Shown here piece after piece: positions 1-64,000 of a stretch of DNA of 64,000 nucleotides. The notes under the pieces are model-generated. The model had not been told where the DNA came from, did no database searches, and worked only from the letters and a program-made list of their open reading frames with translations. The stretch spans positions 87,355-151,354 of the forward strand of contig JAEOTZ010000072.1 in assembly GCA_016839585.1 (NCBI GenBank). The letters are read 5' to 3'. Within the stretch, counting starts at the first letter, position 1, and every line of letters begins with the position of its first letter. The position numbers were made by a program, and so were the translations under genes. The stretch comes from Promethearchaeota archaeon. Its GTDB lineage: Archaea > Asgardarchaeota > Lokiarchaeia > Sigyniarchaeales > SOKP01.

Positions 1-123
1 ACATTTAAACTCTTTTTAAATTGTTTATATCTTAAGATTTAATCTAAATAAATTATCCCTTCCAATATATGATTTTTAAAAAATATTTTAGAATAGAATA
101 AAAATTTAAAGGAGGTTTAAAAA

Positions 124-378
124 TTGAGTGAGAAAGATAATAACGATGTTGAATATGATGAAGAATTAGATACACGAGGTTTATTTTGTCCAGAACCTCT
201 TTTCGAGGTTAGGAATTTAAGTGAAACCCTTGAAGTAGGGCAATGTTTTAAAGTGATTGCTGATGATCCTGCTGCTGAGGAGGATCTTACGCGGTGGGCT
301 AAGAGGACAGAGACACAATTAGTAGAGTTTAGAAAGGATGGGGACGATTTAATATTTTATTTTAAAAAAGTAAAATAA
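124..378 (+). CDS. tusA: TusA/SirA-family sulfur carrier
   Basis: LDTRGLFCPEP motif and ADDPAAEEDL; 84 aa; GGAGG SD before the TTG start. Confidence 0.9.
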   Translation: MSEKDNNDVEYDEELDTRGLFCPEPLFEVRNLSETLEVGQCFKVIADDPAAEEDLTRWAKRTETQLVEFRKDGDDLIFYFKKVK

Positions 379-383
379 AAGAG

Positions 384-755
384 ATGAGAAAAAAAATGGA
401 AGAAAAACATATTCTTTATGTTCAAACAAGTCATGATCCAGAAAGACAATATAGTCCTCTTGTTTTAGCTCAAACTGCTAAGGCAATGGATATTAAAGCT
501 ACTGTTTATTACTTAGGTACTGCTTTAAGAATATTAAAACCTGGAGAGGCTGAAAAGATAAAACTTGGTGATTTTCCCAGTGTTAAAGAAATGATTGATA
601 AAACATTAAATATGGGTATTGAAATATTAGTATGCGAAGCTTCAAAGCGAATGTTAGGTTGGGAAAAAGCGGAGCTCATTCCAGGCATTAAAATTGTAGG
701 TGCTGCAACTTTAAATGATTTAGTCTTAGATGCTGATGCAACACAGTGGTTTTAA
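384..755 (+). CDS. DsrE/DsrF-family protein
   Basis: Pattern PLVLAQTAKAM...ILVCEAS...IVGAATL typical of DsrE-like proteins; lies between tusA and iscS. Confidence 0.8.
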   Translation: MRKKMEEKHILYVQTSHDPERQYSPLVLAQTAKAMDIKATVYYLGTALRILKPGEAEKIKLGDFPSVKEMIDKTLNMGIEILVCEASKRMLGWEKAELIPGIKIVGAATLNDLVLDADATQWF

Positions 756-821
756 TATTTATTTAATTGAGATAATTATATAAATTATTAATTAAAGAAT
801 TTTATAATTGAGGAGGTAAAA

Positions 822-2015
822 ATGAGTATATATCTGGATTATCAAGCAGCAAAACCAGTTGATGTAAGAGTAGTTTCAGAGATGACTATATACTTTAATA
901 ACAAGTTTGCTAATCCATCTTCTTTACATTGCGATGGGGATGAAGCAACTGATGCATTAATTGAATCTCGCCAAAAAATTGCTGATTTTATTAATGCTCC
1001 AAACACATCAGATATAATTTTTACATCAAGTGCTACTGAATCAAACAATCTAGCACTTATAGGTTCAGCAATGAGAAATAAAAAGAAAGGCAACCATATA
1101 ATTATATCCGAGATTGAACATATATCCATATTAAATATCGCTAAATATTTGGAACGTGAAGGTTTCAAGGTTAGTAGAGTTCCCGTAGATCAATTTGGAA
1201 TTATTAAACTTGAGAAGTTGGAGAAATTAATAAATGATCAGACAATTTTAATTTCAATCTCTACTGCGAGTAATGAGGTTGGATCTCTTCAACCAATAAA
1301 AGAGATTAGTGAAATTGCGGCAAAAAAGAATGTTTTATTTCATACTGATGCTGTAGCTAGTGAAGGTGTTATTCCGATCGATGTACAAAAAGTACCGATA
1401 GATATGATGACCTTATCTTCGAATGATATTTATGGACCTAGGGGTGTCGGAGCACTTTACTTAAAAAAGGGAGTACGTATAAATCCAATAATAATAGGTG
1501 GCGGTCAAGAACGAGGATTGAGATCTGGTTCAGAAAATGTCCCTGGTATCGTAGGTTTTGCTAAAGCAGCTGAAATTATGAGAGAAGAAATTAAAACAGA
1601 AGTAATAAGGCTAAAAAGTATGAGAGACAAACTGATTCAAGAAGTATTAAGTAGAGTTCCAAATTCGTATTTAAATGGACATCCTGAAAAACGACTTCCT
1701 AATAATGCACATTTTAGATTTGATTATATTGAAGGAGAATCATTAATATTATCTTTAAAAGATCAAAAAGTAGCTGCTGCCACGGGTTCTGCATGTTCAT
1801 CAAAGACCTTAGAACCATCTCATACATTAATTTCAATGGGTTTATTACATGAAGAGGCTCATGGCAGTTTATTATTCACATTAGGCAGGTTTACAAAAGA
1901 AGCTGATCTTGATAAAGCAATAGAAGTTTTACCTGGAATTGTTAAACGTTTACGATTATTATCCCCTTTAACGCCTCCTGAATTAATAAAAAAGTATAAT
2001 GAGGTGAATGATTAG
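822..2015 (+). CDS. iscS: Cysteine desulfurase (IscS/NifS group I)
   Basis: IYLDY, ANPSS, FTSSATESNN, HTDAV, GGGQERGLRSG and TGSACSS catalytic Cys. The PLP-lysine motif reads SSNDIYGP instead of SxHKxYGP. Confidence 0.9.
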   Translation: MSIYLDYQAAKPVDVRVVSEMTIYFNNKFANPSSLHCDGDEATDALIESRQKIADFINAPNTSDIIFTSSATESNNLALIGSAMRNKKKGNHIIISEIEHISILNIAKYLEREGFKVSRVPVDQFGIIKLEKLEKLINDQTILISISTASNEVGSLQPIKEISEIAAKKNVLFHTDAVASEGVIPIDVQKVPIDMMTLSSNDIYGPRGVGALYLKKGVRINPIIIGGGQERGLRSGSENVPGIVGFAKAAEIMREEIKTEVIRLKSMRDKLIQEVLSRVPNSYLNGHPEKRLPNNAHFRFDYIEGESLILSLKDQKVAAATGSACSSKTLEPSHTLISMGLLHEEAHGSLLFTLGRFTKEADLDKAIEVLPGIVKRLRLLSPLTPPELIKKYNEVND

Positions 2016-2016
2016 A

Positions 2017-2814
2017 ATGAAATCTACACAATATACTGAAAAAGTGTTAGACCATTTTAGAAATCCAAGAAATGTTGGAGTAATAGAAAAACCAGATGGG
2101 TATGGTAAAGTTGGAAATCCTGTTTGTGGAGATTTAATGGAAATCTTCATTAAAGTGGGTAAAAATGATTCTGGAGAAGAAGTAATTGATGATGTTAAAT
2201 TTAGAACTTTTGGATGCGGGTCTGCAGTGGCTACATCCTCAATGGTAACTACAATGGCTAAAGGGATGAAAGTTGATGATGCTTATAAAATAACTCGAAA
2301 TGATGTTGCTGATGAGTTAGAAGGATTACCCCCAATAAAGATGCATTGTTCAAACTTAGCGGCTGATGCCTTAAAAGCGGCTATAGATAATTATAGAACC
2401 AAATCAGACCCTTATGTCGAAATTGAGGCTAGAGCTTGCTCAGTACCGGATATTAAAATAATTCTTGGTGAGGATGAGTTTCTTGGAAAAGGAGTTTATA
2501 AGAAAGTTGATGATTTGTCTGAATTTAATGGAAAAAGAGTTTTAGTGGTAGATACTGGAGATAAATCCTTAGAGCTTGCGATGAAATTAACTAAACATAC
2601 TGGGAGAGTTGTAGTATTAACTTCTGCTAAAACTACACCTGGTTCAGAAGAATTAAAGAAAAAATTGAAACTATCAGATGTTAAAATCTTACACGAATCA
2701 GAGTTATTAGAAATTCAAGGTACTGATGATGTTGAAAAAGTAATAATTCAAGATTTTGATGAAGATGAAAAATATGAATTATTCGTTGATACAGTCATCA
2801 TACTTGAAGTTTAA
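2017..2814 (+). CDS. iscU: IscU/NifU Fe-S scaffold fused to a degenerate TrxR-like NAD(P)-binding domain
   Basis: YTEKVLDHFRNPRN, GNPVCGD, FGCGSA and LPPIKMHCS motifs, then ~120 extra aa. Start at 2017 chosen from GAGGTGA spacing (ORF track gives 2008). Confidence 0.9.
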   Translation: MKSTQYTEKVLDHFRNPRNVGVIEKPDGYGKVGNPVCGDLMEIFIKVGKNDSGEEVIDDVKFRTFGCGSAVATSSMVTTMAKGMKVDDAYKITRNDVADELEGLPPIKMHCSNLAADALKAAIDNYRTKSDPYVEIEARACSVPDIKIILGEDEFLGKGVYKKVDDLSEFNGKRVLVVDTGDKSLELAMKLTKHTGRVVVLTSAKTTPGSEELKKKLKLSDVKILHESELLEIQGTDDVEKVIIQDFDEDEKYELFVDTVIILEV

Positions 2815-3023
2815 GCAATTAAAAATTTTTTTTATTACTATTTCTAATGAATTTTCAAATTATAAATAAAAAGCTCTTATAACTATAAAAGTCATGGATG
2901 TCAGCTCATATAATCTTTAAGTTATAATAGCGAGTTTTAAATTTAAATGCAATTTATTTATTCTCAAAAGTAGTGTAAAAATCATACATAACTAAAATTA
3001 AAACAGATCGAGAGAGTGTTAAA

Positions 3024-5417
3024 ATGGATCGAGAGAGAATTGTAATTGTTGGTGGAGTTGCTGGAGGAGCCTCTGCGGCAGCAAGGTTAAGGAGATTACG
3101 AGAGGATTTAGAAATTGTCATGTTAGATAAAGGTCCGTATGTTAGTTTTGCCAACTGCGGGCTTCCATATTATGTGGGAAATGTAATAAAGGATCGCGAG
3201 TCTTTAGAACTAGTCTCACCAGAGATGTTCCTAGAAAGGTTCAATATTGATGTTAGAGTTAATAATGAAGTAATTTCAATAGATAAAGAGAAAAAGCAAG
3301 TCAAAGTCAGAGATTTAAAAAAATTGTACGAATACTTCTTAGATTATGATAACTTGATTTTAGCAACTGGCTCAAATCCTATTGTACCTTCTTTTAATGG
3401 TCTTGAGGATGTACCATATTTTACAGTATGGTCTATACCCGATGCTGTAAAAATTAGAGATTATGTTGAAAAACATAATATAAAGAATGCTGTTATCGTT
3501 GGTGGTGGCTTTATTGGATTAGAAATGGCAGAAAACTTAGTTGAGAAGAGAGTGAAAGTAAAAATAGTGGAAATGCTAGATCAGGTAATGCCACCAATAG
3601 ATAAGGAAATAGCGCAATTTATTCATCAAGAATTAATATTAAATGGAGTTTGTCTCGTTTTAGAAGATCCCGTAGATTCCTTTGGAAGAACTGAAGCTGG
3701 CCAACCTTTTGTTAAAACCAAAAGTGGTCGTGTTATAGAAACAGATCTGATAATTTTATCAATAGGTATTAGACCAGAAAGTAAGTTGGCTAAAGAAGCA
3801 GATTTAGAATTAACAGAAAGAGGTTATATAAAGGTTAATCGTAGAATGTTAGCATCTGATCCCAGTATTTATGCTGTTGGAGATACTATTCAAGTTCAGC
3901 ATTATCAAACAAATCAACCAATATCTATAGCCTTAGCAGGTCCAGCAAATAAACAAGGGAGAATTGCGGCAGAAAATGTTGCCGGAAGAAATTTAGAATA
4001 TAAAGGAATTTTGGGAGCATCTGTAGTTAAAATTTTTGATGTCACTGTTGCTTCTGCAGGTTTAACAGAAAAACAACTAAAAAATACCACTATTAAATAT
4101 GAAAAAATATATGTACATCCAAACAATCATGCTGGTTACTATCCAGGAGCTATACCAATAACGATTAAATTAATTTTCGAAGTACCTAGTGGTAAAGTTC
4201 TTGGAGCTCAGGCTGTTGGAGGTCAAGGTACAGAAAAAAGAATTGATGTCATCTCTACTGTAATTAAGTTTGGTGGGACAGTTTTTGACTTGGAAGAATT
4301 AGAGTTAACTTATGCTCCTCCGTATGGTTCTGCAAAAGATCCAGTAAATATGGCAGGATTTGTTGCGGCAAATTATCTTAGAGAAGATATGCCTATTTGG
4401 CATTGGCATGATATTAATGAAGTTAAAACTAATGGAGGTATATTATTAGATGTTAGAACCAAAGAAGAATATGCAGCTAGAACCATCGAGGACTCAATGA
4501 ACGTACCAATTGAAGAATTAAGAAAACGATTAAGTGAAATACCTAATAATGGGCCAATCTACGTCTATTGCGAAGTAGGATATAGAAGTTATTTAGCTAC
4601 TAGGATTCTTTTACAAAGTGGATTTAAAGAAGTCTATGAATTAACCGGAGGATTTAAAATTTTTGAAATGGCAAATGCTACCACAGAAGAAATAATGGCT
4701 GCATGTGGAGGATCCGAAAACGTTATCGAGGAATTTGTACATGAAAAAGCTATTGAAACAGATAATTATGTAGAAGTTGATGCTTGTGGATTATCCTGTC
4801 CAGGACCTCTCAATGTGTTAATCAAATCACTTGATACATTACCTGAAAATAAAAAATTAAAAATCTATGCTACTGACCCAGGATTTAAATCTAGTGTTGA
4901 AGCCTATTCTAAATTAAATGAAGCTGTAAAATTATTACATCTTGGAAAAGAAGAAGGGAAGTTAGTAGCTACTTTAGAAAAAGTCCAGCCCACTATAGAA
5001 GTTATACCTACTGTTAGAAAGAAAACTAGAAAGGAATTAAGACCTCCTGATGCACCTCCGATTTCAGATATTAATGTTGATGAATTATATGAACGAATTG
5101 ATACTGAAGATGAGCCAGTACTCTTAATTGATGTCAGAACCTCACAGGAATTTTATGGTTCAGGGGGTCATATAAAGAATTCCAAGTTAATTCCCTTAGG
5201 AGAATTATTAAATAATACAGATGTCATAAAAGATTATAAGAATGAAGAAATAGTTGTGATTTGTCATTCCGGGTCTCGCTCTATGATGGCAGCTCAATTG
5301 TTAGCACAGGCAGGATTCAAGGACGTTAGAAACCTCTTAGGGGGAATAATGATATGGCACCGAAAAGGTTATCCCGTAAAGTTAGAAGAAGAAAGAATGG
5401 CAGGAACATTTTATTGA
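3024..5417 (+). CDS. CoA-disulfide/persulfide reductase (CoADR/Npsr) fused to rhodanese, TusA and a second rhodanese domain
   Basis: GGVAGG, SFANCGLPY, GGGFIGLE, YAPPY; rhodanese YCEVGYRS; TusA DACGLSCPGP; second rhodanese ICHSGSRS. Confidence 0.9.
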   Translation: MDRERIVIVGGVAGGASAAARLRRLREDLEIVMLDKGPYVSFANCGLPYYVGNVIKDRESLELVSPEMFLERFNIDVRVNNEVISIDKEKKQVKVRDLKKLYEYFLDYDNLILATGSNPIVPSFNGLEDVPYFTVWSIPDAVKIRDYVEKHNIKNAVIVGGGFIGLEMAENLVEKRVKVKIVEMLDQVMPPIDKEIAQFIHQELILNGVCLVLEDPVDSFGRTEAGQPFVKTKSGRVIETDLIILSIGIRPESKLAKEADLELTERGYIKVNRRMLASDPSIYAVGDTIQVQHYQTNQPISIALAGPANKQGRIAAENVAGRNLEYKGILGASVVKIFDVTVASAGLTEKQLKNTTIKYEKIYVHPNNHAGYYPGAIPITIKLIFEVPSGKVLGAQAVGGQGTEKRIDVISTVIKFGGTVFDLEELELTYAPPYGSAKDPVNMAGFVAANYLREDMPIWHWHDINEVKTNGGILLDVRTKEEYAARTIEDSMNVPIEELRKRLSEIPNNGPIYVYCEVGYRSYLATRILLQSGFKEVYELTGGFKIFEMANATTEEIMAACGGSENVIEEFVHEKAIETDNYVEVDACGLSCPGPLNVLIKSLDTLPENKKLKIYATDPGFKSSVEAYSKLNEAVKLLHLGKEEGKLVATLEKVQPTIEVIPTVRKKTRKELRPPDAPPISDINVDELYERIDTEDEPVLLIDVRTSQEFYGSGGHIKNSKLIPLGELLNNTDVIKDYKNEEIVVICHSGSRSMMAAQLLAQAGFKDVRNLLGGIMIWHRKGYPVKLEEERMAGTFY

Positions 5418-5539
5418 TCTAAACTTCTGGATTTTTTATTAAAAATAAGTATAAAAGTTATAATTAGGGTAAAATATTTTAAATCAAAAATATTCATTTA
5501 TTACGAAATTTCCAAATTACAATTAGGAGGTTAAAAATT

Positions 5540-6130
5540 ATGAAAGAAACTACTAAAAAATTATATACCGCATATGTTGGAGAATCACAAGCAAGAAATA
5601 GATATAATTATTTTTCTAAAATTGCGAAAAAAGAAGGATATGTATTAGTGTCTAAAATTTTTGACGAAACATCAGATCAAGAGAAGGAACATGGTAGCTG
5701 GTTTTATAAAATGCTGCAACAGTTCAAAAAGGAAGAACCCTTTGATGAAATGAAAGTACTCCCTGATGCAGAATTTCCAACAACCCATGGAACTACAATC
5801 GAGAATTTAAAATCTGCAATTAATGGCGAAAATATGGAATGGCAAACACTTTACCCTGATATAGTTAAGACTGCTGAAAAAGAGGGGTATCCTGACATTG
5901 CCAAAAGAGTAAGTGCAATTATAAAGGCAGAAAAACATCACTCTGAGAGATATGGTAAGCTTCTTAAGTTGGTTGGTGATGATGCCTTCTTTAAACGAGG
6001 AAAGAAGGTCGTGTGGGTCTGTATGGAATGCGGTTATGAGGTAGAAATGGATGAATTACCAAAAGATTTCAAATGTCCATCTTGTGATCACCCTAGAGAA
6101 TATTATAGAAAGAAATGTGAAGATTTTTAG
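5540..6130 (+). CDS. rbr: Rubrerythrin
   Basis: GESQARNRY, EKEH and EKHH diiron ligands; C-terminal CMECG...CPSCDHP. Confidence 0.93.
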   Translation: MKETTKKLYTAYVGESQARNRYNYFSKIAKKEGYVLVSKIFDETSDQEKEHGSWFYKMLQQFKKEEPFDEMKVLPDAEFPTTHGTTIENLKSAINGENMEWQTLYPDIVKTAEKEGYPDIAKRVSAIIKAEKHHSERYGKLLKLVGDDAFFKRGKKVVWVCMECGYEVEMDELPKDFKCPSCDHPREYYRKKCEDF

Positions 6131-6230
6131 AAAAAATTTAGTTATTTTTAATTTAAAATGAAAATCATTAAATAGAAAAATATATGTGATAAAGCACAAA
6201 ATAGTTAAATCTCAAATTGGTTATTAAAAA

Positions 6231-6620
6231 ATGAAACGAAAAGATATATATAAGTGTGAAATTTGTGGAAAAGTAATTGAGATCCTTAATCCAGCAGCAC
6301 CCGAAACAATCTGTTGCGGTCAACCTATGACATTAATGGAGGAGCTTTCCAAAGATTGGAAACTAGAGAAGCATGTCCCAAAGATCACAATTGAAGGCAA
6401 TAAAGTAACTGTTGATGTGGGTATTTCAATGGGAACTCCTCATCCAATGACAATGGAACATTGGATTATGTGGGTTGAGATAATGTGCAAAGATGGTTGC
6501 TACGAAAGAAGATTTTTAAATCCTGGAGATGAGCCTAAAGCAACTTTTACTGTTGCAAATCCAGAGGGTCTCATAGCAAGGGAATATTGCAATATCCATG
6601 GATTATGGATATCTAAGTAA
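6231..6620 (+). CDS. dfx: Desulfoferrodoxin (2Fe superoxide reductase)
   Basis: YKCEICG...CCGQPM desulforedoxin domain; EKHVP, HPM, EHWI and CNIHG ligands. Confidence 0.93.
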   Translation: MKRKDIYKCEICGKVIEILNPAAPETICCGQPMTLMEELSKDWKLEKHVPKITIEGNKVTVDVGISMGTPHPMTMEHWIMWVEIMCKDGCYERRFLNPGDEPKATFTVANPEGLIAREYCNIHGLWISK

Positions 6621-6742
6621 GGATACTAACAAATTAACCTTTTCTTTTTTTTTATTATTTAAAAATTAAATATTTAAAGTTTAATTTTAATTATGACACT
6701 TATAATTATTTAATAGCAAGAGCTTATTTAGAAATATTATTT

Positions 6743-8098
6743 ATGTTAATTTATTTACAAATTTTTGTTATAAGTTGTTTTCTTGTCGTTATTATTGCCC
6801 TCTTTCGTGAGAAGACAGATTTTTTAACATATAGCATCGCAGCTATGCTAGCAGCAGCTACTGCAACATTTCTTTTTTCACCGGAATCCTTCTCTATTGA
6901 TGAATTTATTCTTGCAATAGATTGGCCAGTTATTTTTTTCTTAATTTCTTTATTTACGATAGTTGTTATTTTAGAGGAACAGTTAATTTTTCAGGAAATA
7001 GCGTTAAGAATCACTAGAAAATTTAGTACAAATACTCGAAAATTTTTTTGGGTAATTTGCTTAATTTCAACATTCAGTGCTGCGTTTATTGAAGATGTTT
7101 CAGTAACTGTAATTTTCATTCCCATGATTATTAGTACAAGCGAAAAGATGAGAATTAATCCTACTCCAATACTTCTAGGAATGACTATTTGTATTAATCT
7201 TGCCGCAACTTTAACTCCGTTCGGGTCTGCGCAGAATATATTAATAGCAAACAAATTTACACTTTCAACGAGCTGGTTTTTTACAAATTTAGCAGCATTT
7301 TTTATTATTGGTACATTGCTGACTCTATTTCTTCTGGATTATTTCGTTCTTAGAAAGCATTTAAAAGAGATTTGGGTTCCACATTGTGAAGAATATGAAG
7401 AGCCATTAGAAACTGAACACTTAGAAGAACATGAGTTAATTATTATGGAAGATTCAATTAATCCTAAGATTTTTTATCGCAATTTAATTAGTTTATTCAT
7501 TTTTTTCATAATGTTAATTATCATTCCAGACATTTTATTTATAGGGTTATTAGGAATGTTGTTGTTTGTATTTATTAACCCACGTAAAGGAGAGGCTGAT
7601 AGAAAGAAGCCAGACATTTCTTATTACTTTTCTAAAGTAGATTTTAAATTACCTTTCTTTTTTATAAGTTTATTTATTTTGGTATTCTGTTTTGACAAAG
7701 TAGGGCTTATCGGCATCATTGAAGATTTTGTAGTAACAATTTCTCCAAATAATCTTTTCTTACTATGCATATTTGTATTAATTATAACATCTATTCTTTC
7801 AGGATTTCTTGATAACGTTCCTGTTACAGTTCTTTTTATCCCAGTCATACAAGTTTTAATAGCTTCTGATTTTTCATCAATCCCATTGTTAATAGCATTC
7901 ATATTAGGGATAAACTTAGGAGGGAACTTTTTACCACAAGGCTCAGCAGCGGATATGATGACACTCGAATTATCTACAAAATATTGCGTAGACGGGATGA
8001 ATTATAAAAAACTGCTAAAGATTGGAGGGTTATTTGCCTTATTCCATATAATTCTTGGTATTGGATATTTAGCATTAATTATTTTTATCTTCTTTTAA
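6743..8098 (+). CDS. ArsB/NhaD/SLC13-family ion transporter
   Basis: Multi-TM; TLTPFGSAQN, SGFLDNVP, LGGNFLPQGSA. Confidence 0.8.
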   Translation: MLIYLQIFVISCFLVVIIALFREKTDFLTYSIAAMLAAATATFLFSPESFSIDEFILAIDWPVIFFLISLFTIVVILEEQLIFQEIALRITRKFSTNTRKFFWVICLISTFSAAFIEDVSVTVIFIPMIISTSEKMRINPTPILLGMTICINLAATLTPFGSAQNILIANKFTLSTSWFFTNLAAFFIIGTLLTLFLLDYFVLRKHLKEIWVPHCEEYEEPLETEHLEEHELIIMEDSINPKIFYRNLISLFIFFIMLIIIPDILFIGLLGMLLFVFINPRKGEADRKKPDISYYFSKVDFKLPFFFISLFILVFCFDKVGLIGIIEDFVVTISPNNLFLLCIFVLIITSILSGFLDNVPVTVLFIPVIQVLIASDFSSIPLLIAFILGINLGGNFLPQGSAADMMTLELSTKYCVDGMNYKKLLKIGGLFALFHIILGIGYLALIIFIFF

Positions 8099-8123
8099 AA
8101 AAAATGAGGTTTTAGATTACCAG

Positions 8124-8675
8124 ATGAGGAAAAATAAAGCTATCTTTTTAGACAGAGATGGCACAATAATTGAAGATAAAAATTATGCTTATAAAATTGA
8201 AGATTTAGAACTTTTACCGGGAGTGGTAGATGGTTTGAAATTATTACAAAGGTATTTTATTTTTTTCATAATAACAAATCAATCCGGGATTGGAAGAGGT
8301 TATTATACAGTGGTGGATTTTCATAAATTTAACAATTATCTCATTAAGCAATTAAAAGAGCATAGTATTAAAATAGAAAGAACCTATTTTTGCCCTCATT
8401 TAAAAGAAGATAATTGTGAATGTAGAAAACCAAAAACAAAATTTATTGATACTATAGTATCTGATTATAATATAAATATAGAAAATTCTTGGATGATTGG
8501 TGATCACCCTTCAGATGTTCTCTGTGGTATTAATGCAGGATGCAAAACAGTTTTTCTCTTAACGGGACACGGTCGAAAACACATTCAAGACTTAGAAGAG
8601 AATGAAATTGCTCCAAATATCATAACTAACAACTTTTTGAAAGCAGCAAGAGAAATAATTAAAGAATTTAAATAG
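8124..8675 (+). CDS. gmhB: HAD-IIIA phosphatase (GmhB/HisB-N family)
   Basis: FLDRDGT, TNQSGIGRG, CPH...CECRKP, MIGD. Confidence 0.8.
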   Translation: MRKNKAIFLDRDGTIIEDKNYAYKIEDLELLPGVVDGLKLLQRYFIFFIITNQSGIGRGYYTVVDFHKFNNYLIKQLKEHSIKIERTYFCPHLKEDNCECRKPKTKFIDTIVSDYNINIENSWMIGDHPSDVLCGINAGCKTVFLLTGHGRKHIQDLEENEIAPNIITNNFLKAAREIIKEFK

Positions 8676-8781
8676 CCAATTCAAATAAAATTAAGTGGAA
8701 TAGTTTTATTAAGAGATTAGTATAAAAGGGTAAATTATTATTAATTAAAAAAACATAAAATAATTTTGGTATAAGAGTACT

Positions 8782-9252
8782 TTGCTTATTAAAAAATTAA
8801 ATAATGCTACTCTATGGAATAAAATCCAGAAATTGAGAGAAATTATTAAGTCAATAGACAATTTCAAACAAAGAAAATGTTGGAATTGTAGCAAGGAGTT
8901 AAATATTTATGATTTTTTAAGTGATAATGTTGATCTTACTTTAGAATATTTAATAAAACTATGGCAAACCGATTTAGTTGAGTTTCATTGTTGTGAATGT
9001 TTTAAAAATCTAAAGATAAAAGAATTAGAAAAATTTAATATGCAAATAGATACAAGAACTTGTTCATTTTGTAAGAAACAATTAAATATATATGAGTATA
9101 GTAAATATTATAATTATTTAAAGATAGGAGAATTAAAATCTATTTGGTTCGACGAAAATCATAAGATTTTTTGCGATAAAATATGCTTAAGAAAATTCTA
9201 TAATATAAAGGGTATTTCTCCAACAAGAATAAAAAAAATAAGTAAAAATTAA
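8782..9252 (+). CDS. Hypothetical protein with two tandem Cys-rich (putative Zn-finger) repeats
   Basis: CWNCSKELNIYD...W...CCEC and CSFCKKQLNIYE...W...CDKIC. Confidence 0.65.
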   Translation: MLIKKLNNATLWNKIQKLREIIKSIDNFKQRKCWNCSKELNIYDFLSDNVDLTLEYLIKLWQTDLVEFHCCECFKNLKIKELEKFNMQIDTRTCSFCKKQLNIYEYSKYYNYLKIGELKSIWFDENHKIFCDKICLRKFYNIKGISPTRIKKISKN

Positions 9253-9270
9253 ATGATTTATAGGATAAGT

Positions 9271-10449
9271 TTACCCTCTCTTTTTTCCAAGATAAGGCAT
9301 TGCGTGTTCATATCTTTTCATGACAAATCTAGAGATAACAATCCTCTGTATTTCTGAAGTTCCTTCATAAATTTGGTATAATTTTGCATCTCTAAATAAT
9401 TTCTCAACTGGGTATGTTCTAAGATACCCATATCCACCAAAAATTTGTATAGCTTCAGTAGTTACATTCATAGCAACATCAGAAGCAAAAGCTTTGGCAA
9501 TTGAGGAACTCAAATTATTATCCATTCCTTGATCAGCCTCCCATGCCGCTTTGTAAGTTAATAATCGTGCAGCTTCAATATCTTTATACATATTAGCGAT
9601 CTTTTCTTGAATTACTTGATAATTTCCAATTGGACGACCGAAAGCTTCCCTCTTTTGAGCATAATCGATAGAATATTCCATTGCTGAACGAGCACATCCA
9701 ACTGCAAATGCACCTATTGCTGGACGAGTATGAGCGAAGGTTTGCATAGCTAAAACAAAACCTCTTCCCGGTTTAGCAAGGATATTTTCTTTTGGAATTC
9801 TAACATCTTTTAAACCCACTGAGACTGTATTTGATGATCTTTGACCAAGTTTAGGTATGTGTTTCCCTAATCTTACACCTTCACTTTTTGTATCTACAAT
9901 AAAGGCAGCAATCCCCTTATGTTTTTTCTCCGGATCAATGGTTGCAAATACAGTAATATAATCAGCGTATCCCCCATTAGTTATCCAAAATTTATTTCCA
10001 TTTAAAATATATTCATCTCCATCTTTTTCGGCATGACATTTCATACTAGCAACATCAGAACCCATTGCTGGTTCAGAAGTGGCAAAAGCTATTAATTTAA
10101 ATTTTTTTACTAACTCAGTTAAAATCCTTTGCTTTTGTTCTTCATTTCCTCCAATAACAATTGGCTCTGCTCCTAGATTATTATCAAAAACAGAAGTTGC
10201 AATACCAGGGCAAGCAGAAGATATTTCTTCTACAACAATACAAGCATCTAATAAACTATAACCCGGTCCACCATACTCTTTAGGGATCCCTAAATTTAAT
10301 AAATTCTCCTCCCACGCCTTTTTGATGACATCTAATGGAAATTCTTCTGACTCATCATATTTTTGCGCCACTGGTAATACCTCTCTTATAGCGAATTCTC
10401 TTGCTTTTTTCTGTAAAGCTTTTTGTTGTTCAGTTAAAATAAAATCCAA
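9271..10449 (-). CDS. Acyl-CoA dehydrogenase
   Basis: TSEPAMGSD, LNGNKFWITNG, AIQIFGGYGY, YQIYEGTSEIQR. Probable TTG start at 10449 after GAGGT (ORF track gives 10482). Confidence 0.93.
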   Translation of the reverse strand: MDFILTEQQKALQKKAREFAIREVLPVAQKYDESEEFPLDVIKKAWEENLLNLGIPKEYGGPGYSLLDACIVVEEISSACPGIATSVFDNNLGAEPIVIGGNEEQKQRILTELVKKFKLIAFATSEPAMGSDVASMKCHAEKDGDEYILNGNKFWITNGGYADYITVFATIDPEKKHKGIAAFIVDTKSEGVRLGKHIPKLGQRSSNTVSVGLKDVRIPKENILAKPGRGFVLAMQTFAHTRPAIGAFAVGCARSAMEYSIDYAQKREAFGRPIGNYQVIQEKIANMYKDIEAARLLTYKAAWEADQGMDNNLSSSIAKAFASDVAMNVTTEAIQIFGGYGYLRTYPVEKLFRDAKLYQIYEGTSEIQRIVISRFVMKRYEHAMPYLGKKRG

Positions 10450-10465
10450 ATTTTTTAACCTCTTA

Positions 10466-11671
10466 TTAACCCATCTTTTCAATTAATTTATCTATAATTT
10501 CTTTGAAATCCAAATCCTCTGGTTTTGGAACAAATTTGATTTCAATTGTCTCATCCAGAACGTCTATTTTAGTGGCTTTCATAATTTCAGCAATTTCTTT
10601 CACAGCACCTCCACCCCAACCATAGGAACCGAAAGCTAAGCCAATCTTATTCATTGGCTTTAAACCTTTTTGATAAGAGAGATATTCTGCAACTGTAGGA
10701 TACAATCCATTATTTAATGTCGGACTTCCTACTAAAATTGCCCTAGCCTTCATAGCTTCTGTTATTACATCAGAGTAATCTGCATTAGTTAGTCTATATC
10801 TTTTTACCGGAATGCTTCTATGACTAATCTCTTTAAATAATGCTTTGGCAATTTTACTTGTGCTTTCCCACATTGTATCATAAACAATTAAAACACTGTT
10901 TTTATCGATCTCACCCGCAGACCATTTCTTATAAGCGTCAATGATCTTGCCAATGTTACTCCTCCAGCAGACTCCATGGGAAGGACATATTATATCAATA
11001 GGCAAAGCACCCACTTTTGGTAATGCTTTTGCTATTAATCCAGATAAATGGAGTAAAATATTCGCATAATATTTTTCTGCTTCTTCCATAACCTCACATA
11101 AGTCATTTTCATCATCCCAACGTTTGGATGTAGCATAATGTTGGCCAAAAGCGTCATTGCAAAAGAGTACATTTTTACCGTTCTCGTCAGACATAAAAGA
11201 AACCATTGAATCAGGCCAATGTATCATTGGAATTGGTACGAAGGTAAACTTTTTACCGTTCCCTATATCTAAAGTATCACCTTCCTTGACAGCTCTTATT
11301 TTGTTAAACAGATCTTCTTCAACCTCTTCATGAAAATGTGCCTTTAATGCATCGACTCCTCTTTGAGATGCGATCAATTCAGCATTTGGTAAATGCTTAA
11401 TTATAAGTGGAAATGATCCAGAATGATCCATTTCAACATGGTTTGTTATATAATAATCAATTTCTGCTGGATCACATACAGCTTTTATACTTTTTAAGAA
11501 AGATTCAAAATATGGGCGTTTTACCGCATCAATTAATACAGTTTTTTCGCCTTTAACAATATAGGCGTTATAAGAACTCCCCCGATGAGTTGAATATCCA
11601 TGAAAGTTCCTTACTTCCCAATCTATATATCCAACATAATAGATATCTTTCATTAATTCTAAATGTGTCAT
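10466..11671 (-). CDS. fprA: Flavodiiron protein FprA (O2/NO reductase)
   Basis: HVEMDHSG, HWPD, CNDAFGQH, PSHG; flavodoxin motifs YDTMWEST and FGSYGWGGGA. Confidence 0.93.
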   Translation of the reverse strand: MTHLELMKDIYYVGYIDWEVRNFHGYSTHRGSSYNAYIVKGEKTVLIDAVKRPYFESFLKSIKAVCDPAEIDYYITNHVEMDHSGSFPLIIKHLPNAELIASQRGVDALKAHFHEEVEEDLFNKIRAVKEGDTLDIGNGKKFTFVPIPMIHWPDSMVSFMSDENGKNVLFCNDAFGQHYATSKRWDDENDLCEVMEEAEKYYANILLHLSGLIAKALPKVGALPIDIICPSHGVCWRSNIGKIIDAYKKWSAGEIDKNSVLIVYDTMWESTSKIAKALFKEISHRSIPVKRYRLTNADYSDVITEAMKARAILVGSPTLNNGLYPTVAEYLSYQKGLKPMNKIGLAFGSYGWGGGAVKEIAEIMKATKIDVLDETIEIKFVPKPEDLDFKEIIDKLIEKMG

Positions 11672-11814
11672 TTTTCTTTCACTTTTATTATTTTAGGATT
11701 TAGTTGATATTTATTATATTTTAAATCAAGTTAAAAAGTTACTTTCTATCAATTATAAAATTTTATAGAAACCAAGTAATTAAAAAAAAATTATTATTTA
11801 AGAAATGTTAAAAA

Positions 11815-11952
11815 TTAGTCAATTTTTTCAAACATATCTTTTCCAACACCACATACTGGACATGTCCAATCATCTGGTAAATCTTCAAATTTGGTACCTT
11901 CAGCCTCTTCATCATATACGTATCCACAGGCTTGACATTCCCATTTTCCCAT
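11815..11952 (-). CDS. Rubredoxin (45 aa; not in ORF track)
   Basis: Hand translation [45 protein letters not shown]; AGGAG SD upstream. Confidence 0.95.
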
Positions 11953-12045
11953 TAGAATCTCCTTAATTATTTTAATTTTAAAAATTTTTATGGATTTAAA
12001 TTTGAGTATTGTTAAAAATATTAAGCTAATATTTTATAAAAATGT

Positions 12046-12198
12046 TTAAGAAATTGATACTTTTTCAAACATTCTTTTAGAGCTTCGGCATTTTGGACAT
12101 TTAAACTTAGCATCATCTTGTTCTTCCAATGATTTCTCTTGTTGCTCATCGATATATAGGAATTTACACTTTTTACATCTATATGTCGCCAAGTACAT
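12046..12198 (-). CDS. Divergent rubredoxin-like protein (50 aa; not in ORF track)
   Basis: Hand translation MYLATYRCKKCKFLYIDEQQEKSLEEQDDAKFKCPKCRSSKRMFEKVSIS*; start may be the TTG at 12192 after GGTGA. Confidence 0.85.
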   Translation of the reverse strand: MYLATYRCKKCKFLYIDEQQEKSLEEQDDAKFKCPKCRSSKRMFEKVSIS

Positions 12199-12377
12199 TC
12201 ACCATCATATTTTTATTTCTTAAACTTATTTTTTTATTTTTTATATTTAAGATATTTCAAATATCTAGCCAATTTTTAGAATGTAGTTATATCTTTAATG
12301 TTAACTATTTTTAATCGTTGAATTTAAAAAATTATTTTATAAAGAAGATAAATAAAAATAAATTAAGATTCAAAACG

Positions 12378-13724
12378 TTAATCTTTTATTTTAAATTCAT
12401 CTTTTGGGGCTCCACATTCAGGACATTTGAAATTTTGAAGTAAATCTTTGAAAAGAACATCCATTTTAGCCTCATCATACTCCATACCACAGTTCGAACA
12501 GATATAAGTGTATAATTCTAATAATTTTTTCAACTCATCTCTGTTAACATCTTCTTCCATCTTATTATACACGAAAGGCATAGCTTTATTTTCACCAAAT
12601 AGAATTGCTCCTTTAAGTTTATTATCTTTTAAGACTAATTTTTGATAGCAGCAATCTTTTTTATCAGCTTTTTTAAGAATCTCCCAGCTCCCCCCTTCTT
12701 CCTTAGTAGGATCTATCGTTCCTATTGAAGTTAATTCTAATCCAACAATTTTGAGCGTATTTTTGGGAGTAGTTCCCTTATAATCTGTTTTTTTAAGTCC
12801 TAGCACAGATGAAGCTGCTATTTTTGATTGTTCCATACAGGCAGGAATAATGCCCCAAATTTGATTTTTATATTCTATACAATCCCCAACAGCATAAATA
12901 TCTTTTTCACTAGTTTCTAAAAATTCATTTACAATAATGCCTTTATTTGTATGAATATTTACTTCTTTAGCTAAATCTATTGTAGGTCTTATACCTGCTT
13001 GTATTAAAACAATATCAGCATCTAATGTTTGTCCATCTTTTAATTTAATCCCAGTGACTCTACCATTTCCTAAAATTTCTTGAGTAGCAGCATCTAAGAC
13101 TACTTTTATTCCGCGGCTTTCAACCTCTTCTTTTAACATAGTACCACATTCTTCATCTAGTTGTCTTGGTAATAATCGAGGGAAGAATTCTACAACTGTG
13201 GTTTCTAAATTGTAATCTTTTATTTGATTAGCCAGTTCTAGACCAAGTAAACCCCCACCAATAACAATTGCTTTCTCGACTGCAAATTTCTTTATGTAAT
13301 CTCGAATTTCTAAAGCATCATTTATGCTCCGCAATGTGAATACTCCTTTTTTTTCTGTTTTCATTTCTGAAGCATTTTTTATTGGTGGAATGTTAGGAAC
13401 ACTCCCCAATGCCAGAATGAGTTTATCATATGAAAAAGGGGTTTTCTCTCCCTCAATATAAATAATTTTATTGTTTGGATCAATTTTATTTACCTTTTTA
13501 TTCAGACTTAATTTCAAATTTTTATTCTTGTACCACTCATCCTTAAAAACAATTAAATCGTCAATTCTAACTTTTTTAGAAATTAATTCCGGTAATTTAA
13601 CTCTTGTATAGTAAGGATAATTTTCTTGGGTGAATATCTCAATCTCTATTTCATTATTAAGATATCTAATATTCTGTGCTGTAAATGTCCCGGCAACATT
13701 GTTCCCTATAATTACAACTTTCAT
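12378..13724 (-). CDS. NAD(P)H:rubredoxin oxidoreductase-like flavoprotein with C-terminal rubredoxin domain
   Basis: VIIGNNVAG, GGGLLGLE, IYAVGDC; C-terminal CSNCG...CPECG. Confidence 0.88.
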   Translation of the reverse strand: MKVVIIGNNVAGTFTAQNIRYLNNEIEIEIFTQENYPYYTRVKLPELISKKVRIDDLIVFKDEWYKNKNLKLSLNKKVNKIDPNNKIIYIEGEKTPFSYDKLILALGSVPNIPPIKNASEMKTEKKGVFTLRSINDALEIRDYIKKFAVEKAIVIGGGLLGLELANQIKDYNLETTVVEFFPRLLPRQLDEECGTMLKEEVESRGIKVVLDAATQEILGNGRVTGIKLKDGQTLDADIVLIQAGIRPTIDLAKEVNIHTNKGIIVNEFLETSEKDIYAVGDCIEYKNQIWGIIPACMEQSKIAASSVLGLKKTDYKGTTPKNTLKIVGLELTSIGTIDPTKEEGGSWEILKKADKKDCCYQKLVLKDNKLKGAILFGENKAMPFVYNKMEEDVNRDELKKLLELYTYICSNCGMEYDEAKMDVLFKDLLQNFKCPECGAPKDEFKIKD

Positions 13725-13798
13725 AAATGTTACAGTCTTACCATTTTATATTAAAGTTTTTGTTATAAAATGTTAATCTTAGTGTAATTAGAGCTTGA

Positions 13799-14632
13799 AT
13801 GAACATGTTCGAAATTAAAAATATATTCAAATCTCCATACAAAATAACTATGATAGAAACAAAACAAAAAATACTCAATAGAAAAATAATAAAAATTGAC
13901 GAGGATCTTTGTACGGGTTGTGGAAACTGTGTTATTACCTGTGCTGAAGGAGCTTTGGAAGTTATAGATGGAAAAGCTAGAGTAGTAAACGAAATTTTCT
14001 GCGATGGATTAGGAGCATGTATAGGAGAATGTCCTGAAGGAGCTCTTGATATTATTGAAAGAGAAGCGTTAGAATTTGATGAGGAAGCTGTTGAAAAACA
14101 TTTAGAATCATTGAAGCATATGGAAAAAGAGATGAATGCGATTGGAGAAAGTACTACAAATGAAGCGCCACTTCCTTGTGGTTGTCCCTCTTCAAAAACA
14201 ATAGTATTTAGTGATATAAAGGAAGAAACAGAGGTTGCTGGAAAAATTACTTCAACATTACGACAATGGCCTGTTCAAATGCATTTAATCTCTCCTATAG
14301 CGCCATATTACCATGGGGCAGATGTTGTCCTTTCAGCAGATTGTGTTGCATACTCGTATGGTGATTTTCATAGGGACTTTCTAAAGAATAAATCTATTGC
14401 TATTGCCTGTCCTAAACTGGATCAAGGTCGAGATATTTATATCGAAAAAATTAAAGCCTTGATAGATGACGCTAAAATTAACACTCTAACTGTTGCGATG
14501 ATGGAAGTTCCTTGTTGTTCGGGATTATTAGCGTTAGCCCAAGAAGCAGTTAAGAGAGCAAATCGAAAAGTTCCAATAAAATTTATTATTATTGGCATAA
14601 AAGGAGATATTTTAAAAGAAGAATGGATCTAA
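13799..14632 (+). CDS. 4Fe-4S dicluster protein with Cys-rich C-terminal domain
   Basis: CTGCGNC...C and CDGLGACIGEC; CGCPS, QWPVQ, ADC, CPKLD, MEVPCC. Start may be further downstream. Confidence 0.85.
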   Translation: MNMFEIKNIFKSPYKITMIETKQKILNRKIIKIDEDLCTGCGNCVITCAEGALEVIDGKARVVNEIFCDGLGACIGECPEGALDIIEREALEFDEEAVEKHLESLKHMEKEMNAIGESTTNEAPLPCGCPSSKTIVFSDIKEETEVAGKITSTLRQWPVQMHLISPIAPYYHGADVVLSADCVAYSYGDFHRDFLKNKSIAIACPKLDQGRDIYIEKIKALIDDAKINTLTVAMMEVPCCSGLLALAQEAVKRANRKVPIKFIIIGIKGDILKEEWI

Positions 14633-14647
14633 TTTTTTTTATTTTTT

Positions 14648-15301
14648 TTAGAGTTCAAACATAACCTTTTTCTTAATTATCTTCCTCAGCATAACTGATA
14701 AGGCAGATTTTGATTTCCCTAGTTTATTAGCTAATTCTTCTAAGGATATGTTTCTAGGAATCTCAAAAAATCCTAAAGAAATTGCCTTATCTAGAACATT
14801 AGATTGATCATAAGTTAATTTGTGTTTGTCATCCTCTAGGATATAAGGCGATTTTCCAATCCTTAAAAGTTCAAAATCAATATTTCTTTGCTCGAAAAGC
14901 GTCAATAATCGATCAATACTTTTTCTACTAGATATTAGACGCCAATAGGCATAACCATCTTTAACTCTTACTGGAAAATTTATTAGAACTCCACATTTAA
15001 TTACGGCATACAATAGATATGGGTCCTTGGTTTTTACGTTAAACTTAACTTTTCTAACTTCTTGCTCTAAAATACTAAATTCAAATACAGATGGATGATT
15101 TTTGATTTCTTGAATGATCGAATCTATGTTATAATGCATTATCTCAATTATTGAGTTTCCTATTGATTTTTCCAGATCATAAGGAAGAAAATATGAAATC
15201 TCCATTTTCAGATCAGGAAAATTTTCAAAGAGTTCTGAAATCCATAACCCATCTGGAAATTTTATCTTGATTCTAGCTAAGCTCGATTTACTTGAATCCA
15301 T
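14648..15301 (-). CDS. Bat/HTH_10-family transcriptional regulator
   Basis: C-terminal LTYDQ..VL..AISLGFFEIPRNISLEELANKLGKSKS. Confidence 0.85.
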   Translation of the reverse strand: MDSSKSSLARIKIKFPDGLWISELFENFPDLKMEISYFLPYDLEKSIGNSIIEIMHYNIDSIIQEIKNHPSVFEFSILEQEVRKVKFNVKTKDPYLLYAVIKCGVLINFPVRVKDGYAYWRLISSRKSIDRLLTLFEQRNIDFELLRIGKSPYILEDDKHKLTYDQSNVLDKAISLGFFEIPRNISLEELANKLGKSKSALSVMLRKIIKKKVMFEL

Positions 15302-15386
15302 CCTTAATTATTAGTGTTTAAGAATTTAAAACTTTTTTTTAGATATTAACAATATATAATTATATTATTAGCTAAATTGTATTATA

Positions 15387-15983
15387 ATGGTTGAAAATCA
15401 GAATTTATTGTTAGGGATATGCGGAAGCCCGAGAAAACAAGGAACTGAGTATGCAGTCCAGTATGCTTTAAATTATGCTAATGAAAAGTTTGGATTTGAA
15501 ACAGAATACTGGACTATAAGAAGTAAAGATATTAACTTTTGTATTCATTGTGATTATTGTATTAGAGAGAAAAAAGGTTGTGTTCATGAAGATGATCTGC
15601 AAGAACTTTATCCAAAAATTGAAACTGCAAAATTTTTACTCTTTGGAACACCAGTATTCCAAGGAAACTTATCTGGGCAACTAAAAACGGTAATGGATCG
15701 ATGCCGTGCTTTAGTAGCAAAAAGTCCAAATGTATTAAAAGGTAAAGTTGGAGTGGCTCTAGCAGTTGGTGGAGATCGAAGTGGAGGGCAAGAAATTGCT
15801 ATTAGAAGTATATTAGATTTTTATCAGCAAAACCATATTCATTCAGTCTCAGGTGGAGCTTTTGGAGCTAATTTGGGCGCAAGTCTATGGAGTAGGGATA
15901 TGGGTAAACAAGGTATCGAACTAGATGAAGAAGGACTGAGAACATTACGAAAAGTAATAAAAAGATTAGCAGAATTTAAATAA
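15387..15983 (+). CDS. Iron-sulfur flavoprotein (Isf, multimeric flavodoxin family)
   Basis: GSPRKQGT, CIHCDYC...C, GTPVF, GGDRSGGQE. Confidence 0.88.
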   Translation: MVENQNLLLGICGSPRKQGTEYAVQYALNYANEKFGFETEYWTIRSKDINFCIHCDYCIREKKGCVHEDDLQELYPKIETAKFLLFGTPVFQGNLSGQLKTVMDRCRALVAKSPNVLKGKVGVALAVGGDRSGGQEIAIRSILDFYQQNHIHSVSGGAFGANLGASLWSRDMGKQGIELDEEGLRTLRKVIKRLAEFK

Positions 15984-16122
15984 TGAAATAAATTTAAGAA
16001 AATTGGACTCCTTATTCTTTTTAACTCTGCAAAAACACTTTTTAATTAAATAAAATAAGCAAAATTTTTATTTATTCAAGTGCCCTATTCAATGGGTTTT
16101 AGCTTTAAGTAACCAAATTGAG

Positions 16123-16617
16123 GTGGAACTTATGGATTATATGACGTCATGTATCATTCTTAGTAATCTTGTTTGTATTCCTGCTATGGGTTTGCTATTA
16201 TGGCAAATGGGTTGGAAAAACTGGTCAAAGTGGTTATTAATAATACCATCAATCGCTTTAATGGATTTAGATCATTTTTTATTAACGAATGTACCTGGTT
16301 TTGGAGCTGAACCAGCATCTGGTCAGAAAATACTGCATGTTGCTCATACTTTTGAATTTCTTGCTCTAGAGATAGTTCTAATCTTAATATATTTCCTATG
16401 GGTGGATCCTCGACAAGACCGTAATATAAAAACTTGGTTTTTTCCCTTATCCCCAGATTACTCTAAGCAATGGAAATATTACCTCGCATGGACAGTACGT
16501 ATCCTTATTTTCGGTTTAATAATTCACTGGCTTCTGGATTTGGTCATTTATACAGTTCATCATAAATGGGACTATCTATATGTTTCACTTGTAGAATACT
16601 TTTTACATCCAACTTAA
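16123..16617 (+). CDS. Membrane protein, putative metal-dependent hydrolase (YdjM-like motifs)
   Basis: TM segments with MDLDH, HVAH and HWLLD. Confidence 0.55.
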   Translation: MELMDYMTSCIILSNLVCIPAMGLLLWQMGWKNWSKWLLIIPSIALMDLDHFLLTNVPGFGAEPASGQKILHVAHTFEFLALEIVLILIYFLWVDPRQDRNIKTWFFPLSPDYSKQWKYYLAWTVRILIFGLIIHWLLDLVIYTVHHKWDYLYVSLVEYFLHPT

Positions 16618-16675
16618 TGAGAAATAAAATAAGGTTATCAGAATTTAAAAAATAAACAAAAAAATTTAAAAAAAA

Positions 16676-16969
16676 TTATTTTACTCCAAATAATTTCTTA
16701 GCCTCTTTTTCTCTGAGGCCAGAAATACCCCAAAGCTCCTTAAACCAGTATTTTCCTTTATGTATTACTACAGGGGTATTCACAATACATCCATCAGCAT
16801 CACAAAACGTTGTTAGAAAATTATCATCGTGTAATAAGTTATGTACAAACTCTTCGTCATTAATATCTCGTTCAACGTATTTAACATCACGTTCATCCAA
16901 CCACTCTTTTAATTCATGACATCTCGAACAATCAGTTTTTGTAATTAATAAAGGTGTTTTTGCTTCCAT
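16676..16969 (-). CDS. Glutaredoxin-like protein
   Basis: N-terminal CSRC, cis-Pro NTPVV; extra CDADGC. Confidence 0.75.
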   Translation of the reverse strand: MEAKTPLLITKTDCSRCHELKEWLDERDVKYVERDINDEEFVHNLLHDDNFLTTFCDADGCIVNTPVVIHKGKYWFKELWGISGLREKEAKKLFGVK

Positions 16970-17218
16970 ATTTATAAAATAAGCATATATAGTAAAAAAT
17001 CTTTATCTTCTAAATTATAAATTTAGCAAATGTGAAAACAATTTTCAATGGATTTAGAGAAGAAAATCTTATAAATCATATAAAAATGTCAAAATTTAAT
17101 ATTTTAAAAAATAAAAGGATAAAATCAATTTCTCTTAACATTCTTTTTCATTTTCAGAATTTTTTAATAATTTATTATGATCAGATTCTTATTTTTCAAG
17201 TTGCTTTTCTTGATTAAG

Positions 17219-17668
17219 ATGGATCAAAAAACTCAAAATGAAGCTTTTAATAAATACATAAAACAGTTATTTGAGGGTTCCAGTTGGAAAGAACGGGCAA
17301 TAGCCGCTCAAAATATTGGTAATTTAAGAGAAGGTAGAGCAACAAATTTGCTTGCGAGAGCTTTGCAATCTGAAAATGATCCTGTTGTTATCAACCGAAT
17401 TATTGAAGCAATGGGAGAGATTAGGGACGCGAAAGCAACTATACTAATTATTAATTTCTTAAAGAAAGAATTAGAAAAACCTGAAGAAAGTCAAGATAAA
17501 ACTAGATTATTTATAATTATTGAAAGTTTAATGAAAATTGGAGATAAAAGAGCACTTGAGCATTTAGGTATTTTATTAGAATCTTGCCACAGTGATATTA
17601 AACAATTGACAGAGGAAGCATTTGAGTGTATTGATCCAAATTGGAGAGAAAATATTGAAAAGAATTAG
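17219..17668 (+). CDS. HEAT/PBS-lyase repeat protein
   Basis: WKERAIAAQNIG, IIEAMGEIRD, IESLMKIGDKRA; probable start at MDQK. Confidence 0.75.
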   Translation: MDQKTQNEAFNKYIKQLFEGSSWKERAIAAQNIGNLREGRATNLLARALQSENDPVVINRIIEAMGEIRDAKATILIINFLKKELEKPEESQDKTRLFIIIESLMKIGDKRALEHLGILLESCHSDIKQLTEEAFECIDPNWRENIEKN

Positions 17669-17724
17669 CTTTTAAAAAGAAACTAAATCTAAAAATTTTT
17701 TAAAAAATATGGGGTAATAATATT

Positions 17725-18027
17725 ATGTCTGAAATTATAGATAAGGTGGCCAATACCGTTGAAGGTTCCAATAAGAATAGAGATATTACAATTTTAACAT
17801 TATCTACTTGTATGTGGTGTAAAAAATGCAAAGCATGGTTGAAAGACCGAGATGTTCACTATAAGTATGTAGATGTTGATAAAATTGATTTTGAAGATAA
17901 ATCGAAAATATTAGAATATTTGAGAGAGACTTATCAATCAAGAATCTCCTATCCATTTATGATCTGTGATGATGAATTTGTGGTAGGTTATAATCCAAAT
18001 AAATATGAAGAATTGATGAAAGCATGA
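17725..18027 (+). CDS. Glutaredoxin/NrdH-like redoxin
   Basis: LSTCMWCKK, SYPF, VVGY. Confidence 0.85.
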   Translation: MSEIIDKVANTVEGSNKNRDITILTLSTCMWCKKCKAWLKDRDVHYKYVDVDKIDFEDKSKILEYLRETYQSRISYPFMICDDEFVVGYNPNKYEELMKA

Positions 18028-18037
18028 AGGGATAAAT

Positions 18038-18400
18038 ATGGAAATGGAAACTAAAGAAGGAATGATGGAATATTGTAATAAAGTTTGTAAAACTAATAAT
18101 TGGATCTTAAATAAGGATAAAAATACTCTAAATGATTTAATTGATGGTTTGGTAGAAAATAAAAAAAGTTATGATTATCAATCCTGTCCTTGTAGACTAG
18201 CCTCTGGTAATAGAAATTTAGATAGAGATTTAATTTGTCCATGTGATTATGCAAAATTAGATATTAAAGAATATGGGGCATGTTATTGTAATTTATATTT
18301 ACGTCCAGATTTCTATGAAACTATAGAAAAGGAGTTTGTTATTGTTCCTGAAAGAAGACCGGTTGAAAAGGAAAAAGCTGTATTAGAATATTTTAAGTAA
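18038..18400 (+). CDS. Ferredoxin:thioredoxin reductase catalytic-subunit family
   Basis: CPCR, CPC and CYC motifs. Confidence 0.88.
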   Translation: MEMETKEGMMEYCNKVCKTNNWILNKDKNTLNDLIDGLVENKKSYDYQSCPCRLASGNRNLDRDLICPCDYAKLDIKEYGACYCNLYLRPDFYETIEKEFVIVPERRPVEKEKAVLEYFK

Positions 18401-18546
18401 AATCTTTGTTTAAATAATGTTTTTTTATTAAGTCATCCAAGTATTAATTAGCCTTTTAGAACCTTTATTGAATACATAGATTCCTAAATTCAAATCAATT
18501 TTTTATAAATAAAATCCTTAAATAGTTAGTATTATCATTTTATAAT

Positions 18547-18702
18547 ATGCCAGATAAAGAAATATCAGATGATGAATTAGAAGAAGAATTAGAAAAAGCT
18601 TTTAGGGCTAATGAAGCTAAAAAGGATCACTGTGGAACCGCTATACCTTCTAGTAAGGAAGTTGGAATTCAAAGGACTAACGTAAAACTAAAAAAAGAAT
18701 AG
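18547..18702 (+). CDS. Small hypothetical protein (51 aa; not in ORF track)
   Basis: MPDKEISDDELEEELEKAFRANEAKKDHCGTAIPSSKEVGIQRTNVKLKKE*; coding-like composition, T-tract downstream. Confidence 0.6.
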   Translation: MPDKEISDDELEEELEKAFRANEAKKDHCGTAIPSSKEVGIQRTNVKLKKE

Positions 18703-18791
18703 GTTTATTATAGTTTTTATTTTTTTTTCTTTTTAATTTCCATTAAGAACTCTTAGAATTCTTTTATTAAAAAATTAATTAAAAGCATAAG

Positions 18792-19844
18792 TTAATCTAA
18801 AAGAGTTAATGTTGTCTTTGCGCCAATCTCATCAAATTCAGAAGGTTCCATTTTTAATTCTTTACTCGTAATTTTATTTGCGATAGAAGCCGCAAAAATT
18901 GCCCACGGGCAAATTGCGTTTGTTAATTCCTCTTTAGTCATTACACTTCTCACTTGAGCAGTAGAACAATTCACAGATTCGATTGTAAATGTCTTTTCCG
19001 ATTCCCATTTAATTTTAATCTTTTCAGCCATACCAATCTTTTCTGCCATTCTCATAAATTCTTCCAGCGCATCAGATAAATTCATTTTTTCAAGTTTCTT
19101 CATATCAAATCCAGACATGGTCATCATTCTTTCAATAAATTCATATGTTCTTGGAACCACATATTTAAAAAGAGTTGGTGTACCAAGTAATTCCTTAGCA
19201 GATTTTTCATAACCAAACGTAATTCCATGAAGTATAAAGGCAATCTGATTAAACGCAAATCGCCTTCTCTCTTTGGTAGTTGATCCTTTTTTGATTAAAA
19301 CTATAAAGAAAAGAGCAATTCCTCCTATAAATGGAATAATAGCAGCCCATAAGAAATTTCCTGGAATAAAATTTATTGTAATTCCCTCTGAATCCCAATT
19401 AGGCTTAACAACGTAATAAAAATTAAAAAGGCTTGTCCAATGTGATAAACTCCATCCTATAAAGCCAATTGGACCCAAATACTGACCAAATTTATAAATT
19501 TCATCTTTTTTAAATCTTGCGAATATAAATTTTATTGATACAAGAATAAACGCGACAAATCCTCCAATCCAAGAATGAGTCCAAACCCCTGACGGACGGT
19601 ATAATAAAGGATCCGAATCAATAATATGGAGGGAAAACATATAAAGACATTGTATAGTTATAGCGTAAAATATAGACACTTCTACCCATCCAAATCTTTT
19701 ATGATATTTTACGATTGTAAAATCTCCCTTCATTAGGTTTAAATCTCTTATATTATATAATCCAATAAAATCATTGGCTAATACAAAGCAATATCCTATA
19801 ATAGTTTGTAATATCATAAATTCAATCCATAATTCCATACCCAT
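18792..19844 (-). CDS. Membrane protein with His-bearing TM bundle and C-terminal V4R/methanogen-output-like domain
   Basis: About 5 TM with YHKRFG, THSW and SHW; soluble C-terminus with NCS...ICPW...EPS. Confidence 0.55.
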   Translation of the reverse strand: MGMELWIEFMILQTIIGYCFVLANDFIGLYNIRDLNLMKGDFTIVKYHKRFGWVEVSIFYAITIQCLYMFSLHIIDSDPLLYRPSGVWTHSWIGGFVAFILVSIKFIFARFKKDEIYKFGQYLGPIGFIGWSLSHWTSLFNFYYVVKPNWDSEGITINFIPGNFLWAAIIPFIGGIALFFIVLIKKGSTTKERRRFAFNQIAFILHGITFGYEKSAKELLGTPTLFKYVVPRTYEFIERMMTMSGFDMKKLEKMNLSDALEEFMRMAEKIGMAEKIKIKWESEKTFTIESVNCSTAQVRSVMTKEELTNAICPWAIFAASIANKITSKELKMEPSEFDEIGAKTTLTLLD

Positions 19845-19973
19845 TTAAATATACACCTAATTCAATATCTTATTTGAAAATAGAGATAAGAGACGATTAT
19901 AAAATTAAATAATTATAATCATATATATTAATTTTCTAGTTATAATTTATATGGATTTGACTAAAAAATAATT

Positions 19974-21080
19974 TCATTTAAGTTTTTCATATATATTTGC
20001 ACAAATAGCTTGAATAAATTCGAAATTATTAAAATCCCGAGTATTCCCAATTAAGGTCAGAGCAAAATTATTAAAATTCATACATATAGTAGCTAATCTT
20101 TCTCCTCCAATACTTGCATTAAACAATGTTCTATTATATATTTCTTCACTAACTTTCTTAGAAGATGTTAAAAAGCTTATAGTTTCTGGAATATAATCAG
20201 AACAGTCATATGTTGCATCAAAAATATTTGAAAAAAAGACTTTACCCATTAAATCGACTAAATATATTTGTTTAATATAGGGATCCCATTCTAAACTTTC
20301 AAATTTTTCTGTTAATTTCTTAGGTTTTTTAAGGTATTTATCTTTATCTTTAAAAAATTCTAGTGCTAAAAATTCTTCTTCAAAGCTTTCTAATAATTGA
20401 TATTGTCTGACAACCAGAATCATGTTTCGAGGCTCAACTAAAAGATTTTCATTACGAGCTGTATTAAGAAGAATCCAATTTAATTTTTCATTAAGATTAT
20501 TTTGATATAACAATTGAGCAGATTTCAGGATCAGGGGAATAAGAAAACTAATTTTATCTTTATTTACATATTGTTTAGCATGGATATAAAATATGTTACC
20601 CCCTTTCGGTTCAAGAAGTATTATAGCTTTCAAAGACGTTCCTTCGTCAATATTTTTTATAGAATCATTCAATATGTCTAAACCATGTGATTTTATAATT
20701 TCTTTCACATTTTTACCAAATATTTGATACTGTGATACTAAACCATCAAATTTTTTATTAAGACTATCGACAAAAAGGTGAGTGAATTTTTCCATAATAT
20801 CATGAATGACTGCGTGTAATAATTCTATTAATTCCTCATTTTTTGTAGTAATTACAAAAGTTAATTTTTGAAATAGCTTGTTGTATTTCTCAAATATAAT
20901 CTGAGTTTCTTTTAATTTTAAAGATTTAATATCTTCACCTCTTTCTACCGTAGCAAAACTATTTATCGCAGTCAAAAATCCACTAAGTAGATCATCTTTA
21001 CCATTACCTTTATAACTCTCTGGATGCCAATTATATAAAAGCGCTCCAGATTCATTCATAATTAATAAATCATCAATCAT
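19974..21080 (-). CDS. Longin-domain protein with two further longin/roadblock-like domains
   Basis: N-terminus MIDDLLIMNESGALLY...LLSGFLTAINSFA; repeated AIILLEPKGGNIFY and QIYLVDLMGKVFF strands. Confidence 0.65.
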   Translation of the reverse strand: MIDDLLIMNESGALLYNWHPESYKGNGKDDLLSGFLTAINSFATVERGEDIKSLKLKETQIIFEKYNKLFQKLTFVITTKNEELIELLHAVIHDIMEKFTHLFVDSLNKKFDGLVSQYQIFGKNVKEIIKSHGLDILNDSIKNIDEGTSLKAIILLEPKGGNIFYIHAKQYVNKDKISFLIPLILKSAQLLYQNNLNEKLNWILLNTARNENLLVEPRNMILVVRQYQLLESFEEEFLALEFFKDKDKYLKKPKKLTEKFESLEWDPYIKQIYLVDLMGKVFFSNIFDATYDCSDYIPETISFLTSSKKVSEEIYNRTLFNASIGGERLATICMNFNNFALTLIGNTRDFNNFEFIQAICANIYEKLK

Positions 21081-21251
21081 CTTTACTATCGACTTTAAGA
21101 TTTTATAATTTGATAAAGTTTTTTAATTAAAAAATTAACTCTTGTTTTTATAAATTATACTTCTAGAATCCAATTAATTATTAATTTCTCTATAAAACTT
21201 TTAAAATGAAAAACAAACTTTTAATAAAGTCCACCTATTTCATTTTCTTAG

Positions 21252-22244
21252 GTGTTTGTAGTGGAAGAGAGAATAAAAGGGAGAAAAAATTTTCCAACTG
21301 ATGAAGTAGACCCCAAAAATTTTCTTAGTGATGCAGAGGTAAAGGATCTAATGAAAAAAAGAGGAGATTTTAAATTTTCTCACGAAGACTATTTAAAACT
21401 ATATAATTGCGTTCACTGCGGAGAATGTGAAACTGAAGATTTTCGATTTCTCTTAAAACAAAAATATATTGAAGATGGAAATACATTTGAAGGTAAAGAA
21501 GAGATGATTGAATATTTTGAGAAGTTTCGATCACCATATCCTACTAATAAAATGCGTATAAAAAAACCTAAAGATATTCCAGATACCTCAGAAACACTAT
21601 TTTTCATGGGATGTTTATCGACAATACGTATCCCGAGATACACGGAACATGCACTTCAATTTCTTCTCAAGAATAAGGTAGATTTTACAATTTTAAATAA
21701 GGAAATTTGTTGTGGTTGGCATTTATTAGCAAGTGGATTGAAATCTGAGTTTGAAGTTTGTAAAAAAGAAAACATCAAAATTTTTCAAGACTATAAGAAA
21801 ATAATTTGTCTATGTCCTGCTTGTTACCATCTTTTTAATGTTACTTATAGACCAGAATTAGATGACAATATCGAAATAGATTATATAGCAAATTATTTGA
21901 AACCGGCTGAACAAAAAAAAACGGGGAGAGTGGGAATTCAACATCTCTGTCAACTTATAAATAGGGGTAGAGAAGGAGTAGATAGTTTTGTCAACAATAT
22001 TCTTAAGAAGAGCGGATATAAGGTAACTGATGTTCCACATTGGTGTTGTGGTGGTGGAACTGGTTGGATGGGACGCACAGACATAATTGAAGCTATAGCT
22101 CGTAAAAGAATGAACGATTTTGATCGAGATGATATCGATTTTGCTACTACATACTGCCCAAGTTGTTGGTGGATTTTAGCCAGATTTAGCAAAATTTGTA
22201 AGATTAAGCCAAAAGCTAAGGATTTATTCGAATTATTATTATAG
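21252..22244 (+). CDS. CCG-domain Fe-S oxidoreductase (HdrD/GlpC-like)
   Basis: FMGC, EICCG, CPAC, HLC, WCCGGG, YCPSC. Confidence 0.8.
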   Translation: MFVVEERIKGRKNFPTDEVDPKNFLSDAEVKDLMKKRGDFKFSHEDYLKLYNCVHCGECETEDFRFLLKQKYIEDGNTFEGKEEMIEYFEKFRSPYPTNKMRIKKPKDIPDTSETLFFMGCLSTIRIPRYTEHALQFLLKNKVDFTILNKEICCGWHLLASGLKSEFEVCKKENIKIFQDYKKIICLCPACYHLFNVTYRPELDDNIEIDYIANYLKPAEQKKTGRVGIQHLCQLINRGREGVDSFVNNILKKSGYKVTDVPHWCCGGGTGWMGRTDIIEAIARKRMNDFDRDDIDFATTYCPSCWWILARFSKICKIKPKAKDLFELLL

Positions 22245-22253
22245 GAGGGGCAC

Positions 22254-23237
22254 ATGAAGGAAGAATATACATGCCCCTGTCGGGAAGTTGACCCGATTAA
22301 TTTTCTTGAAAATGAGGAAGTTGACTGGTTAATTAAAAACCGGAAAAAATTTAAATTCCAACAAGAAGATTATTTAAAACTTTATAATTGTATTCATTGT
22401 AATGATTGTGGCACCTCTGAGCAACGATTTATTTTAAAACAGAAATTTTTAAAAGATGGAAATAAAATTGAAGGTTTAAACCATACTATAGAAAAATTAA
22501 AGAAATATGGAACTCCTTTTCAATACAACAAAAGTCGAATTAAACACATTGAAGGAGTATCTGAGGAAAGTAATACTTTATTATATTTAGGTTGCTTTAC
22601 AATAGTTAAAACCCCTCGTTATGGAGAAAGCATTATAAAATATCTTTTGCAGAATAATGTTAAATTTTGTATTTTAGAAGAAGAAATTTGTTGTGGTTAT
22701 CCTATATTATGTACTGGAGAACTAGATACATATAATCATTTAGTGGAAAGAAATTTAGAGCTATTTAAGTCAAAAGGTTTTGAAGAAATAATCACCGTTT
22801 GTCCTAGTTGTTATATGGTATTTAAAAAACATTATAGTAATAGTAATATTAAAGTGAAGTATTTTACTGAGTATTTTAAACTTCCAAAGAGTAAAAAATC
22901 TGGAAACCTAATAATACAACATGCCTGTCCTTTAAAAAATGGGGAAATCCCTAATATTGCAGACGATATTGAAGATCTTTACAAAACTATTGGGTATAAT
23001 GTATTAAATTCTGTACCAAGAAATTGTTGTGGAGGTGGTGTTGGTCATCAATTACGAACTGAAATATCTGAGGCAATTGCTCTAAAAAGAATGGAAGATT
23101 TTAAATTAAAATTACCTAATGAGAATAATAATTATATTACTACTTACTGTCCTGATGCGTATTGGATATTAAAGGTATTTGGGAGAAGGGCTAAGATAGA
23201 TTTTAAACTAATAAATATGTGTGATTTACTTAAATAG
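22254..23237 (+). CDS. CCG-domain Fe-S oxidoreductase (paralog of the upstream gene)
   Basis: YLGC, EICCG, CPSC, HAC, NCCGGG, YCPD. Confidence 0.8.
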   Translation: MKEEYTCPCREVDPINFLENEEVDWLIKNRKKFKFQQEDYLKLYNCIHCNDCGTSEQRFILKQKFLKDGNKIEGLNHTIEKLKKYGTPFQYNKSRIKHIEGVSEESNTLLYLGCFTIVKTPRYGESIIKYLLQNNVKFCILEEEICCGYPILCTGELDTYNHLVERNLELFKSKGFEEIITVCPSCYMVFKKHYSNSNIKVKYFTEYFKLPKSKKSGNLIIQHACPLKNGEIPNIADDIEDLYKTIGYNVLNSVPRNCCGGGVGHQLRTEISEAIALKRMEDFKLKLPNENNNYITTYCPDAYWILKVFGRRAKIDFKLINMCDLLK

Positions 23238-23286
23238 TTAAAGGGAAATTTAAATTTATTACAATAACTTTTTAATTTGATTAATC

Positions 23287-24447
23287 TTGGAACCGAATTT
23301 GATTGAAATCAAAGAAGATGTGACAATAAACCACAAAAAATTCACTTTAAAAGAGTTTGGAGGAGCGTTTGGAGATTGGGGTACGTTAATTCCATTTATT
23401 ATAGGGTATATATCAATTGTAGGTTTGAATCCTGCTGGGATCTTTTTTACTTTAGGGATTACTAACATAATTCTGGGAATTCGATTCAATTTACCACTTC
23501 CAGTTCAGCCTCAAAAAACTATTGGAACAGTTGCCATTAGCGAAAAATGGGATTCAAATATGGTGATCTCGACTGGATTCGGAACTGGAGTTATATGGTT
23601 CCTGCTTGGGTTTTCAAAGAAATTGAATAAAATAGTTGAAAAGGTTCCTATTGTTACAGTGCGAGGCATTCAACTTGGTTTAGCATTTATTTTAGGGTGG
23701 ACAGGTATTCTTTTATTCAAAGACAATCTAATGCTTGGTTTTTTTTCAATTGTTATAATCTTGATATTAATAAATAATAAACCCATCCCTTCAGCAATAG
23801 TTCTTGCACTATTAGGTATAGCATTAATATTTTTCACTGGCTCTGTTCAATTTTCAGAAATTAAATTTGGTTTACCGATATTTGATTTCCAAATTCCAAC
23901 TTTAAAAAATCTTCTATTTGGTATGCTTTTTGCTGGAATTGCTCAATTATTTTTAACACTAACAAATGTTATGATCGCTACAGTAGTACTTATCAAGGAC
24001 TTATTTCCTGAAAGAGAGCATGAGGTTGATGCAAATATTTTATCATTTAATATGGGAGCTATGAATTTAATTAATCCTTTTTTTGGAGGTATGCCTTTAT
24101 GTCACGGATCTGGGGGATTAGCGGCTCAATATGCTTTTGGAGCTCGAACTGGGGGATCCATGATATTAGAGGGGATAATGGAATTAGTACTTGGCTTATT
24201 CTTGTCAGAGACTCTATTTATACTTTTTAATGAATTTCCTACTGCTATTTTGGGAGCAATGTTACTCTATACTGCTTTTTTATTGGGAAAACTCTCTTTT
24301 AAAGAATTTAAATTAGAGGTATTTCCTATAATTTTAATCGCAGCAATATTAAGCTTTATTTTTAACATAGCAATTGGCTTCATAGTAGCTCTAATATTAT
24401 TTTTCATTTTTAGAAAAAAAATTGAGAAAACTAAGCGTAATCATTAA
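23287..24447 (+). CDS. MOT1-family molybdate/sulfate transporter
   Basis: GAFGDWGTLIP, PLPVQPQK, GGMPLCHGSGGLAAQYAFGARTG. Confidence 0.85.
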   Translation: MEPNLIEIKEDVTINHKKFTLKEFGGAFGDWGTLIPFIIGYISIVGLNPAGIFFTLGITNIILGIRFNLPLPVQPQKTIGTVAISEKWDSNMVISTGFGTGVIWFLLGFSKKLNKIVEKVPIVTVRGIQLGLAFILGWTGILLFKDNLMLGFFSIVIILILINNKPIPSAIVLALLGIALIFFTGSVQFSEIKFGLPIFDFQIPTLKNLLFGMLFAGIAQLFLTLTNVMIATVVLIKDLFPEREHEVDANILSFNMGAMNLINPFFGGMPLCHGSGGLAAQYAFGARTGGSMILEGIMELVLGLFLSETLFILFNEFPTAILGAMLLYTAFLLGKLSFKEFKLEVFPIILIAAILSFIFNIAIGFIVALILFFIFRKKIEKTKRNH

Positions 24448-24592
24448 AATTTATCTTTTAAATTATTAATGGGAATTTATTAGGTTTTATTCAAGAAATA
24501 TTCAAAATTAGGTTTTTTTATAATTTAAACGAATAATTCTTTTAAGTATGAAAGCAAATAATCATAATAGATTGAACTATATTGGGTGATTT

Positions 24593-25285
24593 ATGTTATT
24601 TTCACAAAATGAAATGGATAATATCAAAAGAGAAATGTCTAAATTAAAAGAAAAAATTGTACTTAAATTATTTACTGATTTTAAAACTCAAGAAGATGGC
24701 ACAAAACTAAGAAAGTGTATGGCTTGTGAGGGAACACATGAGTTATTAAAAACTTTGGAAAAGCTTTCTAACGGGAAATTGACAATAGAGGAATTATCTA
24801 CTGAAGAGAATGAAGAAGAAGCAGAAAAATATAATGTTACTAGAATTCCTGCTATATTATTTGTTGATGAAAATGGCAGAGAAATAATTCGATATTCAGC
24901 TCACCCTACTGGAGCTGAATTTGTACCTTTTCTCAACAGCATTCAATACTTTTCAGGAGTAAGACCTTATTATGCAGATCAAATCCTTACTCATCTGAAA
25001 AAAATATCAAAGTCAAATATGAAAATTTTTATAACTCCTACATGCCCTTATTGTCCGGTAACTGTTCCAGTTTTAACCTTGTTCGCAATAGTTTCTAAAG
25101 GTAAGATTTCAGCGGAAGTAATTGATGTTAATTTGAATCCTGACATTGCTATGAGATATCAAGTCCAAGGCGTTCCCATGACGGTCATAAATGAAACAGA
25201 AGTTATTAACGGAATGTTTTCCCCTCAAGATTTACTAGATAAACTTACTAAAGGAGAAAGAGATTTTGGAGGGATGTATGCATAA
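24593..25285 (+). CDS. Protein disulfide oxidoreductase (PDO/AhpF-N-like, two Trx folds)
   Basis: CMAC and CPYC; RIP and GVP cis-Pro motifs. Confidence 0.88.
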   Translation: MLFSQNEMDNIKREMSKLKEKIVLKLFTDFKTQEDGTKLRKCMACEGTHELLKTLEKLSNGKLTIEELSTEENEEEAEKYNVTRIPAILFVDENGREIIRYSAHPTGAEFVPFLNSIQYFSGVRPYYADQILTHLKKISKSNMKIFITPTCPYCPVTVPVLTLFAIVSKGKISAEVIDVNLNPDIAMRYQVQGVPMTVINETEVINGMFSPQDLLDKLTKGERDFGGMYA

Positions 25286-25968
25286 TGTCTCAAGATGATA
25301 AGTATAGAGAAATTATCAAAAGAGAAATGGCTAAATTAAAGAAGCCTGTTAATTTAAAAGTTTTTACATCCCAAAAAGTTCAACCTGGTGGAACAAAAAT
25401 CAGAGCATGTATGGATTGTGGAGAATTTATGGCTTTATTGAGAGTTTACGAAGAAAATTCAAACGGAATGTTAACGATTGAAGAACTATCAATAGATGAT
25501 AATCCAGAATTTGTAAAGAAATTCGATATTACACGCGTTCCAACAATAATTTTCATTGATAATAATGGAAGAGAATTAATCAGATATTTAGCAGCACCAA
25601 AAAGAGGAGAGATTCAACCTTTCATTCAAGCTATATTTACCTTTGCAGGAGCTCCAAATTATTATGAAGCTACTATAAAACAAAATCTAGATAGAATACC
25701 ACCATCAACTATTAAAGTAATGATGACAGAGACTTGTCCTTATTGTCCTCAGGTAATAGCAATCAGTAATTCCTTCGCAATTGCATCTGAGGGGAAGATC
25801 AGAACAATAATCATTGATATAATGGCAAATCCCGACATTGGGCAGTATTATGATGCTGCTGGTGTTCCTTATACCATTATAAATGATCAAAAAACCTTGG
25901 TTGGAATGGTTGGACCTAATGAAATATTACGAGCATTAATTGGAGGTAATATACATGTTCAATATTGA
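25285..25968 (+). CDS. Protein disulfide oxidoreductase (second paralog)
   Basis: CMDC and CPYC; TAATG overlap with the upstream gene. Confidence 0.88.
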   Translation: MSQDDKYREIIKREMAKLKKPVNLKVFTSQKVQPGGTKIRACMDCGEFMALLRVYEENSNGMLTIEELSIDDNPEFVKKFDITRVPTIIFIDNNGRELIRYLAAPKRGEIQPFIQAIFTFAGAPNYYEATIKQNLDRIPPSTIKVMMTETCPYCPQVIAISNSFAIASEGKIRTIIIDIMANPDIGQYYDAAGVPYTIINDQKTLVGMVGPNEILRALIGGNIHVQY

Positions 25969-26899
25969 TATGGAAAGCATTGATTTAGAAAAAACCTATG
26001 ATTTAATTGTTTTAGGAGGAGGTCCAGCTGCAATTGGATGCGCTATTTATGCTGCTAGATTCGCAATGGACGTACTCGTCGTAGGTAAAACTTTTGGAGG
26101 TTTAATTGCTACAACTCATATTGTTGAGAATTATCCTGCGATTACTTCAACAAGTGGTCAAGGTTTAATGGATATGTTTAAGGATCATATGGATTCACTT
26201 AATATCCCATATATATCAGATGAGATACGGAGTATTGAAAAAATTGATGATCATTTTGAACTGAATTCTTTCTTTCAAAAATTTAAAGCTCATACAGTTT
26301 GTATAGCCACTGGATCAGAAAGAAGGAAGCTTGGTATTCCAGGAGAAGAAGAATTTGCAGGTCGAGGTGTTTCATACTGTGCTACATGTGATGGTCCTTT
26401 TTATAATAATAAAATTGTATGTGTGATCGGTGGCAGTGATTCTGCTGCTAAAGAAGCATTATTTTTAGCACAAAATGCAAAAAAAGTGTACATTATCTAC
26501 CGCGGTGAAGAAATACGTGCTGAACCAATTAATAAAGAACGAGTCTACTCAAATGATAAAATTGAAGTTATTTATAATACAAATGTAGTAGAAATTAAGG
26601 GGGATAATTCTGTAAATTCAGTTATTTTCGATAATGGTAATAAATTTGAGATTGAAGGTGTTTTTATTGAGATAGGTTCTACTCCAAATTCAGATTTAGC
26701 GAAACGGATTGGAGTAAAAACTAATGAAAAAGGTGAAATTATCATTAATAGAAAATCTGAAACAAATATTCCAGGTATTTATGCAGCTGGTGATGTTGCT
26801 GATGCTCCATTTAAACAAGCAATTACTGGAGTAGCTGAGGGGGTAATTGCTGCATACTCTGCTTTTGATTATTTTAAGGGAATGAACATCGAATACTAA
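25955..26899 (+). CDS. trxB: Thioredoxin reductase
   Basis: GGGPAA, GRGVSYCATCDG, GGSDSA, YAAGD; GGAGGT SD before the ATG at 25955. Confidence 0.93.
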   Translation: MFNIDMESIDLEKTYDLIVLGGGPAAIGCAIYAARFAMDVLVVGKTFGGLIATTHIVENYPAITSTSGQGLMDMFKDHMDSLNIPYISDEIRSIEKIDDHFELNSFFQKFKAHTVCIATGSERRKLGIPGEEEFAGRGVSYCATCDGPFYNNKIVCVIGGSDSAAKEALFLAQNAKKVYIIYRGEEIRAEPINKERVYSNDKIEVIYNTNVVEIKGDNSVNSVIFDNGNKFEIEGVFIEIGSTPNSDLAKRIGVKTNEKGEIIINRKSETNIPGIYAAGDVADAPFKQAITGVAEGVIAAYSAFDYFKGMNIEY

Positions 26900-27027
26900 A
26901 ACAATTTTATTAATTTTCTTAAAATTATATTATCTTTTTTTAGCCCTAACTTTTAAATAATTCTTTTAATATGGATAATTAGATGATGTAATTTGAATTT
27001 TACAGAAATCAGTAAAATTAATTCAAA

Positions 27028-27429
27028 ATGAAATTGATAAATTTTGCTGGGTTAATGCTTTTAAGTAGTGGACTGTTGATTTTCATTACACTTTTTTTTA
27101 CTTTTATAAGATCAAGACCTTTTAATGAGGCAATCCTCCTTAGTGTTTTTATAAGTATTGTACCCTTTTTCATATCAGGCTTTTTAATTGAGATCTATTA
27201 TGGGTGGAGCGGTCTATATAGGGATATAATTGATGATGCTCAAATTTATTTTCCTAGATTTAAACACGAATTTAAAGATGTTAAAGAAATTCAGAAAATT
27301 TTAAAAGAAAAAAGAGAAGAATTAGGTTCACTCAACAATGTCCATTTTAAATCATATATTGTCGATATAATGAGAAAAGATTTAAAATGTGAAATAAAAT
27401 ATTTGAAAAGGCAACTAACTAAGGAATGA
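27028..27429 (+). CDS. Hypothetical 2-TM protein
   Basis: Two hydrophobic helices followed by a charged tail. Confidence 0.55.
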   Translation: MKLINFAGLMLLSSGLLIFITLFFTFIRSRPFNEAILLSVFISIVPFFISGFLIEIYYGWSGLYRDIIDDAQIYFPRFKHEFKDVKEIQKILKEKREELGSLNNVHFKSYIVDIMRKDLKCEIKYLKRQLTKE

Positions 27430-27454
27430 ATTAGTTTAAAATAAATATTTATTT

Positions 27455-28213
27455 CTAAAAGATAAAAGGAATAAGTGCTTTCCTATTTTTGGGATAATCT
27501 TTAAAAGTTTTGAGATACCATTTGTGATTACTTCTTGCTCTCGGTCCTAAATTGGCAGTAGTCCAGATTGCAAAGACTAATCCTGGTAGTGACCATGTCA
27601 TAATCGCCCAACCATACCACTCTATTATTTCCCCTAAATAGCTAGGACAACTTATAAATCGAAACATACCTCCATGAGGGATCTTAAAATCAGTTTCACC
27701 GGGGATACGTAGATTTCTGATTATATGATCAGAATGTATATGCATGAAAAAACCAGTAAAGAAGAATAATATGCCAATAATAAACATTGGGGTGAGAAAC
27801 CAGCTTGTTTCATAGCCTCCTGAAAGCTTATTAATCCATCGTCCCTGAAGATATGCATTTGCAGAATTAAATATCATCCCAAAGAGAATTATAGTTATTG
27901 GCATTGGTCGTTTCCCTCTTATTAAACTGGGAAAAATAAATGTCCGGTATCCATAATGCATGAACCATAACCCCGAAAATAGAAGAGTCATGAATTTAGT
28001 TTGGTAATCTCCTATTATATAAAAGATAGCATAAAGAAATACTGTTGGAATTTCCATTATTACCCAGCCTAATTTATCATTAATGCTTGGTCCCCATTTT
28101 TTAGATATATGTTGTCCATATCCTGCTGTTATTTTTAATAATGATATAAAAACAAAGACTGCAATTATGATCATAACAACCATAAACCAATTGAAAAAAA
28201 TACTATCATCCAT
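27455..28213 (-). CDS. Steroid 5-alpha-reductase family (SRD5A/DET2-like)
   Basis: AGYG, GWVIMEIP, HYGYR, HSD..IRNLR..GE..FKIPHGGMF..ISCPSYLGEIIEW, NLGPRA..NHKWY..F..YP..RKALIPF. Confidence 0.9.
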   Translation of the reverse strand: MDDSIFFNWFMVVMIIIAVFVFISLLKITAGYGQHISKKWGPSINDKLGWVIMEIPTVFLYAIFYIIGDYQTKFMTLLFSGLWFMHYGYRTFIFPSLIRGKRPMPITIILFGMIFNSANAYLQGRWINKLSGGYETSWFLTPMFIIGILFFFTGFFMHIHSDHIIRNLRIPGETDFKIPHGGMFRFISCPSYLGEIIEWYGWAIMTWSLPGLVFAIWTTANLGPRARSNHKWYLKTFKDYPKNRKALIPFIF

Positions 28214-28270
28214 TTTTATAAACCTTTTAATTGCTTAATATAAATCTTCTCTTAATAATAACAAAAAAGA

Positions 28271-29821
28271 TTAATCAACAATGTCTTTATAACAATCTTC
28301 TGGATAGAAGTTATCTTCATCGTTAGTATGGTTTGGGTACCAAGCTTGGGCAAAGAAAGGATTTTTCCTTGCTTGTTCATCAAAATTCCATGGTGGAGGT
28401 AAGCATTCAGGGCACCAATGACCTGCTTTAAGGACAGTATATGGTCTCAATTCAAATTCATGACCAAATGCACATTTCCATTTGAGCTTAGAGTAAATAT
28501 CTCCATCCCATTGAGTTGATAGACATTGACCACCTCTGAATTCTGCAGCTCCGTTTATGTCTTTTAAATCCAGTTTCTCCTTTGATTCATCGTACCCATG
28601 TTTGAGTGGATGCCATACTGGTTCAGGATGCATTTGAGGCATGTCCACACCCCAGTCTGAAATAGACTCAAATTCCTCATAAGAACCATAAAATGAAGAG
28701 ATTCTCATATCCATCTTATTTTTATACCAATATAATGTTCCTGTTTTATCCATTGCTAATTTTCTTAATTTTTTATAAGTGATTTTTTGAATCTTTTTCT
28801 TTAACCATGGAATTTTATTACTCAAATAAGTTACGATCTTCAAGTAAAACGGTCTATTCTTTCTTAAAATTTTAAAATACTCTTCGATAGAATCATTCCA
28901 ATTATTAATGTATTTATTAAGTTCCTCGCTGTCATCAAAATATTGCACATGAAAGTTTCTTAAGGCAAACCAACGACGCTGAGTTACATCATCAATTTTT
29001 CCTACACCATTCATTTCCATTGCTTCATTTAAAAAGTCATAGAATGTTATCCTGCAGGAGGGTCCTCCACCCATATTATAACATCTTCTCCAGAAGTCAG
29101 AGTCTTCTGGAACATCTAAACAATTAATTAAACCTTTACCCGCATCTTTTGATGTATTATTTTCCATAAAGGTATTAATTGGTTGATGGAACATAATTGG
29201 ATCCATAAGAGACATTATATCAGGAATCATAATAAATGTCTGACGGAGTGAAGCCCAGTACTTAAGGTTAGATTCACAAAGTGCCATTTCTCCATTAATT
29301 TTTGTGATAGCATAGAAATCAAACACACTGGGTTTGATAGGATCACCGATCCTACCATGATGAATAGGAGGTAAGCGATCACCCGTTGCTGCAACAGTTC
29401 CTATATATACAAATTTGATATGATCTGCACCTCCAGGTTGAGATTCTATCGCTTTAATGATATATTCAATGGCAGTTGTATTTACAGCTTTAGCCATCTC
29501 TGGATTACGGTCTGCTGCAGGAGGAATAAAACCCATCGGACAAAGACACCAATCAATCCCTTTACAAGCTTCTTCAACATCGTTATAATTGGTAGCATCT
29601 CCCCAAATAATTTTTAATCCTTTTCCTTCTACTATACCTTTTCCAGGAATGGGCTTAATCCCACATTTTTTTTCATAGGGCTTAAAAATTTTTTTATTTT
29701 TCTTAGAAGGATGTTGAAGTAAGACAATATTATATTTATCCTTTTTTACCCATAAATTTTTAAATGCTTCAAAACCCATAGAACCACTTGCACCAGGTAA
29801 GAAAACTGTTTCTTTATTCAT
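28271..29821 (-). CDS. Extended SDR (NAD-dependent epimerase/3-beta-HSD-like) with C-terminal Cys/His metal motif
   Basis: PGASGSMG, GD, YAITK; C-terminal WKCAFGH...HWCPEC. Confidence 0.75.
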   Translation of the reverse strand: MNKETVFLPGASGSMGFEAFKNLWVKKDKYNIVLLQHPSKKNKKIFKPYEKKCGIKPIPGKGIVEGKGLKIIWGDATNYNDVEEACKGIDWCLCPMGFIPPAADRNPEMAKAVNTTAIEYIIKAIESQPGGADHIKFVYIGTVAATGDRLPPIHHGRIGDPIKPSVFDFYAITKINGEMALCESNLKYWASLRQTFIMIPDIMSLMDPIMFHQPINTFMENNTSKDAGKGLINCLDVPEDSDFWRRCYNMGGGPSCRITFYDFLNEAMEMNGVGKIDDVTQRRWFALRNFHVQYFDDSEELNKYINNWNDSIEEYFKILRKNRPFYLKIVTYLSNKIPWLKKKIQKITYKKLRKLAMDKTGTLYWYKNKMDMRISSFYGSYEEFESISDWGVDMPQMHPEPVWHPLKHGYDESKEKLDLKDINGAAEFRGGQCLSTQWDGDIYSKLKWKCAFGHEFELRPYTVLKAGHWCPECLPPPWNFDEQARKNPFFAQAWYPNHTNDEDNFYPEDCYKDIVD

Positions 29822-29955
29822 TTTGGATTTACTCGAGTCTTACCTCCATTCTTGGTTTTATTAATCATTCTTATAATATCTTCTTCTAAATATGATTTAT
29901 ATTTAATAATAATAAAGAATTAAATTTTATTCTCTAAAATATATATGTTATTATA

Positions 29956-30195
29956 ATGAGTGAAGCTGAAAACAAAGATGTAATAGAAAGTTATAAGTTT
30001 CACCACATTGACACAGGTAAGTGTCGTCAATGTAAAGAATTTTCTTGTGAAGAAGCTTGCTTTAGAGGAATTTATAAAGTAATTAATAAAGAGACAGTTC
30101 CTAAATCAACTGTTATACAAAAGCGAGAGGATCACTGTGTTAAATGCCATATTTGTACAACAGCATGTAAATTAGGAGCTATTACTATTGATTAG
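29956..30195 (+). CDS. 2x[4Fe-4S] ferredoxin-like protein
   Basis: CRQC...CEEAC and CVKCHICTTAC. Confidence 0.8.
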   Translation: MSEAENKDVIESYKFHHIDTGKCRQCKEFSCEEACFRGIYKVINKETVPKSTVIQKREDHCVKCHICTTACKLGAITID

Positions 30196-30317
30196 ACTTT
30201 ATACGTCTTCTATATATATTAATTATTCGATAAACTTATAATTTATAAATTGTTATAAATTGTTAGCAATCCTATTCTAAAAGAATAGTAATAAAAAAAC
30301 TTAATTAAAATGTTATT

Positions 30318-30857
30318 ATGATTAGTCAAAAGTTAAAATTAGACGATATAGATCGTCAAATTATTACATTAGTACAAGAAGATCCGAATTTAACTCATAC
30401 CCAAATTGCAGAAAGAATAAATCGTAGTCAGCCTACAGTTGGGATGCGTATTAAAAAACTTGAAAAATCGGGTATATTACAATTCCAACCTGGGATCAAT
30501 TTTAAAAAAGTAGAATTGTTTTTAGCAACAGTGGAGATCAATTCAAGTAATCCTGAAGAAATTATGGAAATGGCAGCTTATTGTCCTTTCATGCTTAACG
30601 CTTTCAGATTGAGTGGAGAACATAATATTTGCATTTTATTAGCAAGTTCTAAACTTGATAAGCTTGATGCTATCGTAAATTACCATTTTAGAAAAAATCC
30701 AGAAATATCTTCAGTTTCATTGGAAGTTGTGACTGATATTGCTAAAGATTTTATATTGCCAATCGACTTTGACTCTGAACATCATGAACCCAATGAAGAA
30801 GTAGGTTGTGGAGAGAAATGCAAATATAAGCTAGCCAAGATGCAAGGTAAAACCTAA
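30318..30857 (+). CDS. Lrp/AsnC transcriptional regulator
   Basis: LDDIDRQII...IAERINRSQPTV..RIKKLE; LSGEHNI. Confidence 0.88.
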   Translation: MISQKLKLDDIDRQIITLVQEDPNLTHTQIAERINRSQPTVGMRIKKLEKSGILQFQPGINFKKVELFLATVEINSSNPEEIMEMAAYCPFMLNAFRLSGEHNICILLASSKLDKLDAIVNYHFRKNPEISSVSLEVVTDIAKDFILPIDFDSEHHEPNEEVGCGEKCKYKLAKMQGKT

Positions 30858-30865
30858 TCAAATTT

Positions 30866-31435
30866 TTAATCTTCTTGTTTAAGCTCATTAAACTTGAATC
30901 TTGGTAAATCTTCTTTAAGATTGCATTCAGGACCGCAGTATCTACCATCAAAATTCTCAATCGTGAAATCAATTGGGACTACGAAATCATGGATAGATTC
31001 TATTAAAATATTTGTTTTTACATTGATTACATTAGGGTCTCTTCTAAAACATAAATCTACTAATTTTTCGATTGTTTGTAAATCTGAAGCGGCAATAAAA
31101 CAGAATAAATTAAATTCCCCAGAAATTTTAAATGCATGATTAATAAAGGGGCAATTTTCTATTTTTTTTACAATATTTTCAACATCTTTAGTTGAGATAT
31201 AGGTAATAGCAACTTTGATATCAACTTCTTTTACATTAAATCCAACTTGCTTTGTTAAAAGATGTTTTCTTTCCAATTTAATGATTCTTGCACCTACTGC
31301 AGGCTGGGATTTTTCAATCTCTTTAGCTATATCAGAGTGAGTTATATCTGGGTTTTTCTCAATCATTTCGATGATCTTCTTATCGGCATCATCAATGCTT
31401 AATAATTCATTAAAACTTTTTTTCTTCATGTCCAT
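30866..31435 (-). CDS. Lrp/AsnC transcriptional regulator (paralog)
   Basis: IDDADKKII...IAKEIEKSQPAVGARIIKLE; ISGEFNL. Confidence 0.88.
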   Translation of the reverse strand: MDMKKKSFNELLSIDDADKKIIEMIEKNPDITHSDIAKEIEKSQPAVGARIIKLERKHLLTKQVGFNVKEVDIKVAITYISTKDVENIVKKIENCPFINHAFKISGEFNLFCFIAASDLQTIEKLVDLCFRRDPNVINVKTNILIESIHDFVVPIDFTIENFDGRYCGPECNLKEDLPRFKFNELKQED

Positions 31436-31700
31436 TTTATTTCATAACCTCACGTTAATTTAAACTTATTTTTAATAAATTTAAATTTTTTTAAGAGCTT
31501 AGTTATAGAAATTAATACTATTAGAGATAAGCATTTTAATTTATAAATATTAACCATAAAAATGATATATTCAACTTGGATTTATACTGTCAAACAACAA
31601 TTTAGAACTTATTCGAATTTAAATTTATAAGTAAAATTAAATTGGAATTTATTAGTTGAATATATTTACTTTAAAAAAAAAGCATTTAAAATATATATAG

Positions 31701-33614
31701 ATGGTAGAAATGGATGGAAAAAGAATTTCTTATCATGATTCAGTTTTAAAAGTGTATGAAAGAATTAAAAAAGATGGAGTAATAAATATTTGGGACCGTT
31801 TTGAGCAACAAGGGTTTGGTGGCGTTCCTGATAAACGATGTCCTTTTTGTTTAAAAGGAGCTAGATGTGATTTATGCTCAAATGGTCCATGTCGAGCAGA
31901 TGCTTCAATCGATAAGAGAGGAGTATGTGGTATTACTGCTGATGGAATGGCAATGCGTATGATGCTTCTGAGAAATATAATGGGTGCTTCTACTTATCAT
32001 TATCACACAGAACAAACTATTAAAACTTTGAAAGCAACAGCAGAAGGAAAAACACCATTTAAAATTTCAGAACCAGAAAAGCTTAAGAGCTTTGCAAAAA
32101 GACTTGGTATTGATGATTTAGACTCTGAAAATGGATTAGCTATTCGCCTATGTAATTTTGTTAAAGAGGATTTTAACAGACCTTATGATCAGCCAAGTAA
32201 AATTGTTGAAGCTTTAGCACCAAATGAAAGGAAAGAAACATGGAAGAAACTTGGCATTTTTCCAGGAGGTATTTATGGAGAGATGATGCTTTCTTCAAGC
32301 TCTTGTCTGACTAATGTTGATGGTTATTATGCTAGTTTAGCTCTTAAAGCTATGAGACTTGGAATTTCTATGGCTTATCAAAGTCAGATAATTAATGAAT
32401 TTTGCCAAGATATACTGTTTAACATACCAAGGCCCCATAAAATGCGTGTAAATTTAGGAGTTTTAGATCCTGATTATGTTAATGTTTTACCTAATGGACA
32501 TGAACCATTTTTAGGATTTGCTATGGTTCAAGTTGCCAGAAAACCAGAATGGCAAGATAAAGCAAAGGCTGTAGGTGCTAAAGGTCTTAGGATAATAGCC
32601 AATATTGAAACAGGACAAGAAATGATACAAAGATGGGAAATGGATGACGTTTTCTATGGGTTCACAGGTAATTGGATAATGCAGGAAGCTATTTTAGCTA
32701 GTGGTTGTATTGATATTTTTGTATGTGATATGAACTGTTCGATGCCTATTGATCCAATTTATGCTGAGAAATACAAATTTAAATTAATCCCTGTAAGTGA
32801 AGTAGTAGCTTTCGAAGGAATAACAGAAAGAGTAGATTATATTCCTGAAGAAGCAGAAAGACAGGCAGAACAACTTTTAATGATGGCAATTGACAACTTT
32901 AAAGAGAGGAGAGCGAATGTTGAAGCTGTTACAGGATTGGATATGAGTGAAGCAATGGTTGGATTCTCTACTGAGAGTATCCTTGATGCACTCGGTGGAA
33001 CTTTAGATCCATTGCTAGATGCTATAAAAAATGGTTCTATAAGAGGAGTTGCTGGATTAATATCTTGTACAAGTTTAAGGGATTTTGGTCAAGATGTTCA
33101 CACTATTAATATAGCTAAGGAATTGATCAAGAAAGATGTATTAGTTCTATCAATGGGGTGTGGAAATGGGGGTTTGCAAGTAGCAGGACTTTGTTCTCCA
33201 GAAGCAAAAAATCTAGCAGGTCCAGGACTTAAAAGTCTTTGCGAAAAACTCGGAATACCACCAGTTTTAAGTTATGGAACATGCACTGATACTGGTCGTG
33301 TAGCAGATCTTATTGCAGCAGTTTCAAATGCTTTAGGAGGAGTTCCAATCCCAGATTTGCCTATCGTGGCTGCTGCTCCCGAATACATGGAACAGAAGGC
33401 TACAATTGATGCTGTCTTCGCGCTAGCATTTGGATTATATACATATGTGAACCCAGTGCCTACAGTTACAGGTGGTCCCGATCTAGTTAAACTTTTAACT
33501 GAAGATTGTAAAGATATTACAGGTGGTATTTTACATGTCGAAACAGATGCAATTCAAGCAGTTAATTCTATGTTAGAACATATTGAAATAAATAGGAAAA
33601 AATTAGGTATATAA
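31701..33614 (+). CDS. cooS: CooS/CODH-family protein with atypical C-cluster ligands
   Basis: CDLCSNGPC...GVCG B-cluster; GHEP, DMNC, SCT, GCG, GTCTD, EQKA. Confidence 0.88.
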   Translation: MVEMDGKRISYHDSVLKVYERIKKDGVINIWDRFEQQGFGGVPDKRCPFCLKGARCDLCSNGPCRADASIDKRGVCGITADGMAMRMMLLRNIMGASTYHYHTEQTIKTLKATAEGKTPFKISEPEKLKSFAKRLGIDDLDSENGLAIRLCNFVKEDFNRPYDQPSKIVEALAPNERKETWKKLGIFPGGIYGEMMLSSSSCLTNVDGYYASLALKAMRLGISMAYQSQIINEFCQDILFNIPRPHKMRVNLGVLDPDYVNVLPNGHEPFLGFAMVQVARKPEWQDKAKAVGAKGLRIIANIETGQEMIQRWEMDDVFYGFTGNWIMQEAILASGCIDIFVCDMNCSMPIDPIYAEKYKFKLIPVSEVVAFEGITERVDYIPEEAERQAEQLLMMAIDNFKERRANVEAVTGLDMSEAMVGFSTESILDALGGTLDPLLDAIKNGSIRGVAGLISCTSLRDFGQDVHTINIAKELIKKDVLVLSMGCGNGGLQVAGLCSPEAKNLAGPGLKSLCEKLGIPPVLSYGTCTDTGRVADLIAAVSNALGGVPIPDLPIVAAAPEYMEQKATIDAVFALAFGLYTYVNPVPTVTGGPDLVKLLTEDCKDITGGILHVETDAIQAVNSMLEHIEINRKKLGI

Positions 33615-33632
33615 TTTTTTTTAATTTTTTTT

Positions 33633-34595
33633 TTATATTATACTTCTAAATGTATTAATAACAAAAATTAATATAGTAAATCCGATTAAACCAATCACAA
33701 ATTTTATAGGATCTCCTTTTTCTTTTTCTGGAATAACTTCTCTCACGATTAAATATAAAATAACACCTGAAATGAAAGAAAAGAAAATATAAAGGAGTTC
33801 TAAATTATGGGGTAAGATTGATTTTAGGACAAAGCCAATAAAAATTCCTGTAAGTGCTGAAGTTGCTAGAATATACTTTTTTATAGGTTTTATATCATGT
33901 TCTATTGTCTCATAAATTTCCAAATCAGTAAATATGATATGTGCCTCTGATCTCTTTGTTATAACTGTTCGAAACCAAGCAAATATAAAAAAAAGAATCC
34001 CAGCTACTAATTCGATACTTAAAAGACCAACTAAAATAAGACCTACAAGAATATGATAAATATAATCAGTAAAATATCTGAAATTAGTTAATTCTTTACT
34101 AATATGATTTTGAATTTTTGTTTTATATTTTTCAATTTCATTCTTCATTTCTACTTCTTGTTCCTTCAAAATTAAGAGAGTTTGAGAAATCTCTTTTAAA
34201 GCAGCATCATCTAATTCTTTATGTGATAATTCCCTTGTAAGGATGTTTTCCATATTGTCTTCTACTGCTTCTAATGTATTCTCTTTTGTAATTAGTTTCC
34301 GCATTTTTTTCTGGGTTTTTGATTCAACTTTTTGTAAAATTAATTTTTCGGATATATGAATAAAAGAAAATCCTATTAAAACAAAAAGGTACTCAAAAAG
34401 TTCTGAATGAAATGGAAATTCTGGTAAATTCTCACCAATTTCGGGAAGGACAACAAGAAAAAAGTAAGAAATAGATATTCCTGCTATAAGGGAAGCGTGT
34501 AATTTAATTATTTTATGTTCGTAATAATCAGAAATAAAAAAGAATACTCCAAAAATTAAAGAAAGAATAATAACCATTATCAGACTGTCTGTCAT
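33633..34595 (-). CDS. ZIP-like membrane protein with coiled-coil insertion
   Basis: AGISISYFFLVVLPE, IHISEK, YHILVG, FISGVILYLIVREVIPE; ~80-aa charged heptad insert. Confidence 0.55.
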   Translation of the reverse strand: MTDSLIMVIILSLIFGVFFFISDYYEHKIIKLHASLIAGISISYFFLVVLPEIGENLPEFPFHSELFEYLFVLIGFSFIHISEKLILQKVESKTQKKMRKLITKENTLEAVEDNMENILTRELSHKELDDAALKEISQTLLILKEQEVEMKNEIEKYKTKIQNHISKELTNFRYFTDYIYHILVGLILVGLLSIELVAGILFFIFAWFRTVITKRSEAHIIFTDLEIYETIEHDIKPIKKYILATSALTGIFIGFVLKSILPHNLELLYIFFSFISGVILYLIVREVIPEKEKGDPIKFVIGLIGFTILIFVINTFRSII

Positions 34596-34701
34596 TATTA
34601 TTGTTATTATTTTTAAGATTTTATAAAGTTTTTAATATAAAGTCATAAAAGTGAAATTTAATTTATCAACTTAGGAACCATATTCTTAATGGTGAATATA
34701 A

Positions 34702-35604
34702 ATTCAATTTTTAATTATTACTTCAAGCGAAGATATTGCTTCGATGAATATTCGTAGTAAATTAATCAATTCAAAAGCCTTTGATTTTGAGGAAACTGAA
34801 TATTTTTGGCATAAAAATTCGCTCTTTGAATTTAAAGGATTTTCTGGCAAGAAGGAACAAAATCTAAATTTTGATGCTGATCAAATATATCTTGGTTTAA
34901 CAAAAGAATCCCTTATATTTTTGAATGATTTAAATTTAGCTAAATCTAAAATTAATCCAGATTTAATTATTTTTGCCAGTCGTCATAGATCTGAAGCTCA
35001 ACGACCTGCTTTTTTAGCTCATCTTACCGGTAACTGGAGTAGCAAAGCTGAATTTGGAGGTAATCCTCGTGAATTATCTTTGGCAAGTGCTCTATTATTT
35101 AAAGCAGGATTTTTATCTTTGATAGAAAACTCAAAATCTACAGGCTTAACTAATTTTTCGACGGATATTGAAGTGACTCATCATGGTCCTACTACTTTAC
35201 AGAAACCATTAATTTTTCTGGAACTAGGAAGCACTAAGGAGGAATGGAATAATAGCGAAGCTGGAGAGGTTGTAGCTAATTCTATTATTAATGCAATTTA
35301 TAAATATTTAGATTTTAAGAAAAAAAAAGATCATCAAATTGGCTTAGGATGGGGAGGTACTCATTATGCTCCTAATTTTCATAGATTAGTAATAAATAGT
35401 ACTGTCGCCATGTCTTTTATATGCCCTAAATACTATATACAAGAACTAAATAGGGATTTGATTTCACAAATGATAGAAAATACCCTTGAAAGTGTTGACT
35501 ATTTTATTATTGATTGGAAAGGCACTAATTCCGAAGATAAAAAGCATTTGATTCCTTTATTAGAAGAGTTTGATATCCATATTAAAAAGACTAAAGAGTT
35601 TTAA
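34702..35604 (+). CDS. dtdA: Archaeal D-aminoacyl-tRNA deacylase (DTD2)
   Basis: FASRHRS, HLTGNW, EVTHHGPT, FLELGS, GGTHYAP. Frame stays open upstream of ATG 34744 to ATT 34702. Confidence 0.9.
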   Translation: MQFLIITSSEDIASMNIRSKLINSKAFDFEETEYFWHKNSLFEFKGFSGKKEQNLNFDADQIYLGLTKESLIFLNDLNLAKSKINPDLIIFASRHRSEAQRPAFLAHLTGNWSSKAEFGGNPRELSLASALLFKAGFLSLIENSKSTGLTNFSTDIEVTHHGPTTLQKPLIFLELGSTKEEWNNSEAGEVVANSIINAIYKYLDFKKKKDHQIGLGWGGTHYAPNFHRLVINSTVAMSFICPKYYIQELNRDLISQMIENTLESVDYFIIDWKGTNSEDKKHLIPLLEEFDIHIKKTKEF

Positions 35605-35633
35605 TCACCAGAAGATTTTAAATATTAAAAAAA

Positions 35634-36503
35634 TCAACTAGCTTCGTTTTTTATCTTTTCATAATATTTAATTAAATTTTTTAGTACATAGTGAGTAGGA
35701 GAATATCCTTGAATTGCTGATTTCGCCAAAACTTTAATGAGAAAATCGCGATGTTTCACATTCTTATCAGGAGTGACATTTAATTCTCTAATATTATAAA
35801 AGCTGCGTACAAATAATGTTGGCCAATCAATAAGGGCTTGTAGTGTTTGACTATATTGTTCTTTACCGTCTTTACTTAATTCTAATTCCTTATTTAATTC
35901 ATAAAAATTACTTTTTCCTTTCTTTTTAATCTTTATTATTCCATCTGCTTTAATTTCATTCATAATTTTATTTAAATCGGCAGATTTTACATTCTTAATA
36001 TTTAACTTTTGTAGACTATCAAGGATCTCAGATGTTGTTTGGCCTTTTAACTTAATTAACACATAATTTCTTGCTATAATATTATATTTTAAAGGAACAG
36101 ATTCATGATCTATTTTATTATATTGTATTAAATTGCCCAAAATCTGTTTTGCAACGAAATATTTAAGAATAATCTGATCATCTTCAGAAAAATCTTTTTT
36201 AAACAAATCAGAATTAAAATAATGATTATATAAGGTTTGTAATAATGATTTTATGGAATAAAATCCATCAACTACAGATTCTTCAACATTTTTCAAAACA
36301 CTGATTCTGTAATTAACATCATTAAGGAATTTTTCTTTGTCTAAAGGTATTTGGCGAACAATATGAGGTTTGCTATTAAGAGGTTTTAAATATTCATCCC
36401 ATTTTTTTTTAAAGCGATAAGATTGAGTTTTTACTATATTTGAGAGTTTATGTACAACTTCTAAAAGTTTATTTAAAAATTCCGCTTCAGAAACTTCAGT
36501 CAT
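35634..36503 (-). CDS. Hypothetical protein with probable internal winged helix
   Basis: TTSEIL...LNKIMNEIKADGIIKIKKKGKSNFYEL pattern. Confidence 0.55.
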   Translation of the reverse strand: MTEVSEAEFLNKLLEVVHKLSNIVKTQSYRFKKKWDEYLKPLNSKPHIVRQIPLDKEKFLNDVNYRISVLKNVEESVVDGFYSIKSLLQTLYNHYFNSDLFKKDFSEDDQIILKYFVAKQILGNLIQYNKIDHESVPLKYNIIARNYVLIKLKGQTTSEILDSLQKLNIKNVKSADLNKIMNEIKADGIIKIKKKGKSNFYELNKELELSKDGKEQYSQTLQALIDWPTLFVRSFYNIRELNVTPDKNVKHRDFLIKVLAKSAIQGYSPTHYVLKNLIKYYEKIKNEAS

Positions 36504-36685
36504 TCAAGAAATACCTTAACTCTATTACTCATATTTTTTTAAGATTTTTTTTAGAGATAATAATATTAAAATCTGAAAATTTTTAAACTTTAGAAAAAAC
36601 TTTAACAAAAATTAACTGTTATATTGAATAAAAAGAATTAGTTAATAAGATTTAAATTGATACTCTCAAATAAGGTAAAAAAAAC

Positions 36686-37075
36686 ATGAAGATTGACCAT
36701 ATCGCAATAGCTTGTAACTCCGAATTTGACTCAGATAAATTTTTTACAGATTTATTAGGTCTGAAAAAAGTGAGAAAATTTATGGTTTCATCAGAACTAA
36801 TAGTAAAATTTTTTGGAAGAAAAAAAGAACAAGAAGTTATCCGATATGAAAATGAGAACTTAAGTGTGGAAGTATTTATAATAAATGATAATAGAGAAGC
36901 AAAGGACATTTATACTCATTCTTGTTTGACAGTAAAAAATCGAGATAGGCTTGTAGAAAAAGCATCCTCGATGGGCTTTACTGTGATAAAGGTTCCGAGG
37001 AAGAATAGTAATGATTATTATCTTTTTATTAAAGACTCATTCCAAAATCTTTATGAAATAAAAGAAGAATTGTAG
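36686..37075 (+). CDS. VOC/glyoxalase-family protein
   Basis: IDHIAI...FFTDLLGL, HSCLTV, FIKDSFQNLYEI. Confidence 0.82.
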   Translation: MKIDHIAIACNSEFDSDKFFTDLLGLKKVRKFMVSSELIVKFFGRKKEQEVIRYENENLSVEVFIINDNREAKDIYTHSCLTVKNRDRLVEKASSMGFTVIKVPRKNSNDYYLFIKDSFQNLYEIKEEL

Positions 37076-37115
37076 TAATTATATTAACTTCTTATATATA
37101 GGTAGATTTTATAGA

Positions 37116-37937
37116 TTATTCATCCCATACTGCTGATGCGAGCAAATGTTCAATTCTTGTTTTCCTTGGTCTAATAAACTCTGTATGATGCTCTTTTCGT
37201 TCTAATAATAAACTCTTCTCAAGATTAACTGAGCTAACCATATACACTTCTAAATCCCCCTCATCAAGATAAATATGATTAAAACTAGGGGTATCATCAG
37301 CTCGAACTTTGTTTGAAGCCGAAGTACCACAGTAAAGAAATGTTGTATTAGATGAATTTTCCCAAGATATAACATAAGCATGAGGAACATGGCGATGCCC
37401 CATCAATACTAAATCAATTTCAAATAGTTGGGTAAATTCTAAGATTTCACCAGCATCTCGAACGGTAGTAAATTTTTGTCCAGACATGGGAATGGGTATC
37501 AAATGATGATGTAATGCCATTATTCTATTTTCTAAGTTCTTATTAAAACATCTCCCTACCCAGTCGAGTTGTTCATCCCCAACCATTCCTTCAGCCATGT
37601 CATCTCTAGCGGAACAAACTCCAACGACGATAGTATCTTTATCTTCAATTATCATTCTAGATCTTCGTGGTCCAATAAGTTTCTCAAAAAATATAAGACC
37701 TGAATTTTTTGCATCATGGTTACCTGGTACTGCAATAAATTTAGTAATCTTTTTTATTTGATCAATATATTCGATCACTTTTTTGAATTGAACAACTCGA
37801 CCCTTGTGAACTATGTCCCCAGTGCATATGACGACATCGGGTCGATTATCTTTAATATAATGGATTATATTTTCCATATAATCAGGGACAAACTCCGACC
37901 CATAGTGAAGGTCGCTTATCTGTATGATTTCTACCAT
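37116..37937 (-). CDS. Calcineurin-like metallophosphoesterase (CpdA/Icc-like)
   Basis: ISDLH, TGD, PGNHD, LHHH, GHRH. Confidence 0.88.
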   Translation of the reverse strand: MVEIIQISDLHYGSEFVPDYMENIIHYIKDNRPDVVICTGDIVHKGRVVQFKKVIEYIDQIKKITKFIAVPGNHDAKNSGLIFFEKLIGPRRSRMIIEDKDTIVVGVCSARDDMAEGMVGDEQLDWVGRCFNKNLENRIMALHHHLIPIPMSGQKFTTVRDAGEILEFTQLFEIDLVLMGHRHVPHAYVISWENSSNTTFLYCGTSASNKVRADDTPSFNHIYLDEGDLEVYMVSSVNLEKSLLLERKEHHTEFIRPRKTRIEHLLASAVWDE

Positions 37938-38103
37938 TATTTCTCGCCATTTTTATGATGATTAAAAAAATGAATAATCTCTACAATGTAATTTATTATG
38001 CTCAAAACTATTTATTTTTAATTAGTTTTTTAAAAAATAGAATGGAACTTTAAATTTCAAAAAAAAAAAAATAATTCAGTTAATAAAATTAAAATTAAAA
38101 AAT

Positions 38104-38316
38104 TTAACTATAACTTTCTAATTTAAGCTGAAAAAAATTACTATTAATTTGGTGTTTCAATTTTCGCTGTTTTGTTAATTGTTCAAGACTATTCACGTTT
38201 CTACAATAATCGCAAATACCATCTATAAAAACATAGCGAACTTTTCCACATTGGGGACACCAAAACTCTTCTTTAAATATTGGTTTCATACTTTTATTCA
38301 CATCACTTTTATTCAC
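38104..38316 (-). CDS. Small Zn-ribbon-like protein
   Basis: CPQCG...CDYC; GTG start uncertain. Confidence 0.5.
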   Translation of the reverse strand: MNKSDVNKSMKPIFKEEFWCPQCGKVRYVFIDGICDYCRNVNSLEQLTKQRKLKHQINSNFFQLKLESYS

Positions 38317-38491
38317 TTAATATAAATAAAAAAGAAATTAGATATAAGCTCTCTCACCATATTCTATAAAGTCTATATAGTCTATATAGATATAAAAAAT
38401 GGTTTGAAGGATGATTTACAATGAAATTTAAAAGTTTTTGTTAAAAATGTAAAAAATATATAAGATAATAAATACAAATTTAAATGATAAA

Positions 38492-41449
38492 TTAAGCTCT
38501 AAAGAAATTTTCTTTTATATGTTGTAAAACCTTTACAGAGGATACTCCTTTTTTAGTTATGAATCCTTGCCCAAAATCGGCTTTACCTCCACCTTTTCCA
38601 TTAAAATGTTTAACTGTTTTTGATACTATAGTCCCAATATTAATATCAGATTTCAATAATAAATTCCGCCCTGACATGGCCATAAGTATAATGCCTTCCT
38701 CGCTTTGATTTGAAATAAATGTAATGGAATTTGGTTCCTTTTTCAGAAGTTTCTGGCTCAAATTCTTTAAATCCTCTGTGTTTAAATTATTTGTTGATTC
38801 AAAAATTAACTTAGTATTTTGATAATTCTGAGCATTTTTTATCATTTTTTGAATCGATTCATCACTAAATAAATCCTTGATGTCAGACAACTTTTGTTTT
38901 CCTTCTACCCATTCATCATAAAGTTTTTGAATTTTACTTGGCACATTATCTTTTTTAATACTTAAGAATTGAGAAATTTCTGTTAGCACATCACCTTCAA
39001 ATGTTTCAGAGGAGGTTAATTGTAAATCACTCTCATTTACTTTACCAGATTTAAGTGCTCTATTGACATTTCTCCACTTTTCAAATAATTCTTTTACTCG
39101 TCCTACGAGTTGCTTACGATCAACATTAAACAGAACCTTTAATTGATCAAGAATTTTTTTATGCTTTTGCCTTAACTTTTCTGTAGCCTCTCCTGCTGTA
39201 AAAGTAAGCCTAACAATGCCATCTTGAATCTTCTGTGATTTTGTAATGTGTATATAACCTGCTTCAGAAGTGTTATTTAGATGTGTACCTCCACAAGCCT
39301 CTACTTCAATATTTGGGATTTCTACAATTCGTATTTGCTTGCCAGGCACAGCTCCACCTTGATATATTGTCATTCCATATTTCTTTTCTGCTTCAGAGCG
39401 AGGAATAAAACTAAGATTTAGATCTATCGCTTTATCAATGATTTTATTAGCTTTTTTTTCGATTTCATTTAATATTTCTCTCGAAATTTGTTCATTGTGA
39501 GTTAAATCGAGGGAACTACTCTTAAGTGTCTTCTTTGCTCCCGCTTGATTAATATGGCTACCTAAAACTTCACGAGCAGCTGCATTTACAATATGAGTAG
39601 CAGTATGGTGTTGCGAAAGTTGTTTACGCCAATTTTTATCAACTTTGATTTTAACTATATCACCTTCTTTAAATTTTGGCTTCTTTTCAAGAACGTGAAT
39701 TACATGATTACCTTGTTTAAAAACATCGTAAAATTTTTGACCATTAATATCACCTATATCATGGAGTTGTCCTCCAGAAGTAGGGTAAGCAACTGACTGG
39801 TCTAAAACAACCATATTATCGATTATTTTCAAAACTTTAGCGTTATTAGATATATTAGTATAATCATAATAATACAACGATTTGGTTTCAGGTATTCCTG
39901 CTAAATCTAATTCAATTTCTTTTTGGGTTGCATGAATCTGCTCAGTTTTTTCATGTCTTTCTACGACCAAACTATAGAAATTATCAGGTATCTTTACTAT
40001 TTTATTAAATTTTTTGGCAGTTTCTTTTACCAATTCAGGATTAATACCATTAGAATCATATAATTCAATTAAAGTTTCAATAGTAATTTCTCCTTTTTCA
40101 AATTCTTTTTCCAATATTCTTTTTGCTTTTTTCTTGTTAGCATAATATTTCTCCTTTTCAACATTCAAAATTTTCCTAATTTCATTCAAATGTTCTGAAA
40201 CTTCTGGAAAAATATCTTTTAATTCTTTAGCATGCCAATCACAGACATCAGAAATATCGATATTCCAATTAAATTTATCTATAAAGCTTATCGCACGTCT
40301 AAAAATTACTCTCAGGTTATAACCCCCTCCCACATTAGAAGGAAGTTTCCCATCATTAATAGCAAATAGTAGACTTCTAGCATGTTCTGCTATAGAATAT
40401 AAAGCGGTCATTGGTAGTATTTTATTTATAAGTTCATTCGGATCCATATTTAATTCATTCCCAACTCTTTGCCATGCAGAATCCATATCATCAACTTCAT
40501 CAATGTTTAAAAAGGCAGAATAACGGGAAAATCTATTATATAAGTGCAAATCTAAATCGATATTGGTGATTTCTCTTAATTTTGACAATACATAAGGAAA
40601 TATTGCCTCATACATATTAGGGGTTCCCTGCGAGAACCAAGCAACTCTCTCTTGACCAAGGCCCATATCTAATACTTTGAGTTTAAGTTCTTTTGGACCC
40701 TCGGGGGATTGTTCAAACAACATATATACTTGATTAAAAAGCTCTACACCTCTACTAAAAAATTCTAAACTACAACCAAATGAGCCCCCACCTGCCCAAG
40801 AATCTTCATGTATGGTTAATTCTTTCTTTGGGACACCAACACCTTTGTGAATGAAATCGTGCATGTCCATAAACAGTTCACCCTGATTCCATTCTTCTGG
40901 TGAAACGAATGAATGCTGCCCAATCATTACAAAGCCTGAATTATGTGAACCTGTCAATCCTACGTTTTCGATATCATTGAATCTTAGACAGAATTGAGGT
41001 ATTAAAAGCTTTTTGGCAGGAGGTTCAACTTCACCTGTAATTACATAAGGTTGGAAGGCAGAGATAGAAGCTATAGTAAATTCTGAAGTTGGATTCCACC
41101 TTGCCACACATGGGTATCTTTTTATTGGAACATACCCCCTTGGCTCTAAAACTTCTACAATCTTATCCCATACTCCTATAAATGAGAGCTTTTCTTTAGA
41201 TGGATTATTTACAGTAACTTGAAAACCTCCAGAGCACATGGGGTCTCCGCATACGGTTCTGTCTTCAAGTACTGTCCAAAAATAATTACCACAACATTCG
41301 CAGTGTTTTCTGATATATCCTAAATTTTTAAGTTCTTTAGTAGGAAAGTATTCATCAGGATTTTTAGACGCTATCTTTTTGAAAATTGACTTTAATTCTT
41401 TATCCGTTTGAGCGTGTTTCAATTTATCTAAAGCAGCTTTAGAAAGCAT
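38492..41449 (-). CDS. alaS: Alanyl-tRNA synthetase (archaeal type)
   Basis: TIASISAFQP, QFCLRFND, DMGLGQER, GGQLHD, editing HTATH...CGGTH, C-Ala GKGGG. Confidence 0.97.
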   Translation of the reverse strand: MLSKAALDKLKHAQTDKELKSIFKKIASKNPDEYFPTKELKNLGYIRKHCECCGNYFWTVLEDRTVCGDPMCSGGFQVTVNNPSKEKLSFIGVWDKIVEVLEPRGYVPIKRYPCVARWNPTSEFTIASISAFQPYVITGEVEPPAKKLLIPQFCLRFNDIENVGLTGSHNSGFVMIGQHSFVSPEEWNQGELFMDMHDFIHKGVGVPKKELTIHEDSWAGGGSFGCSLEFFSRGVELFNQVYMLFEQSPEGPKELKLKVLDMGLGQERVAWFSQGTPNMYEAIFPYVLSKLREITNIDLDLHLYNRFSRYSAFLNIDEVDDMDSAWQRVGNELNMDPNELINKILPMTALYSIAEHARSLLFAINDGKLPSNVGGGYNLRVIFRRAISFIDKFNWNIDISDVCDWHAKELKDIFPEVSEHLNEIRKILNVEKEKYYANKKKAKRILEKEFEKGEITIETLIELYDSNGINPELVKETAKKFNKIVKIPDNFYSLVVERHEKTEQIHATQKEIELDLAGIPETKSLYYYDYTNISNNAKVLKIIDNMVVLDQSVAYPTSGGQLHDIGDINGQKFYDVFKQGNHVIHVLEKKPKFKEGDIVKIKVDKNWRKQLSQHHTATHIVNAAAREVLGSHINQAGAKKTLKSSSLDLTHNEQISREILNEIEKKANKIIDKAIDLNLSFIPRSEAEKKYGMTIYQGGAVPGKQIRIVEIPNIEVEACGGTHLNNTSEAGYIHITKSQKIQDGIVRLTFTAGEATEKLRQKHKKILDQLKVLFNVDRKQLVGRVKELFEKWRNVNRALKSGKVNESDLQLTSSETFEGDVLTEISQFLSIKKDNVPSKIQKLYDEWVEGKQKLSDIKDLFSDESIQKMIKNAQNYQNTKLIFESTNNLNTEDLKNLSQKLLKKEPNSITFISNQSEEGIILMAMSGRNLLLKSDINIGTIVSKTVKHFNGKGGGKADFGQGFITKKGVSSVKVLQHIKENFFRA

Positions 41450-41724
41450 TGTAATACCACGATGTATAAAAAATAAATAATTACCTTATGAATTTAAATA
41501 ATTTATATCCTAAAATTTTTACCAAAATATTAATAATTAATTTACTTAATTTGTGAAAACTAACATATTGTCTAATATCTATATAATCTCTAATACTTGA
41601 AATCTTGAATTTGAAATAAATAAGTATTTTTATCATTCCATATAGATAAACCTTTTAAACAATAGAAATGATTTTTTATTTGCAAAAAAATTCTAATTTG
41701 AATTAAAATAGAGGTGGAAATCAA

Positions 41725-42027
41725 ATGGCTCATATTTTAGTTACAGGATGGTACCCGCCAAATAAGGGTAAGGAAATGGTGAAAGTTTATACTTCAAAGG
41801 ATAAACCAGCTTATCCCGATTTCGTAAAAAAGATTAATAATTGGGTAACAGCATCCACAGATGGTCAAATTAAAGCATATGCCGTATATGAATGTCCAGA
41901 TGATAAAATACTCGATACAATGAAAGCAATTGCTAAAAGATATACTTTATATTCTACAGTGGAAGGTTACAGATACTATGCTGAGTTATTGATGGATGCT
42001 GAAGAAGCTATCAAGCTTTTATTCTAA
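41725..42027 (+). CDS. Hypothetical protein (small alpha/beta)
   Basis: GAGGTG SD, clean 100-aa ORF, T-tract downstream. Confidence 0.7.
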   Translation: MAHILVTGWYPPNKGKEMVKVYTSKDKPAYPDFVKKINNWVTASTDGQIKAYAVYECPDDKILDTMKAIAKRYTLYSTVEGYRYYAELLMDAEEAIKLLF

Positions 42028-42147
42028 AAATAAACCAATAATCTTTTTTTTTAATTTCTAATACTCCTCATTTGGTGCATTTATTTGTATGAAGTAAGCT
42101 TAAATGTAAGTGATACTTTTTAAAATAAAAACCATTTTTTTTATAGA

Positions 42148-43449
42148 ATGATTGATGATTTTCACGCAATACTGTTGATACTGGTTTTATTTGCGATTTT
42201 GATGGCTTTTTTTTCTCAACAAAAGTTTGATTATTTCCCTATTGCATTAATCATAGGGGCCATCGCAGTAGTTTCAATGCTCACATTTACTGATGTTGAA
42301 GAGGAAGAAATTCTTGGGTTTATTAATTTTAAAACGTTAATCTTCCTATTTGCTATGCAGATAGTCATCTATTTTGCTATTGATGACCGAGTTTTGGAAT
42401 ATATCGCAATTAAATTGATTCATATCACGAAAGGAAATAATCGGTTATTCTTCTATATGATTTGTCTGTTTACGGGCATTATTGTCGGCTTTATAGAGGA
42501 TTTAACCCTCTCATTGATATTGGTTCCATTGATTTATAGGACATGCCGATTTTTAAAGATACCTGCTGGTACATACATGATGGGAATGACCATTACTATT
42601 AATATCGGTGCGATACTCACGCCTGTCTCGAGTTTAAAAAATTTAATAATCGGTCAAGAATTTAATTGGGGTTTTGGTGAGTATTTTGCTAATATGGGTA
42701 TTTTATTTCTAATCACGTTAATATCCACCATTTACTTGATTGATAGACTTCTATTAAAAAATGAAGAAAAACCAACTGAAGAAAATAAGAAGATATTTTT
42801 ATCAATGATTGACCCCGGGGTTGTGATCAGGAATAAGAATTACTTTTTAACGACAGCCTTCATTCTTCTCGCCACCTTCGTGTTCATGATCTTAGGATTC
42901 GAACCTGCTCTTGTCGCTATCATATCTGCAGCTATCCTTCTTCTTACTCACTCTAAGAATTCGAATTTCTCAGATCTTAAAAACGATATTGAGTGGAGAA
43001 TCATCATTACTTTTGCGATTTTGTTCATTCTTTCGAATTCTTTATCAAGATATGGCTTTTCAGAGTTAATCTCCACAGGTTTGGTAGATTTGGTGAATGA
43101 CAACATTTATCTTGCCGTATTGATAACATTAAGCCTCTCTTCTCTGTTCTCCGCATTTCTTGCTGGAACACCTGTTACCATCATTCTTCTCCCGATTTTT
43201 TCGGCATTCATAGGAGAAGGTTTCTTTCCTAACCCAATCATAATTGCTTTCATAGGTGGTGTTAACATGGCAGGTAATTTTTTACCACAAGGCTCTGCAT
43301 GTGATCTTCTCACCCTATCAATGGCAAAAAAATATGAAGTGGTGAATTTGAATTACAAGCGTTTACTAAAAAATGGCTCATTTTTCGCAATGATTCACTT
43401 TTTAATTATATTGGGATATACAATGCTTTACACATTAATTTTAAGTTAA
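42148..43449 (+). CDS. ArsB/NhaD/SLC13-family transporter (paralog of 6743..8098)
   Basis: FIED, GMTITINIGAILTP, AGNFLPQGSA shared with the first copy. Confidence 0.8.
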   Translation: MIDDFHAILLILVLFAILMAFFSQQKFDYFPIALIIGAIAVVSMLTFTDVEEEEILGFINFKTLIFLFAMQIVIYFAIDDRVLEYIAIKLIHITKGNNRLFFYMICLFTGIIVGFIEDLTLSLILVPLIYRTCRFLKIPAGTYMMGMTITINIGAILTPVSSLKNLIIGQEFNWGFGEYFANMGILFLITLISTIYLIDRLLLKNEEKPTEENKKIFLSMIDPGVVIRNKNYFLTTAFILLATFVFMILGFEPALVAIISAAILLLTHSKNSNFSDLKNDIEWRIIITFAILFILSNSLSRYGFSELISTGLVDLVNDNIYLAVLITLSLSSLFSAFLAGTPVTIILLPIFSAFIGEGFFPNPIIIAFIGGVNMAGNFLPQGSACDLLTLSMAKKYEVVNLNYKRLLKNGSFFAMIHFLIILGYTMLYTLILS

Positions 43450-43464
43450 GTGATTTATTACTTT

Positions 43465-43917
43465 TTATAATTCTAGAACTTGAAGTCTTGAATATCCTTC
43501 TTTAATAAAATCATAGTCAAGAAGTTCAATTTTTTCAGGTATAATTTTTAATAAAAGCTTTCTTTTTCCTCGGACAATTTTCTGAGCTTTTTCGAATTCT
43601 TCATCTCCTTCTTTTAAAAATATAATTCTTTCTTTCCCAGAAGCCGTAATCTGCATTCCTTGGATTTTTCCTTCAGATAAGGGAGTATAGATGCCAATAC
43701 TAACAATTGGATTGTTTTCAATATTCTTAACTTTTCTTCCAGGGGCAGGTCCTACATATATATTAAAACTGTCTTTCTCTGTATAGAAATCCATAGGAGT
43801 TGCTCGGGGGATATTATTGCTACAAGTACACAGTACTAACACTTTTCTTTTATCCAAGAAATTTAGGATCTCACTTTTTAATTTAGCTTTAGGCATTCCA
43901 CTCATTAAATTTATCAC
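43465..43917 (-). CDS. Pyridoxamine-5'-phosphate-oxidase-like split-barrel flavin-binding protein
   Basis: LCTC..NIPRATPM, RKVKNIENNPIVS, GMQI. Confidence 0.75.
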   Translation of the reverse strand: MINLMSGMPKAKLKSEILNFLDKRKVLVLCTCSNNIPRATPMDFYTEKDSFNIYVGPAPGRKVKNIENNPIVSIGIYTPLSEGKIQGMQITASGKERIIFLKEGDEEFEKAQKIVRGKRKLLLKIIPEKIELLDYDFIKEGYSRLQVLEL

Positions 43918-44038
43918 GTTGAAATTTTATTATATGTTATTATCATTAAAAACATACAAACAAAATAAAGTTTAGAAAAACAATTCTAACTTCTGAATAT
44001 TATATAGTTTTACTAAAAAACAAGAATTTAAAAAAGAG

Positions 44039-45202
44039 TTAAATTCCAACTACACTTATGGGCACAGAATCATTATCTGAATCTATAGCTGCTTTCACAT
44101 AGGGAGAAACTGGTCCATTTGCTACAACCATAATTTTTATCTTTGAACCTAAGGTTGCATCCATACTTGTTCCGAATTTTAGCTGTGCACTCTTAGGGAT
44201 TTCATTTGAAATAGTCGAAATGACTTTATCTACATTATCTAAAGATAAGGTATGATCACCTGTTACTGATACTAAGCATCTCTTAACTTGACTAGGATCT
44301 GGCTTCAAAAGTGGATTATTTAAAGCCAATTTTGATTTTTCAATTAAATCTGATTCATCTCCTAAAGATTCAGTTATTCCGATTAATCCAGAAGGATATT
44401 TTTCTTTCCGTTCAAAGACTCTTTTTACATCTGCGAAATCTATATTTACTAACCCACAATTATTAATCAAGTTCACAACTTCACCGATATTTCTTATTAA
44501 CACTTCATCCATTATTTTAAAACCTGTAATCATAGGGATCTTTCCTACAATATGTAATAGATTATCATTTGGGATTGCAATTAATGTATCAGAATACTCG
44601 GCTAAATTTTTAAGACCAGAATTGGCTCTAATTAATCTTTGATCACCTTCAGATTTAAATGGAAGTGAGCAGAATGTAACAACTATACAATTATTTTTTT
44701 TTGCTTCTTGTGCTATAATCGGCGCTGCACCTGTACCTGTACCTCCACCTAAACCACAAGTTAGGAAGATAATATCAGCATTCAATGTTTTACGAATTCT
44801 TTCACGATCTTCTTCTGCAGCTTCAGCTCCAACGGAAGGATCATTTCCAGAACCCAATCCATTACATCTTTCTTTTCCGATTAAGATTTTATGTTTTGCA
44901 TTCGAATAATATAAATCGTGAGCATCAGTATTAATATTTAAAGTTTCAGCATCACTAATACCCATATCCTCTAATCGGGAAACTGTGTTGTTTCCTGCCC
45001 CACCAACACCAACAACCAAAGATCTAATTCTTAAAACTTTTACTAAGTCCGAAAGAAACTTATCATCATCACAGACATTATCAGGATTTGCATTTTGTTT
45101 ATGAAAATTTTTGATTTCATTAAATCTTGATCTTACAGATAAACGACTTTGCGCTAAATCTGTTAAATCAATTCGTTCCTCATCTTTCAATTTTATCAGC
45201 AT
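44039..45202 (-). CDS. ftsZ: Cell division protein FtsZ
   Basis: VGVGGAGNN, NTD, GLGSG, GLGGGTGTG, PF..EG, NIDFAD T7 loop. Confidence 0.95.
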   Translation of the reverse strand: MLIKLKDEERIDLTDLAQSRLSVRSRFNEIKNFHKQNANPDNVCDDDKFLSDLVKVLRIRSLVVGVGGAGNNTVSRLEDMGISDAETLNINTDAHDLYYSNAKHKILIGKERCNGLGSGNDPSVGAEAAEEDRERIRKTLNADIIFLTCGLGGGTGTGAAPIIAQEAKKNNCIVVTFCSLPFKSEGDQRLIRANSGLKNLAEYSDTLIAIPNDNLLHIVGKIPMITGFKIMDEVLIRNIGEVVNLINNCGLVNIDFADVKRVFERKEKYPSGLIGITESLGDESDLIEKSKLALNNPLLKPDPSQVKRCLVSVTGDHTLSLDNVDKVISTISNEIPKSAQLKFGTSMDATLGSKIKIMVVANGPVSPYVKAAIDSDNDSVPISVVGI

Positions 45203-45474
45203 AAACCAAAGTTATTATAATACGAGAGAAATATTAGAATAATATATGGAAGTAATACTTACATAATATGAGAAACAAACTCCCAAACTCTTATCAAATT
45301 ACAGTTTTACAATATTTTAATACAACAAAATCATCAAATCAAAAAATCTGAAAAAATAAGTCTTATTTTAATTATTTATAATCTTATTGTTCGTGTGAAA
45401 TAAATGACATACTTTAGTAGAAGAAAATTTATAAGTCTGAATTTTCATGAATATAGTGTTAAGGGTTTTAAAAT

Positions 45475-45714
45475 ATGGAAATTGATAATATAAAAAATAC
45501 TAGCGGTAAATCTGACAGTGCTTCAGAACATAGTGATTTGATAAATGTAAGAGCTATAATTAGCTGTCCAAATTGCGGCTATAAAAAGAAGTTTAAAAAT
45601 CAATTTCCTCGGAATCAAATGGAATTATTAGTTACCTGTGTTAAAATTTTCGATTGGCTTACATGTAACAAGTGTGGAGAGATGTTAAAATTAGATTTAG
45701 AGTTCAATGTTTAA
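45475..45714 (+). CDS. Small Zn-ribbon protein
   Basis: CPNCG...CNKCG. Confidence 0.65.
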   Translation: MEIDNIKNTSGKSDSASEHSDLINVRAIISCPNCGYKKKFKNQFPRNQMELLVTCVKIFDWLTCNKCGEMLKLDLEFNV

Positions 45715-45767
45715 TTATTAAAAATCCTTAACAGATTTTTTTTAACTGATAAGTAAAATTTTTATTA

Positions 45768-47078
45768 TTATAATTCAAGTTTTATTTGACCGTATGTACC
45801 TCCTCCTCCAGGGGTATACTCAATCTCATTATTTCTGAATGCTTTTATTATAGAACCAATATTTTTATCAAAATTATCGATTTTATCAAGTGGAAGATCG
45901 ATTAAAATCTCAAACTCAGTGCCCAGTTCATCAATTATTTTATTATATTCATTTAAAACTGATTTGCTTGTTGTGCTCTTTATTTTTTTGAGGGAGCGGA
46001 TGATATCTATTAATGGAACAGCATTTATATAATTGGGTCTATGATCTGGATGAACAGGTTTCTCATTTGTTGAAATAACATCAATTCTTTCACTTACACC
46101 TAATTTTACTTTATAATCTTTACCTATTTCTTCTTTACAGGCAGGACAAACCATTTTATTTTTTGCTACTTGGTTAATATATTGAATTTTAGCTGCCTGC
46201 GGGTTATTCGTGAAAATTATTATGAAATCTTCCGTAATTGAATATTGATTAAATACATTCTGAATATTTTTTTTTGATTTCTTAAATAGGATTCTCCTTC
46301 GACACTTATTACAAAACATATTATAGTATTTTCCAAGCTTAGGATGTAGTCCTACATTTAATATAATCCTTCTGTTTTCTTTTCGTTTAATTGCTAATAA
46401 TATTTCTTCAAAAGAAGGATTATCAATATCAAATTTGTTAAATTCTCTGCCTAAAGATCGAGGATCTTGTGAATGGGCATCGCTATTACTTAAAAATGTA
46501 ACATTTTTTAGGCATTCTAACCTATCTGCGAGATCACTATTAGCAGATAATCCTAATTCTATAAAAGAGACTTTTTTGTTTGCATCTTGATAACATTCTT
46601 CAAGAGTCTTAAATTTATTCTGCCGGAATATTGCTTTAAAAGGTGTAAAGGCATGTGCTGGACCAATTAAAACCCCTTCTTCCGATATTATATCAACTAA
46701 TTCTGCGGGAGATAAATTTACTCTTGGGCGACCCCCCCATTGATCTAAAATGTTTTTTGAGTAAGGTGCTAACTTTTTTTGAATTTTTCTTACTGTATCA
46801 AAACTTTCAAAAAAAACAACTTCATGCACACTTTCTTGATCTTCTATTTCAGATTGAAGAATAAAATAAATATCCTTATAAGAATACGCACCATCGCTAT
46901 TCATTTCTAGTTTTTGTTCCAAGTATTTTAGCCAATCTGGTTGTAATACATCTCCTGTCCCCAAAATATTCAAACCTTTTTTTCTACAAGTTTCAACCAT
47001 CGTATCTAAGCTTAAGGATTTTGAAACTCCAATAGAATGTGGAGAATGAATATGTAAATCAGCGTTGTATATTTTCAT
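45768..47078 (-). CDS. Endonuclease Q family (PHP domain plus Zn finger)
   Basis: ADLHIHS, GTGD, PAHAFTP, ELGLSA, SNSDAHS, LGRE, GKY..CNKC...CPAC, GVSER, PGGGGTYG. Confidence 0.88.
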   Translation of the reverse strand: MKIYNADLHIHSPHSIGVSKSLSLDTMVETCRKKGLNILGTGDVLQPDWLKYLEQKLEMNSDGAYSYKDIYFILQSEIEDQESVHEVVFFESFDTVRKIQKKLAPYSKNILDQWGGRPRVNLSPAELVDIISEEGVLIGPAHAFTPFKAIFRQNKFKTLEECYQDANKKVSFIELGLSANSDLADRLECLKNVTFLSNSDAHSQDPRSLGREFNKFDIDNPSFEEILLAIKRKENRRIILNVGLHPKLGKYYNMFCNKCRRRILFKKSKKNIQNVFNQYSITEDFIIIFTNNPQAAKIQYINQVAKNKMVCPACKEEIGKDYKVKLGVSERIDVISTNEKPVHPDHRPNYINAVPLIDIIRSLKKIKSTTSKSVLNEYNKIIDELGTEFEILIDLPLDKIDNFDKNIGSIIKAFRNNEIEYTPGGGGTYGQIKLEL

Positions 47079-47099
47079 TGAAATATCTATGGTTTTTAA

Positions 47100-48149
47100 T
47101 TATTTTAAAATTATCATTTTATCATTAATCTGATCAGTTAATAATATCCGAAGATATTCTTCTTTATCTTGAAAATTAACTTGTTCTAGCTTTCCCTCAA
47201 CTAAAATAGTTTCACCTTCTTTTGCATGCTCACAAAATCGACCTCTAAATGAGTTTATCTCATAAATATCTTTAACATCAATCTTATTGGAAATAAGTTG
47301 ACTATCTAATAATCTCAAACATTTAATTTTGTAAGAGCAAGGAGTAAATATTGAATCTTTCGAATCTGTAATTATCGCTTTTATTTTAAGCCTTCCATAA
47401 TTTTTATACCTATAATCATAAAAATTTCCCTTCCAATCTTCGGGATTTTTTATATACCTAATAAAAAAATCAATTCTATGAAATTTTCCTTGATGAAGCT
47501 TTCTTTTTTCACTTATCATGAAATCTTCAAAAGAGATATCAGATCCACCAACTCTCCAATTATAATGATGTCTAAATTCTTCTAAAGTATATGTTCTACA
47601 ATTCTTTGATTCAAATAATATCTTTTTTAATCTTTCTTGGAATTTCAAGCTTGTTTTTGTGCCATAAACTATTATATCAATATCAGAATCATCCTTATTT
47701 AATCCAACCATAGTAGAACCTGAAATTCCTATTGAATTTTCAGAAATTTCTCCTTTTGTAATGAAAAAGTCACATAACTCTTTTGATATTTTCTCATTAT
47801 TATTCATAGTTACTTTTTCTTTCAAAATTTTGAAGAAATGTCTGGGGGTATATATATGCTTAATCTCATCATTTTTTACTCCTTGTAGCTCTAAATCTAG
47901 CTCTTTAGAATAAAAAAGATAATTAGGGAATTTCTCTCTTAAAATTGAATATCTTTCATTAATATTGTAGATTTTTCTAAAACGCATACCACTTTTTATC
48001 CTATCTCCTTCCGGATGTGGATAAAATCTTAAAAAGCAGATTTTTCTATCATCAGGATGGAGTAAGCCCTTAATATCAAAAAATAGATTATGTTTCTTGG
48101 TTTCTATATAATCTCCTTCAATTCCTTCAATAATTTCCATGAATTTCAC
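47100..48149 (-). CDS. Pol-beta-superfamily nucleotidyltransferase (archaeal COG1665-like)
   Basis: EGDY, HP..R...LRFYP, GISGS...SDIDIIVYG. Confidence 0.78.
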   Translation of the reverse strand: MKFMEIIEGIEGDYIETKKHNLFFDIKGLLHPDDRKICFLRFYPHPEGDRIKSGMRFRKIYNINERYSILREKFPNYLFYSKELDLELQGVKNDEIKHIYTPRHFFKILKEKVTMNNNEKISKELCDFFITKGEISENSIGISGSTMVGLNKDDSDIDIIVYGTKTSLKFQERLKKILFESKNCRTYTLEEFRHHYNWRVGGSDISFEDFMISEKRKLHQGKFHRIDFFIRYIKNPEDWKGNFYDYRYKNYGRLKIKAIITDSKDSIFTPCSYKIKCLRLLDSQLISNKIDVKDIYEINSFRGRFCEHAKEGETILVEGKLEQVNFQDKEEYLRILLTDQINDKMIILK

Positions 48150-48160
48150 TATAAGATTAA

Positions 48161-49177
48161 TTAATATTTTGAAGGAGTCTTTGTTTTAATTTTGTATTTT
48201 GGGATAGTTTTAGCCTTTCTTAATTCTTTTTCAAAATCTCTTTTTTCTCTTAGAAACCTCTCCTTGTCTCTTTCTAATTTTTCTCTTTCCCGTTTTATTG
48301 TATTTTTCTCATTATGTATCATTGATTTTTCTTTTTCCAATTTTTTATACTCATTATTTAGTCTTCTAAGTTTTTCCTCTAAGTCAGGAATTTTGCGTGT
48401 TAATGTGTAATACTGATCTTCTGCAAGAGGAACTTTTCTATTTAACTCTTTTAATCTTGCTTGTTGTTCCCGTTTTCTCTTTTCCAAAGCGTTTCCATCC
48501 CTTTCTACTTTATCTCTATATTTTTTCAGATCTACTTTTTTCTTATCAATTTCACTAGCTTTTAGATTTAAATCTTTTATTTTATAATGAGCTTTTTCTC
48601 TATCTTCTTTTAATTTTTGCTTTTCATCAGAAATTCGATTTTTTTCACCAAAAATCTCCCTCCTAAAGTTATCAATTTCCGTATTTAAATTATCTCTTTC
48701 TTTGGTTAGATGCTTAATTTCGTTCCTTAAATCCATTAATTTATTTTCTAAATCGTTAATAGTTCTCTTTAAAGCACTTTCTCTTCTTTCCATGTTAGGT
48801 ATTTTAGTTTTAATTCGTTTAATCCTTTCTAAATCATCTCGAATTCTTTCTAATTGTCTTTCTTCCTCATCCAAATGATGTTTTTTATCAAAAATATTAT
48901 TTTGTAGGTTAGTTATTTCATCTCGTAATTTATCACGATTATTAGAAAGATTTCTTATCTCTAATTCGGTCTGTTTTCTTTTCCTCTCAAGCTCATTTAG
49001 GTTGTTATTATACCCTTCCATTTGTTCGAGAACTTTCTGCCATTCACCTTTTTCTTTATTTAACTTTTTTCTCTCTTCTCTAATTTTATTTAGCAATTTC
49101 TTATCTGGTATTAATTCTAAATACTCATCTGGTGTTTTTTCATGAATTTCATATTTAGGAGGTATCTTATCTTTCAT
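48161..49177 (-). CDS. Long coiled-coil protein, unknown function
   Basis: About 290 aa of near-continuous K/E/R/L heptads; no ATPase motif or TM. Confidence 0.7.
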   Translation of the reverse strand: MKDKIPPKYEIHEKTPDEYLELIPDKKLLNKIREERKKLNKEKGEWQKVLEQMEGYNNNLNELERKRKQTELEIRNLSNNRDKLRDEITNLQNNIFDKKHHLDEEERQLERIRDDLERIKRIKTKIPNMERRESALKRTINDLENKLMDLRNEIKHLTKERDNLNTEIDNFRREIFGEKNRISDEKQKLKEDREKAHYKIKDLNLKASEIDKKKVDLKKYRDKVERDGNALEKRKREQQARLKELNRKVPLAEDQYYTLTRKIPDLEEKLRRLNNEYKKLEKEKSMIHNEKNTIKREREKLERDKERFLREKRDFEKELRKAKTIPKYKIKTKTPSKY

Positions 49178-49360
49178 ATTTATTCATTTTTCTTAAAAAT
49201 ATATTATTAAACTTAAAAATGGGTTGATTAATAAAGATTTTAATTTATTCTTATGAGATATTTTATTAAAATCTATTTATATAGAATAATTTCTATTATT
49301 TATATAAAATCATCCCTAAATAAAAGTAAAAGTCAATTATTAAATAAATGGTGTAGAATG

Positions 49361-49744
49361 ATGGGATTTGATGACGAATTTGATGAGGATTTCGATGAAG
49401 AATTAGAATTTGATGAAGATTTAGAAGAATTAAGTTCTAAAACTCCAGACGATAAAGTTGAATCTAAAACTCCTGTTGTTAAAACTATTCCTGAAGGGAA
49501 AAAGATTTCAGTATATTTTATGTCTACTATTGGTCCAGGTGAGAAAAAACAAAAATTACTTATAAATTCAGGAAATCATGTTGGAGATATTAAAGAAACT
49601 GTAGCAAATTTATTTGGTTTAGATCCTGTTGATTTTCATTTATCTTCAGGTGGAGTAACTATGGATGAGAGTTTTCCTTTAAAAGATTATAATGTGAATG
49701 ATGGAGATGACATACTTTTAATTCCTGCAAGTACTGCTGGTTAA
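49361..49744 (+). CDS. Ubiquitin-like modifier, copy 1 (acidic N-tail, C-terminal ...STAG)
   Basis: Beta-grasp pattern VGDIKETV..LFGL....FHLSSGG..MDE..PLKDYNVNDGDDILL; terminal Gly. The upstream ORF-track extension is AT-rich promoter-like DNA; GGTG SD before ATG 49358/49361. Confidence 0.85.
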   Translation: MGFDDEFDEDFDEELEFDEDLEELSSKTPDDKVESKTPVVKTIPEGKKISVYFMSTIGPGEKKQKLLINSGNHVGDIKETVANLFGLDPVDFHLSSGGVTMDESFPLKDYNVNDGDDILLIPASTAG

Positions 49745-49788
49745 ATCGTTCAAAAGAGTAAATGTTTTTAAAATTAGAGCCTCTATTT

Positions 49789-50583
49789 TTAATCTTTTTC
49801 TTTTCTTGATGGGATTAGAGCAATTTCATCATCATCATCTATATCATAGTCTTTTATTTGTGAGTTTTCGTGCAATAATATACCTCCAGAGGATAACAGA
49901 AAATCTTTTAAATTGTAATTAAATAATATCCCTACTCTTTCTTTCACTACACTTATTAACTCAATAGTGTTAACAATAATTATTTTCGTTTTTTCGCCCG
50001 GCTCAACTAATGATCTTATATAAATTCGGAGCTGGTCTTCCATTTTAATAGGATTCATTGGTGGTATATATATTATCTCCTCATCAGTTTTATCCTTGCT
50101 TTTCAACATATTTTCTATTAAACTTTTCCTCTCATTTGGGTCAAAATATAACATTTCCCTAATAAACACTATTTTATCCATTTTTGATAATCCTAAAAGG
50201 TTTATTTTATCTAATTCTTCCTGATTAAAAACTGAAAATATATATTTGTCTATTACAGGAATATTTTCATGTGATTCATTTGATGTAATGTATTCTTCTA
50301 TTGAAGGCATTGTATCGATATAATTTTCAATAATATCTACTATTTTCTTTTTAATCGGCTTTTGTTTAGCAAAATATTTCTTTTCTCTTATCTTTCTGTC
50401 TTGACTATCTTTGGAGTGTAAGACAGTATAGATAGTACTTGTGGATAATACTGCGACACTACCAATAGTCAAGAAGAGAAATAAAGGAATACTTTCTATC
50501 TGTAATAGGAAAAAAAACATATAGATTAAAAGAAAAATACTATAAAGAGTTATAACACTTAAAATTCTGTATTTGTTTCTCAT
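49789..50583 (-). CDS. 2-TM membrane protein with C-terminal ubiquitin-like domain lacking terminal Gly
   Basis: Two N-terminal TM; C-terminal PGEK...VKERV..LF...FLLSSGG...ENSQIKDY...LIPSRKEKD aligns to both Ubls. Confidence 0.8.
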   Translation of the reverse strand: MRNKYRILSVITLYSIFLLIYMFFFLLQIESIPLFLFLTIGSVAVLSTSTIYTVLHSKDSQDRKIREKKYFAKQKPIKKKIVDIIENYIDTMPSIEEYITSNESHENIPVIDKYIFSVFNQEELDKINLLGLSKMDKIVFIREMLYFDPNERKSLIENMLKSKDKTDEEIIYIPPMNPIKMEDQLRIYIRSLVEPGEKTKIIIVNTIELISVVKERVGILFNYNLKDFLLSSGGILLHENSQIKDYDIDDDDEIALIPSRKEKD

Positions 50584-50668
50584 AATTTTTTAATTAAAGT
50601 ATTTTCTGAATTTTAAATAAATAATTTAAAATATAAATTCCATTGGAATAAAATTGGAGTTTTTATAT

Positions 50669-51340
50669 TCATACACCTTGAATTGATTTTTTAACTTTAG
50701 AATATTTCTCTGAGTCTAATTTAAATCCATTTCTATTTTTAATTTTTTCAATTTTAATTAATTTCAGGTTTTTTAAAATATCGATATATTTCTTAATAGT
50801 ACTGTGATTTTTTTTTAAGCTATTTGCTATATCTGTAATTTTTAATGCTTTATTTTCTTTCTTCATAAAATTAATTAATTTTTGAACGATTTCTTTATTT
50901 AAATAAAAGTAAAACTCATCAAGTTCAGAATTTGACTCAAATTTGAAGAAAATTCTATGATTATTGATTTTTTTTGATCGAATAAATTGAAATTTTTCTA
51001 GACATGATAAATGCCATAAAGCTTGATTACTTCCGATATTTAGAGCTTTCATTATTCCATTAATATTTGAAGGTTTTCTTTTAATATAATTAAATATCTC
51101 ATTCCTTTTTGGATGCTCAACGATATTATTTTTCATTAATCTAGTTCCCGGGATAATAACTCGCCTTTTAATTAAATCCTTTAAGATTAATTCTATTCTA
51201 TTCTCATTTATATTAGGATTGTACCTTACTCTATTATTTATAAATGATATGATCTCTCTTATTGAAAAGAAAGTTTTTTTTGTTAAATACTCTCTTACTA
51301 ATTCAAGAACAACAGATTCTGCATTATCCAGAAAACTCAT
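50669..51340 (-). CDS. Multi-winged-helix (ArsR-like) transcriptional regulator
   Basis: HPKRNEIFNYI...WHLSCLEK and ITDIANSLKKNHSTIKKYIDILKNLKLI. Confidence 0.78.
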   Translation of the reverse strand: MSFLDNAESVVLELVREYLTKKTFFSIREIISFINNRVRYNPNINENRIELILKDLIKRRVIIPGTRLMKNNIVEHPKRNEIFNYIKRKPSNINGIMKALNIGSNQALWHLSCLEKFQFIRSKKINNHRIFFKFESNSELDEFYFYLNKEIVQKLINFMKKENKALKITDIANSLKKNHSTIKKYIDILKNLKLIKIEKIKNRNGFKLDSEKYSKVKKSIQGV

Positions 51341-51614
51341 AAGCCTATACTTTCACTATGTTAATAAATCTAATTTTTATAATTATATACTCTCTCTAAA
51401 ACCATAATTTATGTATTATATATATTAATAGACATTCATACAATTTATACTATAATTTCTTAAGAATCCAATGTGTTTCTTTTTATTTTTGATAAAACCT
51501 TAAAAAACTTCAAAATCATTCCATAGGGTTTTATTATATCTTCTTAATGCCATTTTATTAAGTTTTAAAAAAAAATTATAAAATTTTAAAAAACCAAAAT
51601 TGGAAGTGATTTGA

Positions 51615-51947
51615 ATGAGTTTTGATGAATTTGATGAAGATTTGGTTGGGGAAGAACCAGTAAAATCTAAAACTCCCGCAACTAAAACCCCTTCAGCAGG
51701 AAAGAAATTAACTCTATATTTCATGTCAACTATTGGTCCTGGTGAAAAGAAGGAGAAATTAACTGTGAATGATGCTAATCATGTAAGTGATATTAAGCAA
51801 ACATTAGGGAATTTATTTGGACTTGACCCTAATGATTTTCATATATCATCTGGCGGAGTTACAATGGATGAAAATAGTCAATTAAAAGACTATAGTGTAA
51901 GTGATGGAGACGATATTCTTTTGATCCCTGCGAGTACTGCTGGGTAA
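51615..51947 (+). CDS. Ubiquitin-like modifier, copy 2 (C-terminal ...STAG)
   Basis: 63/82 identity to copy 1 over the core by hand alignment; first gene of the E1-E2-JAMM-RING run. Confidence 0.88.
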   Translation: MSFDEFDEDLVGEEPVKSKTPATKTPSAGKKLTLYFMSTIGPGEKKEKLTVNDANHVSDIKQTLGNLFGLDPNDFHISSGGVTMDENSQLKDYSVSDGDDILLIPASTAG

Positions 51948-51979
51948 ACTTATATAATTTTCTTCATAAATTATAATAT

Positions 51980-52008
51980 AAGGGCTTAAAGCCCTTTATT
52001 TTTTTTTT
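51980..52008 (+). terminator. Hairpin plus T-tract between Ubl2 and E1
   Basis: AAGGGCT-TAA-AGCCCTT followed by TATTTTTTTTTT. Confidence 0.55.
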
Positions 52009-52027
52009 ATTTTTTAAATATATAATA

Positions 52028-53263
52028 ATGGTGATTATATTGGATAAGGATTCAGACTTTTTTACAAAAGAATTATCAGTGGAAGAGAGAGATTTATACG
52101 ATCGTCAATTCCGTCTTGAAGGCTGGTCCCAGAAATTAGTAAAAAACACCAGAGTATTAATAGTAGGAGTTGGAGGTTTAGGATGTGAAATTGCTAAAAA
52201 CTTAGCCATGCTTGGTGTTGGTCACTTAGATCTCGTTGATTTAGATATTATTGAACATTCTAATTTGAACCGTCAAATACTTTTTACAGGAGCGAAGATA
52301 GGAGAGCCTAAAGTAGTGGTTGCTGCTAGAAAACTAACTGAAATTAATCCTAATGTTATTATTAAGGGATATCATACTTCTCTAGAAAGGTTAAATCCTG
52401 CTGTATATCAAGCTGCTGATGTTGTTATAGGAGGTCTTGATTCTATGAATGCACGACTTAACTTAAATGCACAATGCATAAGGTTTAAAAAGCCATTAGT
52501 AGATGGAGGTGTATCTGGTTATTATGGTCACGTATACACTATCTTCCCTTATCAAAATGCTTGTTATGAGTGCAATCCATTACCAGTAGTAGAGGGTGAT
52601 GAGATGGCTGCTTGTACAGTGGTTGGGGTCCCCAGAAAAAGGATTCATTGCCTTTTTAAAGGAGATATGGCATTTAAAGAAAACTTTGACAGAGATCCTA
52701 ATCCAAAAGATATAAATGATATTAAGTTTATTCAAAAGGTCGCAAATGAATTGGTGAATAAACATAATTTCTTACCTGAATACACAGAAGATGACATTGT
52801 GAAAATTATTGATAGACATGATCCTGGTATAATAACTATAAATGCAATTATTTCTGCTTTACAATCACATGAAGCAATAAAAATTCTACATTGGAAAGAA
52901 GGTCATAAAGGATTAGGTGAACCTATTAAAAGTTATGTTATCTTTAATGCAATGACAATGAAATTTTACCATATTGAGAAACATAGGAATCCAGAATGTT
53001 CTCAGTGTGGTAGAAGTGTTCGAAGAGTATCTATAAAATTAAGATCTCAATCACCTTGCATAAATATAATTAAAATATTAGAGAAAAATGGTTTTGAATT
53101 GGATCCTGATTATGAACCTGTTCTAACTTTATTAGATTTCAATGATATTAAAATTGTAGATTTAGAAAAGAATCCAATTGAAAATGGGTTAAGAAATTAT
53201 GAATTCATAACTAGTGCTGGATTTAAAGATGGAGAGATTTTTGTAACCTTAAAATTAAAATAA
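52028..53263 (+). CDS. Ubl-activating enzyme E1 (ThiF domain; UBA3/UBA2-like catalytic Cys region)
   Basis: LYDRQ, VGVGGLGCE, D.IEHSNLNRQ, CYEC...ACTVVGVPR..IHC, CSQC; ~85-aa C-terminal extension. Confidence 0.92.
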   Translation: MVIILDKDSDFFTKELSVEERDLYDRQFRLEGWSQKLVKNTRVLIVGVGGLGCEIAKNLAMLGVGHLDLVDLDIIEHSNLNRQILFTGAKIGEPKVVVAARKLTEINPNVIIKGYHTSLERLNPAVYQAADVVIGGLDSMNARLNLNAQCIRFKKPLVDGGVSGYYGHVYTIFPYQNACYECNPLPVVEGDEMAACTVVGVPRKRIHCLFKGDMAFKENFDRDPNPKDINDIKFIQKVANELVNKHNFLPEYTEDDIVKIIDRHDPGIITINAIISALQSHEAIKILHWKEGHKGLGEPIKSYVIFNAMTMKFYHIEKHRNPECSQCGRSVRRVSIKLRSQSPCINIIKILEKNGFELDPDYEPVLTLLDFNDIKIVDLEKNPIENGLRNYEFITSAGFKDGEIFVTLKLK

Positions 53264-53339
53264 AAATTTAATCAAAAAATATTTTCTATAAAAATTTAAA
53301 ATAAAAAATTAATTAATATGAAAAAAAAGGGTTGAGAAT

Positions 53340-53867
53340 ATGAGTATAAGAAGTAGTAGAATTTCCCAAGATTTTGGGGGATTAAAAAAAATGTTAAAAG
53401 AAGGATCTATTGTTCAATTAAAACCTTTTAATCCTAAAAAGAAGAGTATTGATCACTTAGCCATCTCTTTTAGAGGACCTAAAGGGACAGTATATTCAGG
53501 TGGTCTTTTTAGATTGGAAATGAAATTTCCTGCTCAATATCCTAAACAACCTCCTTTTGTAAGAATGCATACTCCAATTTGGCATCCAAATTTTTGGCCA
53601 AAACCGAGTGAATATAAAGGACAGAGAAATATTTGTTTAGCATTAGTAGATCCCTCTTTAGTTGGTAAAAAAGGTGGATGGAGTCCATCAAAAACCGCTG
53701 TCACGATTGTTCAAGCAATAATTGCTATGTTAAACACCCGTGGTAAGTACGTAAATCCAACAGATGTTTTTAATAAAAAAGCAGCATTAGAAATGATTAA
53801 AAATCCTAAATTTTTCGATAAAAAAGTCAAAAACTTAGTTAAAAAGTATGCTAATGAGAAATGGTGA
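53340..53867 (+). CDS. Ubiquitin-conjugating enzyme E2 (UBC fold)
   Basis: GPKGTVYSGGLF, FPAQYPKQPP, TPIWHPN...ICL...WSPS. Confidence 0.93.
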   Translation: MSIRSSRISQDFGGLKKMLKEGSIVQLKPFNPKKKSIDHLAISFRGPKGTVYSGGLFRLEMKFPAQYPKQPPFVRMHTPIWHPNFWPKPSEYKGQRNICLALVDPSLVGKKGGWSPSKTAVTIVQAIIAMLNTRGKYVNPTDVFNKKAALEMIKNPKFFDKKVKNLVKKYANEKW

Positions 53868-54690
53868 AAATTTAATGAATTATGATAATAATAATAATAA
53901 TAGTAATTTAATCAAAGAAGCAATAAAACATAAAATTAAGGAAAAAATTAAAAAAGAACTGCTTGAAGAGATATATACTGAATTAAAATCAGAAGAAGAA
54001 TTGATAGATGAAATAACTTCTGAATTTAGTCAAAATAAGCCTTCAGATCATACCAAAAAAATTAACATTACACATGAGAATTCATCAAAAGAATCAGAAA
54101 TAGCATATATTAAACATAATGACACTGAAGCCAAGATAACTATAACAGTTAAAGCTATTCTTAAGATAGCAAGCCATTCTTTAAAATATGCTCACTCTAA
54201 GATCCCAAGGGAGGATTGGGTTGAAGTGATAGGGTTACTTGCCGGCAATTTAGATAATTCTGGGCGTATTCTTCATATAGAAGATGCTTATCCAATGGGT
54301 CATGGTACAGCTGTTTATGCTGAAATTAAAGATTATAAAAATTATGTGAGAGCTTTTAAAGATATTAAGAGGAATAAATTATACATCTGTGGATGGTATC
54401 ATTCTCATCCATCTTATGGGTGTTTTATGTCTAATGAAGATATAGGAACTCAAGCTAGATATCAAAAATTATGGGATAAGGCTATTGCTCTTGTTATAGA
54501 TCCATATCAAATTGATGGTACTTCATTAGGATTTGAGATTTATCGTGCAAATATCAGAACAAAAAAATGGTTTTCTTTACCATATAATATAAAAGGGTAT
54601 TTAGATGTTCGAATGTTGCCTGAAATCTTGGCATTTATGAATCCTATTATTGAGGGGAAACCTGTTTACTTGGAATATGATGAAGATTAA
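53848..54690 (+). CDS. JAMM/MPN+ isopeptidase (Rpn11/CSN5-like)
   Basis: EVIGLLAG, GWYHSHPSYGCFMSNEDI..Q, ALVIDP; start may be 53875. Confidence 0.92.
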   Translation: MLMRNGENLMNYDNNNNNSNLIKEAIKHKIKEKIKKELLEEIYTELKSEEELIDEITSEFSQNKPSDHTKKINITHENSSKESEIAYIKHNDTEAKITITVKAILKIASHSLKYAHSKIPREDWVEVIGLLAGNLDNSGRILHIEDAYPMGHGTAVYAEIKDYKNYVRAFKDIKRNKLYICGWYHSHPSYGCFMSNEDIGTQARYQKLWDKAIALVIDPYQIDGTSLGFEIYRANIRTKKWFSLPYNIKGYLDVRMLPEILAFMNPIIEGKPVYLEYDED

Positions 54691-54719
54691 ATTCTTTAAT
54701 ATGTGGTGATTCTTAAACC

Positions 54720-55889
54720 ATGGTGAAAACTAAAACTGTTGCGATATCATTAATTATCTTTTTAATCATAGGCATAATCCATGGTGCTATTTTAGACTCA
54801 TTTAATGTATTTGTAACTTGGTTATTAATTGGTTTATGGATAATATTTACTATTAAAATTTTAGAAAATGTAAAACGTCACCGCGAATTTAATTCACCAC
54901 ACAATACTGCCTTTTTTGTCATAATCCCTTTATTTATCGGAATTTTTTACTCTATTTGGGGTTATTTTACCGGTATTCTGGCTGAAAACCTTCTAGAGGG
55001 TTCAGATCTATATTTTAGTTGGTGGAGTATCATTTTTGGATTTCCATTTGTATTATATGGCGCTCATTCTTTATATCGTTGTTTTAAGAAATATAATGTT
55101 ATTTATTTTGGAACGAAATCAATAAAAGCTAGGTTATTTGGATATATTTTAACCTTTATTGTTCTTCTTTTTATAATATTTTATTGGATTATTTTTTATA
55201 CTGTTATTGAATTCTATAATTTTCCATTAATCCCGCTTCACTTCTCTGTAGATCTTAACCTTTTATTATTATTCATAATTACAATATTGATATTAATTGT
55301 TTTTGGATTTATTAGTTCACAAAGACCATTGCCAACATTAACTCGTGATTATATAGCACAACGTACTAGGAGAATAAATTCATTAACATCTCCTACTGCA
55401 TTATCTTCGCCTAGAAGACAAAGACAAACTGTAAGTACAACAATTAGATCAACACCAACATCTAGAAATATATCTCGAACAACAAGATCAAGTACTCAAT
55501 CATCAAGAACAACACCAACTTCACATAGACAAACAAATAGAACAAGAACAACAAAAACTACCCAAACTAGAAGTGTAAAACCAACATCAAAAAGTCGAGA
55601 TCTAAATAGATATAAGCCAATAGGATCATATCTATCACAGGACGATTTTAAATGTATTTTTTGTTTTAAATTACCAAAACTTCCTGAGGATAGAGGGAGA
55701 GGGATAATCTTGTGCCCACATTGTAGATACCCAGCACATGCAGATGAATTTAAAGATTGGTTACGAACCTCAAATCTGTGTTCACGATGTAGTACCCCTA
55801 TTCCATCTACCTTTAAAAGTAATCCTAGGATAATTAGTGTAAAGGATTATTTAATTATCTATAGACATTTTTTAAGAAAAAAGAACTAG
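54720..55889 (+). CDS. Polytopic membrane protein with C-terminal RING-variant finger (putative E3 ligase)
   Basis: About 6 TM, S/T/R-rich linker, CIFC-x16-CPHC-x4-HADE..W....CSRC. Confidence 0.8.
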   Translation: MVKTKTVAISLIIFLIIGIIHGAILDSFNVFVTWLLIGLWIIFTIKILENVKRHREFNSPHNTAFFVIIPLFIGIFYSIWGYFTGILAENLLEGSDLYFSWWSIIFGFPFVLYGAHSLYRCFKKYNVIYFGTKSIKARLFGYILTFIVLLFIIFYWIIFYTVIEFYNFPLIPLHFSVDLNLLLLFIITILILIVFGFISSQRPLPTLTRDYIAQRTRRINSLTSPTALSSPRRQRQTVSTTIRSTPTSRNISRTTRSSTQSSRTTPTSHRQTNRTRTTKTTQTRSVKPTSKSRDLNRYKPIGSYLSQDDFKCIFCFKLPKLPEDRGRGIILCPHCRYPAHADEFKDWLRTSNLCSRCSTPIPSTFKSNPRIISVKDYLIIYRHFLRKKN

Positions 55890-55920
55890 CTGAATAGAAA
55901 ATTTGTAAGAAATTAAATAA

Positions 55921-56865
55921 TTAACTTTTCAATTTTAGGTTTTCTTTTAATTCTCCAACTGTAGTTTTTAATTCAGCATATACGTTATGTGGATGAATAG
56001 ATTCAAAGCTTTCTATTTTAAATTTTATTTTAAAGTTATCTTCAATATTTGGAAAATCTCTTAAAATGAAATTCTGTGCCATCTCTCTAATGACATCCTC
56101 AGAAAATAATGGTTTCAAATGAGCACTTCTAACTAATTCCGCTTCTTCTGGTCGTTTTAAAACAGATTGTATTTTTCCACTCATTGACATCTCGATGATA
56201 TCAATTATATCTAAAACATCAATTTTATGTTTATTTAAATCCTTAATTTGTACTATAATTGTACCTACTGAACGTTGATTATGTGATGAGAAAGGAAGTA
56301 TATTGATTAATTTTTTAATATCTTCTTCTGAAATGTTAATATCTTTTCTAGTTTTGATAATTTCTTCAGCATATTCTTGAGACATTTCTTTTGCGCATGG
56401 ACAAACAGTCATTCCCACCGCGCTTGCTCCTATAAAATAATTAAAATCCATTTCTCCCGATTCTTTTATTTTTGCTTTTGCAAAAGAGGTTATATCATAA
56501 GATTTTTGTATGGTTCTTTGCTCATTTTCCCTAACTTGAACAACAATTTTCCCTTTCAATTTAACATAAGCTCTTGAGGTATATGGATGGCGTTCCAATA
56601 TTTTTTTTACAATTCTATCAGTGACAACTTCAATTGCAGGCGTAGGTTTAAAAATGACCTCATTTATAACTTCTTCTATAGTTTCAGAAGTTCTTGACAT
56701 ATGAATACCTCGTTGTTGAGCAGGAAGAGCTATTAAAGCTGAAATTTTTGGATAAAACGAATATCTTTTATCCTCTTGAACAATTTCGACTTTCTTCTCA
56801 AGTCCTACTATGCCAACACGATCTATTGCTATGTCTATTCCTGAATTAGAACTCTGTAAATCCAT
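55921..56865 (-). CDS. mptA: GTP cyclohydrolase MptA (FolE2/IB family)
   Basis: IDRVG, RGIHMSR, GMTVCPCA, HNQR, LKR..E, FSED..R, ESIHPHN. Confidence 0.9.
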   Translation of the reverse strand: MDLQSSNSGIDIAIDRVGIVGLEKKVEIVQEDKRYSFYPKISALIALPAQQRGIHMSRTSETIEEVINEVIFKPTPAIEVVTDRIVKKILERHPYTSRAYVKLKGKIVVQVRENEQRTIQKSYDITSFAKAKIKESGEMDFNYFIGASAVGMTVCPCAKEMSQEYAEEIIKTRKDINISEEDIKKLINILPFSSHNQRSVGTIIVQIKDLNKHKIDVLDIIDIIEMSMSGKIQSVLKRPEEAELVRSAHLKPLFSEDVIREMAQNFILRDFPNIEDNFKIKFKIESFESIHPHNVYAELKTTVGELKENLKLKS

Positions 56866-56986
56866 TTTAAACTTATGAATTTTGTACCACCAATTTTAAA
56901 AAAATAAATTCTATAGTCTAGTTTTATAAAAAGATTAGATCTAATTTATATATTAGATATAAATTTTATAAAAATTCGAGAAGTTA

Positions 56987-58156
56987 ATGCCTCAGAATCA
57001 AATTTTTTGCAGATATGCATTAATTGGTGATAATTTAGAACTTAAACAGAATGTTAGTTTAGATATTAATGACGAAGGAATGATTATAAATATAGAATAT
57101 GATGAAATTCGAGAAGAAATAGATATTTCGAAGGAAAAAAATGTTTTTTTAATGATTCCAGGTTTTATCAATTCACATATTCACATTGGAGACAGTTTTG
57201 CAAAAGAAATGGGATATAATCATGACTTAAAAAAAATTGTTTCTCCCCCTTATGGGCTTAAGCATGAACTATTACAAAAGATACCTGAAAAAATAAAAAT
57301 TATAGGAATGCAAAATGCTGCTGCTGAAATGGTTTCAACTGGTATAACGTGCTTTATTGACTTTAGAGAACGAAATATGGAAGGTATAAATCTTTTAAAT
57401 AACGCATTAAAAAGATTTCCAATTAATTATCTAATTTTTGGGCGATTTGGTAATCCAGAAGAAATTGAATCTATTTTTAAAGTGGCTGATGGTATTGGTT
57501 TACCAAGCTATCATAATATTTCCTCTAAAATAAAAGAAATTTTGAACTTTAACAAAGAAAAGTTAAAAAAGAAAATCGCTTGTCATTGTGCTGAGTTAGA
57601 AAGAAATGAAAATTTAATAAATGAAATGTTTAATGAAGGTATAGTTGATATTGTAATTCATGGAACTCATTTTATTAAAAAGGATTTGATCCATTTAAAT
57701 AAAAAGAATTTATCTTTAGTTCTATGTCCAAGATCTAATGGGTATTTTGGAACTGGATTTCCTCCCATATTGAATATATTAAAATTGAAGATTCCAATTT
57801 CTTTAGGAACTGATAATGTAATGGCAAATAATCCTGATTTATTTGAAGAAATGCGTTATTTTTACAGAATAGCGAGAGTATTGTGCAAAAATGATATTAG
57901 CGTGAAAATTAGCGCTAAAGACATTTTAAAAATGGTTACAGTTAATGCTGCAAGAAATTTTAAAATCGAAAAAAAATTAGGTTCTATTTCAAAAGGAAAA
58001 ATAGCTGATCTCTTCCTTATCAATTTAAACGATCCAAACTTTTATTCAATAAATATTGACATAAATAAAATATATCCGCTAATTGTACAGCGTACAAAAT
58101 CAGAAAATGTTAAAAAGACCTATATAAAAGGAGAACTTGCGTTTGAAAGAAAGTGA
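56987..58156 (+). CDS. Amidohydrolase-superfamily deaminase
   Basis: PGFINSHIH, HCAE, IHG, CPRSN, LGTD, GKIADL. Confidence 0.85.
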   Translation: MPQNQIFCRYALIGDNLELKQNVSLDINDEGMIINIEYDEIREEIDISKEKNVFLMIPGFINSHIHIGDSFAKEMGYNHDLKKIVSPPYGLKHELLQKIPEKIKIIGMQNAAAEMVSTGITCFIDFRERNMEGINLLNNALKRFPINYLIFGRFGNPEEIESIFKVADGIGLPSYHNISSKIKEILNFNKEKLKKKIACHCAELERNENLINEMFNEGIVDIVIHGTHFIKKDLIHLNKKNLSLVLCPRSNGYFGTGFPPILNILKLKIPISLGTDNVMANNPDLFEEMRYFYRIARVLCKNDISVKISAKDILKMVTVNAARNFKIEKKLGSISKGKIADLFLINLNDPNFYSINIDINKIYPLIVQRTKSENVKKTYIKGELAFERK

Positions 58157-58829
58157 AAAAGTTGTGATTAAAAAACCTTATGTTTTGCTAAGCGCAGCAA
58201 TGTCTATTGATGGAAAAATAGCTTCAAGAGCAGGAGACCCCGAATTATCTGATGAACAAGATTGGAAAGAAGTTCATAAAATTCGTAGTAAAATGGATGC
58301 AATTTTGGTAGGAAAAGAAACAATTCTAAAGGATAACCCAAAATTACACATTAAATTTCATGAGCACAAGGGGTATTATCGAATTGTTGTAGATAGTAAA
58401 CTAACAATACCTTTGGATTCAAATGTTATTAGTTTTCAATCAGAAATTTATCCCACTATAATTTGCACTACTGAAAGAGTTCCAATTAAGAAAATTAGAC
58501 AATTTGAGGCATCTAATGTGAAAATTATCCAGTCTGGAGCAGGTAGGAGAGTTAATTTAGTTAAACTAATGCCTCTTTTATATAGATTAGGAATACATTC
58601 AATCTTATTAGAAGGAGGTGGTACTTTAAATTGGAGTTTTATTAAAAACGATTTAATTGATGAAATAAGACTGACGATTGCTCCTTGGATTATTGGAGGA
58701 AAAGATGCTGTAAGCTTAGTAGAGGGTGAAGGTTTTGAAAAAATGATTCAAGCACCCAGATTTAGATTGCTTAATATTAATGATAGAGATAATTATGTTG
58801 TTTTAAATTACAAAAGGAGCGATAAATGA
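58137..58829 (+). CDS. arfC: 2,5-diamino-6-ribosylamino-4(3H)-pyrimidinone 5'-phosphate reductase (RibD-C/ArfC)
   Basis: AAMSIDGKIA, DAILVGKETILKDNPKL, RIVVDS, LLEGGG. Confidence 0.85.
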   Translation: MRLKESEKVVIKKPYVLLSAAMSIDGKIASRAGDPELSDEQDWKEVHKIRSKMDAILVGKETILKDNPKLHIKFHEHKGYYRIVVDSKLTIPLDSNVISFQSEIYPTIICTTERVPIKKIRQFEASNVKIIQSGAGRRVNLVKLMPLLYRLGIHSILLEGGGTLNWSFIKNDLIDEIRLTIAPWIIGGKDAVSLVEGEGFEKMIQAPRFRLLNINDRDNYVVLNYKRSDK

Positions 58830-59929
58830 ATATTCAAGACGATTTTGAACAATTAAAGAATTTAACGTTAAAGAAAATAAAAGAAAAAGTCAAAGATATT
58901 GTAGCTCAATTACCTACTAATGAGCAAAAAGTAATTACTTATTCAAAAAATTTCACAATTTCATTATCAAATTATTGTCAAAACTTTTGTGGGTATTGTT
59001 TTTACAATTTTAGAATTCCTAAATTAGATGGTCAAAGTAATGTAATATTACTTGGAAATGAACAAATGCAAACTCTAATTCAGATGGGTATTCGTTATAA
59101 CTGTAAAGAGGCTTTGATAATGTCTGGAGAAAAACCAGATAGTTTTAAGGAAGTTAAAGATGAATTAAAAAAGAGAGATTGCAGTGATTTTATTGAGTTT
59201 GTAAAAGATATTTCTAACTACTTACTAGATTTTAATTTATTGCCTCATACAAATTTAGGTATACTGACTATTGACGATTTGAGACTATTAAAAAATTATA
59301 ATGCCAGTATGGGTTTGATGCTTGAGAGTACCAGTATGGATTTATTTAAGAAAGGAGGAGTACACGAACGATCTCCAGGAAAAATCCCTACTAAACGAAT
59401 AAATCACATAAAGAATGCAGGAAAATTAAAAATACCTTTTACAACAGGATTATTATTAGGGATTGGGGAATCATTAGATGATAGAATAAAAGATTTGTTT
59501 TTAATTAAAGAAATTCATGAAGCTTATGGCCATATACAAGAAGTTATAATCCAGAATTTTGTAAATAAACCAGGAATTCCTTACCAACCAAAAAAAGTAA
59601 TTAATATAAAAGATATCCTTAGAATTTTTGGAACTGCGAAAATTATCTTTGAAAATGAAATTGCGATCCAAGTTCCACCAAATCTCATATCAGGATATGA
59701 AATAGAATTTATTGAAATGGGAGTAAATGATTTTGGTGGAATTTCACCATTTTCTTTAGATTATATAAATCCAGAAAAGATATGGCCCCAGATTGATGAA
59801 TTAAAAAATATATGTGAGGCTAAAAATTATATACTCCAAGAAAGGCTTCCAATATATGACAAATATATACAAAAAAATGGTTTCTGTCCAGAAAATATTA
59901 AAAAAACTATTGATAATATAAATTATTGA
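58826..59929 (+). CDS. cofG: FO synthase subunit CofG (radical SAM)
   Basis: ITYSKN, CQNFCGYC, KEAL..SGE, PHTNLG, SMGLMLE, PFTTG, QEVIIQNF, QVPPNL. Confidence 0.92.
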   Translation: MNIQDDFEQLKNLTLKKIKEKVKDIVAQLPTNEQKVITYSKNFTISLSNYCQNFCGYCFYNFRIPKLDGQSNVILLGNEQMQTLIQMGIRYNCKEALIMSGEKPDSFKEVKDELKKRDCSDFIEFVKDISNYLLDFNLLPHTNLGILTIDDLRLLKNYNASMGLMLESTSMDLFKKGGVHERSPGKIPTKRINHIKNAGKLKIPFTTGLLLGIGESLDDRIKDLFLIKEIHEAYGHIQEVIIQNFVNKPGIPYQPKKVINIKDILRIFGTAKIIFENEIAIQVPPNLISGYEIEFIEMGVNDFGGISPFSLDYINPEKIWPQIDELKNICEAKNYILQERLPIYDKYIQKNGFCPENIKKTIDNINY

Positions 59930-61059
59930 TGATAGCTTCTCAGATATTCAACCAGATAAAAACTGAGACAAAGAAAATTTTAAAAAAAGCGTTAAGTAAT
60001 AAAGAGATTTCTTCTGAAGAAGCTTTAAAATTATTAAAAGTTCATGGTAAAGAATTTTTTGCTTTACGCTACGTAGCAGATCAAATTTGTTATGAAAAAA
60101 AGCGAGATATTGTGACTTTTATAATAAATAGAAATATAAATTTTACAAATATTTGTTTTCAAGGATGTAAATTTTGCTCATTTAGTCTACCTGCAAATCA
60201 CGAAGATGCATTTTTATTAAGTATTGAAGAAATAAGAAAAAAAGTCATTGAAGCGAAAAATTTTAATTGTACAGAAGTATGTATTCAAGGTGGTATAAAT
60301 CCTCAATTAAAATTTGATTATTATTTGGAAATTATCAAAGCTGTCAAAAAGATTGATCCAAAAATTCATATTCATGCTTTTTCTCCTCAAGAAGTATTCT
60401 ATATGTCAAAGTTATATGGAGATACGGTGGAAAATACCTTGAAAGAACTTAAAAAATCTGGTTTAGATTCAATACCAGGGACAGCAGCTGAAATTCTAGT
60501 TGATAAGGTTCGTAAGGTTATTTGTCCTAATAAAGTTTCCACATCTCAATGGATTGACATTATCAAATTAGCTCATAAAACTGGTATACGAACGACTTCA
60601 ACAATAATGTATGGACATATAGAGACATTATCTGACAGGATTAAACATTTAGAGATTTTAAGAGAGATTCAGAAGAAAACTAATGGTTTTACTGAATTTG
60701 TTTCATTACCTTTTGTTAAGGAAAAGCCAATTTTATCAAAACTTACAGATTATCCACTAAAGCCTAGTTATGGAATGGAAGATTTAAAGTTATTTTGTGT
60801 TGCACGTCTATTTTTTAATAATTATATAGATAATATCCAATGTAGTTGGGTGAAACTTGGTCCCAAACTTGCTCAAGTTTCTCTAAACTATGGGGTGAAT
60901 GATTTTTCAGGCACTTTAATGGAAGAAAATATTTCTAAAAGTGCCGGAGCAGAATTTGGTGAATATTTACCTCCTGATGAAATTATTGAAATTATTAAAG
61001 CTGCTGGAAAGCGCCCAGCTCAGCGGGATACGCTTTATAATATTATGAGATATTATTAG
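59926..61059 (+). CDS. cofH: FO synthase subunit CofH (radical SAM)
   Basis: NRNINFTN.CFQGCKFC, TEVCIQGG, PGTAAEIL, QCSWVKLG, GTLMEE.IS, QRDTLY. Confidence 0.92.
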   Translation: MMIASQIFNQIKTETKKILKKALSNKEISSEEALKLLKVHGKEFFALRYVADQICYEKKRDIVTFIINRNINFTNICFQGCKFCSFSLPANHEDAFLLSIEEIRKKVIEAKNFNCTEVCIQGGINPQLKFDYYLEIIKAVKKIDPKIHIHAFSPQEVFYMSKLYGDTVENTLKELKKSGLDSIPGTAAEILVDKVRKVICPNKVSTSQWIDIIKLAHKTGIRTTSTIMYGHIETLSDRIKHLEILREIQKKTNGFTEFVSLPFVKEKPILSKLTDYPLKPSYGMEDLKLFCVARLFFNNYIDNIQCSWVKLGPKLAQVSLNYGVNDFSGTLMEENISKSAGAEFGEYLPPDEIIEIIKAAGKRPAQRDTLYNIMRYY

Positions 61060-61137
61060 ATTAATTTAGCTAATTTACTAAAAATTCCAAAACCAAATAA
61101 TGCTCAAGGTAGAGTCTTACATGAAATATTTGATTAG
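61060..61137 (+). pseudogene. Possible C-terminal remnant of an alkaline-phosphatase-superfamily gene
   Basis: Reads INLANLLKIPKPNNAQGRVLHEIFD* in frame after the cofH TAG; no start codon of its own. Confidence 0.45.
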
Positions 61138-63003
61138 TTAGAGATTTTGATGACCTTGTAAATAACTTAAGATGTATTGTTGCGTTATTAAGTCTGAACT
61201 AACCACACCCAATACTTTTCCTTCATCAACAACAGGTATAGCAGAAATTTGATATTGCTCAAGTTCTCTTACAATATCCAAAATAGTAAAGTTCGGAGAT
61301 GCTGTGATAACATTCTTAGTCATAATTTTATCAAGCTTTACATCAATAGTTCCCTCAGCAGTAGCTTTTGTAACGTCCCAATCTGTTACAACTCCTACAA
61401 GCTTATCTTTAGAAAGAACAGCAATTATCCCACTCATACTATTTATGATTAATGCCGCCGCTTCTTGTAAATTACTATTAACATCAATGGTAGGTATTGA
61501 AACCATGATTTCTTTTGCAGTACGTTCACTTTCTTTTGCAGTGAGGCGCTGTACACTAATACGTTCAGCAGCTGCGAAGGGAAGCATATCTGGATTGTTA
61601 GCTAATAAATTAACTAATTCAATCATATTATTATGAATAACATCCTCTCTATATTCTTCTCCAGCTGTTAATCGTCTTTTTGAGAGTTCGGAAAATTCAA
61701 TAGCATGGTCTTTTAGCCAACTTTCTACCGCTATATGGTCACCTAACATTTTTTCTGGGATTTGTAAATGATCGGGTGTTTTGATAATATGTTCTTGAGC
61801 AGCATAGATGACTCCTCCAGAATTAACTAAATAATCATTTGCAATCATTACTCCTTTCTCACGATATACAATTTGTTCCATACGAATACGAGCAGCTTTT
61901 CTATTTGGATCTGGAGAATAGGTATTAGCCCCTTCCACAATCACTGACCATTTACCCATCCGATCCACTGTCGTTGAAGGATCCTCAGATTGCCAGACCC
62001 CCAGATAATTAAATACAGGCGCAGCTGGAATCATACAAAAAGCATTTTCTAGAAGTAAATTATTGGAATTAGTAGAAAATTTTGTAGGATGCTTATAACC
62101 CTCTCTTATAATTTCATTTTTAAAATATATATTCGTAACTAAACGTTTTTCTTTCCACAATTTAAAAAGATCTTCAACTGGTAACCCAGATTCATTATAT
62201 AAATAACCTTCTAGATCACTAATCCCAATTATTTTAACTTGTGGAATGCGTTCTTTTAATATACGTGCTGAATGAGCTCCAACAGCACCAAAACCTTGAA
62301 TTATAACTTTAAGATCTTTATGTTCTGGAATTTCTAAATTAGCAAATTGTGGAAGTACTCTTAATCTAGGCATAATTTCTAGCAAAGTCTGTAAAGCAAT
62401 CACCACGCCCCCGGCAGCAGCACCTAATTCATCGATACGATTACCTCCCATATCGAGTGGTTTGGATACGGCACTATCTAGCCCATTTTCTATTGCAATT
62501 GTTTTCATATCAGCATCATTTGTACCAACATCAGGTCCTGGGACATAAATACCTTTATAACGACGAATTAGACGAGCGAAACCACGAACTACTTCAGTAT
62601 GTTCTTCGGGTGTCAAATTCCTTTCAGCAACTATTCCTGCTTTTCCACCACCGTAAGGTAAGTTAGCAGCAGCATTTTTAAGTGTCATACCCCGAGCTAA
62701 ATTATAAATATCTGAAGGTGTGATATCTGGCAACATTCTAATACCCCCCATCGAAGGACTTCCCATTGAAAGATTATCAAGAACTAAATATCCACCTATT
62801 TCCAAAGAAGATACCTCATCCCACAAACAAACAACAAGTTTAGGACCAAGCTTATCACAAATAATTCCTAGGTGAGATAAAAGATGGAGATCCAAATTAG
62901 TAAATTCTAAATAACACTTTCCATTCTCCTTTTTAGTTCTCGCTTTCAGAGTACCCTCTGGAAGGTGTTCCCTAAGAAAAGTTTCCATTCTTTTTGGTAT
63001 CAT
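61138..63003 (-). CDS. Glu/Leu/Phe/Val dehydrogenase fused to a C-terminal CBS pair
   Basis: GGIRM, MTLKNA, GGGKAG, GPDVGT, QGFGAVG, EGAN, NSGGV; CBS motifs LVGVVTDWD and IPVVD..VLGVVSSD. Confidence 0.88.
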   Translation of the reverse strand: MIPKRMETFLREHLPEGTLKARTKKENGKCYLEFTNLDLHLLSHLGIICDKLGPKLVVCLWDEVSSLEIGGYLVLDNLSMGSPSMGGIRMLPDITPSDIYNLARGMTLKNAAANLPYGGGKAGIVAERNLTPEEHTEVVRGFARLIRRYKGIYVPGPDVGTNDADMKTIAIENGLDSAVSKPLDMGGNRIDELGAAAGGVVIALQTLLEIMPRLRVLPQFANLEIPEHKDLKVIIQGFGAVGAHSARILKERIPQVKIIGISDLEGYLYNESGLPVEDLFKLWKEKRLVTNIYFKNEIIREGYKHPTKFSTNSNNLLLENAFCMIPAAPVFNYLGVWQSEDPSTTVDRMGKWSVIVEGANTYSPDPNRKAARIRMEQIVYREKGVMIANDYLVNSGGVIYAAQEHIIKTPDHLQIPEKMLGDHIAVESWLKDHAIEFSELSKRRLTAGEEYREDVIHNNMIELVNLLANNPDMLPFAAAERISVQRLTAKESERTAKEIMVSIPTIDVNSNLQEAAALIINSMSGIIAVLSKDKLVGVVTDWDVTKATAEGTIDVKLDKIMTKNVITASPNFTILDIVRELEQYQISAIPVVDEGKVLGVVSSDLITQQYILSYLQGHQNL

Positions 63004-63121
63004 AATTTTCTGCCGATATTTAATTTCTTCAAATTAGTTTTAATTGTTAATATTCGCAATTTCTATATAGAGTATATTATTAAAAATATTTTTTTTATTT
63101 TTACAAAATTCAATCTTATAA

Positions 63122-64000
63122 TTATTCATCTTGAATATAAGGTTTCCCCAGCTTTAAACAAATTTCTGCTTTCTTTAATTCTCTACCTATATAATTAATA
63201 TGAGAAAGATTTTTAGTTAAATTTTCTTCTATAATTTTTTTACTCAATGCTTCTGCATTGGTTCCAATTAAAGTTTTAAGCAATTTATGTTTATTTGAGA
63301 AAAATAGTACATAAATATTTCTTGAATAATGATCAACATAAATCTTACAATATCCTGTTTCATCTGGAATATAATTAAGATTAAGTTTTTCAACAATTAT
63401 TGCATTTTTCCCTTCAATTTCCGGTATCACTTGACTAGTTTTTCCTTTAGCTTTAAAAATTTGAATTCCTTGATTAATTGGGGGTGATTTATTACATTTT
63501 GAAACGTAAGTTAACTTTACACTTTCTTTTAACTCGGCAACACCACCCATTAACTTTGTGCTATGCTCAACAGTAAATATTAAACCCATATCTAATTCAA
63601 TTGCTATACTAGCTAAAAGTCCATTAATTCCGACAGAATCTATATCCATTAACTCAACTACATTTGATATCCCAAAAAACATTGGGAGCTCTAATATTGT
63701 GTTTTTTAGTTTGGTAATTTCCTTTTTATACAAAAAATAGGCTTCTAATGAATTACAAATTCCTGGAGTGATTGGTGTTTCAAGCAAAGGATCAGCTATT
63801 AATTTCTCGAAACCAATATCATGCATTCTTTTCGTCAATTCAAGCAAATTATTAACTCGTGTTTCCGGGTCTTTTGGAAAGTATCCCTCATTAATTTTAG
63901 TTGGTAATATAACAATAGGGATATTTCTTGGAATATCTGAAAATTCCATATAATTTCCTAAATCTAGGCTAAGGATTAAATCGATTTTACTCTCTACAGC
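63122..64000 (-). CDS. Dihydropteroate-synthase-related protein with DUF4346-like C-terminus (5'-truncated by window edge)
   Basis: ADPLL, FGISNVVELMDIDSVGIN, FTVEHS.K, HINYIGRELKKAE; frame is open up to position 64000. Confidence 0.8.
   Translation of the reverse strand, partial: AVESKIDLILSLDLGNYMEFSDIPRNIPIVILPTKINEGYFPKDPETRVNNLLELTKRMHDIGFEKLIADPLLETPITPGICNSLEAYFLYKKEITKLKNTILELPMFFGISNVVELMDIDSVGINGLLASIAIELDMGLIFTVEHSTKLMGGVAELKESVKLTYVSKCNKSPPINQGIQIFKAKGKTSQVIPEIEGKNAIIVEKLNLNYIPDETGYCKIYVDHYSRNIYVLFFSNKHKLLKTLIGTNAEALSKKIIEENLTKNLSHINYIGRELKKAEICLKLGKPYIQDE

Follow-up and report, generated by a model that had tools for sequence, protein, structure and literature searches.

A probable eukaryote-type ubiquitin-like conjugation cascade with a membrane-embedded candidate ligase in Asgard archaea

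The window analysed here, a stretch of 64,000 nucleotides from a Promethearchaeota archaeon of Loki type, contains a five-gene core (51615-55889, plus strand) whose products are a ubiquitin-like modifier (Ubl), E1 and E2 enzymes, a JAMM protease and a RING-like membrane protein with six helices. Judged from the sequences of the locus and its relatives, these proteins probably make up a functional eukaryote-type Ubl conjugation cascade with its ligase in the cytoplasmic membrane. Four further genes adjoin the core (Table 1); they encode a coiled-coil protein, a second Ubl, a membrane protein in which two helices precede a C-terminal Ubl domain, and a tandem winged-helix (wHTH) protein. All nine ORFs described in an initial annotation of the window were found in place, and domains were assigned to all five core genes, in agreement with its claim of a complete Ubl system. 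No description of this cassette variant was found in the searchable literature.

Table 1 Features of the locus, in window coordinates
Feature	Position	Strand	Basis
Coiled-coil protein, 338 aa, candidate substrate or scaffold	48161..49177	-	ORF
Ubl2, second free modifier, about 128 aa	49358..49744	+	ORF, Pfam PF00240 E 1.7e-4
Membrane-anchored Ubl paralog, 264 aa	49789..50583	-	Hydropathy, 10-ortholog alignment, profile
Promoter-proximal element upstream of membrane-Ubl gene	50637..50659	-	Element comparison
Tandem winged-helix protein, 223 aa, putative transcription regulator	50669..51340	-	Pfam
Promoter block about 107 nt upstream of Ubl1	51508..51540	+	10 aligned intergenic regions
Ubl1, ubiquitin-type modifier, 110 aa	51615..51947	+	ORF, Pfam, model
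E1 activating enzyme, 411 aa	52028..53263	+	ThiF 3.6e-61 (Pfam)
E2 conjugating enzyme, 175 aa	53340..53867	+	UQ_con 6.2e-24 (Pfam)
JAMM/Rpn11-like isopeptidase, 280 aa as ORF	53848..54690	+	JAB 8.6e-16 (Pfam)
Polytopic membrane RING-variant protein, candidate E3, 389 aa	54720..55889	+	Model, invariant columns, last operon gene

The order Ubl-E1-E2-JAMM-TM-RING was kept in Lokiarchaeia, Borrarchaeum-like and Hodarchaeales genomes. Nine GTDB families contributed 28 further loci with identical gene order, far beyond chance; the gene linkage, for which a synteny search had been proposed, holds across Asgard classes. The Ubl ending in Ala-Gly (AG-type) was found in 123 of 301 Asgard genomes of a sampled set. 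Within its own family the cassette was near-universal (60/68 genomes), Ubl identity was 83-96% across hundreds of clusters and the chromosomal neighbourhood was fixed (ftsZ-like, mptA, cofGH), indicating a housekeeping pattern and not a defence island. An anti-virus module of the bacterial Bil or CBASS-Cap2/Cap3 kind, tagging viral proteins, would also contain the four enzyme classes Ubl, E1, E2 and JAB, and the E1 core matched PADLOC 'E1-E2' models at up to 1.9e-18, with weak matches for the JAB protein. However, PADLOC matches covered no more than the generic adenylation core and were absent for the Ubl, E2 and RING protein, and the distribution described above speaks against such a role, which we consider very improbable.

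Ubl1 has a disordered N-terminal tail of ~30 residues, in which an acidic stretch (FDEFDEDL) precedes VKSKTPATKTP, a beta-grasp core (residues 31-105, core pLDDT about 90 in the model) and the C-terminus IPASTAG. The Pfam ubiquitin model PF00240 matched Ubl1 at 25.8 bits (cut-off 25.4) and all 36 members of the Ubl family, whereas Pfam Ufm1 matched none of the 36 and nothing in the genome. Similarly, the best fold match of the Ubl1 model was Caldiarchaeum ubiquitin, and UFM1 was absent from the top 50 fold matches. The second copy, Ubl2, was confirmed and is 69% identical to Ubl1, with a longer, acidic N-tail carrying two SKTP motifs; its orthologs occur in genera g1 and g4. Its start had been placed at 49253, from where the ORF is open, but the ATG at 49358, with GGTG 5 nt ahead, is most likely. 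In both free Ubls the stop codon directly follows LLIPASTAG, and the PASTAG end, stopping exactly after Gly, was present in 116 of 120 close Ubl1 homologs. The AG end reported for this modifier is conserved family-wide: the C-terminus reads IP-x-S-T-A-G (I104, P105, S107, A109 and G110 invariant, n = 36 sequences), and tails of 1-6 residues extend beyond Ala-Gly in 13 of the 36 diverse members. This invariance and the short tails indicate that exposure of the terminal Gly matters.

A motif of the Ubl tails, psi-x-[S/E]-K-T-P, recurs in the coiled-coil protein encoded, as had been reported, alongside the cassette. This protein matched only generic coiled-coil models in Pfam and carries the motif near both ends (IHEKTP, 11-16; IKTKTP, 330-335), an arrangement found in 13 of 15 readable orthologs. 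Among the 3,083 ORFs of the genome, psi-x-[STE]KTP occurred 14 times, five of them in the coiled-coil protein, Ubl2 and Ubl1, and it was conserved in orthologs; only four proteins of the genome, including the coiled-coil protein, contained at least two [STE]KTP. The coiled-coil gene adjoins the cassette divergently in families f1, f2 and f18, and was not found next to it in Hodarchaeales and three other families.

The E1, E2 and JAMM genes of the co-directional run have the expected Pfam domains, with catalytic residues kept. E1 has a ThiF adenylation core and a catalytic-Cys insert of the eukaryotic type, with Cys196 lying in AACTxVGxPRKxxHC. C179/C182/C324/C327 form a Zn tetrad, and the C-terminal domain, about 85 aa long, is possibly an E2-recruiting fold. 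The closest solved relatives of E1 were the eukaryotic UBA2 (1.9e-38), UBA1 and UBA3, with UBA5 much weaker (2.4e-16). E2, whose closest solved relatives were eukaryotic UBCs, is a canonical UBC protein with HPN and the catalytic Cys99, between which lies an invariant family-specific insert (FWPKP-x-EY-x-G-x-R); 48 columns were invariant among 28 orthologs, and this E2 type is encoded in 187 species genomes. The JAMM motif is complete (E126, H185-S-H187, S195, D198) and follows an N-terminal extension about 90 aa long; the best PDB match was the Caldiarchaeum Rpn11-like protein 6fjv (5e-18), followed by Rpn11 and CSN5. The JAMM gene may start at 53875 and not at 53848 as given. Across 28 orthologs from nine families there was no change in C196 or the Zn tetrad of E1, in HPN or C99 of E2, or in the E, HxH, S and D residues of JAMM. 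Together with the conserved linkage, this fits the earlier proposal of a dedicated, self-contained, membrane-linked Ubl pathway. By their sequences, E1, E2 and Ubl are of the ubiquitin/SUMO/NEDD8 type and not of the UFM1 type.

E1 also matched MoeB/ThiF models, and FO and pterin biosynthesis genes lie immediately downstream of the cassette, as might be expected of a sulfur carrier of the MoaD/ThiS/SAMP-MoeB type, with the Ubl thiocarboxylated for cofactor or tRNA thiolation. Against this stand the conservation of E2, the RING-like protein and JAMM in the operon, an E1 with a eukaryote-type catalytic-Cys insert but no rhodanese domain, and a ubiquitin-type Ubl with a disordered tail. We find a sulfur-carrier role scarcely credible.

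The candidate E3 is encoded by the last gene of the operon, a position kept in every family. The AF2 model comprises six TM helices (2-25, 28-56, 64-84, 101-123, 137-165 and 179-198), a linker rich in Arg, Ser and Thr (about 205-292; modelled as disordered over 223-292) and a confident C-terminal RING-like domain (295-388), placed in the cytoplasm. The polytopic architecture proposed for this protein was borne out, since TM segments and a C-terminal RING variant were present in 64 of 65 full-length members. The RING assignment stood in part. The domain model aligned to RING/U-box structures with Z 6-7.8 (3lrq: Z 7.8, rmsd 4.2, 75 aligned; RNF4: Z 6.1, rmsd 2.6, 68 aligned), and its profile matched RNF4, RNF24 and other RING-H2 proteins at E 5e-4 to 5e-2. 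However, no Pfam RING model reached threshold (zf-RING_2, 9.9 bits here and 25.8 bits in the best ortholog) and only 7 of the 8 ligands (C312, C315, C332, C335, H340, E343, C354, C357) are canonical. Glu occupied position 6 in 97 of 98 representatives, and the conserved Trp (W347 here) was present in 98 of 98. To our knowledge, ligand 6 is Cys or His in every classical RING. Possibly one zinc site is incomplete, and the domain may serve only as a tether for E2.

A model of the E2:RING complex, suggested as a check in the initial annotation, scored 0.73 against 0.01 for the best control. Among solved complexes 58 of 80 attained this mark, as did 2 of 110 mismatched pairs, although the model may pass because the predictor has learned solved E2-RING pairs. 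The runs agreed in at least 97% of contacts, with partner pLDDT of at least 87. The modelled interface (E2 3-10, 68-69 and 108-117 against RING 19-23, E49, W53 and 56-64) would dock the RING-like domain on the canonical E2 surface; this is a likeness and not a proof, because many E2-RING complexes are already solved. Conjugation could instead be driven by E2 and guided by a motif, as in SUMO/Ubc9, with the membrane protein acting as an anchor, receptor or substrate and not as a catalytic E3. The Glu ligand and the sub-threshold Pfam scores would fit such a scheme, as would the rare lysine motif common to the Ubl tails and the coiled-coil protein, the invariant insert beside the catalytic Cys of E2 and an E1 nearest to the SUMO E1. 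We nevertheless consider it unlikely: the RING fold, the conserved Trp and the E2-contacting loop residues are kept, the domain is modelled on the canonical E2 surface and the gene closes the operon in every family. The six-helix membrane protein is the probable ligase. Differences from known systems had been claimed for this locus, among them the AG end and the polytopic E3 candidate; these two and the Glu-RING are family-wide, being traits that define a whole Asgard family and not peculiar to the locus.

The membrane-tethered Ubl paralog and the divergent wHTH regulator of the initial annotation were both recovered. In the former, two hydrophobic TM helices at the N-terminus are followed by a conserved spacer, about 120 aa long, and then by the ubiquitin-like C-terminal domain; the profile of residues 184-259 aligned to ubiquitin, and phmmer matched the protein to Ubl1/2 at about 1e-15. 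It ends in IPSRKEKD, and a terminal Gly was found in 0 of 10 aligned orthologs, so it is not conjugatable as encoded. The wHTH protein, ArsR/SdpR-like, matched HrcA_DNA-bdg (35.9 bits, cut-off 21) and HTH_5 (32 bits, cut-off 22); its gene is read away from the Ubl operon and lies upstream of the membrane-Ubl gene. The wHTH protein and the membrane Ubl occur together in 9 of 9 loci having either and, because they are confined to a few Loki genera, lie outside the ancestral system.

The locus pairs a polytopic RING protein with a Ubl-domain protein anchored by a hairpin, and the tag has a single-Gly end as in UFM1; these traits recall ERAD and UFMylation. In an archaeal forerunner or analogue of these, membrane proteins that are misfolded or stalled would be marked by the RING protein, then extracted and degraded, with the membrane-anchored Ubl in the role of Herp/Usa1/TMUB1. 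This analogy, drawn earlier for the locus, was not upheld and appears quite unlikely. Ubl, E1 and E2 are not of the UFM1/UBA5/UFC1 type (the Ubl is ubiquitin-type, the UBA5 match weak and E2 of the HPN-Cys kind). The TM domain had no specific structural or sequence match among solved proteins including Hrd1, whose match (Z 6.7, rmsd 5.3) is within the noise of helical bundles, and it has six helices, not eight. The locus holds no Cdc48, derlin, proteasome or ribosome-linked gene, and the membrane Ubl and wHTH protein are not ancestral.

Upstream of Ubl1, a conserved block reads CTTCAAAATCATTCCA, then the TATA-like TTTTATTATAT, and is a candidate operator overlapping BRE/TATA. Its 16-mer is unique in the 3.45 Mb genome; among the other 30 loci it was found upstream of Ubl1-type genes of genera g1 and g4, which carry the wHTH gene, two stand-alone g1 Ubl copies (L022, L039) included. 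In the wHTH loci of g6 and g7 (L027, L029), all forms of it are diverged. The membrane-Ubl gene has CTCCAATTTTATTCCA upstream, which leads into the palindrome ATTCCAATGGAAT and a TATA-like TTTATAT, and an equivalent copy lies in the same place in L012, L021 and L023; by count alone, the second operator-like match is not significant (at least two matches in 30 of 100 shuffles). An element common to the Ubl operon and the membrane-Ubl gene suggests their joint regulation and lends some support to the description of the pathway as regulated. More speculatively, the membrane Ubl is probably an adaptor or decoy at the membrane.

The eukaryotic SUMO pathway uses SAE1/SAE2, Ubc9 and consensus-motif conjugation, and the N-terminal tail of SUMO serves for chains. 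Similarly, the E1 described here is nearest to SAE2 by sequence, and the Ubl has a flexible N-tail with a conserved lysine motif, repeated in the candidate substrate. The motif is, however, psi-x-[S/E]-K-T-P and not psi-K-x-E, the end TAG and not TGG, and the E3 candidate a membrane RING variant and not an SP-RING. As in the eukaryotic polytopic ligases Hrd1/synoviolin and MARCH/Doa10 (RING-CH), a multi-pass membrane domain is combined with a cytoplasmic RING. The ligands follow the spacing of C4HC3 (RING-CH/PHD-like) domains, CxxC-x(n)-CxxC-x4-H-x2-[C]-x(n)-CxxC, and the Trp lies four residues beyond ligand 6; unlike in those ligases, ligand 6 is Glu and the RING is C-terminal, after the six helices.

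The Caldiarchaeum subterraneum operon of Rpn11, Ub, E2-like, E1-like and small RING finger genes has been reconstituted in vitro (PMC5654768, PMC6043591). Both systems have an operonic Ub-type modifier, a single-chain E1, a UBC E2, a RING-type protein and an Rpn11-like JAMM, and Caldiarchaeum proteins are the best solved matches of our JAMM and Ubl. In contrast, the modifier here ends in Ala-Gly instead of Gly-Gly and has a ~30-residue tail with SKTP motifs, E1 carries a Cys insert of the eukaryotic type as well as a C-terminal domain, and in place of a small soluble RING there is a Glu variant joined by a long disordered linker to six TM helices. In Helarchaeia, an ESCRT-linked E1/E2/RING E3 cascade modifies UEV-Vps23 (bioRxiv 10.1101/2023.07.25.550441), and ESCRT-linked ubiquitin gene clusters are known from Asgard archaea (PMC9192718). 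An E1-E2-RING cascade and a pro-ubiquitin needing C-terminal trimming are common ground, but the ESCRT-linked system has a di-glycine ubiquitin, a soluble RING and ESCRT clusters, whereas our cassette has no ESCRT neighbour in the locus and coexists with a separate GG-type system. The GG-type Ubl of this genome has its own E1, E2 and JAMM, so cross-use with the AG cassette is not needed; that system too uses polytopic, RING-like membrane proteins. Asgard Ufm1 homologues have been reported (PMC12962969). Like UFM1, our Ubl has a single C-terminal Gly after a small residue and IP-x4-G spacing, but E1 and E2 are canonical, unlike those of the UFM1 system (UFM1, UBA5, UFC1, UFL1).

Drawing on conserved residues and homology to tested systems for the chemistry, we hypothesize that E1 would adenylate the exposed C-terminal Gly110 of the Ubl and load it on Cys196, from where it would be handed over to Cys99 of E2. 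The cytoplasmic RING variant would bind charged E2 via its canonical helix-1/loop-4/loop-7 surface, and the flexible linker of about 90 residues would give reach to lysines of membrane or membrane-proximal proteins, a targeting that we infer solely from the ligase architecture. The Rpn11-like JAMM would trim the short tails after Ala-Gly in some relatives and reverse conjugation. More speculatively, the psi-x-[S/E]-K-T-P motifs of the Ubl N-tails and coiled-coil ends may mark acceptor lysines, which would allow chains to form and provide a built-in substrate or scaffold, and the wHTH protein and the membrane-anchored, non-conjugatable Ubl domain may be a lineage addition. Membrane-located ubiquitin-style tagging is probably older than eukaryotes.

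The source genome (3.45 Mb, 99% complete, G+C ~30%) carries in the window a run of five co-directional genes encoding a ubiquitin-like modifier (Ubl1), an E1, an E2, a JAMM protease and a hydrophobic RING protein, with four further genes of alternating orientation upstream of this core cassette. Open reading frame and Pfam analyses recovered all nine genes listed in the initial annotation, whose inventory was correct.

Coordinates and properties of the genes and segments described. Positions without a prefix are window positions; G000 is the source genome, C-numbers are its contigs and L-numbers are fetched loci.
Feature	Position	Strand	Length	Remarks
Coiled-coil protein	48161-49177	-	338 aa	
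Ubl2 (free)	ORF 49253-49744; likely start 49358			GGTG 5 nt before start
Membrane Ubl	49789-50583	-	264 aa	Two N-terminal TM helices, C-terminal Ubl domain
Tandem winged-helix (wHTH) protein	50669-51340	-		Upstream of Ubl1
Core cassette	51615-55889	+		Intergenic gaps 80, 76, ~0 and 29 nt
Ubl1 (modifier)	51615-51947	+	110 aa	Pfam ubiquitin PF00240, 25.8 bits (cut-off 25.4)
E1	52028-53263	+	411 aa	Pfam ThiF, 3.6e-61
E2	53340-53867	+	175 aa	Pfam UQ_con (PF00179), 6.2e-24
JAMM protease	53848-54690	+	280 aa	Pfam JAB, 8.6e-16
Hydrophobic RING protein	54720-55889	+	389 aa	Pfam and NCBIfam: nothing at threshold
TM6-RING linker	55335-55595		~90 residues (~205-292)	Arg/Ser/Thr with SP/TP dipeptides
Second complete Ubl system (L121)	G000:C89:35406-42841			
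C89 JAMM			170 aa	
C89 E1			292 aa	Without Cys insert or C-terminal domain
C89 E2			185 aa	~29% identical to the window's E2
C89 Ubl			88 aa	Ends ...VIGG-YYKQ
C89 polytopic membrane proteins (three)				C4C4-type RING-like C-termini
Third Ubl fragment (L122)	G000:C39:7230-7370	-		Ends ...VMATQAGG; cut by contig end
E2 paralog (L123:1980-2527)	G000:C5:67982-68463	-		HPN...NICLDL, GW-x-PSKT
Protein with E2/UEV/RWD-like repeats (L124)	G000:C12:478-2226	-	583 aa	C-terminal Cys/His-rich finger
Motif-bearing protein	G000:C25:52140-52667	-	176 aa	
Ubl-ending protein, type 1	L015:11575-13083	-	~500 aa	
Ubl-ending protein, type 1	L035:2264-3715	+	~500 aa	
Ubl-ending protein, type 2	L028:12770-13657	+	~250-300 aa	
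Ubl-ending protein, type 2	L032:11203-11967 and 12265-13155	+	~250-300 aa	

The core cassette is a conserved family and not a local oddity. Ubl1 has 868 homologous clusters; the best 120 of these are 83-96% identical, and 116 of the 120 have the exact ...PASTAG end. The Ubl was present in 123 of 301 sampled Asgard genomes, distributed by GTDB family as f1 60/68, f2 5/7, f7 22/28, f16 9/11, f18 4/5, f24 18/21 and f30 2/2, and was not found in the searched genomes of f9 (0/76), f14 (0/19) and f29 (0/11). Exact look-ups identified f24 as Hodarchaeales/Heimdallarchaeia and placed f18 with Candidatus Borrarchaeum. A pattern scan detected the E2 type IWHPNFW...EYxGxRNIC in 187 stretches of species-representative genomes. 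The initial annotation had made its proposal depend on a gene linkage conserved in relatives, and this linkage holds in several Asgard families: the order Ubl-E1-E2-JAMM-TM-RING was kept wherever the contig reaches in 28 loci from Ubl-bearing families, the exception being f7, where the cassette is split into E2-JAMM-RING and Ubl-E1 parts ~1.5 kb apart. The chromosomal neighbourhood consists of housekeeping genes and is fixed across genera.

Three individual assemblies showed other arrangements or labels. On the closed Promethearchaeota chromosome CP070831.1, separated cassette parts lie at 663-680 kb (L011) and 560-573 kb (L050), the Ubl, the accessory genes and the E1 start being ~100 kb away from the E2 gene. 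The E1 reading frame of L011 enters masked bases, and the split may be a real rearrangement or an effect of assembly or masking. Locus L082 (DATKTW010000176.1) carries the label Candidatus Nanopelagicaceae bacterium; its E2 shares 85% identity with that of the window, and the contig is most likely of Asgard origin and mis-binned. Genome G207 (loci L027 and L028) has the main cassette on one contig and, on another, a separate module with a membrane Ubl, a wHTH gene, a tailed Ubl (PASTAG-YE) and a shorter RING-protein paralog (226-aa ORF).

The AF2 model of the modifier, built with 36 family members, showed a disordered segment (residues 1-30) followed by a confident beta-grasp core (pLDDT ~90). 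Its best fold match was the Caldiarchaeum ubiquitin (E 5e-7), followed by ISG15, SUMO1, NEDD8 and ubiquitin, and Pfam ubiquitin matched 36/36 family members. The C-terminal di-glycine is absent and the modifier ends in S-T-A-G; Ile104, Pro105, Ser107, Ala109 and Gly110 are invariant in the 36 sequences, 13 of which carry 1-6 extra residues after the Gly (K, M, VW, IYY or SSNRS, for example). Such tailed pro-forms are sensible only if exposure of the Gly matters. Of the arguments from sequence, this is the strongest for Ala-Gly as a real conjugation end and for trimming by the JAMM protease. JAMM trimming of a tailed ubiquitin has been demonstrated for Caldiarchaeum (PMC6043591). Within the flexible tail, Lys19 and Pro21 of an S-K-T-P motif are conserved family-wide.

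Relatives also encode larger proteins, adjoining the cassette, that end in the same Ubl with (S/A)-x-A-G intact. Those of type 1 have a region resembling a P-loop ATPase by eye only (YVDE and ATQNP motifs), and those of type 2 combine a CxxC domain at the N-terminus with a coiled coil and SK(T/Q/E)P repeats. Such a C-terminal Ubl might allow whole proteins to be conjugated.

E1, E2 and JAMM look competent and ubiquitin/SUMO/NEDD8-like from their sequences. Across 28 orthologs, residues invariant or nearly so include E1 Cys196, in the motif AACTxVGxPRKxxHC that surrounds the catalytic Cys of eukaryotic E1s, the E1 zinc tetrad C179/C182/C324/C327 with the NLNRQ and GLD motifs, the HPN and Cys99 of E2, and Glu126, H185-S-H187, Ser195 and Asp198 of JAMM. 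An invariant insert, FWPKP-x-EY-x-G-x-R, sits between the HPN and Cys99 in the same E2 orthologs. The nearest solved relatives of E1 were UBA2 (1.9e-38), UBA1 and then UBA3 (~1e-34 over 300 residues), those of E2 were Ubc15, Cdc34, UBE2T and Ubc9, and those of JAMM were the Caldiarchaeum Rpn11-like enzyme (5e-18) followed by Rpn11 and CSN5. Judged by these conserved residues only, the enzymes would form a thioester cascade leading to isopeptide conjugation.

The initial annotation had likened the locus to UFMylation, an analogy left without specific support by the tests on Ubl, E1 and E2, all of which went against the UFM1 type. The UFM1 profile PF03671 had no match among the 36 Ubl family members (E <= 10) or in the genome (E <= 1), and UFM1 structures were absent from the 50 best fold matches of the Ubl. 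A UBA5-type E1 with a UFC1-type E2 was likewise rejected: the UBA5 match to E1 reached only 2.4e-16, far below UBA2, and UFC1-type E2s have no HPN motif, which is invariant in the E2 found here. Structure-based 'Ufm1' homologues have been reported in nine Asgard clades (PMC12962969); by the tests applied, the Ubl described here is not UFM1-like. A defence operon (Bil, or CBASS Cap2/Cap3) was also rejected, as PADLOC matched only the E1 adenylation core and, weakly, the JAB domain, with no match to the Ubl, E2 or RING protein, and as the fixed housekeeping surroundings do not look like a defence island.

The only RING-like domain of the cassette is not a small soluble protein; it is the end of the 389-aa six-helix protein that we consider the ligase candidate. 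In its AF2 model (25 sequences, mean pLDDT 75), six long helices in residues 1-200 precede a disordered Arg/Ser/Thr-rich segment (223-292) and a confident C-terminal domain (295-388, pLDDT 80-92). Basic residues flank both ends of the helical part, so the positive-inside rule predicts a cytoplasmic location for the linker and the C-terminal domain. Orthologs keep the composition of the linker, not its sequence, and it may serve as a flexible tether, as a region for phosphorylation or as a partner of the acidic Ubl tail.

The C-terminal domain has the invariant pattern CxxC-x(13-16)-CPxC-xxPAH-xxE-xxxW-x6-CxRC, which corresponds to C4HC3 spacing with the Trp typical of RINGs, but with Glu343 at ligand position 6. 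Seven of the eight zinc ligands are thus conserved (C312, C315, C332, C335, H340, C354 and C357), one short of the eight-Cys/His cross-brace that defines RING finger E3 ligases. The Pfam zf-RING_2 profile gave 9.9 bits for the window's copy and at most 25.8 bits in an ortholog (cut-off 27.3). The family profile matched RNF4 and RNF24 (E ~1e-3), EL5, RNF165, listerin and, weakly, synoviolin. The RING/U-box fold is present in the model, of which residues 303-389 aligned to many RING/U-box domains at Z 6-7.8, including 3lrq (Z 7.8, rmsd 4.2, 75 aligned residues), Ring1b (7.1, 3.4, 70) and RNF4 (6.1, 2.6, 68). Foldseek with the full-length model ranked RING/U-box entries on top, none at E <= 0.001. 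In a profile search of 1.8 billion representatives, 104 clusters passed E <= 1e-10, and in all of them the domain lies at the very C-terminus. Among the best 100 of these, 98 match the motif, and of the 98, 97 have Glu at ligand 6 and all have the Trp. In the same 100, three or more hydrophobic segments, most often six, are present in 64 of the 65 proteins with a length of 340 aa or more. The Ala-Gly end and the polytopic RING, presented at first as peculiarities of this locus, are therefore both family-wide traits.

As modelled, the membrane part of the RING protein is without a specific relative. Foldseek on the full model gave nothing at E <= 0.001 for residues 1-200, and the Atlas yielded no usable match by features and only the protein's own unannotated cluster by shape. 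VIA-wide returned matches only at the level of helical bundles. The Hrd1 membrane domain (9z0e_C) aligned at Z 6.7 (rmsd 5.3, 144 residues) and ranked among designed helical bundles and unrelated proteins; of the Hrd1 partners, Hrd3, Der1, Usa1 and Cdc48, none is encoded in the locus. The proposed analogy to ERAD accordingly found no specific support.

Co-folding of the E2 (28-row alignment), the RING domain (27 rows) and two zinc ions gave a complex with a score of 0.73, as compared to 0.01 for the best control; of 80 solved complexes 58 attain this mark, and of 110 mismatched pairs 2 do. Runs agreed in at least 97% of contacts, with partner pLDDT of at least 87. The modelled interface involves helix 1, residues 68-69 and the W-S-P-S loop (108-117) of the E2 and, in domain numbering, I19-K23, Glu49, Trp53 and 56-64 of the RING, and is predicted to be the textbook E2-RING surface. 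The initial annotation had suggested multimer modelling of this pair, and in the model the two dock; since many E2-RING complexes have been solved, this outcome may reflect likeness to them, and the model indicates resemblance to an E2-binding RING, not binding. We consider a working E1-E2-RING cascade at the cytoplasmic face of the membrane, with JAMM acting in maturation and reversal, to be the best-supported reading and probably the correct one. Degradation, trafficking and scaffold assembly are all possible outcomes of the tag.

A further route to refutation, envisaged at the outset, was that the window's E1 and E2 prefer a GG ubiquitin encoded elsewhere. A GG-type ubiquitin does exist on contig C89, as part of a second complete Ubl system whose E1 is ~37% identical to that of the window, but it has its own enzymes there, which weakens this route. 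The polytopic RING-like proteins of C89 indicate that membrane RINGs are a general habit of the organism.

Other related genes are scattered in the genome. The Ubl fragment on C39 adjoins a PIN/VapC-like pair; the remainder of its gene and the genes beyond it are absent from the assembly. The E2 paralog on C5 is interrupted between FEIKFPE and NYPFQPP by ~30 nt with a stop codon and a frameshift, which may reflect a pseudogene, an error of assembly or a short intervening sequence. The protein on C12 contains several E2/UEV/RWD-like repeats, with two sub-threshold PF00179 matches.

In families f1, f2 and f18 the coiled-coil gene is a divergent neighbour of the Ubl gene; it was not found adjoining the cassette in f7, f16, f24 and f30 loci. 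Its product contains IHEKTP near the N-terminus and IKTKTP five residues from the C-terminus, and 13 of 15 readable orthologs have the motif at both ends. The lysine motif psi-x-[STE]KTP occurs 14 times in the 3,083 ORFs of the genome, five of these in the coiled-coil protein, Ubl2 and Ubl1. Just four proteins carry at least two copies of [STE]KTP, and three of these are encoded in this locus. The other psi-x-[STE]KTP sites are mostly inside ordinary enzymes and look like chance. We hypothesize that the motif is an acceptor site. The main mechanistic rival to the RING-driven cascade builds on this motif: conjugation would be motif-guided and E2-driven, with the membrane protein as a mere anchor, and is to be weighed against the modelled E2-RING docking.

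A more elaborate reading, which we regard as rather unlikely, is a SUMO-like, motif-directed tagging system that makes a membrane scaffold at the Asgard cell membrane. The acceptor-lysine consensus would be psi-x-[S/E]-K-T-P, recognized by the E2 with its invariant insert near Cys99. Ubl chains would be built through Lys19 of the modifier's own tail, and the tethered RING would cross-link or decorate the coiled-coil protein at the membrane, resulting in a regulated, reversible protein scaffold under the membrane. If this were true, the core common to Hodarchaeales would place the root of membrane-bound RING ligases before eukaryotes.

The only other motif-bearing ORF resembling a membrane-proximal candidate substrate was the 176-aa protein on C25, which by eye shows a basic N-terminal region with IRSKTP and a hydrophobic segment close to the C-terminus.

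The wHTH and membrane-Ubl genes co-occur in 9/9 loci carrying either and are confined to four Loki genera, which suggests a late addition to the cassette. The membrane Ubl keeps the LIP core, and none of its copies has the Gly end. A 16-mer, CTTCAAAATCATTCCA, lies 107 nt upstream of Ubl1 beside a TATA-like box and is unique in the genome. In genera g1 and g4, which have the wHTH gene, it is conserved ahead of Ubl1-type genes; the wHTH loci of g6 and g7 have only diverged forms, and genera without the wHTH gene lack it. The 85-nt gap that precedes the membrane-Ubl gene contains a related copy, which continues into the palindrome ATTCCAATGGAAT and a TATA-like box; copies are found at this same place in three orthologous loci. 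The element count in the window was not significant (2 matches with at most 2 mismatches, 1.06 expected; 30 of 100 shuffles gave at least 2), and the intergenic region between the coiled-coil gene and Ubl2 showed nothing similar. The case for an operator-like element therefore comes from position and conservation in orthologs, not from the count. This gives moderate support to joint regulation of the Ubl operon and the membrane-Ubl gene, with the wHTH protein as putative regulator.

Archaeal Ub/E1/E2/srfp/Rpn11 operons and an Asgard E1/E2/RING cascade have been published, and eukaryote-like ubiquitin operons are known in Aigarchaeota and Asgard archaea and have been reconstituted (PMC5654768, PMC6043591, bioRxiv 10.1101/2023.07.25.550441, PMC9192718). 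The cassette described here resembles the Caldiarchaeum/Asgard ubiquitylation operons in its beta-grasp ubiquitin modifier, E1 with a catalytic Cys, HPN E2 and Rpn11-like JAMM. Unlike those operons, which have a Gly-Gly tag and a small soluble RING, it has an Ala-Gly tag and a membrane-embedded ligase candidate, and these, together with the lysine motif in the tag and its neighbour, set the family apart from published archaeal ubiquitin operons. The searchable literature, with most subscription journals outside its scope, contained no Ala-Gly modifier, polytopic Glu-RING or KTP motif in Asgard operons, a silence that argues weakly for novelty.

Within one Lokiarchaeial family the cassette is nearly universal, and its core is also present in Hodarchaeales, thought to be among the closest archaeal relatives of eukaryotes. 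All its parts are small enough for expression, which makes the question testable, and Lokiarchaeia can now be grown in culture. In eukaryotes, ERAD, endocytic sorting and organelle quality control all build on ubiquitin marking of this kind at membranes. If the cassette works as proposed, ubiquitin-style marking at membranes would have arisen before the endomembrane system.

Follow-up and report, generated by a model that had tools for sequence, protein, structure and literature searches.

A membrane-anchored, non-conjugatable ubiquitin-like protein in a Lokiarchaeial conjugation cluster as a possible tether of a winged-helix protein

The ubiquitin systems of Asgard archaea, the closest known relatives of eukaryotes, are investigated as forerunners of the eukaryotic one. 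This study investigated a 64,000-nucleotide stretch of DNA from contig JAEOTZ010000072.1 (hereafter the window), in which a cluster of genes for the conjugation of a ubiquitin-like protein (Ubl) also contains a gene for a Ubl paralog that is fused to a membrane anchor and lacks the C-terminal glycine. The locus raises the question of what such a protein, here termed TM-Ubl, does in a pathway whose modifier it resembles. The source genome (3.45 Mb, 99% complete) belongs to a Lokiarchaeial (Promethearchaeota) lineage, and the window is AT-rich (25–34% GC). In the literature searched, we found no archaeal integral membrane-anchored UBL-domain protein, and no description of an Asgard membrane-anchored Ubl or of a tethered winged-helix (wHTH) protein. 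The features of the locus are listed in Table 1.

Table 1. Features of the TM-Ubl locus (positions in the window)
Feature	Position	Strand	Basis
TM-Ubl gene, 264 aa, P0001	49789..50583	(-)	open ORF, ATG start
Transmembrane (TM) helix 1, aa ~7-28	50500..50565	(-)	hydropathy; AF2 helix 2-26
TM helix 2, aa ~32-55, IGS..(A/V).S....Y motif	50419..50490	(-)	hydropathy; AF2 helix 32-60
Basic juxtamembrane linker, aa 56-84, modelled as disordered	50332..50418	(-)	AF2 pLDDT; K+R count
Helical domain (HD), aa 85-168, predicted wHTH docking site	50080..50331	(-)	HD alignment, model, complex model
Beta-grasp Ubl domain, aa 184-258	49810..50034	(-)	paralogy, AF2 fold, Foldseek
Basic tail SRKEKD, in place of ASTAG of the free Ubls, no Gly	49792..49809	(-)	sequence
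wHTH protein, 223 aa, ArsR/HTH_24-type tandem winged helices	50669..51340	(-)	Pfam, NCBIfam, Atlas
Free Ubl 1, 110 aa, ends STAG, first gene of the conjugation operon	51615..51947	(+)	alignment, Pfam, synteny
Free Ubl 2, convergent with TM-Ubl	49253..49744	(+)	alignment; synteny
E1 (ThiF), E2 (UQ_con), JAMM/MPN protease, multi-TM protein	52028..55889	(+)	Pfam; synteny
21-nt element, copy 1, 5' of a TATA-like box, upstream of TM-Ubl	50640..50660	(-)	genome match; orthologous loci
21-nt element, copy 2, 5' of a TATA-like box, upstream of the Ubl-E1-E2-JAMM-RING operon	51507..51527	(+)	genome match

An earlier reading of the letters without database searches (the sequence-only reading) had described TM-Ubl as a membrane-anchored, non-conjugatable paralog of the free Ubls, and the TM hairpin, the paralogy and the glycine-free end on which this description depended were all found. 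Kyte-Doolittle hydropathy revealed the two N-terminal TM helices that it had proposed, joined by a 7-residue loop, and the helices of an AlphaFold2 (AF2) model agreed with them. The AF2 model (117 homologs in the alignment; mean pLDDT 70) comprised, in order, the hairpin, a disordered basic linker, helices at residues 108–162, a second linker and a beta-grasp fold at residues 184–258; the pLDDT was lower than 50 for residues 58–84, and the disordered linker of the model spanned residues 58–107. Among 120 homologs, the mean number of Lys and Arg residues was 3.5 at the N-terminus, 0.4 in the loop, and 9.0 in the 30 residues after TM2. Because this distribution fits the positive-inside rule, both ends of TM-Ubl are predicted to be cytoplasmic (an in/in hairpin), and the C-terminal domain, whose side of the membrane the sequence-only reading had left to topology prediction, would face the cytoplasm. 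Conservation was highest in TM2 (0.90), followed by the Ubl domain (0.82), the middle domain (0.75), and TM1 (0.64); the top value in TM2 hints at some membrane partner.

The database search identified 410 homologs of TM-Ubl at E ≤ 1e-3, most of them 264 aa in length. The named ones were all from Promethearchaeota/Lokiarchaeota MAGs, and a few were annotated as "ubiquitin-like protein". The identity to the TM-Ubl of the window was 63–94% among 116 aligned homologs, and the invariant residues of the family were located in TM2, HD, and the Ubl domain. The uniform length, the identity, and the invariant residues indicate a family under constraint, and this conservation ruled out a pseudogene or a chance ORF.

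The C-terminal domain shared the motifs PGEK, LSSGG, ENSQ.KDY, and LIP with the free Ubls, to which it was 36% (free Ubl 1) and 33% (free Ubl 2) identical over the alignment. A six-frame search of the genome with residues 185–264 returned only these two free Ubls as paralogs (E 1.5e-16 and 5.3e-14). The beta-grasp fold that the sequence-only reading had presupposed was modelled by AF2 with a pLDDT of 83–91 over residues 184–258, and Foldseek matched the model to ubiquitin, ISG15, NEDD8, and the Dsk2 UBL with TM-scores of 0.85–0.92 and an rmsd of 1.1–1.6 Å; Caldiarchaeum ubiquitin (6fno_D) was among the fold matches. The Pfam ubiquitin profile PF00240 scored 19.5 bits on TM-Ubl (E 8e-4), which is below the curated cutoff of 25.4, and 25.8 on the free Ubl P0002; a precomputed PF00240 match was present on many of the TM-Ubl homologs. 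In the phylogeny, the anchored Ubl domains formed one clade (SH-aLRT 100) separate from both free Ubls.

The ends of these proteins differ. The free Ubls terminate in ...LIPASTAG and TM-Ubl in ...LIPSRKEKD. The alignment thus bore out both the shared motifs and the glycine-free end that had been noticed in the single sequence: a terminal Gly or a Gly after LIP was found in none of the 120 TM-Ubl homologs, and S259, R260, and K261 of the tail were kept in at least 90% of 117 homologs. With no C-terminal Gly there is nothing to adenylate, and TM-Ubl is therefore non-conjugatable. A conjugatable (type 1) modifier has an exposed or exposable C-terminal Gly, which TM-Ubl lacks, whereas an integral (type 2) UBL-domain protein, such as TMUB1/2, Herp, or the Rad23/Dsk2 class, embeds the fold in a larger chain without a conjugatable end, as was found here. 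Judged from its sequence, TM-Ubl appears to act like a type-2 integral UBL-domain protein, a paralog of a modifier without the defining feature of the modifier.

The sequence-only reading had further likened TM-Ubl to eukaryotic membrane UBL/UBX proteins. The UBL half of this comparison stood, as TM-Ubl is of the integral UBL type, but the UBX half did not. UBX domains contact Cdc48/p97 through a conserved R...FPR loop; no UBX profile matched TM-Ubl in Pfam at E ≤ 0.1, no FPR was present in residues 184–264, and the fold search was led by ubiquitin, ISG15, and UBL entries. Another eukaryotic group, the MUBs, is anchored to the membrane by prenylation of a C-terminal CAAX box. TM-Ubl resembles MUB/UBL3 in placing a ubiquitin fold that is not a classical modifier at the cytoplasmic face of the membrane; in contrast to them, it is anchored by two N-terminal TM helices and has neither a CAAX box nor a Cys in the C-terminal domain.

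In the alignment, the residues that the anchored domain shares with the free Ubls correspond to the L8 loop, the I44 region, and the V70 strand of ubiquitin, and this shared face fits the binding of partners that are common to the free Ubls. A decoy, one of the two roles suggested by the sequence-only reading, would make use of such a face: the dead-end Ubl would occupy the E1 adenylation site, the backside of E2, or the S1 site of JAMM without being processed, and pathway activity would be damped or localised at the membrane. The close paralogy of TM-Ubl to the substrate Ubl and the conservation of the shared face fit this role, as does the conserved tail of TM-Ubl, which is one residue longer than that of the free Ubls and has no Gly. 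However, a stoichiometric inhibitor on the membrane would have to match the abundance of the enzymes; with the basic SRK in place of ASTAG, the segment inserted into the active sites of E1 and JAMM is the one that resembles free Ubl least; and neither HD nor the wHTH protein described below is explained. We therefore consider a decoy improbable as the main function.

To locate TM-Ubl within the phylum, 301 genomes sampled across it were searched. Full-length matches were restricted to four genera of one family, and beyond those four genera only free Ubls matched TM-Ubl. The synteny was fixed in 22 of 22 loci (three with the conjugation operon partly missing or rearranged; others end at a contig edge): genes for FtsZ, a PHP protein, an NTase, and a coiled-coil protein; free Ubl 2, convergent with TM-Ubl; the wHTH gene; and the divergent operon in the order Ubl-E1-E2-JAMM-TM-RING, in which TM-RING is the multi-TM protein with a Cys-rich C-terminal finger. 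TM-Ubl lies 85 nt downstream of the wHTH gene on the same strand, an arrangement the sequence-only reading had recognized. The true start of free Ubl 2 is probably internal, near position 49361 (its orthologs are 121–145 aa in length). Sister genera and one sister family lacked the wHTH, TM-Ubl, and Ubl2 genes, and their coiled-coil gene adjoined the Ubl operon. The three genes were present or absent jointly, between the coiled-coil gene and the operon. This distribution indicates that the trio is an insert added to an older core, and because the core cluster exists without it, the trio is not needed for conjugation as such.

This bears on the other role suggested by the sequence-only reading, a membrane adaptor, in which the anchored Ubl would recruit E2, JAMM, Cdc48, or proteasome/PAN receptors to the multi-TM RING-like E3, with the wHTH protein as an accessory or a substrate. 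The location of TM-Ubl inside the Ubl-E1-E2-JAMM-TM-RING cluster in all 22 loci is consistent with this role, as are the residues of the free Ubls kept on the L8-loop, I44, and V70 face and the conserved small-residue motif of TM2, which suits helix packing with another membrane protein. There is also a eukaryotic precedent. TMUB1/TMUB2 and HERPUD1 carry integral, non-conjugated UBL domains in ERAD RING-E3 complexes, and TMUB1/2 are TM proteins with a cytosolic UBL in such complexes (PMC7482433). The likeness, a TM anchor and a cytosolic non-conjugatable UBL beside a membrane RING-type E3, is architectural only: apart from the ubiquitin fold, the sequences showed no relation, the UBL of TMUB lies between N- and C-terminal TM segments whereas that of TM-Ubl is C-terminal, and the eukaryotic proteins have neither HD nor a transcription-factor-type partner. 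A scaffold or adaptor role in a membrane E3 complex would account for the Ubl domain equally well as a regulatory role; nevertheless, the core cluster occurs without TM-Ubl in the sister genera and sister family, and both the HD-wHTH partnership and the shared cis-element presented below are left unexplained. On balance, we regard an adaptor as rather unlikely to be the primary function.

The Lys-rich linker and tail would also suit an acceptor or primer, in which the anchored Ubl or the linker would be a preferred substrate for conjugation of free Ubl, so that a chain would form on the membrane or the tether would be marked for turnover. TM-Ubl is an in-cluster gene convergent with the second free Ubl gene, and in ERAD the ligase often modifies subunits of its own E3 complex (PMC7482433). 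Such a modification is, however, a possible step inside the regulatory model set out below rather than an alternative to it, and as a function by itself we consider it very improbable.

The region between the anchor and the Ubl domain had been taken for a helical spacer. Our searches revised this: it is a conserved autonomous domain, HD, that is present in many other proteins. An exhaustive profile-free search matched residues ~75–165 of TM-Ubl, together with TM2 in some matches, to the extreme C-terminal ends of large proteins. A word-index search for longer HD-carrying proteins had returned none, whereas the exhaustive search of representatives did find some. These large proteins have a signal peptide, beta-helix/NosD, Ig-like, LamG, TSP3, or beta-propeller domains, and one TM helix, and HD forms the end of their cytoplasmic tail, as in type-I membrane proteins; the named carriers were Lokiarchaeotal. 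In some carriers, HD follows the TM helix and a basic stretch, at times as a tandem pair; in others, a Cys-rich B-box/RING-like finger precedes it. The IGS..S....Y motif of TM2 recurs in the single TM helix of these surface proteins, and TM-Ubl shows the protein features by which we define a Lokiarchaeial module of membrane protein, HD, and wHTH partner, namely the TM motif, the basic juxtamembrane stretch, and an HD of ~85 aa. HD occurred in 80 of 101 genomes of the class (Lokiarchaeia) with 1–19 copies each; the source genome had one clear and one weak copy. On this distribution, HD appears to be a mobile, Lokiarchaeia-specific domain of the cytoplasmic tails of membrane proteins.

The model of HD was all-helical with a pLDDT of 71. 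Pfam searches with TM-Ubl and 24 HD sequences yielded only scattered sub-threshold matches. TRI4_N (4 of the 24 sequences, best E 9e-4, sub-threshold) and Cue1_U7BR (3 of 24, best E 0.021, at the level of noise) were rejected as assignments, and other families matched once each below threshold. Cue1_U7BR is the E2-binding region of a membrane-anchored ERAD factor and would be a tempting hint for HD. A profile search of the PDB gave E ≥ 0.33, Foldseek gave E > 3, and the best VIA-align match had a Z of 4.1 to generic helical bundles. HD is a domain without a Pfam, PDB-sequence, or clear fold match; its fold is unassigned and not thereby new. The finger that precedes HD in surface proteins follows the pattern CxxH-x10-CxxC-x4-CxxC-x11-CxxC; homology with the TM-RING finger of the window was discarded, as MAFFT found no register between them and the Pfam B-box, RING, and zinc-ribbon matches were sub-threshold only.

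The wHTH protein belongs to the ArsR/HTH_24/HVO_0163 type, a family expanded in Promethearchaeota. Pfam HTH_5 and HrcA_DNA-bdg both matched its C-terminal winged helix above their cutoffs, whereas the NCBIfam scores were below theirs (SdpR, 28.8 bits versus 100; ArsR/SmtB, 28.3 versus 55). Together, these scores place the protein, as far as profiles can tell, in the ArsR-like superfamily and outside the SdpR and ArsR/SmtB subfamilies. An ESCRT-II/Vps25-like reading of the tandem winged helices was rejected, as Pfam, NCBIfam, and Atlas pointed to ArsR/HTH_24/HVO_0163 regulators.

An analysis of gene neighbourhoods revealed that HD and wHTH genes are partners well beyond this cluster. Overall, 49 of 55 loci had the two side by side on one strand, and two more had them fused. 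All 22 TM-Ubl loci had the wHTH gene next to TM-Ubl in the same orientation, other HD genes had a same-strand wHTH paralog in 11 of 12, and further HD loci had one or two adjacent wHTH paralogs in 16 of 20 (fused in two, none in two). In genome G270, HD and the full wHTH module are joined in single type-I membrane proteins of 1107 and 1547 aa, and in the source genome the gene for the weakly HD-like membrane protein is followed by a wHTH paralog (E 7e-11). The partnership is family-wide and independent of ubiquitin genes.

We then modelled the complex of the wHTH protein and HD. Three runs gave ipSAE values of 0.73, 0.77, and 0.76, and the best of three controls reached 0.22. In the calibration of this score, 58 of 80 solved complexes but only 2 of 110 mismatched pairs attained the mark; these counts hold only roughly here because custom alignments were used, and the score expresses the confidence of the model. 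The runs agreed in at least 93% of contacts, and the partners had a pLDDT of at least 84. In the model, HD contacts WH1 (residues 12–68) and the WH2 helix 103–117 of the wHTH protein and leaves its C-terminal winged helix free. The interface comprises the most conserved residues of both sides: Y98, I115, F116, F140, R142, E143, Y146, and E151 of HD, and L19, L68, W109, K116, and F117 of the wHTH protein. The model supports the binding of HD to the wHTH protein. As HD is placed on the invariant "recognition helix" of WH2, the wHTH protein may be partly a protein-binding adaptor and not a classical repressor.

Conserved blocks were observed in the divergent spacer (51341–51614) and in the 85-nt spacer before TM-Ubl, and both contained the 21-nt element ACTYCAAWWTYATTCCAWWGG. 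Each copy points at its downstream gene, with the TATA-like box immediately 3'. The window contained two perfect matches, with 0.28 matches expected at up to 3 mismatches; these two were the only perfect matches in the 3.45-Mb genome, and two matches with 2 mismatches elsewhere in the genome lay inside unrelated coding genes. When up to 2 mismatches were allowed, 21 of 22 orthologous loci had the element at one site at least, and 16 of the 22 had it at both. The element was found in none of four related clusters that lack the wHTH and TM-Ubl genes. A 16-nt version was not above chance at 3 mismatches, whereas the 21-nt version was, and a repeat search of 49100–51700 returned only the paralogous 5' regions of the Ubl genes. 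Because the element is common to both genes and absent without the insert, TM-Ubl and the conjugation operon look co-regulated by a factor that arrived with the insert. The wHTH protein would be the obvious candidate for this factor; the element could also be a shared promoter or a 5' element that is read by another factor.

On the basis of these findings, we propose that TM-Ubl is a membrane tether or co-regulator of the wHTH protein of the cluster, with the dead-end Ubl domain as its cytoplasmic input or handle, and we assign this model a probability of about 0.5. In this model, a family of membrane proteins tethers dedicated wHTH factors, each HD tail protein being partnered with its own tandem winged-helix (ArsR-type) paralog, and TM-Ubl would be the member that serves the Ubl pathway. 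Through its HD, TM-Ubl would keep the product of the adjacent upstream wHTH gene at the membrane, and this wHTH protein would act on the private 21-nt element before the conjugation operon and TM-Ubl itself, which would close a feedback loop. The sister proteins have an extracellular sensor. In TM-Ubl, the outer loop is only 7 residues long and the Ubl domain is therefore the only candidate input; this domain keeps the interaction face of the free Ubl, is unable to be activated, and would report the state of the Ubl pathway. The Ubl domain may be bound by the readers or enzymes of free Ubl and thereby sense their occupancy, or it may be a built-in handle by which Cdc48 or the proteasome frees or destroys the tether, and either event would feed back on both promoters. 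The existence of fused HD-wHTH proteins further raises the possibility that the complex acts on DNA without leaving the membrane, in the manner of ToxR and CadC. The conserved HD-wHTH partnership argues for a regulatory tether rather than, or besides, an enzyme adaptor or decoy; the adaptor, decoy, and acceptor roles are not exclusive of the tether model.

A broader interpretation is that TM-Ubl belongs to an undescribed Lokiarchaeial TM signalling family in which an extracellular sensor, a conserved TM helix, and HD hold a dedicated wHTH transcription factor, and in which one member has a Ubl domain instead of the sensor. We offer this generalization tentatively and regard it as possible but doubtful. 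In some members of the proposed family, a B-box/RING-like zinc finger is present, and the wHTH module is either separate or fused.

The proposed system can be compared with several known ones. The beta-grasp domain of TM-Ubl is homologous to archaeal ubiquitin as encoded in the Caldiarchaeum and Asgard E1-E2-RING-Rpn11 operons (PMC5654768, PMC6043591). The free Ubls of the cluster are closest to it, with the PGEK/SSGG/KDY/LIP motifs in common and the same gene cluster; unlike them, the TM-Ubl domain follows a membrane hairpin and a docking domain in one polypeptide, ends in the SRKEKD tail, and forms a separate clade. On the regulatory side, SdpI-SdpR, anti-sigma factors, and ToxR come nearest among bacterial concepts. 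SdpI-SdpR of Bacillus subtilis combines a membrane protein and an ArsR-type regulator in an operon (PMC2910880), as do TM-Ubl and the wHTH gene. In the class formed by SdpI-SdpR, anti-sigma, and ToxR/CadC systems, the gene for the tether is under the same control as the regulon, as proposed for TM-Ubl, and ToxR and CadC are single-chain membrane-bound activators like the fused HD-wHTH proteins. In contrast to these systems, HD was unrelated to SdpI or anti-sigma domains in the searches run, and the input domain here is ubiquitin-like. Among eukaryotic concepts, yeast Mga2/Spt23 comes nearest; there, as in mammalian Nrf1, membrane-bound transcription factors are released in a ubiquitin-dependent manner. 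The likeness is conceptual: a factor is held at the membrane, and a ubiquitin signal is the handle for the proteasome or Cdc48 (doi 10.64898/2026.08.31.748402). In those systems, ubiquitin is enzymatically added to the factor itself, whereas here the Ubl is genetically built into the tether.

TM-Ubl is a conserved protein inside a conjugation cluster, and independent lines tie it to a transcription-factor-type partner, namely the neighbourhood across paralogs, the natural fusions, the control-backed complex model, and the private cis-element. This study contributes the HD family, the HD-wHTH fusions, the model of the complex, and the cis-element. Some HD modules carry B-box/RING-like fingers on receptor-like surface proteins. 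If the tether model is true, TM-Ubl would be a testable case of archaeal ubiquitin-like signalling that feeds back on transcription, and HD would be a new domain and the mark of a new class of archaeal TM signalling modules. If the signalling-family interpretation is also true, this ubiquitin system would regulate its own genes through a membrane-tethered factor and would be, in its logic, a prokaryotic forerunner of Mga2/Spt23 or Nrf1 control.

The free Ubls of this lineage were found to end in STAG, with Ala-Gly rather than Gly-Gly at the terminus. The same Ubl also forms the C-terminus of relatives of 217-372 aa that carry no TM helix (among proteins P0143-P0183), and these end either exactly in STAG or in STAG followed by 1-6 further residues, as in STAGVL and STAGLKVLVR. 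The residues past STAG would need to be trimmed.

In clusters lacking the insert of the winged-helix gene (wHTH), the membrane-anchored Ubl gene (TM-Ubl) and Ubl2, the Ubl operon is flanked immediately, in divergent orientation, by the long coiled-coil gene, and because of this position that gene may be a member of the ancestral ubiquitin cluster. The divergent spacer contains a second conserved non-coding block, approximately TATATATATTAATAGGCATTCATACAATTTATAATATAATT in most orthologs; this block is a possible site of the wHTH promoter or of a further operator. Within the conjugation operon, the listed JAMM reading frame starts 20 nt upstream of the E2 stop codon, reflecting either translational coupling or a true JAMM start at a later ATG. 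Some genomes retained intact wHTH and TM-Ubl genes beside a damaged or rearranged conjugation operon: E1 was shortened to 91-136 aa at locus L004 (CP070831.1, GCA_020344955.1), neither Ubl nor E1 followed wHTH at L043, and Ubl was followed by a 222-aa TM-RING fragment at L049.

Coordinates of the features described (window positions unless a locus is named)
Feature	Coordinates	Product or proteins
Free Ubl1	51615-51947(+)	
Free Ubl2	49253-49744(+)	
Coiled-coil gene	48161-49177(-)	
Second conserved block	51413-51460	
E2/JAMM overlap	53848-53867	
Receptor-like finger-HD proteins	L061:1209-5291	also P0156, P0163, P0164, P0166, P0170, P0184, P0187, P0188
HD-wHTH fusion, genome G270	L070:1847-5170(-)	1107 aa
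HD-wHTH fusion, genome G270	L072:1778-6421(-)	1547 aa
HD-like membrane protein, own genome, contig C29	L009:232-1833(+)	533 aa
wHTH paralog, own genome, contig C29	L009:1836-2720(+)	294 aa

The helical domain HD, the predicted docking site for wHTH, also occurs in Lokiarchaeial receptor-like type-I membrane proteins whose ectodomains are of beta-helix, Ig or LamG type. In the cytoplasmic tails of these proteins, HD is immediately preceded by a Cys-rich finger (CxxH-x10-CxxC-x4-CxxC-x11-CxxC), and B-box and RING matches to this finger were sub-threshold only. The proteins are candidate transmembrane E3-like receptors. The own-genome membrane protein is multi-TM, with a zinc ribbon at the N-terminus and weak HD-like repeats at the C-terminus (E 0.007), and the wHTH paralog (E 7e-11) is encoded 3 nt downstream. 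Both G270 proteins are natural fusions that combine, in one polypeptide, a signal peptide, an ectodomain, a TM segment, HD and a complete tandem-wHTH module; each is a single-chain membrane-anchored transcription-factor-type protein.

Follow-up and report, generated by a model that had tools for sequence, protein, structure and literature searches.

An Ala-Gly-ending ubiquitin-family protein and its probable modifier pathway in a Lokiarchaeial genome

Eukaryotes keep the ubiquitin (Ub), NEDD8 and SUMO pathways apart, and UFM1, which ends ...IIPRDRVG in its mature form, is served by the enzymes UBA5, UFC1 and UFL1. Bacterial Bil/Bub-type operons unite E1, E2, JAB and ubiquitin-like (Ubl) genes, have fused or divergent E1/E2 enzymes and act in phage defence. 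The system of Caldiarchaeum subterraneum comprises a ubiquitin (CsUb), E1, E2, a small RING finger protein and CsRpn11 (PMC5654768, PMC6043591), and ubiquitin operons of the Gly-Gly (GG) type have been published for Asgard archaea (bioRxiv 10.1101/2023.07.25.550441). UFM1 homologues have been reported from nine Asgard clades in a 2026 paper, which also notes multi-hit proteins and termini that are long and disordered (PMC12962969). When the literature was searched for Asgard modifiers ending in Ala-Gly or a single Gly, for membrane RING proteins and for Asgard reconstitutions, only GG-type work and this UFM1 report came up. To date, the archaeal ubiquitin systems that have been characterised (Caldiarchaeum, Helarchaeia) are GG-type, and the family described here, which ends in Ala-Gly (AG), differs from them. 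It is abundant and very strongly conserved, and its genes lie beside those for eukaryote-like E1, E2 and JAMM proteins and a RING-like membrane protein, in the archaea nearest to the question of eukaryote origins.

The locus lies in a 64,000-nucleotide stretch of Lokiarchaeial DNA (the window, to which all coordinates refer), where genes for two AG-ending Ubls, Ubl1 and Ubl2, are found among the following features:

48161..49177, minus strand: coiled-coil protein adjoining the Ubl genes (only coiled-coil Pfam noise)
49361..49744, plus strand: Ubl1, AG-ending paralogue of Ubl2 with a longer acidic N-terminal arm and the same C-terminal 12 residues
49789..50583, minus strand: membrane protein whose C-terminal Ubl domain belongs to the same family and ends ...IALIPSRKEKD (Pfam, paralogue comparison)
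50669..51340, minus strand: winged-helix (ArsR/HrcA-type) DNA-binding protein (HrcA_DNA-bdg 5.8e-09, HTH_5 1.1e-07)
51615..51947, plus strand: Ubl2, predicted ubiquitin-family modifier of 110 aa (ORF, Pfam ubiquitin, AF2 model, Foldseek/VIA)
51980..52006, plus strand: terminator-like hairpin and T-run, downstream of the Ubl2 stop codon and ahead of the E1 gene (consensus scan only)
52028..53263, plus strand: E1 activating enzyme, 411 aa (Pfam ThiF 3.6e-61)
53340..53867, plus strand: UBC-fold E2 with HPN motif and catalytic Cys (RNICLAL) (Pfam UQ_con 6.2e-24)
53848..54690, plus strand: JAMM/MPN+ metalloprotease with HSHP...S..D motif (Pfam JAB 8.6e-16)
54720..55889, plus strand: polytopic membrane protein with a C-terminal Cys/His module, CxxC-x16-CxxC-x4-H...CxxC (from sequence)

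Both paralogues stop immediately 3' of ...DDILLIPASTAG, and the C-terminus of Ubl2, ...SDGDDILLIPASTAG, is followed directly by a TAA stop; in this genome neither protein carries GG or a propeptide. Ubl1, whose reading frame is open from 49253 with the Met at 49361 as its likely start, is 69% identical to Ubl2 (E 1.5e-43). In the AF2 model, Ubl2 is laid out as an acidic and aromatic arm containing KSKTP (residues 1-30, predicted disordered, pLDDT about 50), a beta-grasp core (residues 31-105, pLDDT 83-90), and the tail ASTAG that runs up to Gly110.

Ubl2 is of the ubiquitin type by both sequence and fold. Its own match to the Pfam ubiquitin model (PF00240) is marginal, at 25.8 bits against a cut-off of 25.4, and the same model matches all 43 family members found among 50%-identity cluster representatives, whose alignment spans down to 36% identity (best 2.9e-12; Rad60-SLD matches 33 of the 43, weakly). 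Searched against the PDB, the family profile recovers ubiquitin, ISG15, FAT10, ubiquilin and Caldiarchaeum Ub, with single ubiquitin chains at ~6e-06. Caldiarchaeum Ub is also the best Foldseek match of the Ubl2 model (6fno_D, E 8.8e-08, TM 0.84), followed by SUMO1, ISG15 and NEDD8, and VIA, with Z values of 14-15, superposes ubiquitin chains (Z 13.6-14.4) with an rmsd of 1.2-1.5 A across 74-78 residues, aligning model residues 30/31-110 to Ub -1/0-76 and placing Gly110 on Ub Gly76; residues 48-101 align without gaps to Ub 14-67. The Ile44-centred hydrophobic patch of ubiquitin is absent, its Ile44 position being taken by Ser78, with Ser as the family consensus, and the Gly-Gly terminus of the ubiquitin family is replaced by Ala-Gly.

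A total of 868 homologues matched Ubl2, and among the close homologues listed, at 85-96% identity, PASTAG is present in 120 of 120, with 116 stopping exactly at the Gly. The pattern P-x-[S/T]-x-A-G recurs in 43/43 representatives, with GG in 0/43, and Ala-Gly at the ubiquitin 75-76 position is invariant across >160 sequences. Because Gly81, Pro105, Ala109 and Gly110 are all invariant in the 43-sequence alignment, the Ala-Gly terminus is real and not a matter of chance, and it defines the family. Between one and six residues follow the Gly in 24 of the 43 representatives, and two representatives are head-to-tail poly-Ubl precursors of three (P0121) and two (P0122) tandem units, each unit ending S-T/Q-A-G before the acidic arm of the next; these short tails and precursors mark Gly110 as the predicted point of processing and conjugation. 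A lookup of the three-unit precursor returned 1.2-kb contigs only. Of 201 Asgard genomes, 71 have the family, mainly within seven families, and some genomes hold extra stand-alone copies with no enzyme genes nearby. In some cases the member is the C-terminal part of a large protein (HerA-like ATPase; CDC48_N+VWA), and a role as a free tag therefore need not hold for every member. Positions 51666-51910 are covered, with 6 differences, by a contig from an RNA-seq library, a weak sign of expression in that the contig comes from a relative and could be carried-over DNA, and the parts of the window without RNA cover carry no evidential weight; the DNA runs matched are marine sediment and cold seep metagenomes.

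These results support the distinct Ubl family that the original prediction had proposed, and show it to be well defined, to belong to a Loki-type Asgard subset and to have an invariant single terminal Gly. Its statement that both Ubls stop straight after LIPASTAG without GG agrees with the open reading frames and their stops, and the core it likened to ubiquitin/NEDD8 emerges from the Pfam, profile, Foldseek and VIA comparisons as ubiquitin/NEDD8/SUMO-like. The flexible N-extension fits the predicted disorder of the first 30 residues, and the terminal Gly, loss of which in homologues had been named as a counter-sign, is invariant. The further idea that the tag needs no maturation holds in this genome but does not extend to the whole family, given the tailed representatives and the two tandem poly-Ubls.

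The E1 downstream has an adenylation domain of the ThiF type, zinc-site residues in two CxxC pairs and a catalytic Cys196 within AACTVVGVPR; neither the catalytic Cys nor the zinc ligands vary among 6 orthologues. Its best PDB match is SAE2 (1.9e-38, 135.7 bits), followed by UBA1 (3e-36, 128 bits) and UBA3 (1e-34, 123 bits, over residues 35-334), with UBA5 at only 2.4e-16 (62.9 bits), and the roughly 80 aa at its C-terminus may form a ubiquitin-fold/E2-binding domain (Atlas lead UAE_UbL/E2_bind, 0.85). A predicted complex of E1, ATP and Ubl2 28-110 scored 0.29 against a mark of 0.32, which speaks neither for nor against binding. The E2 matches UBC15 best (1.4e-15), then Cdc34, UBE2T, UBE2L3 and UBC9, and the JAMM protein, closest to the Caldiarchaeum Rpn11-like protein (5e-18), Rpn11 (1e-14) and CSN5 (8e-13), is probably the Ubl-processing and deconjugating enzyme. 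Because the zinc-finger module of the polytopic membrane protein has no significant match to any Pfam RING model, we infer its RING assignment from the Cys/His pattern, and the protein is a candidate RING-like E3; its gene holds the same position in 5 other Asgard families. The gene order Ubl-E1-E2-JAB-TM-RING is itself kept in five other Asgard families at 36-75% identity.

On the other side of Ubl2, the membrane protein with the Ubl domain lacks the terminal Gly and is therefore not conjugatable. Its place between the two free Ubls is conserved and the three-gene arrangement recurs in related genera, and such membrane Ubl proteins form a conserved subfamily among the 50%-identity representatives. 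The winged-helix protein, transcribed divergently from Ubl2, is a candidate regulator, and the putative hairpin between Ubl2 and the E1 gene is consistent with expression of the tag above that of its enzymes. The coiled-coil protein, homologues of which adjoin Ubl genes at two further loci (L059 and L063), is a possible accessory component.

A second, GG-type set of genes resides in the same genome on contig C89, consisting of JAB (170 aa), E1 (292 aa) and E2, a Ubl ending VIGG+YYKQ and a small zinc finger. This E1 scores best with UBA1, with SAE2/UBA3 much lower and BubCD among the weaker PDB matches, and hhalign of the AG family against the C89 Ubl (as a single sequence) gave an uninformative probability of 7.9%. 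A third, GG-ending Ub is present as a fragment at a contig end. Elsewhere in the genome, contig C5 carries an E1/E2 pair, with the E2-like gene seemingly split over two frames and no Ubl nearby.

The terminus invites comparison with UFM1, and the tail had indeed been described as having UFM1-like P-x4-G spacing and the family as possibly intermediate between Ub and UFM1. Ubl2 does share with mature UFM1 its one terminal Gly and the Pro that precedes it by five residues, and the 2026 report mentions long disordered termini alongside its UFM1 homologues (PMC12962969). However, since Gly110 superposes on Ub Gly76, this spacing is simply the tail length of ubiquitin: Pro105 and Gly110 align with ubiquitin Leu71 and Gly76, and the five-residue distance is that from L71 to G76. 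The Pfam Ufm1 model (PF03671) gave no match to Ubl2 at E up to 0.1, none among the 43 family members at E up to 10 and none across this genome. Over 201 Asgard genomes nothing exceeded its cut-off, and only one protein, L026, which ends IVPRDLLG and scores 17.3 bits, turned out to be UFM1-like; the best weak match, L021, is an MTAP-like phosphorylase and was rejected as noise. Used as a control, L026 had UFM1 as Foldseek matches 1-14, whereas no UFM1 chain was among the best 50 Foldseek or VIA matches of Ubl2, an absence from the list that by itself excludes no family. Searching for homologues of L026 brought up only two relatives (the set L026/P0239/P0240), too few for a family profile, and hhalign was therefore run with L026 as a single sequence, giving a probability of 0.9% against the AG family. 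The enzymes differ as well, with the E1 at 135.7 bits to SAE2 against 62.9 to UBA5 and an E2 of the UQ_con type with HPN, which agrees with the earlier reading of both as canonical and not UBA5/UFC1-like: the E1 is UBA2/UBA3/UBA1-like and the E2 UBC-like. The AG family is accordingly most probably no relative of UFM1 and is separate from the genuine Asgard UFM1-like proteins, and an orthologue of UFM1 or an evolutionary intermediate is a highly improbable identity for Ubl2. A sulfur carrier of the ThiS/MoaD/SAMP kind, or a dual-function SAMP-like tag with a MoeB-like E1, would equally combine a beta-grasp fold and terminal Gly with a ThiF-family neighbour, and five of the 43 members do have weak ThiS Pfam matches (best 0.0074), but Ubl2 itself has none. 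Every search is dominated by ubiquitin, ISG15, SUMO and NEDD8 sequences or structures, and profile and fold searches produced none of the grouping with sulfur carriers that had been put forward as an outcome against the original prediction; UFM1, ThiS, MoaD and SAMP structures are all absent from the listed fold matches, which bears on that list only. With an E1 that has a UBA2/UBA3-type catalytic Cys region and lacks a rhodanese domain, with E2, JAMM and RING-like genes accompanying Ubl and E1 in six Asgard families, and with separate short ThiF/MoeB homologues located elsewhere in the genome, a sulfur-carrier role is extremely improbable.

Two other readings accept the ubiquitin-type fold. 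Ubl2 might be a non-conjugated adaptor that binds non-covalently, like Hub1/UBL5 and UBL-domain proteins, with the AG end incidental; the lack of a conserved Ile44 patch (Ser78), the related non-cleavable C-terminal modules in the membrane protein (SRKEKD end) and in large ATPase/VWA proteins, and the stand-alone copies without enzymes nearby would all suit it. Nevertheless, an incidental end sits poorly with an Ala-Gly held at the exact ubiquitin 75-76 position, with variable short tails and tandem repeats punctuated at AG, and with tight, conserved linkage to E1, E2 and JAMM genes, which makes an adaptor quite unlikely. Ubl2 might instead be the Lokiarchaeal orthologue of Caldiarchaeum-type ubiquitin after a trivial Gly-to-Ala change, with no separate pathway, as its top structural match and the shared parts of the published Caldiarchaeum and Asgard operons (PMC5654768, PMC6043591) would suggest. 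This is unlikely in its turn: the same genome has the separate compact GG-type operon and the third Ub fragment, the AG-system E1 is larger, ends in an additional domain and has a different best-match profile, the system adds the polytopic membrane E3 candidate, the membrane Ubl paralogue and the N-terminal arm, and GG occurs in no family member.

Taken together, computational evidence makes it likely that Ubl2 and Ubl1 are ubiquitin-family modifiers of a separate AG pathway, in which conjugation, the pairing of E1 with Ubl and the role of the E3 are read from genomic context. The neighbouring E1 would adenylate the free C-terminal Gly110 and then hold Ubl2 as a thioester on Cys196, from where it would pass to the Cys of the UBC-type E2 and, helped by the membrane RING-like protein, become linked to lysines on substrates in or close to the membrane. 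Its removal would fall to the Rpn11-like JAMM of the same operon, which in relatives with a short tail or tandem copies would also mature the tag by cutting after Ala-Gly. Given the invariant Ala-Gly end and the separate GG-type operon in the same genome, the Ala at the Gly75 position would most likely be a specificity determinant that insulates the AG-pathway E1 and protease from the GG pathway, in a way that may be much like the separation of Ub, NEDD8 and SUMO in eukaryotes.

More tentatively, we propose that Lokiarchaeia run at least two insulated Ubl pathways per cell, a compact GG-type and an AG-type, with invariant Ala75 as the switch between them. In this picture the AG-type set would pair its SUMO-like armed tag and poly-Ubl precursors with an E1 like UBA2/UBA3, a RING-like ligase in the membrane and a membrane-bound Ubl adaptor; as a whole, this proposal may well prove wrong. 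The membrane layout of the AG system would recall membrane ubiquitylation of the Hrd1/HERP or MARCH type, and were the two-pathway reading true, the division of ubiquitin signalling into parallel modifier pathways would be older than eukaryotes, and so would ubiquitylation directed to membranes. If the AG tag is conjugated, multiple parallel Ubl pathways would already exist in Asgard archaea, and the family would offer a natural Gly75-to-Ala tail for studies of E1 and deubiquitinase specificity. In that case the conjugates would escape the usual K-GG remnant proteomics of Asgard cultures: the tryptic site of Ubl2 closest to its C-terminus is Lys91, which leaves a 19-residue remnant, ...DYSVSDGDDILLIPASTAG.

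Compared with known systems, Ubl2 shares with ubiquitin and NEDD8 the beta-grasp fold, a tail of the same length with the terminal Gly at position 76, and conserved equivalents of Lys27, Gly47 and Asp58-Tyr59; like NEDD8 it has Ala at position 72, and the tandem precursors of its family recall polyubiquitin genes. Sequence identity to either is only about 15-25%, however, and relative to ubiquitin Gly75 is changed to Ala, Leu71 to Pro, Ile44 to Ser and Arg72 to Ala, with Val82 and Asp97 in place of Lys48 and Lys63. SUMO likewise has a disordered, Lys-bearing N-terminal arm, SUMO1 is among the top Foldseek matches, SAE2 is the best PDB match of the neighbouring E1 and Rad60-SLD matches 33 of the 43 members weakly, but Ubl2 lacks GG, scores 18.0 bits with Rad60-SLD (PF11976) against a cut-off of 23.8, shows no sign of a two-subunit E1 and is accompanied by an E2 that is not specifically UBC9-like. 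UFM1 and the set L026/P0239/P0240 resemble the AG family in their one C-terminal Gly, either free from the start or followed by a short tail, and in the Pro five residues upstream, and are unlike it in sequence family and enzymes and apparently in fold subtype; none of UBA5, UFC1 and UFL1 is similar to the proteins encoded next to Ubl2. Bacterial Bil/Bub operons have the same compact Ubl, E1, E2 and JAB content and tags ending in a single Gly, whereas the enzymes here are eukaryote-like and canonical and are joined by a membrane RING-like protein. With the Caldiarchaeum and GG-type Asgard operons the locus has in common a ubiquitin-family tag, E1, UBC E2, RING-type E3 candidate and Rpn11-like JAMM, CsUb and CsRpn11 being the best structural match of Ubl2 and the best match of the JAMM, respectively. 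It differs from them in a terminus that is invariantly Ala-Gly and never Gly-Gly, a 30-residue disordered arm with conserved motifs, a longer E1 (411 aa) with an extra C-terminal domain that scores best with SAE2/UBA3, an E3 candidate that is a polytopic membrane protein, a membrane-anchored Ubl paralogue, poly-Ubl precursors in relatives, and the coexistence of the AG operon with a GG-type operon in one genome.

The Ubl genes of the window, and the operon that follows them, are arranged as follows.

49361-49744, +: Ubl1, from its probable start (ORF 49253-49744), with the same terminal residues as Ubl2
49789-50583, -: membrane protein whose C-terminus is a Ubl domain of the AG family, ending ...IALIPSRKEKD, without the Gly
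51615-51947, +: Ubl2, the tag gene, an ORF of 110 residues ending ...SDGDDILLIPASTAG, with TAA immediately after
52028-53263, +: E1 (Pfam ThiF 3.6e-61)
53340-53867: E2 (UQ_con 6.2e-24, HPN, catalytic Cys)
53848-54690: JAMM (JAB) protein with an HSHP...S..D motif
54720-55889, +: polytopic membrane protein that carries a Cys/His module at its C-terminus, last gene of the operon

As the original prediction had described, both free Ubl genes stop directly after the same final Gly, and their products are 69% identical. The membrane Ubl protein represents a conserved subfamily, and in related genera, which retain this layout, it always lies between the two free Ubl genes; together with the polytopic zinc-finger protein it recalls the pairing of a UBL membrane adaptor with a membrane RING protein. 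A terminator-like hairpin and T-run separate the tag gene from the E1 gene, and 245 nt of the tag gene are covered, with six differences, by a contig assembled in an RNA-seq library of a sediment metatranscriptome, a faint indication of expression in a close relative. A gene for an FtsZ/tubulin-family GTPase (44039-45202, -; Pfam Tubulin 2.6e-40, FtsZ_C 4.2e-14) is located some 4 kb upstream of the Ubl cluster.

Judged by sequence profiles and a predicted fold, the tag belongs to the ubiquitin family and falls outside the UFM1, SUMO and ThiS/MoaD families. Ubl2 itself is barely over the Pfam ubiquitin cut-off (25.8 bits, cut-off 25.4), with weaker matches to Rad60-SLD and USP40-UBL; among 43 AG family members, however, the ubiquitin model matched all 43 (best 2.9e-12), Rad60-SLD 33, ThiS 5 (weakly) and Ufm1 none, which places the family with ubiquitin and not in the sulfur-carrier grouping that would have refuted the original prediction. 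Searched against PDB sequences, the family profile returned ubiquitin and polyubiquitin at the top, then ISG15, FAT10, ubiquilins and Caldiarchaeum ubiquitin. The AlphaFold model of Ubl2 has a beta-grasp core at residues 31-100 (pLDDT 83-90) and an arm, residues 1-30, that is disordered in the model (pLDDT ~50), in keeping with the flexible N-extension proposed earlier. The leading Foldseek hit was Caldiarchaeum ubiquitin (6fno_D, E 8.8e-08, TM 0.84); ubiquitin variants, SUMO1, ISG15 and NEDD8 came next, which supports the predicted ubiquitin/NEDD8-like core. VIA-align gave Z scores of 14-15 for ISG15 and ubiquitin chains, with model residues 30/31-110 aligned to ubiquitin -1/0-76 at 1.2-1.5 A for the latter, and in sequence Ubl2 48-101 aligns with ubiquitin 14-67 without gaps. 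The correspondence (Ubl2 = ubiquitin) is Lys61 = Lys27, Ser78 = Ile44, Gly81 = Gly47, Val82 = Lys48, Asp97 = Lys63, Pro105 = Leu71, Ala106 = Arg72, Thr108 = Arg74, Ala109 = Gly75 and Gly110 = Gly76. Ubl2 thus lacks two classical features of ubiquitin, its GG end and its Ile44 patch. NEDD8 has Ala at ubiquitin position 72, a likeness shared by Ala106.

The P-x4-G spacing of the tail had been considered UFM1-like, and the tag possibly intermediate between ubiquitin and UFM1; neither idea was supported. The tail is exactly as long as that of ubiquitin, so the spacing is not UFM1-specific, and Pfam Ufm1 had no match anywhere in the window's genome and nothing over cut-off in 201 Asgard genomes. 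The positive control was a UFM1-like Asgard protein, L026:

L026:1390-1701 (G084:C224), +: UFM1-like protein, 103 aa, ending ...YGIVPRDLLG plus VFW

This protein is rare (2 homologues found); its relatives P0239 and P0240 end at the same Gly or have another tail (range 0-6 residues), and no E1 or E2 adjoins its gene on the 20.9-kb contig. Its match to Pfam Ufm1 is weak (17.3 bits), its PDB sequence hits include no Ubl type other than UFM1, and for its AF2 model (pLDDT 85) Foldseek ranks 1-14 are all UFM1 (E 4e-06 to 1.5e-04, TM 0.81-0.88), above ubiquitin, so the method separates UFM1-type from ubiquitin-type folds. From its hits and modelled fold L026 is probably a genuine UFM1-like modifier, and a UFM1-like protein in Asgard archaea agrees with PMC12962969. 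At the profile level it is unrelated to the AG family (hhalign probability 0.9%), and a search with L026 as query found no counterpart in the window's genome. A UFM1-type assignment of the AG family was rejected on this comparison and the lack of Ufm1 matches (0/43).

The window belongs to a 3.45-Mb genome that is 99% complete (contig C61); the DNA runs containing it are marine sediment and cold-seep metagenomes, and the closest Ubl2 homologues, by their source names, point to Lokiarchaeia/Promethearchaeota-type Asgard archaea. Among the 201 Asgard genomes sampled, 71 carry the AG family, which is concentrated in seven taxonomic families (e.g. 33/40, 16/21, 8/10, 6/7 and 4/5 genomes) and was not found in other well-sampled ones (0/43 and 0/19). 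Ubl2 has 868 database homologues (E <= 0.001), and the best 120 of these, at 83-96% identity, all carry PASTAG, with Gly as the last residue in 116. Representatives of 50%-identity clusters, 43 in number, have a C-terminal P-x-[S/T]-x-A-G, the penultimate residue being Ala in every one and Gly in 0/43; the final Gly is terminal in 19 and followed by 1-6 residues in 24. The Ala-Gly end is therefore the signature of the family, and conservation of the terminal Gly, a point left for checking, was confirmed: Gly81, Pro105, Ala109 and Gly110 are invariant in the 43-sequence alignment, down to 36% identity.

Two representatives are head-to-tail repeats, P0121 (372 aa) with three units and P0122 (250 aa) with two, at loci L027 and L028 on contigs too short to reveal neighbours. 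Each unit ends S-T/Q-A-G and has its own acidic arm, the next beginning directly after, making these poly-Ubl genes an archaeal analogue of polyubiquitin genes. In precursors of ubiquitin, SUMO and NEDD8 a single invariant Gly sets off variable tails and tandem units, and since the same pattern is seen here, Gly110 marks the predicted point of processing and attachment. That the tag needs no maturation thus holds for the window's genome and fails family-wide, where tailed and tandem forms occur. In relatives, HerA/DUF87-like ATPases and CDC48_N+VWA proteins (P0135, P0146, P0149) also carry the AG-ending domain, fused at their very C-terminus, one such gene (L059:11572-13083, -) directly adjoining the Ubl-E1-E2-JAB-RING operon of genome G041; these fusions are a hint that the family may be connected with unfoldases or quality control, or that whole proteins may be attached via their own terminal Gly.

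The neighbouring E1 and E2 are canonical and not UBA5/UFC1-like, as predicted. The best PDB matches of the E1 are SAE2/UBA2 (1.9e-38, 136 bits), UBA1 (3e-36, 128 bits) and UBA3 (1e-34, 123 bits, over residues 35-334), with UBA5 at only 2.4e-16; the SAE2 alignment includes the catalytic-Cys segment (AACTVVGVPRKRIHC vs PGCTIRNTPSEPIHC), and all six orthologues compared retain Cys196 and four zinc-site cysteines. Ubiquitin-fold/E2-binding domains of eukaryotic E1s are the nearest language-model neighbours of its last 80 residues (score 0.85), which is only a lead to their identity. The E2 resembles UBC15, Cdc34, UBE2T, UBE2L3 and UBC9 alike, and the JAMM protein matches a Caldiarchaeum Rpn11-like protease best (5e-18), then Rpn11 and CSN5. 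The C-terminal ~60 residues of the membrane protein form a zinc module, CxxC-x16-CxxC-x4-H-x2-E...CxxC. No Pfam RING model matched it at significance, so it is from pattern and position that we infer a candidate RING-like E3; the module may be a variant similar to RING-CH or a treble-clef finger of another kind. Of loci taken from five further Asgard families, four keep the order Ubl-E1-E2-JAB-membrane zinc-finger protein, and the fifth (L061) has all genes, with E2, JAB and zinc-finger gene across the Ubl-E1 pair on the opposite side. Identities to the window are 43-67% (E1), 55-75% (E2), 36-60% (JAB) and 41-63% (tag), and the tags end STAG, STAG+SIN, STAG+K, STAG+VW and STAG+M.

Further Ubl pathway genes are present in the same genome:

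C89:37041-40811 (L017), 854-1366, 1420-2298 and 2408-2965, +, with 3040-3306 and 3450-3752, -: GG-type operon
L007:1489-1632 (contig C39), -: third Ub-like fragment, truncated by the contig end
C5:67979-68463 and 73271-74857, both -: third E1 (528 aa) and E2-like gene

The C89 operon encodes a 170-aa JAB, a 292-aa E1 and a 185-aa E2, together with an 88-aa Ubl (...WARVIGG plus YYKQ) and a small zinc-finger protein that matches Prok-RING weakly; its layout is of the published Caldiarchaeum type. Its E1 matches UBA1 best (102 bits), with SAE2 (64) and UBA3 (51) much lower, whereas the AG-system E1 is SAE2-best. The C39 fragment (...IFKGKVLPDQ...VMATQAGG) matches the C-terminal half of Pfam ubiquitin. 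On C5, no Ubl gene lies near the pair, and the UQ_con match of the E2-like gene is divided between two reading frames, perhaps owing to a frameshift or to faulty assembly. The AG tag is therefore one of several Ubl types in the cell, and its strict Ala at position 75 most likely confers specificity for the E1 and protease of its own system.

No paper on an AG-ending Asgard modifier was found in the literature searched, where the archaeal systems described are GG-type only; surveys of Asgard archaea have probably included AG-type genes under 'ubiquitin-like'. For the AG system as a whole we infer a cascade in which Gly110 would be adenylated and then held as a thioester on E1 Cys196, the tag would pass to the E2 Cys, and its ligation to lysines would be aided by the membrane zinc-finger protein, with the JAMM enzyme reversing conjugation and maturing tailed or tandem precursors. 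The Ubl paralogue that is anchored in the membrane and cannot be conjugated may hold the machinery there, and the arm, through its conserved acidic/aromatic motif and K-S/T-K-T-P lysines, may, as in SUMO, function in binding receptors or in forming chains. The system would, in these respects, operate in the manner of the ubiquitin cascades of archaea and eukaryotes.

Follow-up and report, generated by a model that had tools for sequence, protein, structure and literature searches.

A six-helix membrane protein with a Glu-bearing RING-variant finger at the E3 position of a conserved Asgard ubiquitin-like operon

RING E3s of archaeal ubiquitin operons, prokaryotic C4HC3 RINGs and eukaryotic polytopic RING ligases are all already known. 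Operons with small soluble RING E3s have been found in Caldiarchaeum and in Asgard archaea, and have been reconstituted in vitro. In the srfp operons of Caldiarchaeum subterraneum (PMC5654768) and of Helarchaeia (bioRxiv 10.1101/2023.07.25.550441), the E3 is a small soluble RING-H2 protein that is encoded together with a ubiquitin-like protein (Ubl), an E1, an E2 and an Rpn11-like JAMM protease. For Caldiarchaeum, E3 activity has been shown: the RING protein encoded with Ub, E1 and E2 is needed for modification of the substrate, and depends for this on an Ile and a Trp (PMC5654768). The operon RING E3 of Helarchaeia has also been reported to be active (bioRxiv 10.1101/2023.07.25.550441). Loki-type Asgard archaea instead have, at the operon's E3 position, a gene for a conserved six-helix membrane protein, which we describe here. 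In the literature that we searched there was no description of a transmembrane RING in Lokiarchaeal ubiquitin operons, nor of Glu as a RING ligand. A polytopic RING variant with Glu at ligand 6, encoded at this place in a conserved Asgard operon, is thus undescribed in that literature, and no family model covers it.

The operon and its last gene

The window, which is the whole stretch of 64,000 nucleotides that we analysed (G+C ~30%), comes from an assembly of 3.45 Mb that is 99% complete; among public records it is nearest to Promethearchaeota (Loki-type Asgard) MAGs, with 98% identity to the best of them. It contains five tightly packed genes on the + strand (51615-55889) that encode a Ubl, an E1, an E2, a JAMM protease and a protein of 389 aa with transmembrane (TM) helices and a RING-like finger, which we call TM-RING. 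The following features were found (residue numbers are those of TM-RING).

51615-51947, + strand: Ubl (Pfam ubiquitin), gene 1 of the operon, with an acidic N-terminal tail and the end ...STAG
52028-53263, + strand: E1 of the ThiF family
53340-53867, + strand: E2 (UQ_con) with the HPN motif, Cys99 and an invariant W-S-P loop
53848-54690, + strand: JAMM/MPN (JAB, Rpn11-like) protease with an intact HxH-x7-S-x2-D motif, overlapping the end of the E2 gene by 20 nt
54705-54709, + strand: GGTGA, a Shine-Dalgarno-like motif (read directly) 10 nt 5' of the ATG, inside the 29-nt gap after the JAMM gene
54720-55889, + strand: TM-RING gene, 389 aa (a domain of six TM helices, then the basic linker, the RING-variant finger and a C-terminal helix)
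54720-55316, + strand: residues 1-199, six predicted TM helices, N-in/C-in
55317-55610, + strand: residues 200-297, predicted disordered basic linker rich in Thr/Arg/Ser, including a juxtamembrane helix (206-223)
55653-55790, + strand: residues 312-357, predicted RING finger with prokaryotic C4-H-(C/H)-C2 spacing and Glu at ligand position 6
55746-55748, + strand: codon of Glu343 at metal-ligand position 6, where the nearest canonical RINGs have His
55839-55883, + strand: residues 374-388, conserved amphipathic helix after the RING

TM-RING shares with the srfp E3s not only the company of Ubl, E1, E2 and an Rpn11-like JAMM protease, but also the logic of E2 contact, i.e. a hydrophobic residue after Cys1 and a Trp on the central helix (Phe314 and Trp347, equivalent to the Ile and Trp on which the Caldiarchaeum E3 depends), as well as a region of ligands 3 and 4 that departs from the eukaryotic consensus. 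In contrast to the small soluble srfp, however, it has 389 aa, six TM helices, a basic tether of ~90 aa and a C4-H-E-C2 finger. The operon also differs from the srfp operons, as the JAMM gene here lies inside it and the Ubl ends in Ala-Gly.

The TM-RING gene is the last gene of the operon, and is followed by a convergent gene for a type I GTP cyclohydrolase (folE2 family), which is unrelated to the operon. Two genes lie divergently upstream: 49789-50583 (- strand) encodes a protein with two TM helices and, at its C-terminus, a Ubl domain without a terminal Gly, and 50669-51340 (- strand) encodes a winged-helix (ArsR/HrcA-like) regulator.

Seven GTDB families of the phylum supplied 18 genome regions, which we searched with the window's proteins. 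In every one of the 18 loci the TM-RING gene comes immediately after E2-JAMM, and 12 of them keep the whole order Ubl-E1-E2-JAMM-TM-RING; in one family Ubl-E1 lies ~2 kb off on the same strand. The loci examined keep all three parts of the protein, namely TM domain, basic linker and finger. Ubl was detected in 13 of the 18 related loci (L039-L056), and has an acidic Phe/Asp/Glu N-terminal tail followed by one or two S-K-T-P motifs. The detected Ubls end in LIP-x-STAG, thus with Ala-Gly and not Gly-Gly. The E2 retains the HPN motif, the catalytic Cys and the invariant W-S-P loop, which we take to be the RING-contacting loop 7 of UbcH5-type E2s. No other E3 candidate is encoded in the operon. 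We also noted a second copy of Ubl near the operon in seven related loci (tblastn), and in the window itself at 49253-49744.

TM-RING has 391 homologues at E≤0.01, of which the best 120 have E<1e-160. All 391 come from Asgard MAGs, and every one is named 'hypothetical protein'. A match was found in 145 of 301 sampled genomes of the phylum, including 58 of 68 from the window's own family. Given 391 homologues and a near-invariant finger, the combination of the TM domain with the finger is not a chance finding. A contig labelled 'Candidatus Nanopelagicaceae bacterium' (DATKTW010000176.1, locus L112) carries a full-length gene at 64% identity, and is probably a mis-binned Asgard contig.

The finger, its ligands and its relation to known RINGs

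The finger had been read from the letters as C312-x2-C315-x16-C332-x2-C335-x4-H340-x2-E343-x3-W347-x6-C354-x2-C357, with a Glu in place of the sixth zinc ligand and a Trp at the E2-contact position, and the protein sequence bears out each of these points. In an alignment of 109 representatives, ligands 1-5, 7 and 8 (C312, C315, C332, C335, H340, C354 and C357) are invariant and have the spacing of a cross-brace. Prokaryotic RINGs are of the C4HC3 type (review PMC11354881), and since the spacing of the finger is of this type, the ligands pair as 1-2, 3-4, 5-6 and 7-8. Position 6, where a RING has Cys or His, is occupied by Glu343, which is Glu in 97 representatives, His in 10, Cys in one and Ala in one. 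Trp347 is present in 108 of the 109, and position 314, two residues after Cys1, is Phe, Ile, Val or Leu in 107 and His in the other two, so that both E2-contact residues of a RING have their counterparts in the finger. The residue after the last Cys is Ser, Asn or Asp, and not the Arg/Lys 'linchpin', a feature of many active RINGs (PMC5654768), which many other active RINGs lack.

Glu is an unusual structural zinc ligand. The conservation of Glu343, nevertheless, fits its occupying the metal-ligand position of a predicted site 1 composed of Cys2-His-Glu. Two other assignments were considered and rejected. The His of CPHC cannot be a canonical ligand 4, as the position is Asn, Ser, Lys or Thr in most homologues, and Asp342 was dismissed as the ligand in place of Glu343 because it is Asp in only 64 of 109 representatives, whereas Glu343 does not vary likewise. 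On a quick tree of the finger built without the ligand column, the Glu/His state requires two changes. The representative with Ala at this position (P0142, PAHADAF) may reflect a sequencing error, or a lineage in which the position is dispensable.

The same genome encodes a small soluble RING paralogue of 188 aa (contig C73:4441-5004) with His at ligand 6 (AHKDHLIDW), which is the genome's best match to the finger profile after the TM-RING gene itself (E 8.8e-10); the Glu and His forms, therefore, coexist in one genome. Further finger proteins were seen outside the operon: a soluble protein of ~696 aa with a C-terminal RING-H2-like finger (contig C5:8502-10589; zf-RING_2, 27.8 bits), and proteins of ~695 aa with a similar type of finger within the regions around the operon in two related genomes (loci L043 and L050).

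The AF2 model of residues 298-389 (109 sequences; pLDDT 86.2, pTM 0.73) has two short strands and then a helix beginning at His340, and thus shows, as a prediction, the beta-beta-alpha fold of RING/U-box domains. The sequence-only reading had taken the finger for a RING variant, with a PHD finger as the outcome that would speak against it. The model and the structure searches agree with a RING: leading matches were RING/U-box domains only, and no PHD finger was among the first 50 of either search. The top Foldseek matches were all RING/U-box E3s (TRIM37, Bmi1/Ring1b, Rad18, TRIM32, RNF146, HRD1, RNF4 and EL5), with probabilities of 0.95-1.0 and E-values of only 3e-3 or weaker, as one would expect of a domain this small. 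A second search (VIA) of 48,161 chains, independent of Foldseek, gave RING/U-box domains in all of its best 50 matches (best Z 8.1). In addition, the helix of residues 374-388 aligns with the flanking helices of TRIM/Rad18/Ring1b-type RINGs.

Sequence comparison of the TM-RING protein alone with Pfam gave scores below the cut-offs of 27-29 bits (zf-RING_16 11.6-12.2, zf-RING_2 10.2, Prok-RING_1 10.3), and no NCBIfam threshold was reached. The finger shares the C-x2-C ... C-P-x-C-x4-H-x2-X spacing of Prok-RING_1 (PF14446; Burroughs, Iyer and Aravind), but differs from that family in scoring 10.3 bits against its cut-off of 29.1 and in having Glu, not Cys, as ligand 6. A profile search of 1.84 billion representative proteins returned only 115 relatives of the finger. 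About 100 of these keep H-x2-E, and the full-length ones among them have six TM helices and 360-465 aa. Small soluble proteins make up most of the dozen most distant relatives, with H-x2-H in 10 of the 11 aligned; several of this dozen pass the Pfam zf-RING_2 cut-off (28.6-44.9 bits against 27.3). One soluble relative passes Prok-RING_1, and more distant family members match that model below its threshold.

We built profiles of the close family (A2), of the Asgard small H-type RINGs (A5) and of both combined (A3). The Asgard small RINGs are the nearest sequence relatives of the finger: hhalign matched A2 to A5 with a probability of 98.8% (E 4.9e-17), and placed E343 opposite the second His of A5. 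A3, in turn, matched solved RING-H2 E3s (RNF24 at 9.4e-9 and RNF4 at 5.3e-8, and also ARK2C/RNF165, EL5, Arkadia, listerin and RNF38), as well as HRD1/synoviolin RINGs at 7e-5 to 9e-4 and, with AMFR included, up to 3e-3. In the alignment with RNF24 the ligand-6 position of the profile falls opposite Cys6. These matches of A3 to solved RINGs are driven in part by the H-type members, and A2 alone found no significant RING among solved structures, its best match being the zinc finger of IFT144 (E 0.09). The link to canonical RINGs is thus transitive, as the TM-RING protein itself is below the Pfam thresholds and A2 does not significantly match a solved RING. With this qualification, three lines of evidence from sequence and modelling place the finger in the RING superfamily. 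We noted that the stretch CPxC-x-[YF]-PA-H (finger residues 330-345) resembles the C-terminal zinc fingers of IFT144 and WDR19 (IFT-A; PDB 8bda_I and 8bbf_A), which gave the only PDB sequence matches of A2 (E 0.09-0.36, non-significant).

Membrane domain and linker

The count of six TM helices, made beforehand on the sequence, was reproduced: helices span residues 4-25, 28-53, 60-84, 101-125, 137-162 and 171-198 in a low-confidence full-length model, in agreement with the hydrophobicity profile. Among the termini and loops of the TM domain, Lys and Arg residues are found at the N-terminus (2), in the loop 47-62 (3), in the loop 119-139 (6) and at the C-terminus (5), with none in the other loops, which argues for an N-in/C-in topology, in which the finger would share the cytoplasm with E1 and E2. 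The strongly conserved cytoplasmic loops are KRHREFNSPHNT after TM2 and YRCFKKYNVIYFGTKS after TM4. Since the full-length AF2 model, made from a shallow alignment, has a pLDDT of 52, the fold of the TM domain cannot be taken from it. An ESM Atlas shape search with this model of pLDDT 52 found only its own cluster (TM-score 0.36), and the ESM Atlas feature search gave no usable relative of the TM domain. There was likewise no known family for the domain in Pfam (24 family members searched) and no match in NCBIfam, and a profile search of the PDB with an alignment of 43 TM sequences gave a best E of 0.72 (DppC). Conservation of the TM domain, however, is much above what a passive anchor needs.

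Between the TM domain and the finger, residues 200-297 form the low-complexity Ser/Thr/Arg linker that had been noticed at first sight: 24 Thr, 19 Arg and 17 Ser in 98 residues, 68% Ser/Thr/Arg/Pro, and 22 Lys and Arg against 2 Asp and Glu. Across the family the linker varies in length (about 75-135 aa) and sequence, but its composition is kept; in the related loci it has 86-135 aa and a net charge of +9 to +23. It has been suggested that the linker may bind the acidic tails of Ubl. Such binding would fit the data, both features being present, without variation, in every locus examined. A Pfam match of the linker to pneumovirus glycoprotein G (E 3e-5, under the cut-off) was dismissed, as it spans the low-complexity linker.

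Like Hrd1/synoviolin and gp78/AMFR (ERAD) and MARCH/Doa10 (RING-CH), TM-RING has a polytopic TM domain followed by a RING that would be cytoplasmic. From the likeness in architecture to Hrd1 the sequence-only reading had proposed a membrane quality-control ligase, a proposal of which the layout of polytopic TM domain plus RING survived. In the searches described above the TM domain of TM-RING matched no known family, and it has no detectable similarity to those of Hrd1/gp78-type ligases. A3 matches Hrd1-type RINGs no better than soluble RING-H2 ligases, none of the comparisons pointed to common descent or to an ERAD-like function, and what TM-RING shares with Hrd1 is the layout only. A part in quality control, which was read from the architecture alone, is thus one possible role of the TM domain among several, with sorting, regulation of transporters and self-regulation being others.

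The genome contains a second Ubl-conjugation cluster on contig C89 (35406-42913; locus L143:1404-8842), with a JAB protein of 170 aa, a ThiF E1 of 292 aa and a UQ_con E2 of 185 aa on one strand. On its flanks lie three multi-TM proteins of 355, 327 and 349 aa, each carrying at its C-terminus a C4C4 RING-like finger that ends in CWxC; a fragment of a Ras-family GTPase and a P-loop protein are also close by. Like TM-RING, these proteins combine multiple TM helices (five to eight) with a C-terminal cross-brace finger next to Ubl-conjugation genes. They differ from TM-RING, however, in the C4C4 finger ending in CWxC, in the lack of a long basic linker and in TM domains that are unrelated by tblastn. 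Taken with the operon of the window, the cluster shows that membrane-tethered fingers beside Ubl-conjugation genes recur in this organism. A third pair of E1-like and E2-like genes lies at C5:67988-74857 (locus L144), where the E2 match is split over two frames, which may be due to a frameshift or an intervening sequence.

Proposed function and alternatives

The architecture, the RING fold as a prediction, the homology to canonical RINGs, the Glu at ligand position 6 and the synteny are established by sequence comparison and modelling. On these grounds, and by analogy with the archaeal operons that have a soluble E3, we propose that TM-RING is probably the membrane-anchored RING-type E3 of the Ubl-E1-E2-JAMM operon. 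The six TM helices would fix the protein in the cytoplasmic membrane, leaving both of its ends on the inner side, and the flexible, strongly basic Ser/Thr/Arg tether of 75-135 aa would carry the cross-brace RING finger. Site 2 of the finger would be composed of four Cys (C332, C335, C354 and C357), and site 1 of Cys2-His plus Glu343 (C312, C315, H340 and E343), with Glu343 as a putative zinc ligand. Through Phe314 and Trp347 the RING would bind the Ubl-charged E2 of the operon, and may thereby promote transfer of Ubl to lysines of proteins that lie in the membrane or next to it, a mark that the JAMM protease would remove.

We predicted the complex of the E2 with the finger and two Zn. It scored 0.57, as compared with 0.00 for the best of three controls; in the calibration of this score 58 of 80 solved complexes and 2 of 110 mismatched pairs attained the mark, but at 0.60 or under only 7 of the 80 solved complexes did so, together with both passing mismatches. 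Agreement between the runs was at least 97% of contacts, and the pLDDT of the partner was at least 83. The prediction thus lends weak support to an E2-finger complex, and since RING-E2 complexes have already been solved, the score may reflect likeness to them.

Because the finger has no Arg/Lys after its last Cys, a non-canonical ligand and only a transitive homology to canonical RINGs, we kept two readings in which TM-RING does not act as a ligase. The protein may, though this is unlikely, be a non-catalytic membrane anchor or adaptor, whose finger binds the E2 (or Ubl, or JAMM) and concentrates the machinery at the membrane without activating E2~Ubl; Cue1 is a comparable anchor for Ubc7. An anchor of this kind would agree with the missing Arg/Lys, the unusual ligand 6 and the weakness of the support for the complex, and the TM domain and cytoplasmic loops, being far more conserved than a simple anchor needs, suggest that it would have other partners. 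The almost invariant E2-contact positions (the hydrophobic residue two after Cys1 and the Trp of the helix), however, speak against this reading, the linchpin is missing from many active RINGs, and the operon encodes no other E3 candidate. It is quite improbable that the finger is a degenerate RING-like scaffold, which has lost ligase function and serves for interaction or dimerisation while the real activity resides in the TM domain. Such a scaffold would resemble the zinc fingers found at the C-termini of IFT-A, alpha-COP and GATOR2 subunits. Indeed, the IFT144/WDR19 fingers share the CPxC-x-[FY]-PA motif and are the only PDB sequence matches of A2, IFT-A and GATOR2 chains are among the Foldseek matches of the finger, and the TM domain is highly conserved while matching no known family. 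Yet the E-values of the IFT144/WDR19 matches (0.09-0.36) are not significant, constraint is strong on the seven ligands, on Trp347 and on the hydrophobic residue at position 314, and in seven families the gene has a fixed place after E2-JAMM, which suggests a part in the Ubl pathway.

It is very improbable indeed that the finger is a treble-clef reader, of the PHD type or another, with a peptide or a lipid rather than the E2 as its ligand. The C-x2-C...C-x2-C-x4-H-x2-X pattern fits the C4HC3 arrangement common to PHD fingers and prokaryotic RINGs, and A3 gave weak matches to the PHD fingers of BRD1 and Jade-1 (E 0.03-0.05). With the same profile, however, RING-H2 ligases matched five or more orders of magnitude better (to ~1e-8), PHD fingers were missing from the first 50 matches of both structure searches, and the spacer between ligands 6 and 7 has 10 residues, which is shorter than the 12 or more of PHD fingers.

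For the proposed membrane-anchored E3, a further reading can be offered tentatively, and we hold it to be rather doubtful. TM-RING could be an archaeal counterpart of the eukaryotic polytopic ligases, possibly predating them, that tags membrane proteins with the Ala-Gly-ended Ubl for extraction, degradation or ESCRT-type sorting. The TM domain would then recognise substrates in the bilayer, and a weaker Cys2-His-Glu site would make the activity respond to zinc, pH or redox state.

The presence of Glu at ligand 6 throughout the family, where the nearest relatives have His, would offer a natural test case for the tolerance of RING metal sites. Ubiquitin-like tagging at the membrane underlies ERAD and endosomal sorting in eukaryotes. 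If TM-RING is active, such tagging at a membrane would already be a fixed, operon-encoded function in the closest prokaryotic relatives of eukaryotes.
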